The notes under the pieces are model-generated. The model was not told the DNA's origin, did not search any database, and saw only the letters and a program-made list of their open reading frames with translations. From the NCBI GenBank assembly GCA_015680685.1, contig MNCI01001684.1, positions 214,409-278,408 of the forward strand: a DNA stretch of 64,000 bases, in the 5' to 3' direction. The position numbers and the translations under genes were made by a program. Origin of the DNA: Gnetum montanum. Lineage: Eukaryota > Plantae > Gnetophyta. Shown here in pieces: positions 1 through 64,000 of the stretch (position 1 is the first letter of the stretch; the number at the start of each line of letters is the position of its first letter).

Positions 1-1039
1 AAATAGACACAGTATGGATTACTGTTTCACTTTGAAACAGGATATTCAGCGGATGATCGATGAAGGCCAAATCACTTTTGACGAGGCCAACCCGGTCCAA
101 CCACAGAATCAAGCTATGGGGGTGTACAAAGACCCCCTGAACACCAAAGAGGCGCCATATGTCATTAATATAATCTACCTTGATGATGGGGGGGAAGCAT
201 CCAACATGAACACTGTCTATCCCCAATATAAACAGGAAACACCTAATAGGCCGTTCGTAGTTCAGATTCCCCCCGCTGTGTCCATGCCCACGCCTAACAC
301 CATGACACAGGACAAACCGTATGTAGTGCATGTCCCTCCCGTCATCCCCTCAGATGCATCAACCCCTCATACTCGGCCTACCCCTTTCATAGTCCGGGTA
401 CCACCCGCGGTCGCAACAGCAAGGGTCCAACCTTTACCAAAACCAACTCCGTATGTCGTTAGAATACCCGAAACTCCTAATGATTACCAAACCTCCATCT
501 CACGAGCGCCAAGCCAACCCAGTCCCTACGTCATTAGGGTCCCTGGCTAGCCTTCTAACTAGTCACATCCAACGGCACAACCGCAACCCCGCCCAGCTCC
601 ATATGTGGTGCGAATCCCAGGGCAGCTTGAGGCTCCAAGACCAGCCCCACCTCCATGCCACACACAAGAATTCCTAGCAGATAGGCTTACACATGAAGGT
701 GTGGAAAAGGAACGCCAACGGTTAGCTCTGGGGCCACCTAAGCCCATTCCACTTAACTCTGTGCCCATGTCGTCGTCTAACAACCAATCAGACGCAAGTA
801 ATGAAGGCAAATCATCTGAAAATTATGAACTGCTTAAAACAATAGCTTCGAACAAAAATGACAAATCAACAAAGCATGAAATAAAACTGTTGGGCCCAAT
901 GGACCCAGTCATCATTGATAAAAACACTCCAAACAGTAAAGATTTAGCAATGGCTTTGACACAAGTCACCCAAGCATTGAAGCAAAAGAACGCTTCGTTG
1001 AGCTTGTATGATTTGGTGCTAACATCCCAAACACATTGA
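1..1039 (+). pseudogene. gag: gag C-terminal region / Pro-rich gag-protease linker (in-frame stops)
   Basis: 'HSMDYCFTLKQDIQRMIDEG' (end of Tat gag Cys/His motif); 'ASLSLYDLVLTSQTH' resembles the Ogre pre-protease motif; repeated P[YF][VI][VI]x[IV]P. Confidence 0.75.
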
Positions 1040-1054
1040 GAAGCTCTAGTATGC

Positions 1055-1963
1055 ATGTTAACGTCGATCCGGGTAAGCGAGGACTTGCCCCCGAATGAAC
1101 TGAAAATCCATGCAGTAATGTACTTGTCTCACGAGACCACTCATAAACCCTTGAGCTTCCATGATGACAACATTAAGGTGGACAAGAAAACAGGGGAAAT
1201 AACAGTAGTCCCCATGTTCATAACGATATGTATCAACCAGTTCAAGATACATAGGGTCCACGTAGGCGATGGAGCCACAACAAATGTTGTACCATATCCC
1301 ATCGTTGAACAATTGGGGCTTACTGAATTAATTAAACCAACTGCGACTACATGTTTAAAGTCGTTCAGCGGGTCACGCGTAATGGTAAAAGGCACAATAA
1401 CTTTAGATTTCATAGCGGGAGACCAGTTCCCTACATCTGCCGAATTCCTAGTAGTCGATGAGATGCCAGGGTTCAACCTAATATTAGGAAGACCCTGGTT
1501 GGCCCAACTGAGAGCTGTCTCCTCCCTTGTACACCAGGAGATCCACCTGTCATATGAAGGCGGTGAAATCATTATACACAGGGAAGCCACTACGCCTATT
1601 ATCTCATCACACGTGGACATGGACCAAGGATCAGAAGTCAAACTTGAGGAGCCTAAACAAAACGATAAAAATGCGCACCCATTGGTAAGCAATAAACCTT
1701 CAAACATGGAACAAGAGCCTCCCAAAACAGAAACATCCACGTTTGACGTTGTGCATACAACCTCTCAAATGGAAAATAACATAGAACCTGCACCAACTAT
1801 CGAAACATCTGAAGACATTGACACAGAAACCGTTCCATCAGACGTCCCTTGGGCTGAATTACCATTCAATGTGATCAGCGAAGGGGACGCTGAATACAGA
1901 ATCCTCCCGGTTGACATATCGCCTAACATTAAAAAGAAGAAAATCAAAAAACTATTACAATAA
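1055..1963 (+). pseudogene. Retrotransposon aspartic protease ORF
   Basis: RVHVGDGATTNVV (degenerate D-x-G region), FLVVDEMPGFNLILGRPWL; ORF stops at 1961-1963 with no RT directly following. Confidence 0.9.
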
Positions 1964-1977
1964 TATCAACACTCTTA

Positions 1978-2283
1978 GTCCGAAATGACGTCAAACTATA
2001 ACACGTCCGAAATGACATTAAACTACAATACGTCTGAAATGACACTAAACTACAATTCGTCCGAAATGACACTAAACTACGATAAATCGAAAAAAAAACA
2101 ACAAAAAAAAACATTATTATTACTAAACTACACTCCCTGTCTGAAATGACGTTAAACTATCACGTCCGCAAAGACGTAAAACTAGCCACGATCAACAATG
2201 ATTGGTCAACAGAAAAAAAATCCACCCGTGTCATTCGAAATATTCCTCGTTTACAACTGGGGCCCGAAATGGCCTTAAACTAG
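1978..2283 (+). repeat. Tandem array 1 of hairpin+AAACT motif (27-nt period; coremin/xrRNA-like)
   Basis: Units at 1978, 2005, 2032, 2059, 2139, 2164, ~2260; consensus GTCCGAAATGACRYTAAACTA. Confidence 0.9.
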
Positions 2284-5200
2284 TTCATGCATGCATACTT
2301 GGTTCTCCTTTTTGTTCAGCATTTACAATCACATCTTTGCTTTACACTTAAAACAAAACAGAAAAACAAGCCAAAACATTTTTCATTGCTGCGTCGTGTT
2401 TACAATTAAAGTCAAAATCAACAAAAAATTTTCTTACATGCAATGTTGTACAATTACAAGTGTCAACTGTTTTCGTCCATCTCAAAATTTTCAAGTTACA
2501 ATTCCCGTATAAGTCCGAGTCAAAAAACAACAAAAAACTAAAAAACTAAAAAAAAGCCTAAGAATCTGGGACGGGAGGATCATCCCCTCTAGATCCACTG
2601 GCATTAGGGGCCCCTACTCCACTGGGGCCAGCTTCTTGAGCATCATCACCACCTTCATCCTTAAAACACCAAAAAGAACAACCAACATAAGAATAAGTGA
2701 ATGTCAAAGTTTTAAATACCATTCAGTAAATTTTATAAGGACAAAACACTTATCATAGGAGGATTTCCTCTTCTGAAAACGCTGGCCCAGTCTGTCCCAT
2801 CTAGGCCTAAGTCAACATCTGCCAAAGTCTTTCCTTTGTCGATAGCTGACCAGGTAGGGCGTTTCAGAGGGAACTCACCCACCGACACTTCCCCAAAAGC
2901 AGTTGTGATCACCCTTGTAGGCGACTCCATTTCCACAGTTGTATTCTGAGAAAAAGTATCGAAGGCAGAACGCAAACCCAAACCCTCCACAAACATCTCC
3001 AGTTGCCTCTTTTCAATAGACACCTCTTTTAGTGACTTCTTGTAGTAATGTTTGTGATTTTTCTCATTCTGACCCCACTTACGAACCTTGGAAGCAAAGA
3101 CCTTTCAATCTTGACATTTAAGGTTCAGGAGATCAATTTGGGCTTTGCGCTCTACCATTCTCCAGGTTAACAATGCATGACGATTCAGCAGATTCCAATA
3201 TCTAGTGTATGTGACCTCGGACGTTCGCCAAGAGCGATCGCCACTTAGTCTGGCAGCGGTGAACTCATACCGGGCCTTCAGATCATCACGTTCCACTGAC
3301 AATTCAGAGACTTCCCTTTCTTTTTCTTGAATTTGTAGCCACAACTGCTCAATGGAACGCCTACAGGTCCACAACGATTTAGCATTGTGCACAAAGCCTT
3401 CTGCAACTCCATCATAAACAGGCCTTGGCACCTGTTCCACTTCTGGGGAAAGTGCAGTTAAGCTTTCTATGCTAACGCTTTTAGAGGGGTCCCATCTCAA
3501 TTTAGTGCCTATTCACGTGAAAAATACAAATGTTAGGACAATACAAGCAAGATGTGAAACTCCAAACCTTTAAATAATATATACCTATGTTAGGGTGGGC
3601 CTCCTGAATCCGTTCGACGACTTCTTCCGCAAGTCCAGCCACAAAATCCATTTTTCTTGGCATTTCAGACCAAGTAAATGGCTCACGGGTATGGGATGAA
3701 CTAACCTCAGCGGTCCTCTCCGAGGGAACCGTCTTCATCGGTACATCCAAACGCACCTTCCTGGTCTCGCTGCCTTCATCTGGACAAGATAAAAACACAA
3801 AAAAATAATAAATAAAAAATACCACAAAAATGATGACTGAAAAGCGAAATTGAAATGAGATAAAGAGAAAAACATACCATGATCCTTGTCACCCTTTGGG
3901 GGGTCGCCCAGATCCAAGTCTCCTTGAAGAAACCTACGGAACACTTGATCGACACTGCCCTGGTCATCCAACGGCTCAGTTTCTATGGTTTTCTCCTTTA
4001 ACTCCTCCGTCTCTCCGCCCTGGCTCTTCTCTGTATGTTCCTCCTCGTTGTTCTTCTCCATATTGGTCTCCTCCTCCTCGGCGATAGTCTCTAGAGCCTA
4101 CTTCCTCACTGTTTTAAAATCAAGCCAAAAACACCAATAACACGTAAGCGATTGAAGTAAAAGTTATAGATAAAATGAAAACGACAAAGTAATAAATAGG
4201 TGAGGTCTGCTTACCAGGCATCTTGAAGCATATCCGCTTCACGCGTGGCTGGTTCACACCGGAGATTTCCTCAGCCGTGCATTCAGGCCTCTTTAGCTTT
4301 GACTTAGCTTGGCCAACGGTCTCCTTGATGACCCGTTCTTCCCTTTTAGCAGTGTAGGGTACCTCGTCTAGCTCCAACCCCAAACTATCACGTGTGTGGA
4401 TTGAACCGCCAGATGATCCCCCTGTAGTAATAGAAGCGGATTCATCAATACCTTCAAGTGCATCTTGGGACATAGCTGTCTCAAACAAGTGATTGATCCA
4501 TGGGCGGGATATTTGACCCCGATCCCGCAGAAAAAACTTGTTGTCTACGCGAACTACTAGGAACTCGGCAAAACGACGAAGATAACCGGCGAAGAATGCG
4601 AAGGTGAAATGGGATTGCGCCTCGACATTCGAACGCAACCGCACTATCTCCTTGTGAATGCCCAACAACAAAAATCGCACCCAGTTATATCGCATGCATG
4701 TTTTCAAAATAGTTCGCATGACACGAACAACCTCAACCCCAAGACACCTCACCTGGGAAAGAGTTTTAGGGAATACCCGTGCTCTGAATAGGGGATATAG
4801 TTTGTTCACTTCCACAACTTTTTCCTTCCCCTGCATCAGGAATCCCTTGGCACCCTTGGCCACGCCTAGCAAATCTTCCAACTCCCAAATCATCTGGAGC
4901 TCTTTATGAGCTCTGTCTAATACTACATTTAAGCCATCTGCCAGTACGCCAAATAGGTTTGAAAAGAACTCGGACAACAGATGGAAAACTACCTTCACAC
5001 CCTTAATCCGGGTGCTGTAGTATGAGACAGACTCATTAAAAGAGTCTACAATCACAATCATCTCCCCAATGGAAACGTCAAGACTCGAGGTCATAAAAAG
5101 CTCCATGAGGCCGACATTATCTAGGCAATGAGCGAGGGATAGAGGCACATGATTACATACCCACTTCTGAGCCTTAGTCACCCCTCCGACCTTCATCAAC

Positions 5201-5683
5201 AAAGTCATCTCGGTTCGTCCAGTTGTCACCGGATCCTCACCAGAAGGTACATCAACTATAAAAGCAATTTAAAATGGTCGTATCAGCATAAGTCAAAACA
5301 ATTGGACAAACCCGTTAACATATCTAGAAAATGTTATCATTTATCGTGGGTGGCGGATCTAGATGTGCTACCAAGATCACAAGGGAAAACTGGCCCGTTG
5401 TCAGTCCAGTCTTCATGAAGCCACCCACGAGCCTTACACATAGCAAATGCTCTGGAGAACTGCTTATGAAAATGGACCATCGAACCCTTCGTTTGATCCA
5501 GTACGGTCCCACGAAGGGTGGGGCCCGTCATGAATGCTTCCAGAGCAGTGTGAGCAAAGGCTAAGCCTTCATCTTTAATGAGTGTCCCATCTGGGTTGGT
5601 CTTTGGCCTGTAAGCAAATATGGGTCAAAACAAGAAGCAAACGCTAAACAACGAAAGGAAATAGTAAACTTAAATATTCCTAC

Positions 5684-6133
5684 CTGGCCACTCGATACAC
5701 CGTGCCAGGAGGGTTCTGGAATAATGTATGTGCACGGGCAGCTACAAACAATGTATTGTTGAGGTAGTCTAACCCTCGCGGCAATAGTACCCACACGTGC
5801 GTTAATGGGCGTGTAGACCAGGGCCCACGAGTAGTACCATCCTCATTAACAAGAGGCCCCTCATCAATATCCTGTATGAAAACCATGATACCTTTTGCAG
5901 CCCCTGGCAGCATCTCCTCAAGGACGCTCCGTGCAGTCACCTCGTCAAAGTTTGACCAGATAGCCACCTCGAAATTGTCCAACAAGAAGGATAGAAATCC
6001 ACATGTGCCTTCCCTGAACCAAACCCCATTGTTATCCACGGTCAGATCCGGGGGAACCTCGCCATCCTCAACAAGGCTAACCCATGTTAATACCCTGACA
6101 AGTTCGACAACAATGAGGAAGCGCTTGCTGTCC
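5684..6133 (-). other. FCP1-homology/NIF (HAD, CTD-phosphatase-like) domain exon, catalytic DxDx(T/V) motif lost
   Basis: KRFLIVVELVRVL...VWFREGTCGFLSFLLDNFEVAIWS...NNTLFVAARAHTLFQNPPGTV resembles plant NIF proteins (KLLVLDLNGLL...VFKRP...FL.FC...FEVGIWSS...NTLLLDDSPYKAL.NPP.TAI). Confidence 0.72.
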
Positions 6134-6237
6134 CTGCAAACAATCATGATGCCACGATAGGTTAGCCCAAAAAGTGAAAGTTTACATCATAAATCGACAC
6201 TTAAAATCTAGAAAAATCTTACTAACTGTTTGCATTC

Positions 6238-6770
6238 AGCGTATACGCCCCGTAGACCAGCGTATACGTCGGTGAAGCTATTCACACAGCGTAAAAATGT
6301 GGTTTAAACTCAGCGTATACGCTGTACATTGAGCGTATACGTTTCCTAACTCAGCGTATACACCAAAAATGAACTATCTTACGCTTAGCATATACGCTGA
6401 CGAAACCCTCAGCGTATACACCATAGCTCGATCTAAGCGTAAGCAGTCTACGCCAGCATGGAATAAACAAGTTTACGCTGAAAGAAAACTGCAAACTAAT
6501 AGCGTATACGCCGAATAAACCCTCAGTGTATATGCTGTCATAGTAAACAGAATTTACACTAATAAAATAAGCAAATCATGCTGACAAGACTTTGCGCACA
6601 AAAAACTCATGATGCTGTGGCTTACGCTGATAAGCTAGTACAGGGAAAATGTTTACGCTGACAAAACTTTACGCTATAAAGTGACACTCGGCGTATACGC
6701 CGCAAAACCCCATACGCCTAAAAACCCCTACGCTCGGCGTATATGCCGAGACTGTCTACGCTATAACCAA
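6238..6770. repeat. Cluster of ~11 (CA)GCGTATACGC(TG) palindromes in intron 1 of the antisense gene
   Basis: e.g. perfect CAGCGTATACGCTG at ~6311; variants at ~6239, 6260, 6332, 6352, 6410, 6501, 6690, 6735; TACGCT half-sites continue to ~7180. Confidence 0.85.
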
Positions 6771-7222
6771 AAAAGCATAGAAATAATTAGAGGTAGAGAT
6801 CAGAGCTTACCTGTGGGATGTCACAGGCCAGGATGGGATCCTTGGCCTGGCCAGGCCCTGCAGCATAGCTTCCATCTCCTCCGTGAAGGTCAAGTCAGGA
6901 CCTTTCCTCCCCTGGCCCTCCACTTCTTTGCCCTTGCCCATCTCGGCCTGTTTATGTTGACGATACAAGCTTACGATGAAGAGAAGAAGTGTCTATGCTG
7001 ACACCTGAAAGTTAACGCTCCGTGTCTATGCTGGGGTTTAACGCTCTGCGTCTACGCTAGGGTTTAATGTTGCGCGTCTACGCTGGGGTTATTCTTTGGC
7101 GTCTTCACTCACGAGAAAATTTATGCTTACGCTAAGGCACTGTATTTTATGCTTATGCTTTAACAGTTTACGCTGCCGCTTATGATCTGTTGCTTTCAAA
7201 GTAAGAAGCAAATGGACCCCCC

Positions 7223-7233
7223 CCTTTATATAG
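7223..7233 (-). promoter_or_regulatory. Putative TATA box of the antisense gene
   Basis: CTATATAAAGG on the minus strand ~290 nt upstream of ATG 6941. Confidence 0.6.
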
Positions 7234-7432
7234 CGCTCCGTTGACGCTGCCATTTAATCCGCCGTCGCTCCTTTTTGCCATTTTTTTCCTTTTTCCTTAT
7301 TTTTCACCCGAAAAAAATATAAAAAAATAAAAATAATAAAAAATATTAAAAATAGAGATTGCTACGTCTTGGTTCCCCAATGGACCCCATTTTACACGTT
7401 TACTCTGAACGTTCTAGCTTAAACTCCAAGTT

Positions 7433-7620
7433 GCGGCCTGGTAAGGCCTTAAACTGCCACTTACGGCCCGGTACGGCCGTAAACTGCCACTTTCCCAATC
7501 CAAGTTATAGCCCGGTAAGGCCTTAAACTGCCACTCAACGCCCGTTAAGGCGTTAAACTGCCACTCCATGCCCGGTAATGTGTTAAACTACCATGCGTCC
7601 CGGTGTGACGATAATCCACC
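7433..7620 (+). repeat. Tandem array 2 of hairpin/pseudoknot+TAAACTGCC motif
   Basis: Six units, e.g. GGCC-TGGTAA-GGCC-TTAAACTGCC, ACGGCC-CGGTAC-GGCCGT-AAACTGCC, ACGCC-CGTTAA-GGCGT-TAAACTGCC. Confidence 0.88.
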
Positions 7621-7704
7621 ATTATGCATGTACACATAGTTTAAAATCGTCAAAAGACACAGAACGATACCCCTTTGCTTATTCAGATCTCTTTTTATTG
7701 GCAG

Positions 7705-10700
7705 GAACAAGCTCAATGGACTGCCAGCATTTAACCGCACCATTAATCATTGACGAACCATATGGAAAAATTACAAGAGACATTAACATAAATCTCATCA
7801 ATTTGAATTCACCAACGGACAACGTAGTCATAGCCTTAACATAGAAAATAACAGATGATTACAAGGGCATGAAAAAATTCCTTGACATAGAGGTCGAGAA
7901 TATCATTGAAGACCCGTTGTCTGAAACTCCCATCATCATGCCCAATGGAGAAACTAAAATTTTAAAATTAAGCACCTTATTACAACCGCCATTAGCCAAA
8001 GCATTGAGAACGTGCTTAGGGAAAATATGAAGGCATTCGCTTGGTCCTACACAGACATGCCCGAGCTAGACCCCCAAATTATCCAACACAATATTATCCT
8101 TGACCCAAAGTTGAGACCAATAAAACAAAAAGTGAGAAAGGTTAAGCCCGAGGTAGCATTAGCAGTTTGCAATGAGATCACCAAGCTTTATCAAGCTGGT
8201 TTCATTCAGGCTGTTGATTACGCTGAGTGGGTATCTAACATGGTCATTGTTCCGAAGAAGAACGGAAGCATTCATTTGTGTATTGACTTCCAGGATCTAA
8301 ATGTTGCAACAGTAAAGGACGACTTTCCTCTACCTAGCATCGATCAACTTGTTGACTCAACTGCTAGACACGTGCTATTATCCTTTATGGACGGCTTCTC
8401 AGGATACAATCAAATACGAATCAACCTGGAGCATCAGCTTCGGACGACCTTTATGACACCATGGGGAACCTTTTGTTGCACAATGATGCCTTTTGGTCTC
8501 AAGAACGCTGGGGCCACGTATCAAAGAGTGATGACATTTATCTTTAGCGATTACATACTACACTGAATTAATGATTACGTGGATGGCATTGTGGTTAAGT
8601 TAAAAATGGAGGAACAACATGTACAAGATCTTGATTTAGTATTAAAATGTTGTCTAAAGTATGAACTGAGGCTTAACCCAAAAAAGTGTGTCTTCGTCGT
8701 CAAAACAGGCAAAATGCTTGGATTTATAGCATCAGAAGTAGGGATACGAGTAGACCCCAATAAGGTTAAGGCCATAACAAACCTGAAACCACCAGGCAAC
8801 CTTACTGAACTTCGAGGTCTACAAGGTAGATTACAATTCATCAGGCACTTCATAGAAAAACTGACAGATAAACTAAAACCCATGAACCACCTGTTACGCA
8901 AGAACGTACATTTTGAATGGACTCCGCAGTGTCAACAGGCATTCGATGACATTAAAACGGCACTTGCTCGGCTACCCATGATTTATCCACCCCAAAACGA
9001 TAAACCATTCTACATCTACCTTGCTACTTCAGATTCGTCCATCGCATCTATGCTTTGCCAGAAATGAGATGACGGAACCGAAGTCCCTGTATATTACTTG
9101 AGCCACGCATTAGTTGCCCACGAGAAAAAGTACAATGACGTGGAGAAGTCATGTTTAGCTCTGGTCTTTTCTTTAAGAAAATGACGACATTACCTCTTCC
9201 GCAACCAGGTTTACATAATTTGCAAGGACAATGTACTGAGAGCTATAACAGGGAATATTTATGAAACAAGTCGAATAGCCCGGTGGAAAGCCATGATAGC
9301 CGAGTTTGACCTGTACTACGTAGTGCAATCATTAGTCAAGGGTCAAGCCATAGCAAACCAAATGGCCACATCACCAACACGCTACCAAGCGACTATAGAC
9401 CCAGAATTCCCAGATGAGAATATAAGCACCATAGAAATACTGCCCGATGACTACGATGTTATTTTAAACTTTGATGGGGCATCTGCCTCTCAGGAAGGAA
9501 GTGCAACCGTTGTCATCACCTATCCCTCTGGGGAGATCCGACCCTTTGCCTATCATTTCAACTTTCACTGTACCAACAACATAGCAGAGTATGAAGGTCT
9601 CCTTAGAGGTCTCGCGGTAGCTTTGGCTTTAAACATCACATGGCTTGTAGTCAGAGGGGACTCGCAACTGCTTGTAAACCAAGTCACGGATGTCTATACA
9701 TGCAAAGCCCAACATTTTCAACCATACTGCGACTTGGCAAAACACCTAATGAGACGATTCAAAAATATTGATGTGCAACACGTCTCCAGAAATGATAACA
9801 CCATCATAGATGCGTTAGCCACATTAGCACTAAACATATCTCCAAACATGTTCCACATGTTGCCAAGCTCCATAACCAGTTGTGCTGAACCAATCACCGA
9901 CACCCTTGACACGTTGCCGATTGCATCTGTTAGTTCAACACACGCAATAGAATGGTACGATGACATAAAAGAATACCTTCTACGTGGCAAAACACCACAA
10001 CATCTAACAAGTGCACAGAGAGACGCAGTGCGGAAACGTTCTAAGCAGTATACCCTGGTAGGGGACACACTGTGTCGTCAATCCTACGAAGGCATATTGC
10101 TAACATGTGTTAGTAGTACCGATGCCCAAACTATTGTTGAACAGGTACATGAAGGACTATGTGGAGGACACATAGCGCCAAAAGCCATGGCAATGAAAAT
10201 CGGGTGCTTGGGCTATTATTGGCCACACATGGAATACGACTGTCTAACCAAAGTCAAAACATGTAATACTTGTCAAAAACATAGCAATCTAATACATGTC
10301 CCACCGAATGAGTTGCATACAATGCAAATCACATGGCCCTTTCAAAAGTGGGGGTTGGACCTCATTGGTCAGATAACCCCCTCATCTTCCGTAGGCCATA
10401 GTTTCATTATAACCGCCACAGAATACTTCACGAAGTGGGTAGAAGCTGCTCTCCTTTGAAAAACTACATCCAAGCACATGTGCAATTTCATTCTAGAAAA
10501 CATTGTAACCTGCTTTGGCATTCCCATGATAATCATCACAGACAACGGGCCACAATTTAGCAGTGCCGAAACCAAAGCCTTTTGTGAAAATTTAGGGATC
10601 AAACACTCGTTTTCATCCCCTTACTATCCTCAGAGAAATGGACAAGCAGAAGCAACAAATAAGATAATTATTACAATACTTAAGAAAATGCTTACCCAGA

Positions 10701-11190
10701 GCAAAAGAAAATGGCACGAACAATTGGTGTACGCATTGTGGGCATACCGCACTACGCACCGAACTTCAACAGGTAAGACACCATACAGCCTTGTTTACGG
10801 TTCAGAAGCTGTTTTACCTTTGGAACTGCAGGTACCATCTTTAAGGATCACACTTTCTGGGCTCCTCGACGACAGGCAAAAAAATGATCTACGCGTTGTT
10901 GATCTTGACTCGGTGGAGGAAGAATGTGTGCGCGCCCTCGATCAGATCGAATGGTACCAAAAACGACAACGACAACGACATCGACATAACATCAACAAGC
11001 GCCCTATCAAAGAGGGTGACCTTGTGCTTAAAGCTGTTTGGGAACATCCGGACAAATTCTCAGCTAACTGGAAGGGCCTTACTTGGTTACTAAAGCACTC
11101 GACAATGGAGCATTCAAACTAGCTGACATGGAAGGAAACAAGCTTACCAATCCAACCAATCACTTGTACCTAAAACCGTTTTACGTTTGA
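7705..11190 (+). pseudogene. pol: pol: reverse transcriptase, RNase H, additional RNase H, integrase (few stops/frameshifts)
   Basis: RT: AFAWSYTDMP, LCIDFQDLN, FMDGFSGYNQI, MPFGLKNAGATYQR, YVDG (mutated YVDD); aRH: FDGAS, NNIAEYEGL, GDSQL; INT: HEGLCGGH...CNTC, GLDLIG, TDNG, NGQAEATNK; GPY/F-like tail ending at TGA 11188-11190. Confidence 0.96.
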
Positions 11191-11213
11191 AGTACGAGCT
11201 CAGGTACGTGCAA

Positions 11214-11581
11214 GTCCTGGAATCATGACTATAAACTGATACCACAGCTCTTCCTGGGATCATGACGGTAAACTAATACCACAGCTCAGTCCTTGGTTAT
11301 GACTTAAAACTGACGCCACACCTGTCCTGGCATCATGACAATAAACTGATACCCCACAGTGTCCGCAATGATAATAAACTAGCACCTTTCCGCCATGATA
11401 GTACACTGCCACCGTCACAACCACCAAAGTCTGCTAAGACTATAAACTAGCTTGCCTCCTCATAGTCTGCTAAGACTAAAAATTGGCAATGTAATGTCCA
11501 CCACGACACTAAATAGGAAATGTCCAATGGGTTACGACATAAAAGTAACCCATGGTAGTCCGCCAAGACTATAAACTAGCA
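11214..11581 (+). repeat. Tandem array 3 of hairpin/pseudoknot+TAAACT motif just after the integrase stop
   Basis: About 10 units such as GTC-CTGGAATCAT-GAC-TATAAACTGATACCA, AGTC-TGCTAA-GACT-ATAAACTAGC, ATGTC-CAATGGGTTAC-GACAT-AAAA-GTAACCCAT. Confidence 0.88.
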
Positions 11582-12573
11582 AGTTCATCACTGGTTCATC
11601 AATCTGCCACCACATTTACGCTTCATCACTGCATCACCCGTCATCAGGAGATCCTACCAACGCTGCTACTATTGACACACAATCTGCCACCATGTAAGTC
11701 TAAGCTTGATCATTCACTCATGGTTTTCTTGTCTTCTTGGAGTTATGTTTGCAGGATGACACCCAAAGGTTTTCGCACAAGAATGTATTTCGTCACAAGC
11801 AGCAAGATGGGACAATGTTCACAGCACACATGGCGAGATTAAATCAAACCATTCACTAGTACATCCCCATTCACCGACTCATTCCCCATCTAGTCACAAA
11901 CCCATTTTACTCAATCATACCTCTGATACATCTAGTACACCAAAACCTTAAACACACTATCACATACCGTCGCACATGAGTACAAAATCAATGCAAAGTT
12001 TACGCTAAACAAAAAAAAAGGAGTGAGACTCCTGGCACTTCTCATATAAGCCCCGGGCGGGAAGGCAGTTGTCTCAAAACCAAGTACTCATGTCCAAAAC
12101 GGTCAAGAAGAATATAGTTGCATGGCTCTGGCTCTCCGCCAACAGGTCCCCCTGCACATTAAACATGGGCCTTGTTCCTCCAAAGCATGTAACACATCTC
12201 CCCGTGGCTTTGGTCTTGCCAACAGGTCCTCTGGAATACTAACCAAGAGCCTCGTTCTGCCAAAGAACGTCCATCGCATGTCTGAATTCTGAGTCTGCTA
12301 AACAATGGCTATTGACAAGGACCAGCATGCCGCACACCCAAGCACCCCATCTCCCAGCATAATTTCTTGGGGAGTTGCCAATTCCCATAATCTCTCTTCT
12401 CCTATCAGCCAAAAATTTCCCTTTTTCGATCCCATGTACTACTGAACACGGTGTGACAACGTCTAGTCAAGTGGCAAAGAATGAAGTCTATATCAAGTTT
12501 CTTGTGGTGTTTTGCACTTCTTTGTCAATGCCTCTTGGGTCAATTCCTCCAAGCGTCAACAAAGAGGGGCCAA

Positions 12574-13700
12574 TGAAACACCACAAAATTTTGAGCTTGG
12601 TACTTCCCCAGCAAGAAGTAGGTCCCTGGGACCCATGAACAACCACAGCTACATTTGGTGTCATACATTGCAACTTTGGGCATTAGGAGGCTTAATTTTC
12701 ACTACCAGCGTATATGCCCAGCATCAACAGCGTATACGCCCGACATCCCCAGCGTAGACATCTGACTTATACACCCGATGTACACGCCTCACCTATACGC
12801 TCGGTACCACAGATGCATACGCCCGACGATGAAGTCTCAATGACAGAATGAAGACAACACTAAAGAGCAAGAATTGAATCAAGTCGGTAGCCGTCAGCGT
12901 ATACGCCTGGTGTATACACCCAGCCATTGTCGGCGTGTACGCCTAGCATCCATAGCATCTCCACCCAAGTTTACACACGCCCAGCACGTCCAGCGTATAC
13001 GCCCAGCGTGTACGCTGGCCTGATGTAGCGTATACACCCAGCAGATGTAATATGTTGTATATTTGTAAATTGTATGCACCTGGTCAACGTGCCACATGTC
13101 TCCTAACCCGAGTCTAGCGTAACAATCGATATAAAAACCCCACTTTTCCACTTCAAGGGGAGGTTGGCAAAGATCCCAGAGCATACCCAGGAGCAATTAT
13201 GCTACGCACCAGAGCCAAAACCCTCTTACGCTGGAAAACCTGTACACCATGCTCATAGTCTCTACGCCGCGCCTACAGCGTATACCAGCCCAGCCGTCCC
13301 TGCATTCACCGGGGCTTTTCGTCTGCCTTGTGTTCATCACAACTGCGTTAGACCGGTGCACTGTACTTTGACTCTGTAATACCATTGTTTACAGTTTACG
13401 CTAATTTCTTGCATGTTTTCTGTTTACGCTCGTTTACATTTATGCCCTGGTCATATCTGTTACGTCGTTTACGCTCTCGTTTATGCCCGTTTACGCTTTT
13501 TATGCATAACCCAGCGTATAGCACTTCGGCATACGTGCGGGTAAATCCTTGTCTGATCCGTGTGCGGACCACCCAAGGTACTCTACCTTCGTGCATTCTA
13601 GCTCACCCTCAGGCAAAGGCAAGGTCTTCTGTGCGCGTCCTACGACCCCACGGTCTCTATTTCCTTCCAGCCGGTGACCGACGATTTCAGGTGGTACACA
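12574..13700 (+). repeat. 3' LTR of the Tat element (~1.13 kb)
   Basis: Follows PPT; TG...CA ends; GCGTATACGC palindromes upstream of TATA-like GATATAAAAA at ~13128. Confidence 0.75.
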
Positions 13701-15779
13701 ATCTATATAGGAATTTTAATGCATTTTATTTAAAACATTTCTGCTATGGTGTCCCTCATGAACACCATGTAAATCCTTAGTTGTACATTTTCTTCTCCTC
13801 ATTTTGATGCATTGTATATGTACATAGTTGCATTTGTATATTTACTTTGCATTAACTTTTGGTGCTATAAAATATCATCATCATTACTATTAATTATCCT
13901 ATTAATAACATAAGTAATCATTAATACTATAAATGAAGATAAAAAATCCCCAAATTTGCAAGAAGGAAGCAAGGGTTTATGCATAATTTTATAGCAAGGG
14001 TTTGAGCATACTCATAGAAAGGGTTTCTTGTGCATTCCATTGAAAATTTTCATTTGTAAGTCTTAAAAAGTTTATTCATACCCATTTTTTAGTACTAGGA
14101 TAGAGAACAAGATGAATCAAAAGAAAAGGATCAATTTGATGTAGTTGTGGCCCACAAGGAAGTTTTCATCATGCCAAATTTTAGTCTTATTCATGGAAAT
14201 CTTGAGCTAAAATGTGTAATTATCTATAACTCAAATTTCCTTCAACAAAGGCTAGAACCAAGGATATTCAATCAATTAAAGGTAATTAGATGAAGTAAGA
14301 AGTTAAACTCTTCATGAAACCAATCACAAATTAATGACAAAGCATCTAACACTCCATGTCAACATAAAAGAAGCTAAGAAGAGGATGCATCTTGCAAACT
14401 CAATAGTAGAAGTATACAAACAATAACTCATCTTCAAACAAGAAGAAATGAAGGCCTTCAAGGAAAAATTAAAAGAATTATGAAAGGAAATGAAAGCACT
14501 TAAGGCATCCATGAGGCTAGAGTAATAAGAAGCATTATATTTAGAGTCAGATCAAGATGTACAAGAAGTTGAACTGCTTCCTTCTTCCATTGTTAAAGTG
14601 GTAACTAATCCCATTCTTGTTCTACTTTCTATTCGTGAAGTCCTATCTAAAGAACCGTCAGTTATCTTTGAGTCATTCCTTATTATAGAAATGGAATCCA
14701 CCCTATCCATTCCACAAATTAATACTTCATGATGTACATTTCTCTATTTATAAAGATTAATGACAAGCAACAATTTTGTGTGTTTGATCTATGTTATGTA
14801 TTATTTCTACAAACTTGTGAGTGAAGGGAAGTAATTCCATCAACTCTTACAAATATATAATGCCTTGTGATTGGCCACAATGAAGTATTATATGATTCAT
14901 AAATTACTAGTAATACTCATCAAGTTCATAAGAAACAATAATAACATTACAAAACTAAAGCTTGAAGGATAGTGTTGGAACATGATCATAACATTATACA
15001 TAATCATCACATTTGTAATGATTCAAGATTGTTCATAATCACTTGCAAGCAAGTCTTAATAAAGGGATGTGACTTTTCATATAAAATTTTATGAATTTAT
15101 CTGTGAAACATAAGCAAGAATTAGTTAGTTATGAAGAAGCAACATGAAGAATTAGAAGATGTGATAAGAAACAATCTGAAGATCAAAGAGATAGTATGTG
15201 CAAGAAACGATGAATCATAAGAAGAGATATTCAAATTGATGCTACCCAAATAATAAGAAATGGAAGATACATGTCCAAAGTAGGAAAGTAATTAGTACTA
15301 AGAAAAGTAATTGAAGAGGGAAGTCATTACAATCAATAGATTTGTAATGATGATCCAAGAAACCAAAAGATTATCAATTTTTTCATGAAGAAAAGGAAGT
15401 AAAGTTCAAATATTTTTTTCTAAATAGGACAAGAATATCCAATGTGAACCATTCATGATCTGGTCCAATTTCCTAAAGAGTAATAGAAGACCATCTAGAA
15501 GGTTATAATGAAATTGTAGAAGAAATATTACAAAGAAGGGATAAGCTATAATTGAGGTAGCAGTCCTTAACTAGTCAAGCGATGGAATTTTAAGGAATCC
15601 AAGAAGGCATAGCTCATGTAAGACTGACCAACTAGAAAAACTCATGAACAAACCTATTTAAGTAATAGCTAAAGGTAGACATCATAAGGATGTAGCCAAA
15701 ATAAGAAAGAAGAAGTAATTATGAAGAATAGATTCGTAATAAGTCTAGAAGAAATCAAGAATAACTACAAAATATGAAT

Positions 15780-18700
15780 GATATGATTAAAAAAGATGTA
15801 TAATGAAATTTTTTTTAATAAATGATTTATATATTTACTTTCCCCATAACCTAAACCATCCTTGTATAATGAGAATTATCCAAAAGATGTAAAATCAAAA
15901 TTCTAATGTCACTACTATTGAGAATACCTCTTTAGCTCTATATCAAGTAGAAGGTATGGTTGAATAATGGTGGGATGTAGAAACTAGAAACTAGAAGGAT
16001 GAAGAAATATATTGGAAATAATTCACTAAAATTTTGAAGGATAGATATCTCTCTAAGGTTTATTAGAAAGAGAAAGAAGATGAGTTTAGTTGATTGATTG
16101 ATGTATCCATGTCTATCAATGATACGATAATAGATTTACTAAACTATGTAAATATGTTATCCATATTTTGTAAATGAAGCTATTCATATTAGAGAATTTT
16201 TAAAAGGATTAAGGAATTTCATTAAAATAATTATTGTAGCATTTTCCTTGAATAACTATAAGGAGACACATGCTAAAGTCATTATTATGGAAAGAGAACA
16301 AATGGAGGATTAAGATCAAAGAGATAGAAAGAGAAATAAAGGGGCATAAACTTGAGTTGATCAAGTGAAGTTCAAGTAACTCAAAGGACTAAATGAACCA
16401 TTCCAATAGCAACATATAGGATTTAATGAGCTAGCTAAGCCATTAAATCCTATTGTATCACTAGGATTTACTATTTGCTTCTATTACAAAGAAGTTGGTC
16501 ATTTTAAGAAAGAGTATCTGAAGCTACTTCAAAGAGAAGAATAGAACTTGTGATTCCAAATTTTAGGATTATTTAAGAAGATAGAGGATGAGTTACTAAT
16601 AATCCTAGAGGGATTTAGAATAATAGAGTAATTGACAATAATCAAAAGAGGTGGGAACCCTATGAATTAGGGTTGAATCTATAGTATACTAGTGAGAGAT
16701 ATAGAGGAACAACCTAATATAGTGATTGAGACTGAAGGCATGCTCTATGTATAGTCTATCTTTATTTTTTTCAATCATGAAGCTTCATTATTTTATTAAG
16801 AGTTAAATAGTGGAAAGATTAAATTTATCATTTAAAACTCTAGAAATTGCATTACTTGTTTAATTTGTGGGGTATAGTAAATACATAGTAGAAAATGTGT
16901 ATAAGAAGCTTTCACTAAGAATACAAGATAAGGAGTGGAATGCAAATTTATTTATTATGAATTTAGAAGAATATGATATCATTGTGAAAATTGGTTAGTT
17001 AATTAGATATAATGGATTTCTCTACTATAAGACTAAGATACTTCAACTAGAGTTAGAAGATGGACAAAAAGTTTTTTTGTAGCTAAAGAAAGACCCATTA
17101 AGGTTGACTTGAATTCTTCTAAGAATTTCTTGAAAATTATTAAGAAAGAACATACATGTTTTATGGTTGTAAAATTTGAAAATAATAAAGGTAATATAGT
17201 TGATATTCTAGAAGTTAAAGAATTCCTAGATGTATTTACAAAAGAATTACCAAGGATACCCTTAAAAGAGAAAATAGAAGTAGAGATTGTGCTTAAAACA
17301 TGAATAGAACTAATTTTTTAGGCACCATATCGAATGTCCCTAGTTAAGCTAGTAAAGCTAAAGATACAAGTGCAAGAACTTTTGCATAAAGATCTTATTC
17401 AACCTCATGTTTCTCCTTAGGATGCACTAGTGTTATTTATGAGAAAAAAGATGGAAGTTTAAGATTATGCATTGAATATAGATGGTTGAATCAAGTTACT
17501 ATTAAGAATAAATATCCTCTACCTAAAATACATGACTTATTTGATTAGTTGAGGGATGTAATTGTATTTTTCAAAATAAATTTAAAGTCTAGATATCATC
17601 AACTTAGAATTAAAGAAGAAGATGTATTAAAGACTGATTTTAGAACAAGGATATAAGTCTTATGAATTTCTTATATTGTAATTTAGGCTAAAGAATGCTC
17701 CTATGATATTTATGCACTTAATGAATAGTATATTAAGATCTTATATAGATGAATTTTTAATAGTGTTTATTGATGACATCTTGGTATATTACAAAAGTGA
17801 GAGGAAATATGTGAAGAATCTGACAAAAGTAATATAGCTCCTTAGAAAAAACCAATTGTATGATCAATCATTTAAGTATTTATGTTTATAAATAGAAGTG
17901 TAATTTCTTGGTCACATAGTATAAAAATCAAGGATAAAATTTGATCCAATGAAGACTCAAGTGATTTAAAATTGGCCAAGATCTCATAATGTAATAGAAG
18001 TGAGAATTTTCTTAGGGTTAGAAAGTTACTATCAAAGGTTTGTTAAAGATTTTGCTAGAATTACATCTCCTTTAATCAAATTATTAAGGGTCAATTATTT
18101 CAATGGATAGAGAAGTGTGGATAAACATGTTTAGAATTAAAGAAATAACTCACATAGGCTCTTATTTTAATATTACCTATCCTAGGTAGATGATTACATG
18201 TGTCTATTAATACTTCAAATGAAGGATTAGGATGTGTCCTCATGCAAGAGGAATATGTTATTTCCTATGCTTCTTGATGATAAAAGGATCATGAGGCTAG
18301 ATATATTATGTATGATATGGAGTTAGTGGCTATTATTTTTTCACTAAAGATAGAGAGATATTATTTATTTGAAGAGAAACTAACTTTATGAAAAAATCAT
18401 AAGAGTTTATAATATCTTATGATGCAACCACAAGTGAATTTATGGAAAAGAAGATGGATTAACCTACATGCAAAATTTCATTTTAATATTAAGTGTCAAC
18501 CTAGAAAAGAAAATGTAGCAGTAGATACACTTAGTAGGAAGACTAAAAAGATAAATAACTTATTTATTCAATTAATTTTAATGGATGAAATTATTGAAGA
18601 ATAAAAATTAGATGCTTGGTGTTAAGAAAGTTCCAGAAATTATGTCAAATTTCATCTAATTATTTGTAGATTATATGTAAAATATTAGAAGAGGCTCATA

Positions 18701-19963
18701 CCATAGTATATCAAATGCATCTTAGAGGTGATAAAATATTTTAAATATTAAGAAGATAGTATGGTGGCATAAGATGAAGCAAGAGATAGCTGAATTTATT
18801 TCTAAATGTTTAATTTTTTAACAAGTCAAAGAAAAACATGAAAAGCTAGATGGGGTACTTCATTTTCATGGCATAACCCAATAGAGGTAGGAGGTCATTA
18901 ACATAGACTTCATTTTAGGATTATCAAGGACTAGAAAGAAATATGATGCTATATTGATAATGGTGGATTTGCTAACAAAATATTCTTATTTTCTTTCTCC
19001 TTGCTTTACCACAATAATTGAGGATATTACTAAGTTATTTCTTAAGGAAATTGTGAGATTACATGAGGTTCTAGTTAAGATAATAATTGATAAAGATCCC
19101 AAGTTTATCTTAATATTTTTGCAAGTATTTTAAGTACCTCTAGATTCTAAATTAATATAATTTTTTCTTGTCATCCCAAAATGAATAGATAAACAAAATG
19201 AGTAAATGAGATCTCAGAAGACATGCTTTAGGCTTGTACCCTTCAGTATAAGGAGTGGGATGAAATATTACTTTTAGTAGAATTGACATACAACAATAGC
19301 TATTAGGTAAGCATTAATGTTATTTCTTATAAGATACTCTATGGTAGATCATGTAAATCATCTCTTTACTAGACCATTATTAGAGGATAGAATGTAATTA
19401 AGTATGACCTTGATGAATCAAACAACAAATTAGGCTTGCATAGTCCAAGGGTATATTAAAGTTTGCTAAGATAGATTTACCAAGTATGATAACTTTAAGA
19501 GAAGGCCACTTGAATTTTAATTTGGTGATTATGTTTTTCTAGCATTATCTCTAATGAAAGGATTAACGATATTTGGGTAGAAAGTTAAGTTATCTCTAAA
19601 GGATGTAGGTCCATTTGAAATGGTAAAGAAAACTAGAAAAGTAGCATATCAATTAGCCTTGTCTCCAAGTTTAGGAGGAATTCATCATGTTATCCATGTT
19701 TCCCTCCTAAAGAAGTATTTCCATTGAGAGAAATAGTGTACAATGAGAAGAAATAGATCTACCACCAAATGTTACTTACTAAGAATATCCCATAAGGATT
19801 ATAGATAGAAAAGAAAGACAACTGGAAAGTAAAGTAATTCCTATGATGAAGCTTCTTTGGAAATGACATTAGAACTAAGAGACACCTTGAAAAACTAAAA
19901 TAGATATGAAAATTAAATATCCTCACATTTTTCAAGAGGAAAACTCTTGCAGAAGGGGAGGAT
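15780..19963 (+). pseudogene. Heavily decayed chromovirus (Tekay/Del-like) gag-pol with chromodomain; PPT at ~19951-19963
   Basis: Remnants: zinc knuckle CFYYKEVGHFKKEY (~16475), EFLDVFTKELP...EIVL (17220-17300), RT VFIDDILVY (~17763), INT IDFILGL, VGPFEM; AGAAGGGGAGGA followed by TGTCATAAC; strong CG/CHG depletion. Confidence 0.88.
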
Positions 19964-20154
19964 GTCATAACCTAAAACTTTTCATTGGTTTATTTATTTA
20001 ATTTAAGGCATGTATTTAATTATGTGTTTCAATAGGTAATTTCAAATTTTATTGACCAAATCATAGGATTACATTATTGTAATTACTATTATTTTTGTTA
20101 ATGTTCTTAATGTTATGATTTTACTACATAAGTAAATATAATTTCATTGCTAAA
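19964..20154 (+). repeat. Start of the 3' LTR of the decayed Tekay element (interrupted; resumes at 29053)
   Basis: TG after the PPT; interrupted by an insertion with TSD CTAAA. Confidence 0.65.
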
Positions 20155-21114
20155 TGATGAGATGCGGTTCGCACAGGCCGCGATATCGCATCCTTCCCTA
20201 CAATATCACGTACGCGATATTGCAGTCCGCCGCCATGTCTAAAAATAAGAGGTGGCTCTCCCTTGTTTGGGGATCTCAATTTTAGAGTAGCAAAGCTCTG
20301 GCAGTTTGATCCCTCCAGAGTTAGAATTTTTTCCGTGTTTGCCCGCAATGTGGTGAATGTAATTGTACGGTGTCTTTATTCGAGTGTGTCGTACTTGGAC
20401 ACGCACATGACCAGCAATAAAGATCGAGATTACTTCATCATTGCAGCATTCACTTAGTTTATTTATTTGTTATTTATTTAATGTTATTTATTGCTTTCAT
20501 AGCGCGGTGTGAGTACGACTTAACTACGAGCATCTACGGGTGTGTACGGCTAGTTAAGGAATCGGTTACTCATCGCGATTAGTTTCTCACCCTTAAACTC
20601 CTAGAAGCGGAACGAGTACGACTTGATTACGAGCATTTAAGTGTGACTGCTTGGTAGCCCAGTGGTGTAGCTAGGGGGATCTACGCTTGGTAACCCAGTG
20701 GCGTATTTGGGGTCTGCGCTTGGTAATCCCAGTGGCGTACCTAGGCCTATGCTTGGTAGTCCCAGTGGCAGTCGTGCACGAAGTCCAAGATGTGTACGGT
20801 TGATCAAGGAATCGGTTGCTCGTCGCACTTAGGCTAGATTAGATTTTCTTACCCTTTTCCTCTTAGCTTAGATTAGTTAATATTATTTTCCACTGCCATC
20901 AGGAGTAGCGTTAGAATTAGAACACATCATACACCTCATCTAGACTAAACCATACGTGACATATGCAAAACTAGTCTAGATGGGAAGACAACGAACTGCG
21001 ACCTAAGGCTAACTATCTAGATGCCACAACTAGTCCATCTGCGGAGTTCGACCGGATCGCGCGTGCGACGCTCGTTTCGTATGATTGAGTGTAGTGGTAC
21101 CTCGCCACTCATCA
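20155..21114 (+). repeat. Athila 5' LTR (960 bp)
   Basis: Near-identical to 28042-29047. Confidence 0.95.
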
Positions 21115-21115
21115 T

Positions 21116-21134
21116 TGGCGCCGTTGCCGGGGAT
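21116..21134 (+). promoter_or_regulatory. Primer binding site complementary to tRNA-Asp
   Basis: TGGCGCCGTTGCCGGGGAT, typical of Athila. Confidence 0.92.
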
Positions 21135-21249
21135 GGTGCTAGTTATCTAGATTAGTTATATCATACAAGGTCGCTGTAAAGAACTTAAAGATATATCTCT
21201 TAGGAAGAAGAAGTAATTAAAATAGTCACATCTACATTCACACACAATC

Positions 21250-23228
21250 ATGCCTCTCCTACAAGATGATAATAACGCCACACTTAGTGAGGAAGTTCAT
21301 TGGAGGACCAATGAGCTATATGACGATGAAGATTGGAGTATACAACCTGAAGTGGGAGTTTCCTATAAGAATGAACAAAAAAAACATCATCGTAATGCAT
21401 GAAAGCCTAACTTACCTGATGATGATGAACCTCCACTAGCCACTACAAGCATAACGCAAATACAAGAGGCTGTTCGAATCTCATGTAGGCATCGTAAAGA
21501 GAGCCGACTACCCAGACTCGATTTAAATAACTTTCCTAAATTTTCAGGAGGCTATGACTTAGATTCGCATCAACATTTACTAGCCTTCTATGATGTCTAC
21601 ACATGGAATAACATTGATAATAGTTGGCAAAAATTAAAGCTCTTTCCTATGACACTCGTTGACCAAGCTAAAGTATGGTATCGATTGTTAACACCAAATT
21701 CAATACGACGTTGGTCAACAATGGTAGAAGCCTTTAATGAAAAATATCAAACCTACGCCAGAGTGTTAGCCTTGAGGAAACAAATCCAAGGATGGAAACA
21801 AGAAAAACATGAACCCTTGGACATGGCCTTAGAAAGATATTATTCACTGTTAAACAACTGTCCAGGCCATGGGTTTTTTGAGGAAAGGCTACTGTACCAT
21901 ATCATTAATGGGCTACGTAATGAAACAAGAGAGACCTTAGGAACGTATGCCCGAGGTCAACTATACAACCTACGAACCCACAAATCCAAGATCTTATTAA
22001 GCGGGTAGCAAAAGAAGAAGGAAAATTAGCTACATGGGAGAGTGTTGAAAAACATCAACAGGACCAAAATCACAACTCAACAAAGGTCCATGATCATAAC
22101 AAGGAGAGCTCAACAAATCTCAAGGTGGAGACATCATCTTTGCCAATACAACAATCGTTAGAAGAAGTCGAGGCAAAGATCAATAAGATGTTGGAATGGA
22201 TGAATCAAAAGTGTGGAGGACATATCAACACCATTGGAGATAGAGTTTTCACAACCTAAGAAGCAGGACAAAATAGTAGACATTCAGAGAAAAAGAATGA
22301 AGGGAATAAGCACTCAACTGCCAATCCTACGTATGAATGCAGCATATGCCTGTACGATTACCCCAAAGGTCAATGCCCAGTCGTATTACATCTACATGAG
22401 CATTGGGGAAACAAGTTACATCCAGAGTTAGTACAGAGATACTGTGTTAGACCATAGTGGCAACAATCCCAGTCGTGGGGGAATCCATCCTTAGACTGGA
22501 GGCACCCTTCACATTTTCCAAATCCAAATGCTTATAACGTCCAACATCCTGTTTTTTCATTTGGGCCACCATACTCTATCTCACCATAATACCATTCTTC
22601 ACAAAACCATCAACCCATGCCTCCAACACAACCACCACCTTGTGCACCTTACATTCCTCCTAACTTTCAACATTCTTATCCTTTCCATCCTTCCACAATG
22701 CCACCAATTGTTCCTAAGGAGTTTGTACCACCACAACCCACGAACAACACTTGTGCTGCTGCTACTAATAGCAGTGAAGAGCCTCCTCAACATCAAAGGC
22801 GTCCTTTCTTTAAACACGGTCGTAGGAAGGGAAAACACAATTCTGAGGCCACTGCACCTTCCAACCCAGCACAAGTCCAACAATGTGATGCACCCTTGCC
22901 TTCAAACCCAATGCCTCATGTAACTTCATCAAGGCCACCAACTTACACTCCAACAACCATATGGCCCAATGAACGCAACCATGGAAGGCATCAGCCCAAT
23001 CCTTGCATACCATCTAACGGTCCTAAACATCATAGTGGGTCAACTCGTTATCCGGGAACTACATCGTATGAAGTGCCCCACTGTGTTTATTACAAAGTGT
23101 GTGAAATCCAAGGTGATAAGTATGGACCAGCTTCAATATTTCCAATATGCAAGGATCCTTATTTTCCATTTATTAATCCTAGCCATACTAAACCGTTTAG
23201 TTATGGGGGGTATCCTCCATTTCAATAA
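21250..23228 (+). pseudogene. gag: Athila gag with Pro/His-rich tail (disrupted)
   Basis: FPKFSG...HLLAFYDV...KLKLFPMTLVDQAKVWYRLLTPNSIRRWSTMVEAFNEKY...YYSLLNNCPGHGF; C-x2-C-like motif ~22337. Confidence 0.85.
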
Positions 23229-23278
23229 CAAGTAGGATTAATAAATATTTTTAATTTTCTTTAATTTTTTAACTTTTT

Positions 23279-23493
23279 NNNNNNNNNNNNNNNNNNNNNN
23301 NNNNNNNNNNNNNNNNNNNNNNNNNNNNNNNNNNNNNNNNNNNNNNNNNNNNNNNNNNNNNNNNNNNNNNNNNNNNNNNNNNNNNNNNNNNNNNNNNNNN
23401 NNNNNNNNNNNNNNNNNNNNNNNNNNNNNNNNNNNNNNNNNNNNNNNNNNNNNNNNNNNNNNNNNNNNNNNNNNNNNNNNNNNNNNNNNNNNN
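23279..23493. other. Assembly gap (N run)
   Basis: About 215 N. Confidence 0.99.
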
Positions 23494-24556
23494 NTGAAGA
23501 AGGATGGACCAAGAGGGAATGATTAGGGTGTGACATCAAGGGGACTTGTGGATTCTCTTTGGTGACATCTGTGGGAGTTATCATGCAATATGGTTGTACT
23601 AAGATCCTTGTAGATCTAACGAAAAATGGGAGTAAGAGTAATCAAAAGGGCATTTGAAGATCAAAAGCTATTCTAGGGGGTCCCACTGGAAAGACATGCA
23701 CCCATGCCTGAAGGTTGGCGGCTTCTCTAGATTCAGTAAAGTGAAAAAAAAAGAAAAAAGAAGAAGAAAAGAAAAGAAAAAAAGAAGTGCCATAAAACAA
23801 AAATCACTCCTCCCTTGTACTAAACACCAAGTGATCGTACGCCTTGTTGTTATGGTACTCTCATAGTTGTTCACCATGGGATGAAGCAATGCGATGTCAC
23901 TGATTAGACGGATGGACTTGGTCCTGATCTTGGAACGATGGGGTAATGACACTTTAATCATGCTTTCCACGCAAGATTCATTATGCCCTAAGTCAGTTAC
24001 CTCATGTGCCAATCTCTACGACCCCTTTCTGTAGTTCGTCTCATCTCACTATTCATGTAATTGTAGATCTTGTCCTGTGTAACATAGAATTTTCATCTCA
24101 TTTCGGTGATATTTACATGTGTGTGTTTTGTGGAGTTAGTGCAGATTACCTCTAACCCTTCTAGTGCCCACGGACACTTTAAGTGTGATTACACAAGGGC
24201 ATAATAGGTTGAACCTGCTTTGGGGAGGACCCACTTGTGTAATTTTGTTGTAATCTTCATTAATTCTCTAGCTAGAACACACAATTTCTTACCCTTAGCT
24301 TAGTTTTTCATAATTTTCTTTCCCATTTATTAACCCTCAAAACCTTAACATTACAATGTACCATTACATTCCCTTTTTTTCATAACCGCCAAAGTTTTAA
24401 TTGTTAAATTCACATCTTTATCATTCAAAGTGCCTCTCGAATTCATGTAATTACCCTTGAATATATTAATCCTTGTCAATGTCCTCATTTTACACATTAA
24501 TTTCAAGAAAAATCATTCAAAATTCGGTCCTTTTCAGGTGTCTCACTATAGTTGGG

Positions 24557-24620
24557 ACGAAATATCGCGTACGCGATGTACCGTACGCGATATCGCGTCC
24601 TATTTTCCTATAAATAGGAA
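24557..24620 (+). promoter_or_regulatory. Putative internal promoter of the Athila accessory ORF (GCGATATCGC motifs + TATA)
   Basis: AATATCGCGTACGCG...CGCGATATCGCG then CCTATAAATAGG at ~24607, same layout as in the LTR. Confidence 0.65.
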
Positions 24621-25083
24621 CCCCCGCCGCAACACTTAGCTTCATTTGGCCATTTACGCGGGGGGAATTTTTGCATTTTTTCTCTGTGACTTGCGATTGA
24701 GTGACCCTTACTTTTTCACCTATATCTCGCACGCTAGTCCTCCGATTTTAATTCCATTTGAACCTGCTTGAACCTGGAGTGTTCAGTTTAGTTGTGGGGG
24801 AGAGACACTTGCCGAAAAGTGCCTAACTTTTTTGAAATTTTTCATCGCCCAAAGGACATCAATTAGGGTAATTAATGCTAACACTTAGACAAATTGTGCC
24901 ATAAATCATATGACCTTAAGTATACCGGGATATTAAAACACAAATCCACCTAAGTCATAGGACCCATCATTATAATTTTCGAGCACAATCACACAATAAC
25001 ATACGATCTTTAATTAAGAGAAGTAGTAAGGTATAACTTGATTTCCTAAACAACCTTACTAATGTTGGCCCGTGTGATTGCAG

Positions 25084-27870
25084 ATGGCCCTAAAACGCTC
25101 CCAGAAGAAGAGTTTGACCCAAGGAGGAGTGAAACAACCTCAGAGAGGTGGAAGGCAAGGCCCTACCAGACAACATAACGAATAGGAGGTACACTCATTT
25201 AGTATCCATCAAGAAGGACCTCCTACCAGATGATCCGAGCAGGCGGAAGGAGGAGTTGCTACGCCTGAATTGGGACAACAACTCACGGTGCCCCCGGAAT
25301 GTGTTCAGGCTATCCACACGAAGTCCACGATTGCCTCGGTGATTGTGGAACTCAACTTCGAATCTTTTATAGAGTTCGCTCCTGAGGCTGTTAGGGATCA
25401 CCTCAAAGAGTCTCCCTTATGGCCTGCCCTCTCTAAAAAAGATGCCTGGTACTTAGGAGAAACGTACCTATTTTGGCCCAATAAGGAGCAAGGCACCACG
25501 GTAAACATCGGTGGTGTGACAGTGGATTTTTCTGCACAGGCAATTTCAGAAGTGTTAAACCTTCTGAATTCAGGCCCCCATGTTGCTTAGTTATCCACCC
25601 GATCAGACCCTGATGTGCAAAAGGATTGGTTAGAAAAGGCTTATGGCAGAGATAAAACTTTTGGTGAGCTAACCACGGAAGAGAGAGTTTATTTCAAAAT
25701 CAAAACCTATCACCTCTTCCCTACAAAAGGTTTAAAAAGAATATCAACGTACGCAGCAAGAGGATGCACAATGTTGATGGGAAAGGTTAATGCTAATCTT
25801 CCCCATCTATATTTAATGGAGATCCTAAGGCGATTCGAAGAACGGAAGACAGGAAAAATGGCACTCCCTTTTCCCTACCTTATCAGAAAACTATGCCAAT
25901 GGGCTGGGATTCGGGGATATACAAATGACGTCCTTCGAAAAGCCCAAAATGCTTCTTACGCTGAATTGTTAAAGGCGCTAGCTCCAAGAAAGAGCACTGG
26001 CGAAGAGTTGGGACCAGATGAAGAAGATGATGAACAGATGGCTGGACCCCCTGCAACTTAACTTGCAGGACCCAGTCAACCTCTAGCCATAGGTCCCAGC
26101 CAACAACAAGAAGCAAGACCCAGCACAGGCCAGGATCTACCACCGCCGCAAGACTATAGACCGTCAATGAGCCATCTGAGGGCCATTGCTGAGATGGTCA
26201 GTTGGGGAAGTCGTGATGACGCCAATCTCTTCCGTGTCATCGATGATGCCAGCCAGCCTATGATTTCAGTAGATCGCACAAGGGGTGAGTTGTCAATGCA
26301 AACAGGAGGAGGGGAAAGTAGATGGTCACAACAGATCTCTAGAAATGCAACATCTTTTCAAGCGCAGTTTGAGACTGGTGAAGGGGCCACTATGGTGATC
26401 ATGCAACACCAGGATGCCATGGGAGTAGCTAAAGTGATCGCTGACCACATCAAAGAGTCTTTTAATGTACCTATTGTGCCACTGGCAGATCTTTCAGGAG
26501 CACAAGATGCTCAAACTATTGTCGGAACCTCAATGACTCATGCAGAACATGAGGATGTATTGGATAGATTGCTTCAAATAGGATAAGTTTTAACGTCTCT
26601 GTTTGACATCCCCCAGGATGTAACGGCAATTCAGTCAGACCTCATTTCAACAAAGGGGAAGCTGGTCATATCTAAAGTAAGGGCTGAGCATGCTGAGGCT
26701 GAAGTGCAAAAATTACAAGAGTAGCTCATCGCCTTACAAGCAGCATAGTGGGATCCATTGCGATTGGTTCCCGCAGACTAGTTAGATAATTTTAGAACCG
26801 AGCAACTAACAAAACTAATTGCAGAGAATAAGAAGGTGGCAGAAGAAAAGGAGACGGCCACTTGGAATGCCTCTGCAGCAAAGGCGCAAACTCATGTGCA
26901 TCTTAAGGCACTCAAGGCCTTGCAAGAAGAGAATAAGCAGTTGGTTGCAGATAACCTTCGATTGACTTCTGTGGAGAAGCAAAAGAATGTTCTCGATGAG
27001 CACTTTCATCGGCTATGAGAACAATTCATTCAAGTCAACCAAGATGTAAGCCATTTAGCCAGAGAAAATTGAACCCTCTCAATGGAGGAGGTACGCGCTG
27101 TTCGATAGAAATCAGCCATCGAGATTAGTGCGTGGCAGAATGAGGCTAAACGACATGAGAAGCTGAAGGAGCATTTCCGTGATTAGATGGGGATGTACAA
27201 ACAAATCCTGGAGAAGGAGATCCATATGGCCAAAGCTCAAATCAACAGCATCAGTGCTCAGCACACTGATTGGGGGGACATATTGGACACTTATGCCTAT
27301 GCCCACCAAGTGGAAATTAAGAACCGGGACCTGCAGATCCAAGACTTAACTGAATACATGGAGTTGGCAAACCTTCGATATGCCAACCTGGCCATGTTAA
27401 CAGCAGGGCGCCTAAGGTCAGAGCTCGAGCAGTAGGTAGCTTCCACCCACATCAAATATGAAGTAGAATTTGCAAAGCGAAAGAAGTTGGTTGAAAAACT
27501 AGATGTTGCAAATTCTGAACTCGTAGTGGTAAAATAAAGCTACCAAGGATAGAAAGATGTGGCAACCGACTTGGCTCGACGACTGATAGAACTTCATGAA
27601 TACAAAGACAGAGCCAAAGCCTACGAAGAGGAACGACGGGTGTTCGTGGCATGGTACGTCAAAGCTAATCAGATGTTCCCGCAACTACCCTATCCGTGGG
27701 AAGTGTCGACTCCATCAAACATAGGAGCATCAGCATGGACGACACAAGACCCTTGGATTGAAGAGGAGAAGCTCCAGGCTATTCTTCAGTGTCATCAACC
27801 TTCAAATCTTAGAGCACGTGACAAAGGGAAAGCACCCATAGAGGAGCCACCACCACCAGGAACTACATGA
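25084..27870 (+). pseudogene. Athila accessory ('env-like'/Transposase_32-type) ORF with long coiled coil, ~929 codons in a single frame with in-frame stops
   Basis: Preceded by an acceptor-like TTGCAG; VNIGGVTVDFSAQAISEVL...NLPHLYLMEI...LPFPYLIRKLC; ORFs starting 25270, 25615, 26167, 26836, 27187, 27559 share the frame of ATG 25084. Confidence 0.82.
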
Positions 27871-28041
27871 GTTCCACATTTTTGTAGTTGTAGCATTTTT
27901 TCTCTGTGTTGTATCTTCCCACACTGCGGCATTAGTCCATTTCTTTTTCCAGTTAATAATCCCATACCTATCCACTATGTAATCACTGAAGCTTGTTCTT
28001 CTTGTAACTTGAGGACAAGTTTTTATTCAGTCGTGGGGGTA

Positions 28042-29047
28042 TGATGAGACGCGGTTTGCACAGGCCGCAATATCGCATACGTGATATCGCATCCCCTGCG
28101 ATATCACATATGCGATATCGCGTCCTTCCCTACGATATCATGTACATGATATCATAGTCTGCCACCATGTCTATAAATAAGAGGTAGCTCTCCCTTGTTT
28201 GGGGATCCTAGTTTTAGAGTAGCAAAGCTCTGGTAGTTTGATCCCTCCAGAGTTAGAATTTTTTCCGTGTCTACCCGCAGTGTGGTGAATGTAATTGTAC
28301 GGTGTCTTTATTCGAGTGTGTCATACTTGGACACGCACATGACCAGCAATAAAGATCGAGATTACTTCATCATTGCAGCATTCACTTAGTTTATTTATTT
28401 GTTATTTATTTAATGTTATTTATTGCTTTCATAGAGCGGTGTGAGTACGACTTGACTACGAGCATCTACGGGTGTGTACGGCTAGTTAAGGAATCAGTTA
28501 TTCATCGCGATTAGTTTCTCACCCTTGAACTTCTAGAAGCAGAACAAGTACAACTTGATTACGAGCATTTAAGTGTGACTGCTTGGTAGCCCAGTGGTGT
28601 AGTTAGGGGGATCTACACTTGGTAACCCAGTGGCATATTTGGGGTCTGCGCTTGGTAATCCCAGTGGCGTACCTAGGCCTATGCTTGGTAGTCCCAGTGG
28701 CAGTCGTGCACGAAGTCCAAGATGTGTACGGTTGATCAAGTAATTGGTTTCTCGTCGTACTTAGGCTAGATTAGATTTTCTTACCCTTTTCCTCTTAGCT
28801 TAGAATTAGTTAATATTATTTTCCACTGCCATCAGGAGTAGCATTAGAATTAGAACACATCATACACCTCATCTAGACTAAACCATACGTGACATATGCA
28901 AAACTAGTCTAGGTGGGGAGACAGCGAACTGTAACCTAAGGCTAACTGTCTAGGTGCTACAACTAGTCCATCTGTGGAGTTCGACCGGATCGCATGTGCG
29001 ACACTCATTTTGTATGGTTGAGTGTAGGGGTACCTCACCACTCATCA
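28042..29047 (+). repeat. Athila 3' LTR (1006 bp)
   Basis: Matches the 5' LTR plus ~46 bp of extra GATATC repeats. Confidence 0.95.
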
Positions 29048-30127
29048 CTAAAGTATTTTGTTAAATTTTTTAATTTTTTTTATTACTATTGGAGCGTATT
29101 CATAAAATTTCTATATATTTAATGATTAAATGTTAAAATCTAACTACCCCTAGAAGTTTTTCTTTTTTTCATTTATCATGCCTTTACAAGTATTTTAATA
29201 TGCATATTTTATTCTTTATGCATATTTATTTTTTATTACGCATATTTAGCTATGCATATTTTATTCTCTAGCATGCACATGTGATTATATAATACTTTGT
29301 TCACAAAGCATTTTGGATCCTAACCCTACCTAGGCCATACCCTCTATCACTTTTTGTCATTAAACAAGAATTTGGAGGTTATTTTTAATTAGAGTTAAAC
29401 ATTAAATAAATCAGATTTGTTAAAAAAGTACCTTAGGATGGTGGTCTATCTAGAATTTGACCTTATCGATGTGTCTAGGACATTCAAAAATATTAGTTTT
29501 GATTCTTAATTCACTATAAATAGAGTTATGATTCTCAAGATATCACATTTTTAGTTTTCTGAAAACCTTCTAAAAGTTTTGATATTTAAAATGTATAGCT
29601 ATGATGAGTAATGCTAAGATATAATTTTAGAAGATTGATGTGTAGTGCACTTGATAAGGATCTTGTAGGATCAAATGAAATTTCTTTTGAAGTCTATATG
29701 TGACTGTTATGGGGCTTTGAACCTTAAGAGTATGAGTTGGTAGGAAAAATTTAAAAATGAGCTTATGGAAAATATTTATTAAAAAATTAATTAAAAATTA
29801 AATTATGAAAAAAGTAAGTCAATTTTACTTCACATGAAGTAAGACGGTTCAAAAAAGGATAAAGATAAATGTATAAAGTATGTGTATATACTATACACAT
29901 AACATATGTATATGATACACAACACATTTTCCACCACCACATGCATGTACATGAGGTTTTTGCTATTTTTTATAAAAAGAAATCATTTCCCATCTAGTTT
30001 CTCTATTTTAAGGCCATTTTTAGTCCAATTTCTTTCATTTATATACATGTATCAACCATGTGTCATGATTCATGCAATTCCTTAGCTTATAAACACATTT
30101 TCTCTTTCAGTTATAGATCACAGAAAG

Positions 30128-30270
30128 TGTTGATGAAAGGATTTTGGTCACACAACAACACCCTTGGAAAACTTGTTTAAATAGACTCTTAACTAAGGAG
30201 TCTTCCATATGGGTAAGGAAACCTAGAAATAATCTCAGTTGGTTAGGGCAAAATGGTATTTAAAATTTTT
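30128..30270 (-). repeat. Degenerate LTR end related to the tRNA-Asn Tat family
   Basis: TGTTGATG...ACAACACC...GAAACCTAGAAATAATCTCAGTTGG resembles 43661-43790 and 50558-50690. Confidence 0.5.
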
Positions 30271-33200
30271 AAAGAACAACTCTTTGGAATCAACTTTATG
30301 TAAAAATGATCTCCTAAATTATTATGATATTAATGATAATTCATAATTGCAATTAAAGTAAGAGTGCTAAACAAGTTTTAAATTAAAAAATAGATTAACA
30401 TAAATTGGCTAAAAATAAACTAATGCTGAATCTAAATAGAACCAAAGTAATATAGATAATTTTGGACAAAAGAATAGAATATCAAATGAAAACAAATTTT
30501 ATTAGAAGACACTTATGCTAAAGCTCACCAAAGTTCATAATAGTTTAGCAAATTAATTAAAACTAAAATTTTCAGACAAATGAAGATTCAGTAAGATTAG
30601 AATCAAATTAAAGCCACTTAGCTCAAGATTAAGCTTTGTATATCCTTTGCAAGACAAATCGCAGCTTGAATAAGCTTACCTACATGCCCTTCCAATTGAG
30701 ACCTCTAGCAAACTAGAAAAAACTTATTTATTAAGATACAAATATATTTTTATTCTAGGACTATTGGACCTCTAGTAAACTAGAAAAAACTTGTTTATTA
30801 AGATACATCACATAGTTTAGATCCTCTTCTTCAACTTAAAGGGATCTGAAGTAGTCAAGGAAACTAATAAATAGGGAAGCAACATCAAAAAATGAAATTT
30901 TAACTTTATCAAGATTAGATAACAACTCTAGGTTATGTACATCAAATAGAAAAAACTAGAAAGATGAAGAACTCCAAACCCTACACTTTGTATTCCTACT
31001 CTGCTCCCTTTTTTTTGTCTTCCCAACTATCTTATTCCTCCAGCTTTTGGAGTCTGGCTCCACCAACTATTCACATTCATTGGTCTTATTGCATCCTTCA
31101 TCCCATTGTATCCTGCACACAAACTATAATACCCTACCCCACTAAACCTAGCTAGGGCAAAATGATGCCTAGGATTACTAGTAATACCACAACAAAAGCA
31201 TGAAAAACTAAAAACTTATGATGTGTAGAAATATGTTATATTAAGGTCAAATTGCACATAAATCCATGCCAAACCAAAAACTAAACATACATTTCGATAT
31301 ATAAAAATGCATGTCTCTACATAAATCATATATTTGCACTACTCTTCTAAGAGAAAAAAACACATAAACATCATCATCATATCATATATAAGAGTACATA
31401 GAGTTTCATACAAATGTAAGTAGTTCATACAACTACACATGGAAATAAAAATTAACCAATCCTTGAAGATTTTTCCCTTCTCTACTCTCTCTCTTTCTTA
31501 GTCCTCATTTGTGCTCCTATAGCCTCCACCTATAACTAAATATAGTCAGTATAAAACTAAGTAGAAAGCCTTTACACTTCCCTTGGTAGATGGTCAACAA
31601 GTGCTACACTAGAGGAGAGAAGTGGGATGCAAGGAAACTTGCATCACCTATTAGTCTTGTGCATGCTAAGAGCAACACATGTACACACACCATATCACAC
31701 ATAACATTGGCATAATCATTATCAAAGAAAATAGATGGCTATCATACAATCATAGATAAAACCATTGTCAAACATAATCTATCATATATCTTTTACACCA
31801 CATCACATGCATTTCCACTATCATGTCCATGTCATCATACCTACTCCATACCATTAAACAACCCATGACCCACTTAACCATAATCCAATCATTATATACA
31901 TTATCACCACCATGACTCACAAATCAATGCTATCATACATGCAACCTAGGTGGTCACTAACATATTCACACTTAGTGTATCATGTGAAACATTTCCATGA
32001 GCACTCGTAAATAGCCATTAGCTATAGGTCTTTTATTAGTCTTTTATTTATCAAATTGGTGTTAGGGTCCATCAACCTATTACCCACAATTACCATCCTT
32101 ATGAAGGATTGGCTATAGGGACAAACACACCTATGTCATGCACTAGTTGTAGGGACAAACACATCTACACTCTCCCACTTTAGGATAAGGTCTGAGATAG
32201 GAGCCTTAGTAATACATCATAGTGGAGGTCAATTCACAACTACCTCTAGGGTGCCTCATCACCAATCGGTCCACACCCTAATGCTAGCACCACTTGCTAA
32301 TGACAATTACAAATTTCATTACAAAGACATGTATAAGTCCAAGCTAGCTTAAGCCAACACATGTCACAAGCATAACACATTCAGAAAAAAAAAGCATAAT
32401 AGGACCACCTATATCCACACTTAACAATCACATTCATTTCATGAAATAATACCACTATTTAACAAAACAAAATTTTGTACTACCACCGTATTTCTTGAAC
32501 TATGTGTAATTCCACAAAAATGACCTCTATAATAACCATTAAAATGATATATGCCCAAAGAAAAAATCAATTTCAAAGTTAGAAAGTACTTCCTAAGACG
32601 ATCCCAATGACACTAATTTCATCTAAATCAGACTCCTGGAAGAAAAGTTATGCACATGCCACATTAGGCCCTTAAAATATAATATTTCAACTATGCTAGT
32701 CTCATCAACATCACATATCATATTCTAGAAATCCACACCATACCATACATCACATATTTATTAATAAACAATTCACAACCAAAACCCTAAAAATTTGATG
32801 AATATGCAAAACAACATGTCCAAGGTCAATCTTTCAACTCTCTACCCCTCATGCCAACATCACTTGATCATTTACACTAATACAACATAAAAATTCAGGA
32901 AAAAGGCAAAGACAACCCACCAATTAAAATTGTTGTGACAAAAAGTCCAAAACAAGCATAAAATCCTCAAAAATGTAGTAAAACTCTATTTCCCTCAAAA
33001 AAAGGTTTTATTCCTAGTTAAATATGATCATAGCAATCCCAAATCTAGGTTCAAAGTAATCAAAAATCATCCACAAAGCTTAAAATTTTAGAAAAAGGAT
33101 GAAACCATGAAAGAAAATGAAGGAAAAATGAAGGAGAAGGAACTACATATTCATTTCTATTATGGGAAATCCCAAAATCCAAATTTTCGATACATAGGAG

Positions 33201-33949
33201 GTGGTGCAAAGAAGGTGGTAGAAAAGGAAAGAAAAAAGAAATAAAATGACCATGGAAAGGCATGGGTGGCAACGTTATAATTTATACTTTATGCATAAGC
33301 ATAATGCTTATTAGTTACTATTTCACATTGCCTTCTTTTATCTTTTGCATGTCACATGTAATACCCACCTTTTAATTTTACCTTTTCATTAAAACTAAAC
33401 ACTTTTTTTATAATTTTATTTCTTTTATTTCATAGAAATAAATCCTTGCATTTCAATTATGCATAACAAACATGCTAGGACTCCAAATTAAAATATGTTT
33501 GAACCTACACGGTTCCTAACAAATGATCTACACATACATATGCTAAAATCATGTTCAAACACCACACAACATAGGCTAAAATTCAAATTTATAAGTACTA
33601 AAATTACATATAAAGCATAAATACATATCAAATAGGTGCTCTTGTACTACAACCCAACATCCTTTCCAACAACATCACCTATCTAACACATCACATAGGG
33701 CTAGTGTACATAATCACAATAGTTAAGCATGTACAGATATCATAATCATAACATATAAAGTGAAATTAAAATAAACTAAATCATCCCCTATAACCCACTA
33801 ATACAACACACATAATGTATAAATTGTAATTGTATGGCCATGCCTAATGTGTTTGAAAGGGATGTAACATTCTCTCCTAATTGTATGGCCATGCCTAATG
33901 TGTTTGAAAGGGATGTAACACTCTCTCCTCCTTGAGAATCTTCCGCTTG

Positions 33950-36900
33950 GAAGATCTCAAGATGAGCTATGCACATCTCAGTCTTCACTTCCCAAGTGGC
34001 CTCTAAAGCTCCATGTCTAATCCATAAAATTATGACCAAAGGCACAACTTTACTATGCAGTTGTCACAACATATGATTAAGAATCTCTACTGGCTATTCA
34101 ACATAACTAACATTAGACTTTAGTTGTATCCCTGATGATCAATAACATGATGTTCATTGGGCACACAATGTCATAACATAGATACATGAAACACATCATG
34201 TACATGTGCTAAATGAGGAGGTAAGGCTATTCAATATGCCACTCTCCCAATCCTCTATAACACCTAAAAAGGACCAATGTATCTAGGAGCCAATTTCTCT
34301 TTTTGGCCAAATTGGGTAAGACCTTTCAAGGAAGAAACATGAGGAAACACATAATCTTTGACCATAAACTCTAGTGACCTTTGACACCAATTGGCATATT
34401 CCACTTTCCTATCTTTTTCAACTCTTCTATTTCAAATCTCACGGACCTACTCCATAGTTTATCTCACCAAATCTATCCTCACCTACTAATGATCTTCTAT
34501 GGTATCCCAACATAAAGATGTTCTACATGGCCTACCACATAAAATCTCATATGTTGTTGCTCATAAACTCTTCTGATAACTATTCTTATATGCAAATTTA
34601 GCTAATCATAGCATTCAATCCTAGCCTTCTTTATATTGCAAAGCATAGGCTCTCAATAGGTCCTTGAGAATTTGATTCACCCATTTAGTTTGACCATTAG
34701 TTTGTGGATGATATGCCAAATTCATATCTAACTTTGTACCCATATCCTTTTGAAATTCCTACTAAAAATGTGACATGAATTGAGCATCTCTATCACTAAT
34801 AATCCATCATGGCACACCATGCAACTACACTATCTCTACAAGAAAAAGATGTGCAGTTTTTACTACACTCACCAATGCTTGTGTGTTAAGGAAATGGATA
34901 GACTTTGTTAACAAATCAAAAACTACTAATATAGTATCATGGATACTATAAGCCTACAAAAGATCAATAATGAAATCCATGCCAATGGCATCCCATTTCG
35001 GTTGAGGAATATCATGAGAATGCAAATATCCCTTAGGCATTTGATGCTTTATCTTCACTTGTTCACAAATTAAACATCAAGATACATATACTCCTACATT
35101 TTTCTTCATATTGGGCCACTAATACATTTCTTGTAAACTATAGTACATATTTTGACTACCTAGATGCATTTAGTATCTGCTCATGTGGGCCTCATCCATT
35201 AACTATATTCACAGAGCTTTTGGAACAAGTACTTAAGCATCCCTTCATAACACTCCATGTTTCTCCATAGAGAGTGGTCCATCAAAGGTGATTTGTTGTC
35301 TCTATTCTTGACACCATGGATCATGTCATTGTTTCTCTCACATATGCTTCTACAAATTTGATTGGATTGTCAAGTTATTAAGCTTACTCATCATCCTACT
35401 CAATGTGTTAGCTACTTTATTAGTCTTGATAGGCCTATATTTAATAGTGAAATAAAATTCAACAGGAAGCTCCACCCACCTACATTATTGTAGGTTTAAC
35501 TATAGCTAAGTTATAAGATATTATAGGATCTTATGATCAATTGAAATAGTAACATGCTTTACATATAAATAATGCCACCAAATATTCAATGAAAATATCA
35601 CAACACCCAACTCTAGATCATGCATGGGATATCTAGTTTCATGTGGCCTTAATTGATGGGATGCATAAGGCACAACCTAACCATCCTACATCAACACATA
35701 ACCAAATCCATCCCTTGAAGCATTAGTACTAACATCATATGGATTTCTTGGTGTAGAAGATATTAGCACTAGAGTAATCACCATTCTATGGTTCAACTCT
35801 TGAAATTTAGCTTGACAAGCTAGGCTCTAAGTAAAGTTAGTCTCCTTCCTAAAAAATTGAGTTAAAAGAGATGTTATGCAAGAAAAATATGCTATAAACC
35901 TACAGTAATATCCTACTAATCCCAAGAAGCTTCACATCTCCATTACTGATTACAACATAAGTCAGTCATGAATGAATTTAATCTTTGCAAGATCCATAGA
36001 TATACTAGCTTGTAACACCACATGTCCCAAGAATTAAATCTCTAATTGTCAAAATGAATAATTTGATGGTTGATCATACATTTGGTAGTCCCTCAAAGTT
36101 TTTAAGATTGTCTGCAAGTTTTTTACATGCAACTACTCATTAGGAGAATATACCAAAATATCATCTATAAATACAATCATAAATTGATCTCATAATAATT
36201 GCATCACACTATTCATGAGGTGCATGAAAACTGTTGTTGCATTTGTCAACCCAAATGAAAGCACCAGAAACTCACAATGACCATATCAGATTCTAAATTT
36301 TTTCTTTAACACATATTGTTTATGAACCCACACTTGATGATACCCAAACTTGAGATCAATCTTTAAGAATACTTGAGCTTCTTGAAGTTGATCAAACAAG
36401 TCATAAATGCATGGAAAATGATATTTATGTTTTATTGTCACTTGGTTTAGTTGTTTGTTACTTATGCATAGATGCAAACTCCCACCCTTCTTTTTAATAA
36501 ATATCACTAGTGCATCCCATGATTATACACTAGGTCAAATGAGGCCTTTGGCCAACAATTCTTATAGCTAAATCTTTAGCTCTACTAGATCTACAAGAGA
36601 CATCCTATGTGAAGCCTTTGAAATAGGCTCTGTACCATGTTTAAGTTTGATTTTGAACTCAATCTCTTGCCTTGATGAAAAACTTGATAATTCTAATTGG
36701 AAAACATTAGAAAATTCTTGAACTATAGGAATTTGATCTATCTCCATCATATTTGTTTTATATATAGTAGCCACAAAGCATTCATGCCCTTTTTGAAGCA
36801 TCGTATGATACATCCAAGAGGAGATCAAATCTAGACAAACAATCTGTAGATGATTTTATATCTCAATCAAAGCAACATCAACTAACTATAGTCTTAGGAG

Positions 36901-38400
36901 ATTTTGCCAATAGTCCAAATTAGCATTGAACTATGATAACTAATCCATCCTCAAAATTACATCATATACCTCAAGATCCATAACATGTAAATCACTAAGC
37001 CACTACACACCTTTTAATTCTATTGACACACCTATACACACATGATCAACTCAAGTCTCATAACCTCCAACATAAGACACTATTATGCTAGGAGCAAGAG
37101 AATGATGTACAAGAGCTACATGATGTGTAACCATAGGATCTATGAAATAATGGCTAGCACCTAAATCAAATAAAATCAATACATCAAAGTCCAAAATCAT
37201 ACCTCCTATCTCCATCACTACATTTGGCTACACATTCAATAGTTGGATCATTAGGGAGTACACTTGTTCTTGGGTCCTCTGGTCTATACCTCTTGGTGGA
37301 GTAATAGGTGTTCCACATCCATACTAAACTAGAGGTCATTATCTTTGACATCTACCTCCTCCACTACAGCCAACCTACTTTGGGCACTCTTGAGCCTAAT
37401 GTCCTGATTGCCCACATGCAAAATAATTCTGGAAATCCCTTTGCAGATGGCTAGGTTGCCCACATATATAACAAAAAATATATCCATGACTAGTTGTAAT
37501 AGTATGACCATAAGTTGGTTTTGGATGCTCACCTTCATGTCCAAGATTTTGTTTGGAGGAGCTAAGTCTCTCTCTAGATGTCGATCCTCTCTTTTGCTCC
37601 TGTTGCTCCTCTCTACAAGCTACATCTTCTTGCTAAATCCTCTCTAAATCCATGACTACTATTCTAGCCTCATCATAGAATGCCAATATGAGGGGTAAGA
37701 TGTGATCCTTCAAAGATGATCTCAAACCTCTAACAAATTTGTTTGTCCATACTTGAGCATCTATATGCATCTATGATACATAACTACTATGCTTAGAGAA
37801 ATGAGCATCATACTCCATCATAGACTAACTACCTTGATACGAATAGTAGAACTCAACCTCCTTAGCTTGGGCACATTAGGTAGACACATAACATGCTCTA
37901 AAAGCTATAAGAAAATCATCCCATGTTAACTCTTGGCCAATCCATCCCTTGGCCTACTCTTTAGTCATCCATCAATGCTGAGTAGTACCAATCAATTGAT
38001 ATACTGCTAAGAGAGTCTACTAAATTGATGAGCAGCCCATCAAATCGAAAGCCTTTTGTAACTCCTCCAACCATTTAGTAACTATAATAGGATCTTTAGT
38101 GCCATGAAACTTATGAGGTCCCAACTTCCAAAACTACTCTACCAATTCCCTATTGATAAGTTGCCTATTTGACTCTTCTAAGCTTCCACTATCACTACCA
38201 CTTTCCACTTCCCTGACTATGGAAATGGGAGCATCACTAGCTGCAACATGCTACTATAAGATCTATAATAGCTTATTGTATAAGATTTAGTTGCCTATTT
38301 GCAAGACCACTGCTAGATGTTTGAGGAGGCTACTCTAGCCCATCATTAGGTTGTGTTGTCCTACAAGTCCCACTAGCATCATGACCACGCCTACTATTCA
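33950..38400 (-). pseudogene. Decayed gag-pol (gag, protease, RT, RH, INT, chromodomain)
   Basis: LVIILWIRHGALEATWE (chromodomain), KKKGGSLHLCI...DLFDQLQEAQVFLKIDLKFGYHQ (RT), IVQEFSNVF...IEFKI, LFDLGASHYFI (protease). Confidence 0.9.
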
Positions 38401-40470
38401 TATTTGTAACCTAAAATCACAAATGGGAAATTACCCCAAACATCATATAACATTAGAGTAAACTAGGTCTAATACTACAATGTAACACCTCATCCTATTG
38501 CATCTAGCTAAGGCAGGGTGATACCTAGGAGCACTAGCAGTACCATAATGGAAGCAAGATAAACTAAAAACTATGCCAAACCAAAAATTGAACATACATT
38601 TCAATTTATAAAACTACATGTCTCTACATAAATCAGAAACCTTCATTTCTCTTCTAAGATACAAAAACACATAAACATCATCATCATATATAAGTGTACA
38701 TAGAGTTTCATACAAATGTAAATAGTTCATACTATTGCACATGGAAATATACATTAACCAATCCCTTAAGATTTTTCCCTCCTCTAGTCTCTCCCTCAAT
38801 CCTCATTTGTGCTTCTATGGCCTCAACCTATAACTAAATAATGTTAGTATAAAACTAAGTGGGAAGCATTTACACTTCCCCTATTAGATGGTCAACAAGT
38901 GTTGCATTAGAGGAGAGGAGTGGGGTATAGGACAACCTACATCAGTTGTTATTCTTGTGCATGCTAAGAGAAACACACGTACACACACCATATCGCACAT
39001 AACACTAGCATAATCTTTATCAAAGAGAATAGATGGCTATCATACAATCATAGATAAAACCATTGTCTAACATAATTTATCATATATCTGTTACACCACA
39101 TCACATGCATTTTTGCTATCATGTCCATGCCATCATATGTACTCCATACCATTAAAAAACCCATAGCTCACCCAATCATAATCCAATCATAATATACATT
39201 ATCACCTCCATGACTCACAAATCAATACTATCATACCCATAGCCCATTTGGTCATTAGCATATCCACACTTGATGTATCCTATGAAATGTTGCCATGAGT
39301 ACTCATAAATAGCCATTGCCTATAGGTTTTTTATTAGTCTTTTATTTATCCAACCAGTGCTAGGGTTTATCAACCTATGACTCGCAACAACTAGCCTTCT
39401 AGAGAACTAGCTATAGTGATGAGGACACCTATGTCATGTACTATCCATAGGGAAAAGCACACATGCACTCTCCCACTCTTAGGATGAGGCCTAAGATAGA
39501 ATCCTTACTAATGCATCATAGTGAGGGTCAATCAACAACTACCTTTAGGATGCCTCATCACCAATTGATGTACACCCTAATCCTAGCATCATCTACTAAT
39601 GACCATTACAAGCATCATTGCGAATACATGTACTAGTCTAGGCTAGCTTAAGCCAACACATCCAGAAAAAAACTAACATGACCACCTATATCCACACCTA
39701 ATAGTCACATTCATTTCATGAAAAAATATTACTATTCGACAAAATAAAACTTTTTACCATATCAAACTATATGAAATTCCACAAAAATGATTGCTATAAT
39801 AACCCCCACAATGATATATGCCTAAAGAGAAAACCAATTCCATGAGTAGAAAGTACTTCCTAAGAGGATTTCAATGACACTAATTTCACCTAAATCGAAC
39901 TCCTAGAAACAAAGTTATGGGCATTCAAAGCTTGATTAATAAAATAATATTTATTAATATTTAATTACAACCAATGATGATTGAAACTTCCAAAAACTCC
40001 CATGCCACAATAGGCCCTTAAAATATAATATTCCAACCATGCTAGTCTCATGAACATCACATATCATATTCCACAAATCCACACAATATCATACATCACA
40101 TATTTATTTATAAACAATTTGCAACCAAGACTATAAAATTTCAAGAAATATGTAAAATGACATGTCCAAGCTCAATCTTTTAACTATCTACCCTACATGC
40201 CAACATCACCTAATCATATACACTAATCCAACATAAAAATTCAAAGAAAAGGTAAAGACAATCCATTAATTAAAATTATTATGGAAAAAACTCTGAAATA
40301 AGCACAAAATCATCAAAAATGTAGCAAAACTCTATTTTTCTCCAAACAAGTTCTACTCCTACTTAAATATGATTGTAGCAACCCCAAATCCATGTTCAAA
40401 GTAAGCAAAATTCATCTACAAATCTAAAATTTTTTGAAAAAAATATGAAATCAAGAAAAAAAAGTGATGC

Positions 40471-40716
40471 CATCATGAATGATGCCATTGATTCCTGTAA
40501 GAATCTAGAGGGGGTCATTATGGATGACATCATCAATGCCCATAGAGCACTAGAGGAAGCCATTATGGACAACACCATCAATGCTTGTAGAGCGCTAAAG
40601 GGGATTGTTATGGTTGGTGCCATCAATGCCCATGAAGCATGAGAGGGGAACATTATGGACAACACTGTCAATGCCCACAAAGCACTAAAGGATGTCATTA
40701 TGAATGGTGTCATCAG
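40471..40716. repeat. 45-bp tandem repeat, ~5.5 degenerate copies
   Basis: CATTATGGAYRAYRYCATCAATGCCY..AGAGCACTAGAGG units. Confidence 0.8.
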
Positions 40717-43700
40717 GCAGTAGTAGTGGCAATGGTGGTAGGTGGCACATGTAGGAGGGCAACACAGTGGTGAAGCAACAAGTAGCAGTGGAGCTATGGG
40801 TGATGGTGGATGGAAATAGGTGCATGTGATGCAAGGTAGTTAGGGGAGATGGTCATGGCAAGGTGAAGTGTAAGAGGATAGTGATCCTCAAAATAAGGGT
40901 TGCATTGCCTTGCTTGCAAGGCCTACATAGGCCCCACTGGTTAATGTGCCAAATTTGTTTTTTAATCTAACCAAAAGCAATTGTGGCTCAGGGTTGAACC
41001 TACAACCTTTTGCTTTTTTTAAATTAAATTTAAAATTTTAAAAATCATTTTTTAATTTTTTTTATTCTTGAAACTACACGTAACACAAGAAATGTTGTAT
41101 CTCCAGAACTATAAGCCAAATTTCAACGAAATTGGTATTGTTGGAATTGTATTGAAGAGCACTACATGTTGAGCTAGAGATAGGATCATTTTGGTTGATC
41201 TACCAATTAGAAAATCATTAAAAGTAAGCATTAGGTTTATTAAATTATTACTTAACTTTAGTTGATAATTCTGCTTTTTCTTCCAAGATTCTTACTATTA
41301 TTTTATAAATACATGAAGGATAGAAGTCTTTTCCCATCACAACACATCATCAACAAAAGATTAAAGGATTCCTCTCAATTATTACAAGAAACATCAAGGA
41401 TTCAACCATTAACATCATGGCCTTAGAGCATTAGGCTTCTTCTCTAGCTCCTCCTCAAGATCAAGCCCATAGAGCTCCTTTAGGTAACTTTAAATCAATG
41501 TCCATTATTTTGCATCAAAATAATGAAATTATTGCTTCCAATTGTGTGCATAGTTTAGTTGGTAAGGAGGAGTTTTAATACCTTACAACTTCAAGATTAT
41601 TTGAAGTATGTGTCTTCCCTATTTTTAAGCCATCATATTGCAAAGGCTTAATAATTGAATGGCATGATCAATATAATTAAAGTAAAAGTTCCACTTCACA
41701 GTTAATTTTTGGAGCAGTAACTATTATTTCCACTAATATTTGAAAAGCCTTAGGTTTTCACCAAGGAAAGGAATCATAGATAAATTTTAATTATTTTAAG
41801 GTTTGAATACTTCCCTTTTTCCTCTTGTTGTACAATGTTGACCTTGTTTTGTATCACATATGTTTCTAGGTTGAAGGTACTTCATTTGAGAAATGGAGAG
41901 AGATGATACTACAGGTGCAAGTTTTGAGAAAACTCTCATTTCTTCATCATCCATTCCTCCATCTAGACTACCACACATGCCATCTATTTCTACTATCCCT
42001 GTAAGAGGTTCCTTTCCACAAGCGGCATCAACACTAGCTCCTAGGTCTATTCCAATAATTCATTCTTTCTCTATCTCAGGTTCCCCCTATTTGATGGGAT
42101 AGATAGTGGTGGTGTCCAAAGAAGAACTCATGCTTCTGTAGCATCTTGGTCAATGAATTATCATGAACAAATCCTACTTTATTTGTAAGAAATTCTACCA
42201 CATACCAGAGTTCCAATCATGCCACTTTAATGAAGACTATGAATTCATATAAGCTAGTGCTCCATTATCTTTCCATCTAGTTCTTGAGGATGCTTTTGAG
42301 GTTTTCAAGGATTTCGAGAAACTCTTAGGGGAACTGGATAGTGCCACATGTCTAGCTTACCATTTGTAGACCCATGAATGGTTTCTTCAAACTGATAATG
42401 ATCTGCTTCAAGTGAGTAGTTCTTGTTCTTTTCTCTTCTCTTTTTCTTCCTTATATCAAATATTTTTTGTTCATAACTCATAATTTTACTCTTTTTTGTG
42501 TAGAGAAAAGAGAAAGAATAACAAAAAGACATGGAGGATCAATCAATTCATATGGAGATGCTAGATTCCCAACATAAGAGAAGGGAGGAATTAGCAACTA
42601 CAACAAAAAGTGCCACTAAGTACATTAAAAAATTGTGTGATGGGTTGGCTAGATGTAAGGTGGTGCTCAACAAAGAGGATGCCACTGATAAAAAATATGA
42701 AATGTAATTGGAGATAGTCTTCAATCTCCTTAACTCATTCCATCAAAACAAATTATCACTATTATGTTTTCTTATTCCTTTTATTCCACATCTTCCCTAT
42801 TCTTGTGTTCCACTTCTTCCTTTACATGTATTCTTCCTGAATGTACTTTTGTTTTACAAAATTAATAATAAAATAATATTTTCCTTCCACTTTGGATTTT
42901 GAATTATGGCTTTCTCTAATATCAAATGTGACATCCCATTCCTAGATATCATAAAAACATGTTTGTTCATCACTTAATCCATCACATTCATCGTAGTATA
43001 ATGGAAATACCATAAAATACTTGATAAATGAATGATTGATACATGGAATAAATAAAAAGAAAAAATAACAGAAAATTTTATTAATAAAAGTGGTATTTTG
43101 TCATGCCCTCTAGGTTATCTTCCCATGCCACTTAATCTTTAGAGATAATCTGGCATTTCAACCATGGTTAGGCTATCTTGCCAAAGGGGTGATTAATCCC
43201 TTCTTTTCTTACTTCACTCAACTCTTATTACTTGCTTGTTTAGGCTCCACAACTCCATGCTCACACAACCTCTAAACCTAACCTCAAATAACATAGGTCA
43301 AATCCATTCTTGAGAAGTACATGAATAATCATATCTTCTCATAACTAGACACTCCTTCATTTGAAGGTTAATTACATTTCTAAAATATGTTTCCATCCTT
43401 AACAAGGGATGAGGCATTTCAATTATTCTTGTCACTATCCTTGAAGGAGTCTCCTTGAGTACCAAAACTTGGGATGTCCAATCAGGACTATCTTGATGAT
43501 TGTGGTGACAAGCATGAACCCACCATCATTTGCCTCAACCTATTTTGCCAGCAGTGTGATGTCCCTCCTCATCCCCCAAATTTGATATTCATCATGAGCT
43601 TTTTCATGACAAGCTTGCACATGAGACAAACATTATAGACCTAAATGATGGGTTTCCTTCTATTGATGCATAAATTTTGGTTGCACCAACACCAGGGAAA

Positions 43701-46700
43701 AACTCATTTGAGGAGACTATATTGCCTAGGGTGCCTCCTGTATGGGTATAGAAACCTAGGAATAGTCTCAACTAGAGAGGGCAATGTGGTGTTCCATAAA
43801 CAAATAAATTTTAAAAAATCATAAATTTAAATTAAATGAGTATCTTCAATATAATAGGTAACTAAAAGAATATAAATTTTTCCTAGTCCCTATTGCTACT
43901 ACTGAATTCGGCTGCTAGTCCACCACGAATGTTGCTACACCTAACACTGCTCATAGCCACTGGGGGAGAGAGAGAGAGAATTTTTTGGTGTTCTGCCACC
44001 ACATGTCTCATCATTGGATACCATGAAACCTATTGTTGGTGGTAGAAAATCCAAGGAGGCTACCTATTTCAGCTTCACCATTACTAAAGAAAAAAGAAAT
44101 AGTGAAAGGGAGGAAAGAAAATCTCACTTGCCTCATTGGAAAGAGGTTGGTTGATGGTGCTTGCTAATGCATTTCTTACACATAGAAAAAATGTGTCTTG
44201 TTGCTTGCCATTACCAGCAGGAGAGAGAGTGTATGTGTGATAGAGAAGAGAGAGAGACCACCAGCTGTAGTTCATGCAGGGTAGCAACTACTGTCACTTA
44301 GAGCTTACTATCTTCTATTGTGCATGTGTTGCCATCTACCACCTCTTGTGCACTGTCATTACCTAACAATCACAATGTGCCATCCACAACCTCCCAACCA
44401 CCATTTGACAATACACATCACATGCCTACTACAACCTACAAGCCTACCACATGCCACTATAGTGTTGGGGGGGGGGGGGGGGGGGGGANAAGAGAGAGAG
44501 AGAGTTCATTGCTGACCACACAACCATTAGGGTCCATTGTCATTGGGATACTATCACCACACATCTCCATTGCTTCCAACTATGCACTTGCCATCACCTA
44601 CGAGCAAAAGGAAGAGAAAATCCTATTGCAATGCATAGAGCTCCTAGCTAGCTACCCCTATCCCTAGGATCAGATTATTTCCTCCCATTTATATCTTGCT
44701 ATTTATTACCATTGTTTCCCTATTTAAATTCCCCCTATCTATTGGTTTAGATGTTAGAAACTCCCCACCACCAACACCATTAATGCCCACGTTCTATGTA
44801 ACTCTCACCACTATGTAATGCCATTACATCCACCACCGCACACGTCTTTACTTTAGGAGCCAAAGATGATACATCTTGGCTTGTTGGCTTCCTATGGCTA
44901 CAATGGGTTAATCAGTATTGATGCCTTTGATTTAGAAAACAATATTTGATTTTTAAATATAGAGTAGAATAATAAGTAATAGATAGACTACAGAGAATTC
45001 TAGGAACACATTAATGTTACAAGATCAAAGGAAGATCAATTCTAGCTTCACCTTGCGTATAGGTTGTCTAAATCTACATCAAATGGATATATACAAGAAA
45101 TAATTTGCAGGAATATCTTGAATGTATGAGATAATGGACTTTTTCCTTCATGGTTTGGATGTGCAAGTAAGAAACTAGTCAAAATATTTTTGTCTAACAC
45201 TAAACTTGGCCTAGTGGTTGGTGTTGTTGTAGAGAGTTATTTGAGTAACATTATTTTAGCCAACCAAGTTGATACTAATAAAATTTCACATATAGAACAT
45301 GAGGCTCACACTTATTTAATGTACTAGTAAACTCAAGATGGGTGATGTTGAATTGTGGAAGAACATGGTACATCTAGCATAGAAGGCCAACATTTTAGAG
45401 GTGGATGTGCCATTCACATATATTGAAAGATTTAACCAACCATGATATTGACCACACAGATAAAGGTGGCATGTGATTTTGTGAATGTGAATAGGTATCT
45501 TGAATCTCAGAATACAGGCTAGTAGGCATGGAAGAGGTTCTTAAACTAACATATAACATTTATAATATTGATCTACCACATGGGTCTATTTACTTCAGTT
45601 GGAATTCACATGTAATTGAACCTACCACTTGGACACTTAACTATTCCCACTCCCCACTACATCTTGTCTCATTTTTATTTTTCATATGCCCTATGGGGTA
45701 ACTCTTACACCATTATGCATTGTGCAAGAGATATTGTTGATAAATAAATGCCTATTGGTAAGGTAGTGAACTAATAGGACTTTTAAATTTTCATGGTATT
45801 CAAACATATTTAAACATGGCCCCATGCCTAGCATGGGCAAGGTTGACATCAACACTTTGCCCCCAAACTTTAATTGCATGCAAGTGTAAGGAACAACACA
45901 ACCATAGAAATTTTAAAAGGAAATGCAATCAAAAACATCATAACATGGACAAATTGAAACTTAAAAGTAAACTATGCTGACCTAAACATGATTAAAATAA
46001 TCATATAATCAAAAGAGAACTAGACATGGGTGACCCTTACCACACCATCTTATTTAATTAAAATCCAAATGTATAATTCATTATTTTAACTACATAGATA
46101 TATATATATAATTAAAATATAACTAAGATCACATTCCCAATCCTCTCACAAGGTAAAAGTGAAAAGCATGTAGACTACTTCAAGCATAAGACCTATACTA
46201 AACTTAATGAGGAGGATAGGCTCATGTTAGATTGTGGCAAGCTGCAACTTTTAGATTTTTTCTTGGGACTATTTCTTCTTCTTCTTCTTCTTCTTCTTCT
46301 TTGGAAAATAGGCTCAAAAGAGAAAATGGAGGTTAGGGTGAGGATTGCTACTAGATCCCATCACACTCAAGAACTTATTACACTACCAATGAACATAGTC
46401 CTCATTCCTTTTTTTTTCATTTTTTTGTTTTAGGAAACTTTGCTCATGGTGTACTTCATTCTTAAGGTAGGAATTCCAACACGAGTTTGGCCAATTAGTT
46501 GCATTTTCAAAGAAAATAGTCTTTTTGGAACTTTGCCCATGGTGTAGCTCAAATATCATGTATGTGTCTTTAATTATAATTTTATGGCATCATAGTAGGT
46601 CTCCTAGGTGGCTAAGGGTTCTCAAGTGAAGATGAACACACTTCACCCCATTGTTCACAAGGTAGTCATGGATCATCATACTTTAGGGCTAGGGCTTATG

Positions 46701-47159
46701 AGAGGGAAAATGGAATTGTCCAAGGTCATCTAATGATTATGGCTAGCCATTTTCCAACATCACCTATCGTACACTCACATGATCATGATGATTACATGAT
46801 AAATTAGCATAAATCCCATCCTCCATAATCCAACATAACAAATAAAACTAAAACCTTGAAAAAGACTAGGAAAGATCACAACATTATTGAAATATAAAAT
46901 ATAAAGGAGATAGTAAAAAGATATGTTATATAAGCATTATACTTACATTATTTCCAATGGTGTTATGATGACCCAACACCTAGTAATTCAAATGACCATA
47001 ATGATTACTAAAATCATATGAAAAGCGAAACTAAACCAATGCGTTAAGAAAGAGATGATGGAAATGCATAGAAAACATGTAAATGCAACTATATACAAAT
47101 GAAATGCATGGTGAAAGGGAAGAAATCATGCAACTAAGGATCTACGAGGTGTCCACATG

Positions 47160-49954
47160 GGGCACCTAAGTAGAAATGTTTCAAATGAAATGCAGTAAAA
47201 TTTCTAGATAAGTTATGTCCTTGCAAGTCAGTAATTTTGTATACGTTGGGGCCAATGACATCTGTAACTTGAAATGGGCATAACCACATAGGAGAGAACT
47301 TAGTTTGAGGATTTTCTTGACTAAATGCTTTATCTCTCTTAAGGACTAGATCTCCTGTCTTAAAGCCCTTACTTACATGTTTCTTGTCAAGCCATCATTT
47401 AACAATTTTTTGAAGATTAAGATTAAAAAAATCAAGATATAATCTTAATTCGCTTGCTTAGTTTCTATCACACACTAAATTTAAAGGCTTCATAAGATGA
47501 ATAATTTTAGACTGTAGAAGTTCATCAAGTTCTTCTTTCATCCCAGTTTTGATCTTAGGCCTAATAGGTTTAAGTTTTTGTAAGTCATCAAATACAATGT
47601 CTCTAGGAAGATGTTCAAGGGATTTGTCATCATCAAAATTTGGCACACCTTCTAATGTTTTGATGGTTGGGATCTCATTTATATCTTTATCCTCCCTTAA
47701 AGGTGGTGGATCATCCAAAAGAAATCCATCATGTTGATGATAAGGCAAGGTGTCTTCATAGATTTCTTCACCTTTCTTAAAAGCTTGATAATATTGGGTA
47801 GAATACATGTATGCAAAAGGGTTTATGCCTAGAGTTTCACCTATATAATCATTCATTAAATATTCATCAAGTCCTAGCTCAACCACCCCAACAAAAAGGT
47901 TGGTATTTTGATTTCCTAGAGATTTACTCTATTGATAGAAAGTTTTTACCACTTGTTATAAAAGCGTTCTCTAGGTATGATCATATATTTAAATTTTCCT
48001 TTGATAGGGTTTAACAGTTCCAAGAAATCTGACCTAAAGAAGCCCCCAAACTTGGCTTCAAAAGTCCTAGATAAGAGCACACCATAAGTGAGCGATATGT
48101 CAACTACTAGGATATCTATATAACATTTAAATGTAGGGTATTATTTAAATTGTACTTTCACTCCTTTTAATGACTCCACTATAGGTACTTTAGACCATCA
48201 AGTTGTATTACACTTTTCATTTGTGATGTCATTTGTGCATCTAAAGTCTTACATACCTCAAGTGACATAACACTAATAGCTATTCCAAAATCCATTAAAC
48301 AATTATGAACATTCTTTTCTAAAATAATCAGCATTGTTAGAAAAGGAGGTTGCTATTTCTTACTTGACATGGAATTGTTTGTGTTCTATACTAATAATGT
48401 ATTAGGAATTTCAGCAAAGTGAACTTGCCTTTCAAGGACTAGGGATTTTTCTTTTTTGGTTTCAGGTGTATGAACTATATTCTAAATTACCTCTTTCATT
48501 TTGTTAAAGTGTATGAGATCATACATTGAAATTTTGGCTTTAACTCTTTTTAAATCCTTAACCAAATCATAAGTCTTATGTATGTCTTTGGCTTCTTGTT
48601 GAGGTGGGGCTCTTCTAGGTAGAGAAGGAAAGTTTGGTTGTTGTGGGGTGTTTACTTGAGATGGCCTGATTTGGTTGTTTGTATGGTTTTGACTAGGAAC
48701 TCTTCTATTTAGGGTGTATAAGGATTATTCCTAGTTTGTTGTTGTGTGGTATTCACAATGTCACTAAGTCTATGGTAGTGAGTGTTATGTGGGTTGGGAT
48801 CACTTACCATAACTTATTCTAATGAGAAAAACTCTTCATTTTCTATTTCATGGAGTACATTAAAGACCATAATAGGGGGTTTTCCATTTTGTTGACTCTA
48901 ACCATTGTCACCATATAATGTCAATAATTGAGAAAAATTCCTCTCATAATGTTTCCTCGTATTATAGGGACTAGAATAATCATCATTTACTGATGAACTT
49001 GGTTTTTCAAATTGTATAGGACCCTTGTTGTTGTTCAACTTTAGTTCAACTACTTCATTTGAAACTTTCTACAATGAAGATAATATCTAGGTCAACTAGT
49101 CTTGAGTTTGAGTTGGGGGTTCAATAGGATTAGATGTCTCATTTGGGTTTATGATTGATTGAATTAAGGCCTTCAATTTATCATCATTCAAATGAGTGTT
49201 AGATGGTAGGAATGAAGAAGATGTGGGATCTTGAAAATAACTATTTATAGGTTGAGTCATTTGAAGGGGAACAGGAGTTTGAAACATAGTATTGGTCATC
49301 AGAAAAGTTGGTAGAAGGTTAGATTACATAGGATGACTAACACTCATCATCCCAAATTGAGTTTGAATACTATTCATGAGGGTAATTTGTTCTAACTCCA
49401 TGGTGTTAGCCATCACTTCCTATATTTCTATTATGTTAAGATCAGATTTGATGGCATAGGTAAAGAATGGATAAATGATGAACAAGTAAAAATTGAGGAT
49501 GCCATCAGGTTGTGGACACATCTCATTTGGCACATAGAAAAGTTGATGAAAAAATATTAATTTGTAGTCATAAACATTTTCCCTATGAATTTTCCTCAAG
49601 CTTGTAAAGTTACTTGATGCTATGGCCAAGCTAGTGAAATTGTCAAATTGTAGTAAGAACCTATTTTTGAATTCTTGCCATGAGTCAATGGAGGCATTTG
49701 GGAGCATCCCAAAACCATTGGGTGGCTTTGCTCATGAAAGTCCTCACAAACACCCTACATGCTATGTTGTTTTGGACAATGTTGTGGATGTCTAGCAGGG
49801 TTTGAAAGCATTGTATATGTTGGCGAGCATCATTATTAGGGATTGTGGGTTTGTAGAACAAGTTTATGTTTTGAAGTGACTTTGGTATATCATGGTAGTT
49901 AGTGAAGTTGAAGGGGTTGCCTACCAAGGGAGTTGGGGGTTGATTGGCTATCAT
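47160..49954 (-). pseudogene. gag-protease-truncated RT/INT polyprotein remnant (copy A)
   Basis: ACRVFVRTF..KATQWF..LPNASIDSW (gag); CLMDFGIAISVM (protease); ELDELLQSKIIH...LRLYLDFFNLN joined to QKIVK*WLDK...GDLVL. Confidence 0.8.
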
Positions 49955-50534
49955 CCTAGTTTGAGTTCTCTTAGGGATGGAACTTGGGAAGCATGAAGCT
50001 TGTTGTTTCCTTAGTGTAAAGTGACAGGTAATTGGTCAGTTAGGGCCAGAGGAGAGTTTTCTCATAAAACAAAAAATTATAAACTATGAATGTTAAAATA
50101 AAGCTATAAGATTAAGTAAAAGAAAAGAAAAATTGCAATAATTTATTTTAAAAAAAACACTAAAATATGCTATTAAAATTTTGTTAAGAAAAATAAATGC
50201 ATGAAACTGAAATATATATAAAATATAAAATAAAATAGTAAATGTGAAAATTTTGGAAAATTAGATTTAAAGTAGGATGATATTAAGAAAATCACCTTAC
50301 TAAAGCTGGAACAAGGGTAAGGACCACTAAAATATGAATTTGTATACATGAAACAAGAAATGAGGGTTTTGGTAATAGGAACAATAGTTTTATAAACCTA
50401 AAAATAGGCCACTCAGAATAGAAACAAGAGTGAAAGTAGAAAAATAGAAAGCAAAAATATAAATCAGAGAAATGAAAAGGAGCTTTGGGGCAACAACAAA
50501 AATAAAAATAGAAATTAGGAAAATAGAAAATAGG

Positions 50535-50551
50535 CCCTCCTTTTAGCACCA
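50535..50551 (-). promoter_or_regulatory. PBS, tRNA-Asn type (decayed)
   Basis: TGGTGCTAAAAGGAGGG versus expected TGGCGCTAGAAGGAGGG. Confidence 0.75.
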
Positions 50552-53500
50552 AAAAGGTGTTGATGCATAAATGTTTATTGCACCAACATCGAGGAAAAAC
50601 TTGTCTAAGGAGATTATTGCCTAGGGCACCTCTTGTATGAGTATGAAAACCTAGGAATAGTCTCAGTTGGAGAGGACAATGTGGTGTTTTAAAAAAATTT
50701 AAAAATTTAAATTAAATGAGTGTCTTTAATATAATAGGTAACTAAAAAAATATAAACTTTCCCTGGTCCCTACTGTTGCTATTGGATTGAGCTGTTAGTC
50801 CATTACAGATGCTATTGTAGCTAACACTACTCATAGCTACCAAGAGAGGGAGATAGAGATTTGTCTGGTGTTCCACTACCACGTGCCTTATTGTTGCCTA
50901 CCATGCAACTTGCTATTTGTGGCAGAAAACCCAAGGAGGCCACCTATTGTGGATTCACTATTGCTAAAGAAAAGAGAAATAATGAAAAGAAGAAGAGAAA
51001 ATATCACGTGCCCTATTGGAGAAAGGTTGGTTGGTGGTCCTTGCCAACATGTTTCTTACACATAGATAGAATGTGCCCTATTTTCCACTATCACTAATAG
51101 GAGAGAGAATGTGTGTGAGAGAGAAGAGAGAGAGACTACTAGCCACAATTCCTGTAGGGTAGCAATTATTGTCACTTAGAACCTACTATCATCTACCATG
51201 CATGTGTTGCCATATACCACCTCTTGTGTGCTACTGTTTCCTACCAACTATAATGCATCACTCACAGCCTCCCAACTTGCAAGCCTACCATGCAATGCTG
51301 CAATGTGGGGGGGAAGAGGAGACAAAGAGAGAGAGAGAGAGAGTCTACCATTGATCACGCAACCATGAGAGTCCACTACCATCAGGATATTGTTGTTGTG
51401 TGTCTCTGCTACTTCCAACCATGCATTTGCCATCACCTATAGGAAAAAGGAAGAGAAAATCTTGCTACAATGTGTAGAGTTCCTGGTAACCCCCATCCCC
51501 AAGATTTGATTATTTCCTTTCATTTTCATCCTACTATTTATTGCCATTATCACCCCATTTAAATGCCCACTATCTACTAGTTTAGATTCCTACAACTCCC
51601 CACCACTGACACCATGAATGCCCACATTCTATGTAACTCTCACCACTGTGTAATGTGGTTACATCCACCATCATGCATGTCTTTACTTTAGGAGCCAAAG
51701 ATGCTACATCTTGGCTTGCTAGCTTCCTATGGCTACAGTGGATTAATTAGTTTTGAAGCCTTCAATTTAAGAAACAAGATTTGATTTTTAAATATGGAGT
51801 GGAATAATAAGTGACAGATAGAATACAGAGAATTCTAGAAACACATTTATGTTACAAGATCAAAGGAAGATCAATGCCAACTTCACCTTGCATACAAGTT
51901 ATCTAACTCTACATCAATCAGATATATAGAAGAAATCATTTGTAAGAATATCTTGAATGTATAAGAAAATGGACTTATTCCTTCATGATTTGGATGTGCA
52001 GTAAGAAAGCAATCAAAAGGTTTATGCATGACACTAAACTGGGCCTAGTGATCGGTGCTACTGTAGAGAGTTATTTGAGTAACATTATTTTAGCCAACCA
52101 GGTCAATACTAATAACATTTCACGTACAGAACATGAGGCTTGCACTTATTGAATTTACTAGTAAACTCAAGATGGGTGATGCTGAATTGTGGAAGAAAAT
52201 GGTAGGTCCAGTATAGAAGGCCAACATTTTAGAGGTGGGTGTGCCATTCATGTATGTTGAAAGATTTAACTAGCCATGATATTGACAACACAAATAAGGT
52301 GGCATGTGAATGTGTGAATGTGAATAGGTCTCTTCAATCTTAGAATACAAGCTGGTAGGCATGGAAGAGGTGCTTAAATTGATATATAATGTTTATAATA
52401 TTGATTTGCCATGTGGGTCCATTTACTTCGGTTGGAATTCACATGCAATTTCATCTACCACCTGGACACTCAATCGTCCCCACTCCCCAGTACATCATGT
52501 CTCATTTTTATTTTTCATATGCACTATGGGGTAACTCTTATGCCATTATGCATTGTGCAAGAGATACTATTGATGAACAAATATCTATTGATAAGGTAGC
52601 AAACTAATAGGACTTTTAAATTTTCATGGTATTCAAACATATTTAAACATGGCCCCATTTCTAGCATGGGCCAAGTTGACATCAACACCTTGTAAAGGTG
52701 TGTGAGTGCCACATGGTTAGGCTTAGAAAGTAGCCTTTCCACTATTTGACCATCTTGATTTCCTAAATGGGTGTCTTCTACAATTGCTGATGCCATTCTA
52801 AATAAATTCAGGCACATCTTGGTCATGGGTGTTTGAACACATCAAAATGAAAGTTCTTGAAGCTTCTTGCAAGCTTTTGGCATTACTAATGTGGCAACAT
52901 AATAGGTATGCAAGTTGGCTTTGGTCATGGTAGCCAGTGTCATGCTTAGGTGTGCCTTCCTCACTTCAAGGCATGCTATGGCATGCATGTTCTATCCTCA
53001 ATTTTTTGGTAAAATTGGGCATTTTTTGCATGTGTTTCTTAGCATTTTCCAACTATTTCTATGAGATCTTAGGTCATGATCTTCAATGGTACCTCTCTTG
53101 TGCTTGGCCCTCTTACATGTGGTGATGCTTTAATAGGGTCTGAGTGGCCTCCCAGAGATTTCTAGGTTACTAGAATTGATGGACATTGAAGTGGCATCTC
53201 ATAATCAGTTGCAGTTTGGGGTTGCACATGTAACTAGTAAGATTGGTGATGTCAGGCTTCCCATGACTAGCAATGAAGTCTAAGCATAAGTTACAACATG
53301 TTCGATTCTTGGCCGCATGCACCTAATGGTTCTGCTGGTAGTTAGTAGCCATGATTGACAAGTTTGTATGTGTTTGGGGTTTACTACTGGTGCTATGGCT
53401 ACTAGTGCTTTGGGTGGCTATGAACTCATTCTCTCTAGTCTCCTTTGGGTGGGTCATTGTGCCTGCAACCACAAGGAGTTCATGATGGTGCACTATTTAA

Positions 53501-56479
53501 TGTTAGGGTTGTGGGAGTGTAGCAATTTCCATGGATGATGGGCCAAAGGGTTGTTGTGTAGTGTTGGCTATGATGCAATGGCTAGTGATGGGATCATGTA
53601 TTTGCATCATTGAGGATTTGGCTTTGGGCTTCGATCATGATGAATACATGTGACAGTTAGACAATCAACACATGGCAAAAAGGTGGGAATGGCGTACATG
53701 AGTGTGAAAGAGAGATCAAAGAAATGTTGTGCATGTTATTTTTATTAACATCTTAGGCAGATCAAATGTTTCTTTTTTTTCTTATTCCTTTATGTAAAAA
53801 GGTTGTCATAGATAGAGGCGTGTCGTAGACATTCATGCACAGTGACAATCTCCCTACATGGTGCACGTGAAAGGCTCTTTCTCATTGGCGATGGTAGCAA
53901 GTAGGCTATCAAAGTCTAACATGTAGACTATAGTGGCCTCGTTCTTCCCTCCCCTCTCATGGTAGCATTAACAATGCATCTCTCCTTCACTGTGATGTAG
54001 ATAGGGAGATCCCTCTTTCATAGCATCTCTTGTAGGCACATGTGAGCAAGCCATTGACAACACACCATCAATGGAAATCCGTGGCAGCTACACCAACAGT
54101 GGCAAGCAGGTTCTATAGTTTTGTTCTTTCTTAATAGATGTGAGGTGGAACATGATGATAGACTTCTAATAATGTGGTCTCACCTTTGCTCTCATTTGCA
54201 GTAGTTTTTCCTCCCTTACTCTCTTAGCCATGTAACAGTGGCAGTGAGCAGCAAGGATAGATTGCTCTCTCTCTTGTTGTGGTGTTGTAGCAATAGACAA
54301 CAACAAGCATGTGCACCAAGTGGCAATAGGGGATCTATCCTCTTCTCTCTCCCTTTACCAGTGGCTACACACAATGTTGGCTGTAGTAGCATTTGCAATG
54401 GATCGGTGGCCCAAACAAGTGGTAGTAGTAGGACTAGGAAAAATTTTAATTTTGTTGTTCCCTATTGTTTCAAATAGTTATTTATTTTAAATTCCAAAGC
54501 ATCCCAGCTAAAATTCCTTTTTAGCCTACTATTTTCAAAAGGCCATGTAGCCCTCTTTGTAGTTGAGATTATTCTTGGGTTTCCCTGTCCATACAAGAAG
54601 TGCCTTAGGCAATAGTATCCTAAAATGAGTTTTTCTTTCTCAATGTTGATGTGTCCAAATTTTATGTATCAACAATTAGGTAGTTAAGAAAATATATGTA
54701 GCATGTATCCAATATTCACAATAATCTATTAGACCCTTGTGATCTTAGATATTCACAAAGTATTCAAAAAATACATTAAATGAAATGAAATGAATCGGTA
54801 AAGTGAAAAAAATATAAATTAAAGCAACATGAAGGTAGTTGATTATGCATATTGCACTTCAGTCTAGTTACTTCTCAATGCATCACGCTACTTTTGTAGG
54901 TAAAATTCCATGCCAAAGATCATCATAAAACTAAGGTAAGTTTTTGGACATAGTTTAATAGTAACTTTTATGACAAGAAAATTGTTAAATTACAAGCTAC
55001 AAAAACCACCTATCCTTTGCTTAGATTTATCAATACAATATAAATCTTTTATTTTGATCATAGCACAATGGACTATTTCTTATTTTGTTGCATTCTAATT
55101 GAAACATAGTAATCTAGTTTCATTCAAGATGTGTCCCTCTATGGAGATGAAGGGGGTAAGTTTCTTTTTATTGCCAACCACGTGGCTAAGTAGGTTTCAT
55201 TCCCTTACATGCTACTTTCCTCATCACTTACCTCCATTGGCTGAATCATATGATAATGGGATTCTAAGATGTTGAAGAATCCCAACTTTCAAGTTCTTTT
55301 AGCATCAACCAAGCTTCCAAGGTAGTGTTCTTTTCTACATGTTTCTTGGTTCTTACAGCTTTTCCTATAAATGCATCTCCTACAACCTTTACCATGCTCA
55401 AGAAAACTAGTAAATGCCTCAGGCCTAATATTTCTATCAAATAGGTTGGTAAGGATATTTTGACCTTTGTTGCCATTGAATGTAGCAAATTTTTTTTCAT
55501 TCTTGCTAGGTCATGGATTCCACAATGCAAGTATCTACAATGTGACTTCTACTACTACCTCCTCTACCTATCATAGTGTGCTACAAAACCCAAGACTTTC
55601 AAAAGTCTCATCATCAAAATGCACTATTGCCTTAAAATGAAGAATGTGATCCAACCATTCATGTTGGAAATAGGATCATGGTAGGTTGAGACACTTTCAT
55701 TGGGCCCATTCTTGTAGCTGGTTTTTAAACATCCCTACACCATAACATCAAAAAGAAGGTGGTAAATGAAAAGGAATCTAAAATAATTAAAGGATCATGC
55801 ATTCTTAAATTGTCTTATTGAATAAGTTTTAAAGAGAAGTTAATGAAATCCGTGTGAGTTGTGGCCTCCCTTTCTTAAGATCACAAATTCTTAAGACATG
55901 CGAGCTTCCAGATTCTCATTATTAATAGCATTTCCCACCTAAAAATTACCAATTATTTAGCACTTGAATTTAGCTTTTTCCTACAAGCATGAGAGTTATA
56001 GCCTATTCCTAGTGGTCATCTCTACCACCTTTCCCCACCATGATGGTAGTTGCCATGAAGATGATTCTGACCAACCCTCTCATTACACATTTCTTCCCAT
56101 AAATAAGTGTGGTTTCCATTTTAGTATTGCCTACTACATGTGATTTTTACAAGAATGAAGCAGTTTTCCTACAATTTCAATTTTTTCTACACCTTTTATG
56201 TTGCTCCATTCATGCATGACCAATCTAGTAATGATAAGCCTTAAAGAAAAGGAGAAATAAAAATTATAGGAAGACTACATCTTTCCTGGATTTAGGTTTA
56301 CTAATTTTGGATTATATGTTTTCTAAACTATGTAGTAATGTCTAACTAGAATTGAACAAAAGTTGTAAGGTATCAGTTCCTTGCCATCTAATATTCAAGC
56401 TTCCCAAATTGGAGTCTAGATGCTCACCACTAGAGGTGTTTTGAAAGATTATAGGTTTCACTCCACTTGATTCACCACT

Positions 56480-59400
56480 ACTCTTGTCACTATTCTTGGT
56501 TGAGTCTCCTCAAGCACCAAAACCTAGGATGCCTAATCAAGACTATCTTAATGATTGTGGCGACAAGCATGAACCAACCATCTTTGGATCCTACCTATTA
56601 TGCCAATAGTATGGTGTCCCAACTCATCCCCCAAATTGATATTCACCATGAGATCCATCATGATGAGCTCACAAATGAGACAAAGACTATGAACCCAGAT
56701 GATAGTTTGACTTCTAAAGGTGTGTGAGCACTACATGATTAGGCTCAAAAAGTAGCCTTTCCATTGTTTGACCATCCCGATTTCCTAAATAGGTGTTTTC
56801 TATAATTGCTTATGTCATTCTACATAAAGTCAAGCTTGTCCTAGTCATGGGTGGCATAACACATCAAAATGGAAGTGCTTGAAGCTTCTTGCAACTTCTG
56901 GTGTTGGTGATGTGGCATTAAAGCAAGTGTGCAAGTTGTCTTGGGTCATGGCAACTAGTGTTGCACTCAAGCATGGCTTCCTCACTTCAAGGCATGCTAT
57001 GGCACATGTGTTTTGTCCACATTTTTTGTTTGGTATCTATTGGGCAGTGTTCACCTATGTTTCTCAGCATTTTCCAACTACCACTATGAGGCCCCAAGTT
57101 GCAATCTTCAATGGTACCTCTTTCCTTCTCAAGTCACTTATACATGGCATTACTTCAACAAGGTTTGGGTGGCCTCTTGAAGTTTTTCAAGTTAGTAGAA
57201 TTGATGGATGTTGGAGTGCCATCCCATGACTAGCTACAGTTTAGGGTTGCACAAGGAACTAATAAGATCAGTGGTGTTAGGCTTCCCATGGTTGGCAATG
57301 ACATCAAGGCCTAAGTCACAACATGTTTAGTTTTGGTTGCATGCAGTTGATGGTTCTACTAGTAGTTGGGTGCCCTGACTGATGAGTTTGTGCATGTCTG
57401 GGGGTTTTCCATTGGTGCTATGGCCACAGGTGCTTTGGGTGTTTGTGAACCTATACTCTTTGGTCTCCTCTGGGTAAGTCGTTGTGCCTACAACCATGCA
57501 GAGTTTATGGTGGTGCATTGTTTATTGTTGTGGATTAGGCTACACTTACACAATGGTAGGCCTCCAGATGTAAGTAATGGTGGCAATGGTTACATCGGTC
57601 ATTGTGGTGACATTCATGGCATGGACATTCATGATGGACATGGAGTAGTAACCATCATGATGGTATTAGAGAATGTGACAAGCGTTACCCAGGTAGTGGC
57701 CAAAACCAGTGTGCATTACGTGGGACATGAGCACCAATGACGGTGGTGGTAGTTAATAGCATTACGCAAGTTCTTATTGATGACTATAAAATAGGTAGTC
57801 AGTAGGCATTTAGGAGGAATCAGATCTGAGGGGTAGGGGGAGACCAGTAAGTGGAGGATGATAGTTTCTTTTCATTAGCAACCTCAACTAGTAGGTGGGC
57901 TATTAGAGACACATGCATGTGTTAGAGGCTCATGCATAGTGGTAGTCTCCCTTCCCAATGCATGTGAAAGGCTCTTCCTCACCAGCAACAACAGCAAGCA
58001 GGTTGTCAAAGCCTAACATGTAGACTGTAGTGGCCTCATTCTTCCCTCCTCTTTCATAGCAGTGCTAACAAATGCATCTCCCCTTTGACAATGATGTATA
58101 TAGCAACATCCCTCTTTCACAAAAACTCTTGTAAGCACACGTGAGCAAGCCATTAACAACACATCGTTAGTGGCAGTCCATGGCAGCTACACTAGCAATG
58201 GCAAGTAGGTTCTATAGTTTTGTTCTTTCTCAACATACATGAGGCCACACATGGTGGTCTACTGTTGATAGTGTGGTCTCCCCTCTTCCCTCATTCATAG
58301 CAGTTTTTCCACCCTTACTCTCTCAGCCATCTAACGATAGTAGTGAGCAGTAGGGATAGATTTCTCTTTCTCTCTCTTGCAATAATTTGTAGTAGTAAAT
58401 AGCAACAGGTGTGTGGACCAAGTGGTAGCATACGATCCAGCCTCTTCTCTCTCCCTCTACCTATGGCTATAGGCAATGTTGGCTACAGCAACGTTTGCAA
58501 TGGATCGATGGCCCAAACAGGTGGTAGTAGTGGGACCAAGGAAAAATTTAATTTTGTTGTTTCCTATTGTTTTAGATAGTCATTTATTTTAAATTCCAAA
58601 GCATACCAACTGAAATTCTTTTTCAATCTACTATCTTCAAAAGGCCATGTAGCTCTCTAAGACTATTCTTAGGTTTTCATATCCATACAGGAGGCCCTCT
58701 AGGCAATAGTTTCCTAAAATGATTTTTTTTCTTTTTCGGTGTTGGTGCATCCAAATTTTGTGCATCAACACCTTTTTGGTGCTAAAAGGAAGGCAATTTT
58801 TCCAACCTTTGTTACCCCATTTTCTAAAATATTAGTTTTCTATCCTTTTCCAATCCCTATTCTATTTTCATTTTCCAAAAATTTCATTTTCTTTGTTTCA
58901 AACTTGTTTTATTTTTCGCTAAAACCTCTATCTTTAGATCTTTTATTTTCTGCCTTTTTTCTATGCTTCCCATTTTCTGAAAATTGTTGTTACTGAAACC
59001 TTTTGTTTAAAACCCTCATTTCCCAATCCTTTTTTTTCATATTTATGTTTTGGTGGTCTTTACCTAAGTCCTAACCTTCGTAAGGTATTGTTATTACTCA
59101 TTAAATTTTAATTTTATTTTTTCTTGAAATTTTTTTATTTTACTATTTTTTTATTTTTTAAAATTTTTATGAATTTTGCAATTTCATGAATTTATTTTTC
59201 ATGTTAAAAAATATTTTTTAAACAAAATAGCATATTTTAGTGGTTTTCTTCTTTGTCAAAAAAATTATTGTTGCAATATTTCTTTTCTTTTAACGTAATT
59301 TTATAGTTTTATTTTAACATTTATATTTTATAATTTTTCATTTTATGAGTGAACTGTCCTCTACCACTACCTTACTAGTCACTCGTCTCTTCGCATTATC

Positions 59401-62400
59401 GAAATGATAAGCTTTATGTTTCCCAAGTTCTAGTCTTACTAAAACTCAGACTAGGATGGCAACCAATCAACCCCCAGTTCCCCTAGTGAGTAATCCTTTT
59501 AACTTGAAACTCCTCCAGAATATAAGCCTGTTCTTTGATCCCACAACCCCTACTAGTAATGCCCGCCAACAAATACAATGTTTCGAAACCTTACTAGAGA
59601 TCCATAACATTGTACAAAATGATATGGCATGTAGGGTGTTTGTGATGACATTCAAGAATAAATCAATCCAATGGTTCTTGATGCTTCCTAATGCCTCCAT
59701 CGACTCATGGTAGGGGTTTAAAAATAAGTTCTTAATTCAGTTTGACAAATTTACAAGCCTAGCAGTAGCATCAAGCAATGTTACAAGCTTGAGGAAAATT
59801 CATGGTAAAATATCTATGACTACAACTTAAGATTTCACCATCAACTTGCATATGTCCCAAATGAGATGCATCCACAACCTAATGGCATCCTCAATTTTTA
59901 CTTGTCCACCATTAATCCATTCTTTGCCTATGCCATCATATTTGAACCCAACATAACGGAAATACAAGGATCGATGGATAAAGCCATGGAGTTAGAACAA
60001 ATTACCCTCATGAATAGCATCCAAACCCAATTCAAAATGATGAGCAGTAGTAATCCCATAAAATTTAACCCTCCACCTCTACCCACTTTCCTAATGACCA
60101 ATGCTACATTCCAAACTTCCACTCATCTTCAGCTAACTCAACCTTCAAACAATCATTTTCAAGGTCCCACATCTTCTTCATTCCTACCATCTAACATTGG
60201 TTTGAATGATGATCAATCGAAGGCCTTAATTCAATCCATCATAAACCCAAATGGAATATCTAATCTTGTTGAACCCCCAACTCAAACTCAAAATTAGATG
60301 ACCCAGATATTAACTTCACTATAGAAACTCTCAAATGAAGTAGTTGAATTAAAGTAGAAAAACAACAAGAGTACTTTACAACTAGAATAGCCAAGTACAT
60401 CAATCAATTATGAGTATTTTTACCTTCATAACACTAGGAAACATTCTAAGAGGACTTATCCTTAATTCTTGGCATTATATGGTGACAATTACCAAGGTCA
60501 ACAAAGTGGGAAACCCCTTGTTATGATCCTTAATGTACCCCATGAAAGAGAAAATGAAGAGGTTTCCTCATTAGAACAAGTTATGGTAAGGAACCCCAAC
60601 CCACATAATACTTGCTACTATAGACTCAATGACATTATGAACAACACACAACAAAAAACTAGGAAAGATCCTTATACTCCTCTAAATACCCAAATCGGGT
60701 CATCCCAAACAAACACTTTAGAATGATCAAACCCACCTTCTATACTTGAAAGAACTCCACCTCAACAAGAAGCCAAAGATGAACACAAGACTTACAATCT
60801 AATTGAGGATTTGAAGAAAATTAAAACTAACATTTCAATGTATGACCTTCTACACTTTAATGAAATGAAAGAGGTGATTCGGAATGTAGTTCATACACTT
60901 GAAAGTGGAAAATAAAAATTCCCAATTCCCAAAAGGCAAGTTCACTTCAAAGAAATTCTTAACACATTATCAATACAAAATGCAAACAATTCCATGATGA
61001 GCAAGAAATAACAACCTCCTTTTGTAAAAAATTTTATCATTTTAGGAAAAAATGTTCATAACTAGTTGATGGATTCTAAAGTAATTGTTAGTGTCATGCC
61101 ACTTGAGGTATGTAAGATTTTAAGAGCAAATGATACCACAAATGAAAAGTGTAATACAACTTGATGGGTCTAACATACCTATAGTAGGGTCATTAAAAGA
61201 AATGAAAGTACAACTTAAAAAATACCCTACATTTACATGTTATATAGATATCCTAGTAGTTGACATGTCACCCACTTATGGTGTGCTCTTATCTAGGACT
61301 TTTGAAGTAAATTTTGGGGGCTTCTTTAAGTCAGATTTCTTGGAACTGTTAATCCCTATCAAAGGAAAATCTGAATATATGGTCATACCAAGAGAGCCTT
61401 TCTACAAACAAGTAGTTACAACCTTTGATCATCAAAATTAGTCTTTGAAAAATCAAAACACTAACCTTTATGTTGGAGTTATTGAGGTTGAGTGTGGCAA
61501 ACATGTTATAGACAAGAATGTGAGTGAAGCTACAAAAATAAATCTTTTTTCTCATATAGATTCCACCCAAGCCTACCAAACTTCTAGAGAAGGTGAAGAA
61601 ATCTATGAAGACACCTTGCCTTATCCTCAACACAATGGATTTCTTCTAGGTGACCCACCATTATTAAGAGAGGAAAAACATATAAATGAGATCCTATTCC
61701 TTAAAACTTTAGAAGGTGTGCCAAATTTTTATGACAAATCCATAGAACATGTTCCTAGAGAAGCTGTATTCAATGGCTTACCAAGACCTAGACTTGTTAG
61801 ACCTAAGATTGGATCTAAAATTCTTCATCTTATGAAACATCCAAATTTAGTTTCTAATAGAAAATGAACAAACAAGTTAAGACTATGTCTTGATTTTCAT
61901 AATCATAATTATTGAGAAATTGTTAAATGATGTCTTGATAGGAAGTATGTTGGTGATGTCATTAAGATAGGAGACCTAGTCCTAGAAAGAGGTAGAACAT
62001 TTGATCAAGGAAATGTTCAAGGTAAGTTCGCTCCTATGTGGGTAGGCCCATTCCAAGTTAAAGATGTCATTGGTCCCAATGTATACAAAATTGTTAATAT
62101 GCATGGACATAAGTTACATTAGAACTTTAATGCATTTCATCTAAAGCATATCTACTCAAGTGCCCCACATGAACACCTGGTAGATTCTTAGTTACATGTT
62201 TTCTTCCCATTCACCATGCATTTCATTTGTATATAGTTACATTTGCATGTTTCCTTTGCATTTTCTTTGCATCTTCTTTTTTAACTTATTCAATTGGCTT
62301 TGGTTTTTCTTTACATATGATTTTAATAATCATTATGGTCATTAGAGTTACTGGATGTTGGGTCATCATAACACCATTGGAAAATAATGTAAGTATAATA

Positions 62401-63040
62401 TAATATATGTTATTACTATTACATAAACTCTACTTTATATTATATATTTCAATAATGCTATGACTCTTCCTAGTCAGTTTCAAGGTTTTAGTTTTATTGG
62501 TTATGTTGCATTATGGAGGACCAAATTTAAGCTAACTTATCATGTAATCATCATGATCATGTGAGTGTATGATATGTGATGTTGGAGAATGGTTAGTTGC
62601 AATCACTAGGTGACCTTGGAAAACTCCATGTTCCCTCTCCTTAGCCCCAACCCTCAAGTTTGATGATCCATGGCTATCCTATAAAAAATGGGGTGAAGTG
62701 TGTTCATCTCAACTTGAGAACCCTTAGCCATCCAAGAGATTTGTTATGATGCCATCAAATTGTAATTAAAGGCACATACAAAAGGGTTGAACTGCACTAT
62801 GGGAAAATTTCCAAAAGGACCGTGTTTTTTGATAATGTAGCTAATTAGCCAAACTTGTGTTGGAATTCCTACCTTAAGGATGAAGTACACCGTGAGAAAT
62901 TTTTTTAAAAAATAATAATAATAATAATAAATTAATGAGGACTATGTTCTTTGGCAATGTAATAAGTTCTTGAGTATGATGTGGTTCAACAGCAATCCTC
63001 ATCCTAACCTCCATTTCCCCTTTTGGACCTATTTCCCTGT
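56480..63040 (+). mobile_element. Non-autonomous Tat-like element, copy B (5' LTR to 58770, PBS 58777-58793; 3' end missing)
   Basis: Internal region is the reverse complement of ~46300-50557; similarity stops abruptly at ~63040. Confidence 0.85.
59456..62170 (+). pseudogene. gag-protease-truncated RT/INT polyprotein remnant (copy B)
   Basis: MACRVFVMTFKNKSIQWFLMLPNASIDSW; IDILVVDMSPTYGVLLSR; LRLCLDFHN; GKFAPMWVGPFQV...NAFHLKHIY. Confidence 0.82.
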
Positions 63041-63263
63041 TGGCACATTTGGCCATTTCATGGAGCAGGCTTTGAAAGGGTATTCCATTGATCATCCGTT
63101 GTGTGTTGTGTGTTGATTTAAGAGAGAGAGATAATCTACCTATAACGTCCAAAAGTTTAACATTGAATTTTTGAGGGAACGTGATGATGAAGAAGCGATT
63201 AATTAAATATTTACCAGCAAACTTTGTGAAGATACTATGAAGTAAGTCACGGTTTTTGTGATA

Positions 63264-63572
63264 ATGGATGGTAATAAGGACGATGTAGTTAAGTGTCTCA
63301 ATATCAGCAATATCGGCAAAGAAGCTTTAGGCACAGGTGAGGCATCACGTGTCAGAAAATTTTCGAGCAAGGATAAACACCTTGATCCTTCTCTGTCCAT
63401 CAATGATCTTCTGGTTACCTGCAAGGATGTTGCGAAAGAAAACGGCTGTGAAACATCGGTTACTGAAGCCCTTGTCGCTCAGGGAGCATTTGGGAATTCT
63501 GAAAGCTCTGAAAATCTGAGACAAAAATTGCTCACCGCTAATGGAGTGGCAGTGCAAATAAAATGCAACTAA
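63264..63572 (+). pseudogene. N-terminal fragment of a DnaJ49/DNAJB12-like co-chaperone gene, no J domain
   Basis: MDGNKDDVVKCL(NIS)NIGKEALGTGEASRVRKFSSKDKHLDPSLSINDLL resembles plant MDGNKDDALKCLKIGKEAL..GD..RA.KF..KA.RLDPSL.IDDLL; stop before any HPD motif. Confidence 0.75.
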
Positions 63573-64000
63573 AATTTTCTAATCCACTTTGAAATCTCGT
63601 CTATGGTGCTATGAGGGTTTTGAGAAGAAATTTGCAAGATGTCGGCATTCTGTTGGATGGTGTAATTCTCTTCCTGCACCGATGTGAGTTGACAGAGTTC
63701 AAGGCTGGTGTGGATCGGGCTGAGGGTTGCTGTGGGCGATTTGCAGAGGAGTCAGCAGCGTGCGCGGCCACAAGAGTTACAGAATAACGAACCGACGATG
63801 GCCGCAGCGAGGCAGAGGACGCGCAGATCTAGGCGCGCGAGAGCCGATTTTCGCAGGCAGAGGTGCAGGCGAGGGTTTGGCCAGAGGAGGCAGAGATCGC
63901 GGGCGTGAACGGCGGTGTCAGAAGCAACGGCAGCAGAAGACGAAGGAAACAGGCAACGACTGCAACGGCGGTGGCGGCGAAGCAAGGCTCGGACCCTGAG

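Follow-up and report, generated by a model that had tools for sequence, protein, structure and literature searches.

Why does an LTR retrotransposon of Gnetum montanum carry, at the boundaries of its reading frames, tandem arrays of small predicted RNA pseudoknots that resemble the exonuclease-stalling coremin motif of plant viruses, and what would such arrays do there? We addressed this in a window of 64,000 nt, the whole stretch of contig MNCI01001684.1 presented here.

The element and its three arrays

The arrays lie in a decayed Ty3/gypsy LTR retrotransposon of the Tat type with the Ogre/Retand domain order. Its parts are the following.

1..1963, plus strand: 3′ part of the gag-protease region, broken by stops (ORF list)
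1040-1963, plus strand: protease frame, closed by a stop codon
1978..2283, plus strand: array 1, seven coremin-type units with 6-nt loops
1978, 2005, 2032, 2059, 2139, 2164 and 2262, plus strand: core stems of array 1, the first four with a 27-nt period
2550..7240 (limits approximate), minus strand: putative antisense extra gene, with ORFs of 120-382 aa and donor- and acceptor-like sites
7433..7620, plus strand: array 2, six units with a YGGTAN-type loop and a complementary tail
7436, 7466, 7510, 7540, 7570 and 7597, plus strand: core stems of array 2, with a 30-nt period
7670..7718, plus strand: pyrimidine tract with acceptor-like AGs ending at 7686 and 7704, found by eye; putative splice acceptors
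7716..11190, plus strand: pol (RT, RNase H, additional archaeal-type RNase H, integrase), from Pfam
11214..11581, plus strand: array 3, eleven units; loops span 6-11 nt and loop-tail helices reach 8-9 pairs
11700..11760, plus strand: short block with a pyrimidine tract and an acceptor-like AG ending at 11754, presumably functional
12007-12023, plus strand: polypurine tract, from the sequence
12024 to about 13700, plus strand: probable 3′ LTR, from the sequence; the 5′ LTR lies beyond the window and the ends are without pair support

The gag-protease region (1..1963) has no Pfam match and is 23% identical over 180 aa to the Tat-type polyprotein P0126 (E 5e-15). The pol frame, with its first ATG at 7716 and its stop at 11188-11190, is interrupted by stops and frameshifts and contains, in this order, the Pfam domains RVT_1, RT_RNaseH_2, RVT_3, Integrase_H2C2 and rve. 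The protease goes with gag (ending at 1963) and stands apart from pol (starting near 7716), and the additional RNase H sits between RNase H and integrase, as the layout rule for Ogre/Retand has it (PMC6317226). With Ogre/Retand of the Tat clade the element shares the protease on gag, the extra RNase H and long non-coding regions (PMC6317226, PMC4408406), and also tandem repeats behind the integrase (PMC7004042) and an extra antisense ORF. Unlike them, it has a probable antisense gene between protease and RT, and its repeats are structured coremin-like units; its RT is at most 59% identical to the relatives listed in this comparison. The antisense gene, which has a TATA-like box near 7225, is probably spliced, judging from the donor- and acceptor-like sites; its ORF pieces gave no significant match in Pfam, the plant mobile domain included, or in the Atlas. 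A donor-like site at 1685, on the gag-PR side, is a candidate for the start of a gag-PR/pol intron. The AGs at 7686 and 7704 were picked by eye and had not been flagged by the splice-site pattern scan. The block at 11700..11760 coincides with a depth peak in all four sequencing runs and is very widely shared among copies.

The three arrays were found on the sense strand where the original prediction had placed them. Array 1 begins 14 nt past the protease stop and array 3 begins 23 nt past the integrase stop, while about 95 nt separate the end of array 2 from the pol ATG. Together they hold 24 units (7, 6 and 11; a few decayed remnants are excluded from this count), and the single architecture proposed for these sequence-distinct arrays is borne out by the unit counts: the loop starts with a pyrimidine in 24/24 and is closed by a C-G pair in 23/24, AAA is present in 22/24 and the next base is C in 21/24. 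All the stem and loop-tail pairings quoted at the outset are present. A descriptor scan of the window returned 18 units inside the arrays, two scattered elsewhere and none on the minus strand, compared with a mean of 1.6 matches per 64 kb (maximum 6, coremin type 0) in 40 local dinucleotide shuffles, a null which, as the descriptor was written after the units had been seen, addresses clustering and is not an unbiased discovery rate. No array was found in the other elements of the window. Rfam has no family for the arrays, and its single chance miRNA match falls in the LTR.

Array 1 follows most of the coremin rules

The published rules for coremin comprise a YGAD or YGNNAD loop, the core spacer AACUA (A16-A20) and a preference for C21 (PMC6546385, PMC10520033). 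All seven units of array 1 have the YGNNAD loop, AACUA, the C-G closing pair and a perfect 3-bp core, and four of them carry the loop CGAAAU which, like CGCAAU, is Xrn1-resistant in the BNYVV context (PMC10520033). The loop larger by 2 nt, which had been regarded as a departure from coremin, is in fact a published and tested variant (PMC10520033); the coremin likeness of array 1 is backed both by these loop rules and by independent viral copies. Over all arrays YGNNAD is found in 16 of the 18 hexaloop units, the six longer loops falling outside the tested rule, and AACUA in 12/24 units. The placement is also that of coremin, on the sense strand and either behind stops (14 and 23 nt) or ahead of pol.

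Two rules are followed less well. Position 21 is C in only 3/7 units of array 1, and changing C21 of coremin cut resistance over three-fold (PMC6546385). In BNYVV a second hairpin is required, and two extra bases ahead of it almost abolish stalling (PMC6546385); here a second hairpin of negative energy starting 0-2 nt past the knot occurs in 9/24 units (2/7 in array 1), compared with 42% of 300 background positions. Arrays in RNA viruses show an equal spacing of 26-28 nt, and tandem units may obey a different rule for the second hairpin. Coremin xrRNA-C (BNYVV RNA3 and cucumoviruses, with hexaloop variants in umbra-, enamo-, hypo- and chrysoviruses) thus has in common with the element a 3-5 bp stem closed by C-G, the YGNNAD loop, the AAACUA spacer, tandem copies and a position behind stops or between genes (PMC6546385, PMC10520033). 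In contrast to xrRNA-C, the host here is a chromosomal LTR retrotransposon with 24 units in three arrays, most units have no adjoining second hairpin and position 21 is often not C. The tandem xrRNAs of flaviviruses are likewise stacked nuclease blocks behind a stop codon, with a much larger three-way-junction fold.

The coremin literature gives some weight to a rather unlikely explanation, namely that the knots act mainly on ribosomes, blocking post-termination scanning or read-through behind the two stops and, before pol, stopping scanning on unspliced RNA. With the CGAAAU loop, coremin halted scanning ribosomes at least as well as the wild type did, also in wheat germ extract (PMC10520033), and a Watson-Crick variant frameshifts without the second hairpin (PMC10321173), which would fit the missing hairpin here. 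Array 2 moreover lies just ahead of the acceptor-like AGs and the pol ATG, and in Ogre gag-PR is joined to pol by splicing (PMC4408406). However, where kilobases of non-coding RNA come after a stop codon, reinitiation need not be blocked, no long ORF lies behind array 3, and splicing of the element is deduced from its sequence. An effect on ribosomes, with Pol made only from the spliced message, would in any case be compatible with an exonuclease roadblock.

Loops and tails pair in arrays 2 and 3

In arrays 2 and 3 the loop is complementary to the tail: 61 of the 68 loop-tail cells pair, where permutation gives a mean of 48.9 (0/100,000 permutations as high) and controls with a slid register give 7-20, the units within one array being related, so that pair counts overstate independent events. 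When distinct unit types only are considered, 49/56 cells pair versus 39.7 after permutation. Over the 18 hexaloop units 80.6% of cells pair, a value reached in 0/500 shuffles, with 15-40% in slid controls. In this hexaloop set the two measures that are least affected by relatedness, both-side changes and pair types, were not above shuffles (488/500 and 358/500, respectively), and departures of the G-U versus the A-C kind, 8 to 2, are too few to weigh. The reading of these units as H-type pseudoknots, already put forward, gains support from the permutation and register controls, from retention in the family and from viral copies. The pairing ATGGGTTAC:GTAACCCAT exists as proposed, except that its ninth pair is apparently private to the present copy; for this unit a nested-only prediction prefers a plain hairpin.

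This pairing, in which the last loop base faces position 18, has the register that was modelled for coremin (PMC10321173). The Watson-Crick coremin xrRNA-WCC, known from screen hits and Sanxia picorna-like virus 5, likewise pairs its loop antiparallel with the bases that follow AAA, and does so in this register (PMC10321173). Its loop, however, has 4 nt and starts with G, and the last loop base must form a G-C pair; the tested form needs G at loop positions 1 and 4 (PMC10321173), whereas the arrays have loops of 6-11 nt, a pyrimidine as the first loop base in 24/24 units, G as the last in 0/24, 4-8 pairs and a conserved C that is unpaired or non-canonically paired. Ordinary frameshift pseudoknots do not stall Xrn1 (PMC10321173).

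Array 3 is retained in the family

Array 3 is kept across family copies from two organism labels about as well as the integrase, while its flank is not. In run X1 the median contig depth was about 39,000 for array 3, 61,000 for the integrase and 4,000-8,000 just behind the array, and in run X13 the corresponding values were 13,500, 14,800 and 200-1,400; these medians were computed by hand, depth is not copy number, and contigs can land on the wrong unit. The comparison of family copies by reads covered array 3, with the linkage between differences not given. Unit number varies between copies, as seen at contig joints. Among 13 listed in-unit differences, taken from 40 of 667 difference rows, the form found in the other copies is closer to the motif in 8; 2 make up a possible compensatory pair and 2 break an outer pair. 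Two RNA runs with the same species label placed 352 and 983 reads, mostly from diverged copies; the depth follows that of the DNA runs and there is no start point shared by many molecules, in libraries unsuited to 5′ ends.

These data bear on the possibility that the arrays are neutral, tandem repeats like many others in the non-coding regions of Tat/Ogre elements, which a fragment captured from a virus may have seeded, and that their resemblance is devoid of function. Tat 3′ UTRs often contain hypervariable tandem repeats (PMC7004042), the unit number does vary, the motif is just 21-30 nt long and most Tat loci are without it. Nevertheless, we hold neutrality to be very improbable: three sequence-distinct arrays keep one architecture, one strand and their boundary positions, loops and tails that differ in length and sequence remain complementary, and array 3 is retained where the flank is not.

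Viral, phage and other Tat sequences

In viral contigs 44/86 hexaloop matches lie within 60 nt past a stop on the same strand, compared with 7/86 in the antisense control. Tandem units 26-40 nt apart occur in RNA-virus contigs between the RdRP and capsid genes, ahead of a cripavirus IRES or BTE. Both the array-1 and the array-2 type of unit recur behind stop codons in such contigs. The unit type of array 2 was found in 21 viral contigs, some with RdRP, the non-pairing control in one; searches of the viral contigs for the long-loop pattern of array 3 and for close relatives of the element yielded 0 contigs and 0 loci, respectively. Since units of this type are also present in contigs of RNA viruses, we discarded a role of array 2 at the DNA level, as binding sites for a factor.

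The 81 distant Tat-type loci (0.98 Mb, both strands) gave 29 scattered descriptor matches, of which none was of the coremin type and none clustered behind the integrase stop, and the best hit of a covariance model over such loci had an E of 1.3. The motif is therefore not needed for the life cycle of the Tat clade. In a narrow test, the Lathyrus Ogre repeat supplements contained none of three exact motif strings. Distant Tat elements have a different covarying structure at the same site behind the integrase stop, as judged from 79/81 loci reduced to 24 distinct ones, two whose match ended before the integrase C-terminus having been left out.

Such observations suit the idea that the arrays are selected structured RNA signals with a different job: they could, for example, bind a protein, serve in packaging, dimerisation or export, shield the RNA from nonsense-mediated decay or make reverse transcriptase pause. 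The data support selection on structure without indicating a partner, and another fold at the same site in distant Tat elements hints at a function tied to this position, which several different folds could perform. The coremin-like fold is also present in phage contigs, and it may serve other ends since phage copies have no XRN to stop. On the other hand, array 1 fits the Xrn1-stalling rules base by base, which another function would not obviously demand, and we consider such a job unlikely.

A proposed model: possible exonuclease roadblocks

From the established features, namely the units with their strand and position, the complementarity of loop and tail, the conservation of array 3 among copies and the recurrence of these unit types in contigs of RNA viruses, we predict that the arrays stall plant 5′-3′ exoribonucleases and leave uncapped 3′ RNA fragments starting at each array, a proposal to which we give an even chance. 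Each unit would fold into a stem 1 of 3-6 bp with a one-pyrimidine loop and an AAA strand along stem 1; the conserved C would face the last loop base, and stem 2 would be non-canonical in array 1 and have 4-8 Watson-Crick pairs in arrays 2 and 3. After decapping or internal cleavage XRN4 would run in the 3′ direction and halt at the first folded unit; later units would be a reserve, and the stem of the next unit might replace the second hairpin. The fragments would be non-coding, lacking the primer site and starting with a block to scanning ribosomes. As the weakest step, and on the example of BNYVV ncRNA3, they may reduce the activity of XRN or RDR6-linked silencing; uncapped fragments could also feed silencing instead. 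BNYVV ncRNA3 is an Xrn product to which a silencing-suppressor role was assigned (PMC5869530, PMC5086608).

The roadblock model retains some of the functions first envisaged for the arrays and not others. Protected subgenomic RNAs are plausible as 3′ fragments and doubtful as a pol-only mRNA, which would be uncapped and start with a scanning block; for this reason, and in view of the acceptor-like AGs between array 2 and the pol ATG, splicing as in Ogre would be the simpler route to Pol. Resistance to XRN4 decay would be of no help to the replicative RNA: as the arrays occupy internal positions, decay would first remove the 5′ end and, with it, the primer site. A block to XRN3 torpedo termination is possible for array 2 and fits poorly for the arrays 14-23 nt past stops, since arrays 1 and 3 would lie upstream of any likely cleavage site.

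Significance

Our literature searches, in line with the original prediction, found no report of a coremin-like fold in a retrotransposon; the papers searched describe xrRNAs from viruses only. Whatever the function, the 24 units and their viral twins provide a natural covariation series in which stem 2 ranges from non-canonical to 8 pairs around a conserved unpaired C, for a motif whose structure was called unsolved in papers of 2023. Each unit is shorter than 40 nt. In the widest interpretation, which we advance tentatively and rate somewhat below an even chance, a lineage of plant LTR retrotransposons punctuates its transcript with virus-type exoribonuclease-resistant pseudoknots and so obtains stable subgenomic RNAs that counter decay or silencing by the host, or a cap-independent pol RNA; xrRNAs would then be known for the first time from a transposon and from a eukaryotic nuclear genome, and the natural series of Watson-Crick variants would reveal the coremin fold. 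If this is true, the xrRNAs of a high-copy nuclear retrotransposon would give a transposon a handle, at the RNA level, on decay and silencing by its host, and a function would be at hand for part of the tandem repeats that have long been known from the non-coding regions of Tat/Ogre elements.

Results

The three arrays lie in a decayed Ty3/gypsy retrotransposon, the 3′ part of which occupies positions 1-13700 of the window.

up to 1963: protease-like frame (end)
1978-2283, plus strand: array 1
2550-7240, minus strand: probable spliced antisense gene of several exons, located between protease and RT and having a separate TATA-like box
7433-7620, plus strand: array 2
7716 (first ATG) to 11190 (end): pol frame with RT, RNase H, additional RNase H and integrase
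11214-11581, plus strand: array 3
3′ of pol: polypurine tract and probable LTR

About 5.7 kb separates the end of the protease frame from the start of the pol frame. An additional RNase H before the integrase and a protease separate from pol are also the layout of Ogre/Retand elements of the Tat clade, described as carrying the protease on gag and, after the first RNase H and ahead of the integrase, an extra one (PMC6317226, PMC4408406). All protein relatives that bear a name come from land plants and, since the top RT identity among the matches listed is only 59%, the element belongs to a divergent branch. The family is very abundant, with 30,401 contigs from a single DNA run mapping to 1.8 kb of the element.

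The probable antisense gene, whose product has no significant Pfam or Atlas match, would run against the sense RNA of the element between arrays 1 and 2. Short repeats of the GCGTATACGC type are present six times in the region of this gene (6239-6691) and six times in the LTR (12730-13028), possibly as shared regulatory sites. Near the start of the gene there is also a 26-nt tandem repeat (three copies, 7012-7090) unrelated to the arrays. Further downstream (20180-58658) several long direct-repeat pairs, 73-93% alike and 4-8 kb apart, are probably the LTR pairs of other old elements; the covariance model described below found the motif in none of them.

The original prediction of three sense-strand arrays sharing one architecture was borne out. 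All 24 units are on the sense strand and have a core stem of 3 bp that is often extended, followed by a loop opening with a pyrimidine (24/24), three bases, AAA (22/24) and C (21/24); in 23 of them the penultimate loop base is paired with the nucleotide after the conserved C. A descriptor matched 18 times within the arrays and twice elsewhere, the shuffle mean being 1.6 per 64 kb, and coremin-type matches were absent from 40 shuffles. A covariance model of the 18 hexaloop units found nothing convincing in the window outside the arrays; as descriptor and model derive from the units themselves, these searches document clustering and not independent discovery. An Rfam search of the arrays gave no match.

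Coremin is described as requiring a short stem with a C-G closing pair, a loop of the form YGAD or YGNNAD, a spacer A16-A20 and a second hairpin (PMC6546385, PMC10520033, PMC10321173). The predicted likeness of array 1 to coremin held for stem, loop and spacer in all seven units, four of which have the CGAAAU loop reported as resistant in the BNYVV context (PMC10520033), but not for the second hairpin, so that one defining feature is mostly lacking in otherwise closely similar units. A hairpin of negative energy 0-2 nt downstream follows 9 of the 24 units, among them two of the seven in array 1, compared with 42% of 300 background positions; this gap in the match is thus filled no more often than background. 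In the 27-nt repeats the stem of the next unit starts ~6 nt past position 21, a distance exceeding the tolerance of BNYVV coremin. Since RNA-virus contigs have the same spacing of 26-28 nt, tandem units may obey a different second-hairpin rule.

In the 17 units of arrays 2 and 3, 61 of 68 loop-tail cells pair at positions 19-22, in the same register as in the coremin model (48.9 on average after permutation, a count of 61 being reached in none of 100,000 permutations; 7-20 in slid registers). When the hexaloop units of all three arrays are taken together (18 units), pairing is seen in 80.6% of cells, with a covariation score above that of 500/500 shuffles, but the two covariation measures least inflated by relatedness were not above shuffles in these 18 units. 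Independent changes are few because the units are paralogues; there are two types of stem and about six of tail. Units of arrays 2 and 3 differ from Watson-Crick coremin in lacking the G described as required at both ends of the loop (PMC10321173).

Viral contigs provide independent support for this pairing. Matches to the array-2 pattern were found in 21 viral contigs, some encoding an RdRP and one a phage capsid, compared with one for a control with a non-pairing tail. Of the 22 matches, 10 start no more than 60 nt downstream of a stop on their own strand, compared with 3 of 22 for the antisense control. For the hexaloop pattern the matches listed include chance ones; of the 86 in the 80 loci that have full flanks, 44 come after a stop (antisense control, 7 of 86). 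Units in individual contigs are as follows.

L012:632-920, L018:2974-3272, L208:1337, L042, L069 and L220 (RNA-virus contigs): coremin-like units that lie between the genes for RdRP and capsid, precede a cripavirus IRES or BTE, or follow the RdRP
L057:2193-3320 (227-kb viral contig): several long-loop Watson-Crick units in the register of array 3

The coremin-like motif is absent from all 81 Tat-type loci of distant relationship (identity in aRH-integrase, 35-43%), which makes the arrays a feature of this lineage and not a Tat hallmark. Half of the distinct distant loci (12/24) carry another structure, conserved and covarying, that lies 10-40 nt downstream of the stop codon of the integrase.

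L129:2053-2165, and the corresponding position in L142, L147, L150, L154, L162, L169, L174, L190, L192, L194 and L203 (distant Tat-type loci): long stem whose internal loops are invariant while its top varies

Six of its 18 predicted pairs change on both sides, and three loci scanned had no Rfam match; we regard it as a candidate cis-element. Tandem repeats in Tat 3′ UTRs are already known, and the text of PMC7004042 available to us gives no function for them.

Discussion

Retention across family copies was followed by reads for array 3, using two DNA runs that carry different organism labels. In both, contig depth over the array, which is not a copy number, is close to that of the integrase and falls roughly tenfold or more in the 120 bases behind it. 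Joints indicate that unit number differs between copies. The 16 in-array differences listed (from 40 of 667 entries), which are positions without linkage from contigs possibly misplaced between similar units, comprise eight with a better motif fit in other copies than in the window copy, two forming a possible compensatory pair, one neutral, two breaking an optional outer pair and three between units. Depth pattern and in-unit differences together point to post-insertion decay of the window copy and to selection acting on the motif during the active period of the family. That the arrays are simply neutral is very improbable in our estimation. Behind array 3, a short acceptor-like block (11700-11760) is covered very deeply by DNA as well as RNA runs and shows many loose ends, and is therefore common to other families; by eye, acceptor-like stretches also lie behind the integrase in comparison loci L125, L139, L164 and L174.

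The literature search returned no report of coremin or xrRNA in a transposon among its top-ranked matches, with subscription papers outside its coverage, and the motif search in PMC10520033 was, by its own description, of RNA viruses only. The arrays may have been captured from RNA viruses, or a fold of 21-30 nt may have been invented repeatedly.

Coremin also stalls scanning ribosomes (PMC10520033), and its Watson-Crick form affects ribosomes without a second hairpin (PMC10321173). The main rival explanation is accordingly that the knots block translation, which is most attractive for array 2, directly ahead of acceptor-like sites and the pol ATG; overall we hold it to be unlikely. Some different structured-RNA role of the units also seems rather improbable.

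By analogy with coremin, to which the arrays are close, Xrn stalling is predicted; this is the most straightforward interpretation, and we put the chances about even that the knots stop a 5′-3′ exoribonuclease. The enzyme would halt at each array and leave three nested, uncapped 3′ RNA fragments; full-length RNA for reverse transcription would not be saved, as the knots are internal. Uncapped RNA of BARE is reported to be packaged (PMC3735527). Since BNYVV is described as employing an Xrn-made fragment against silencing (PMC5869530, PMC5086608) and Ty RNAs of yeast as encountering Xrn1 during packaging (PMC12786077), a retrotransposon would have reason to manage the Xrn pathway.
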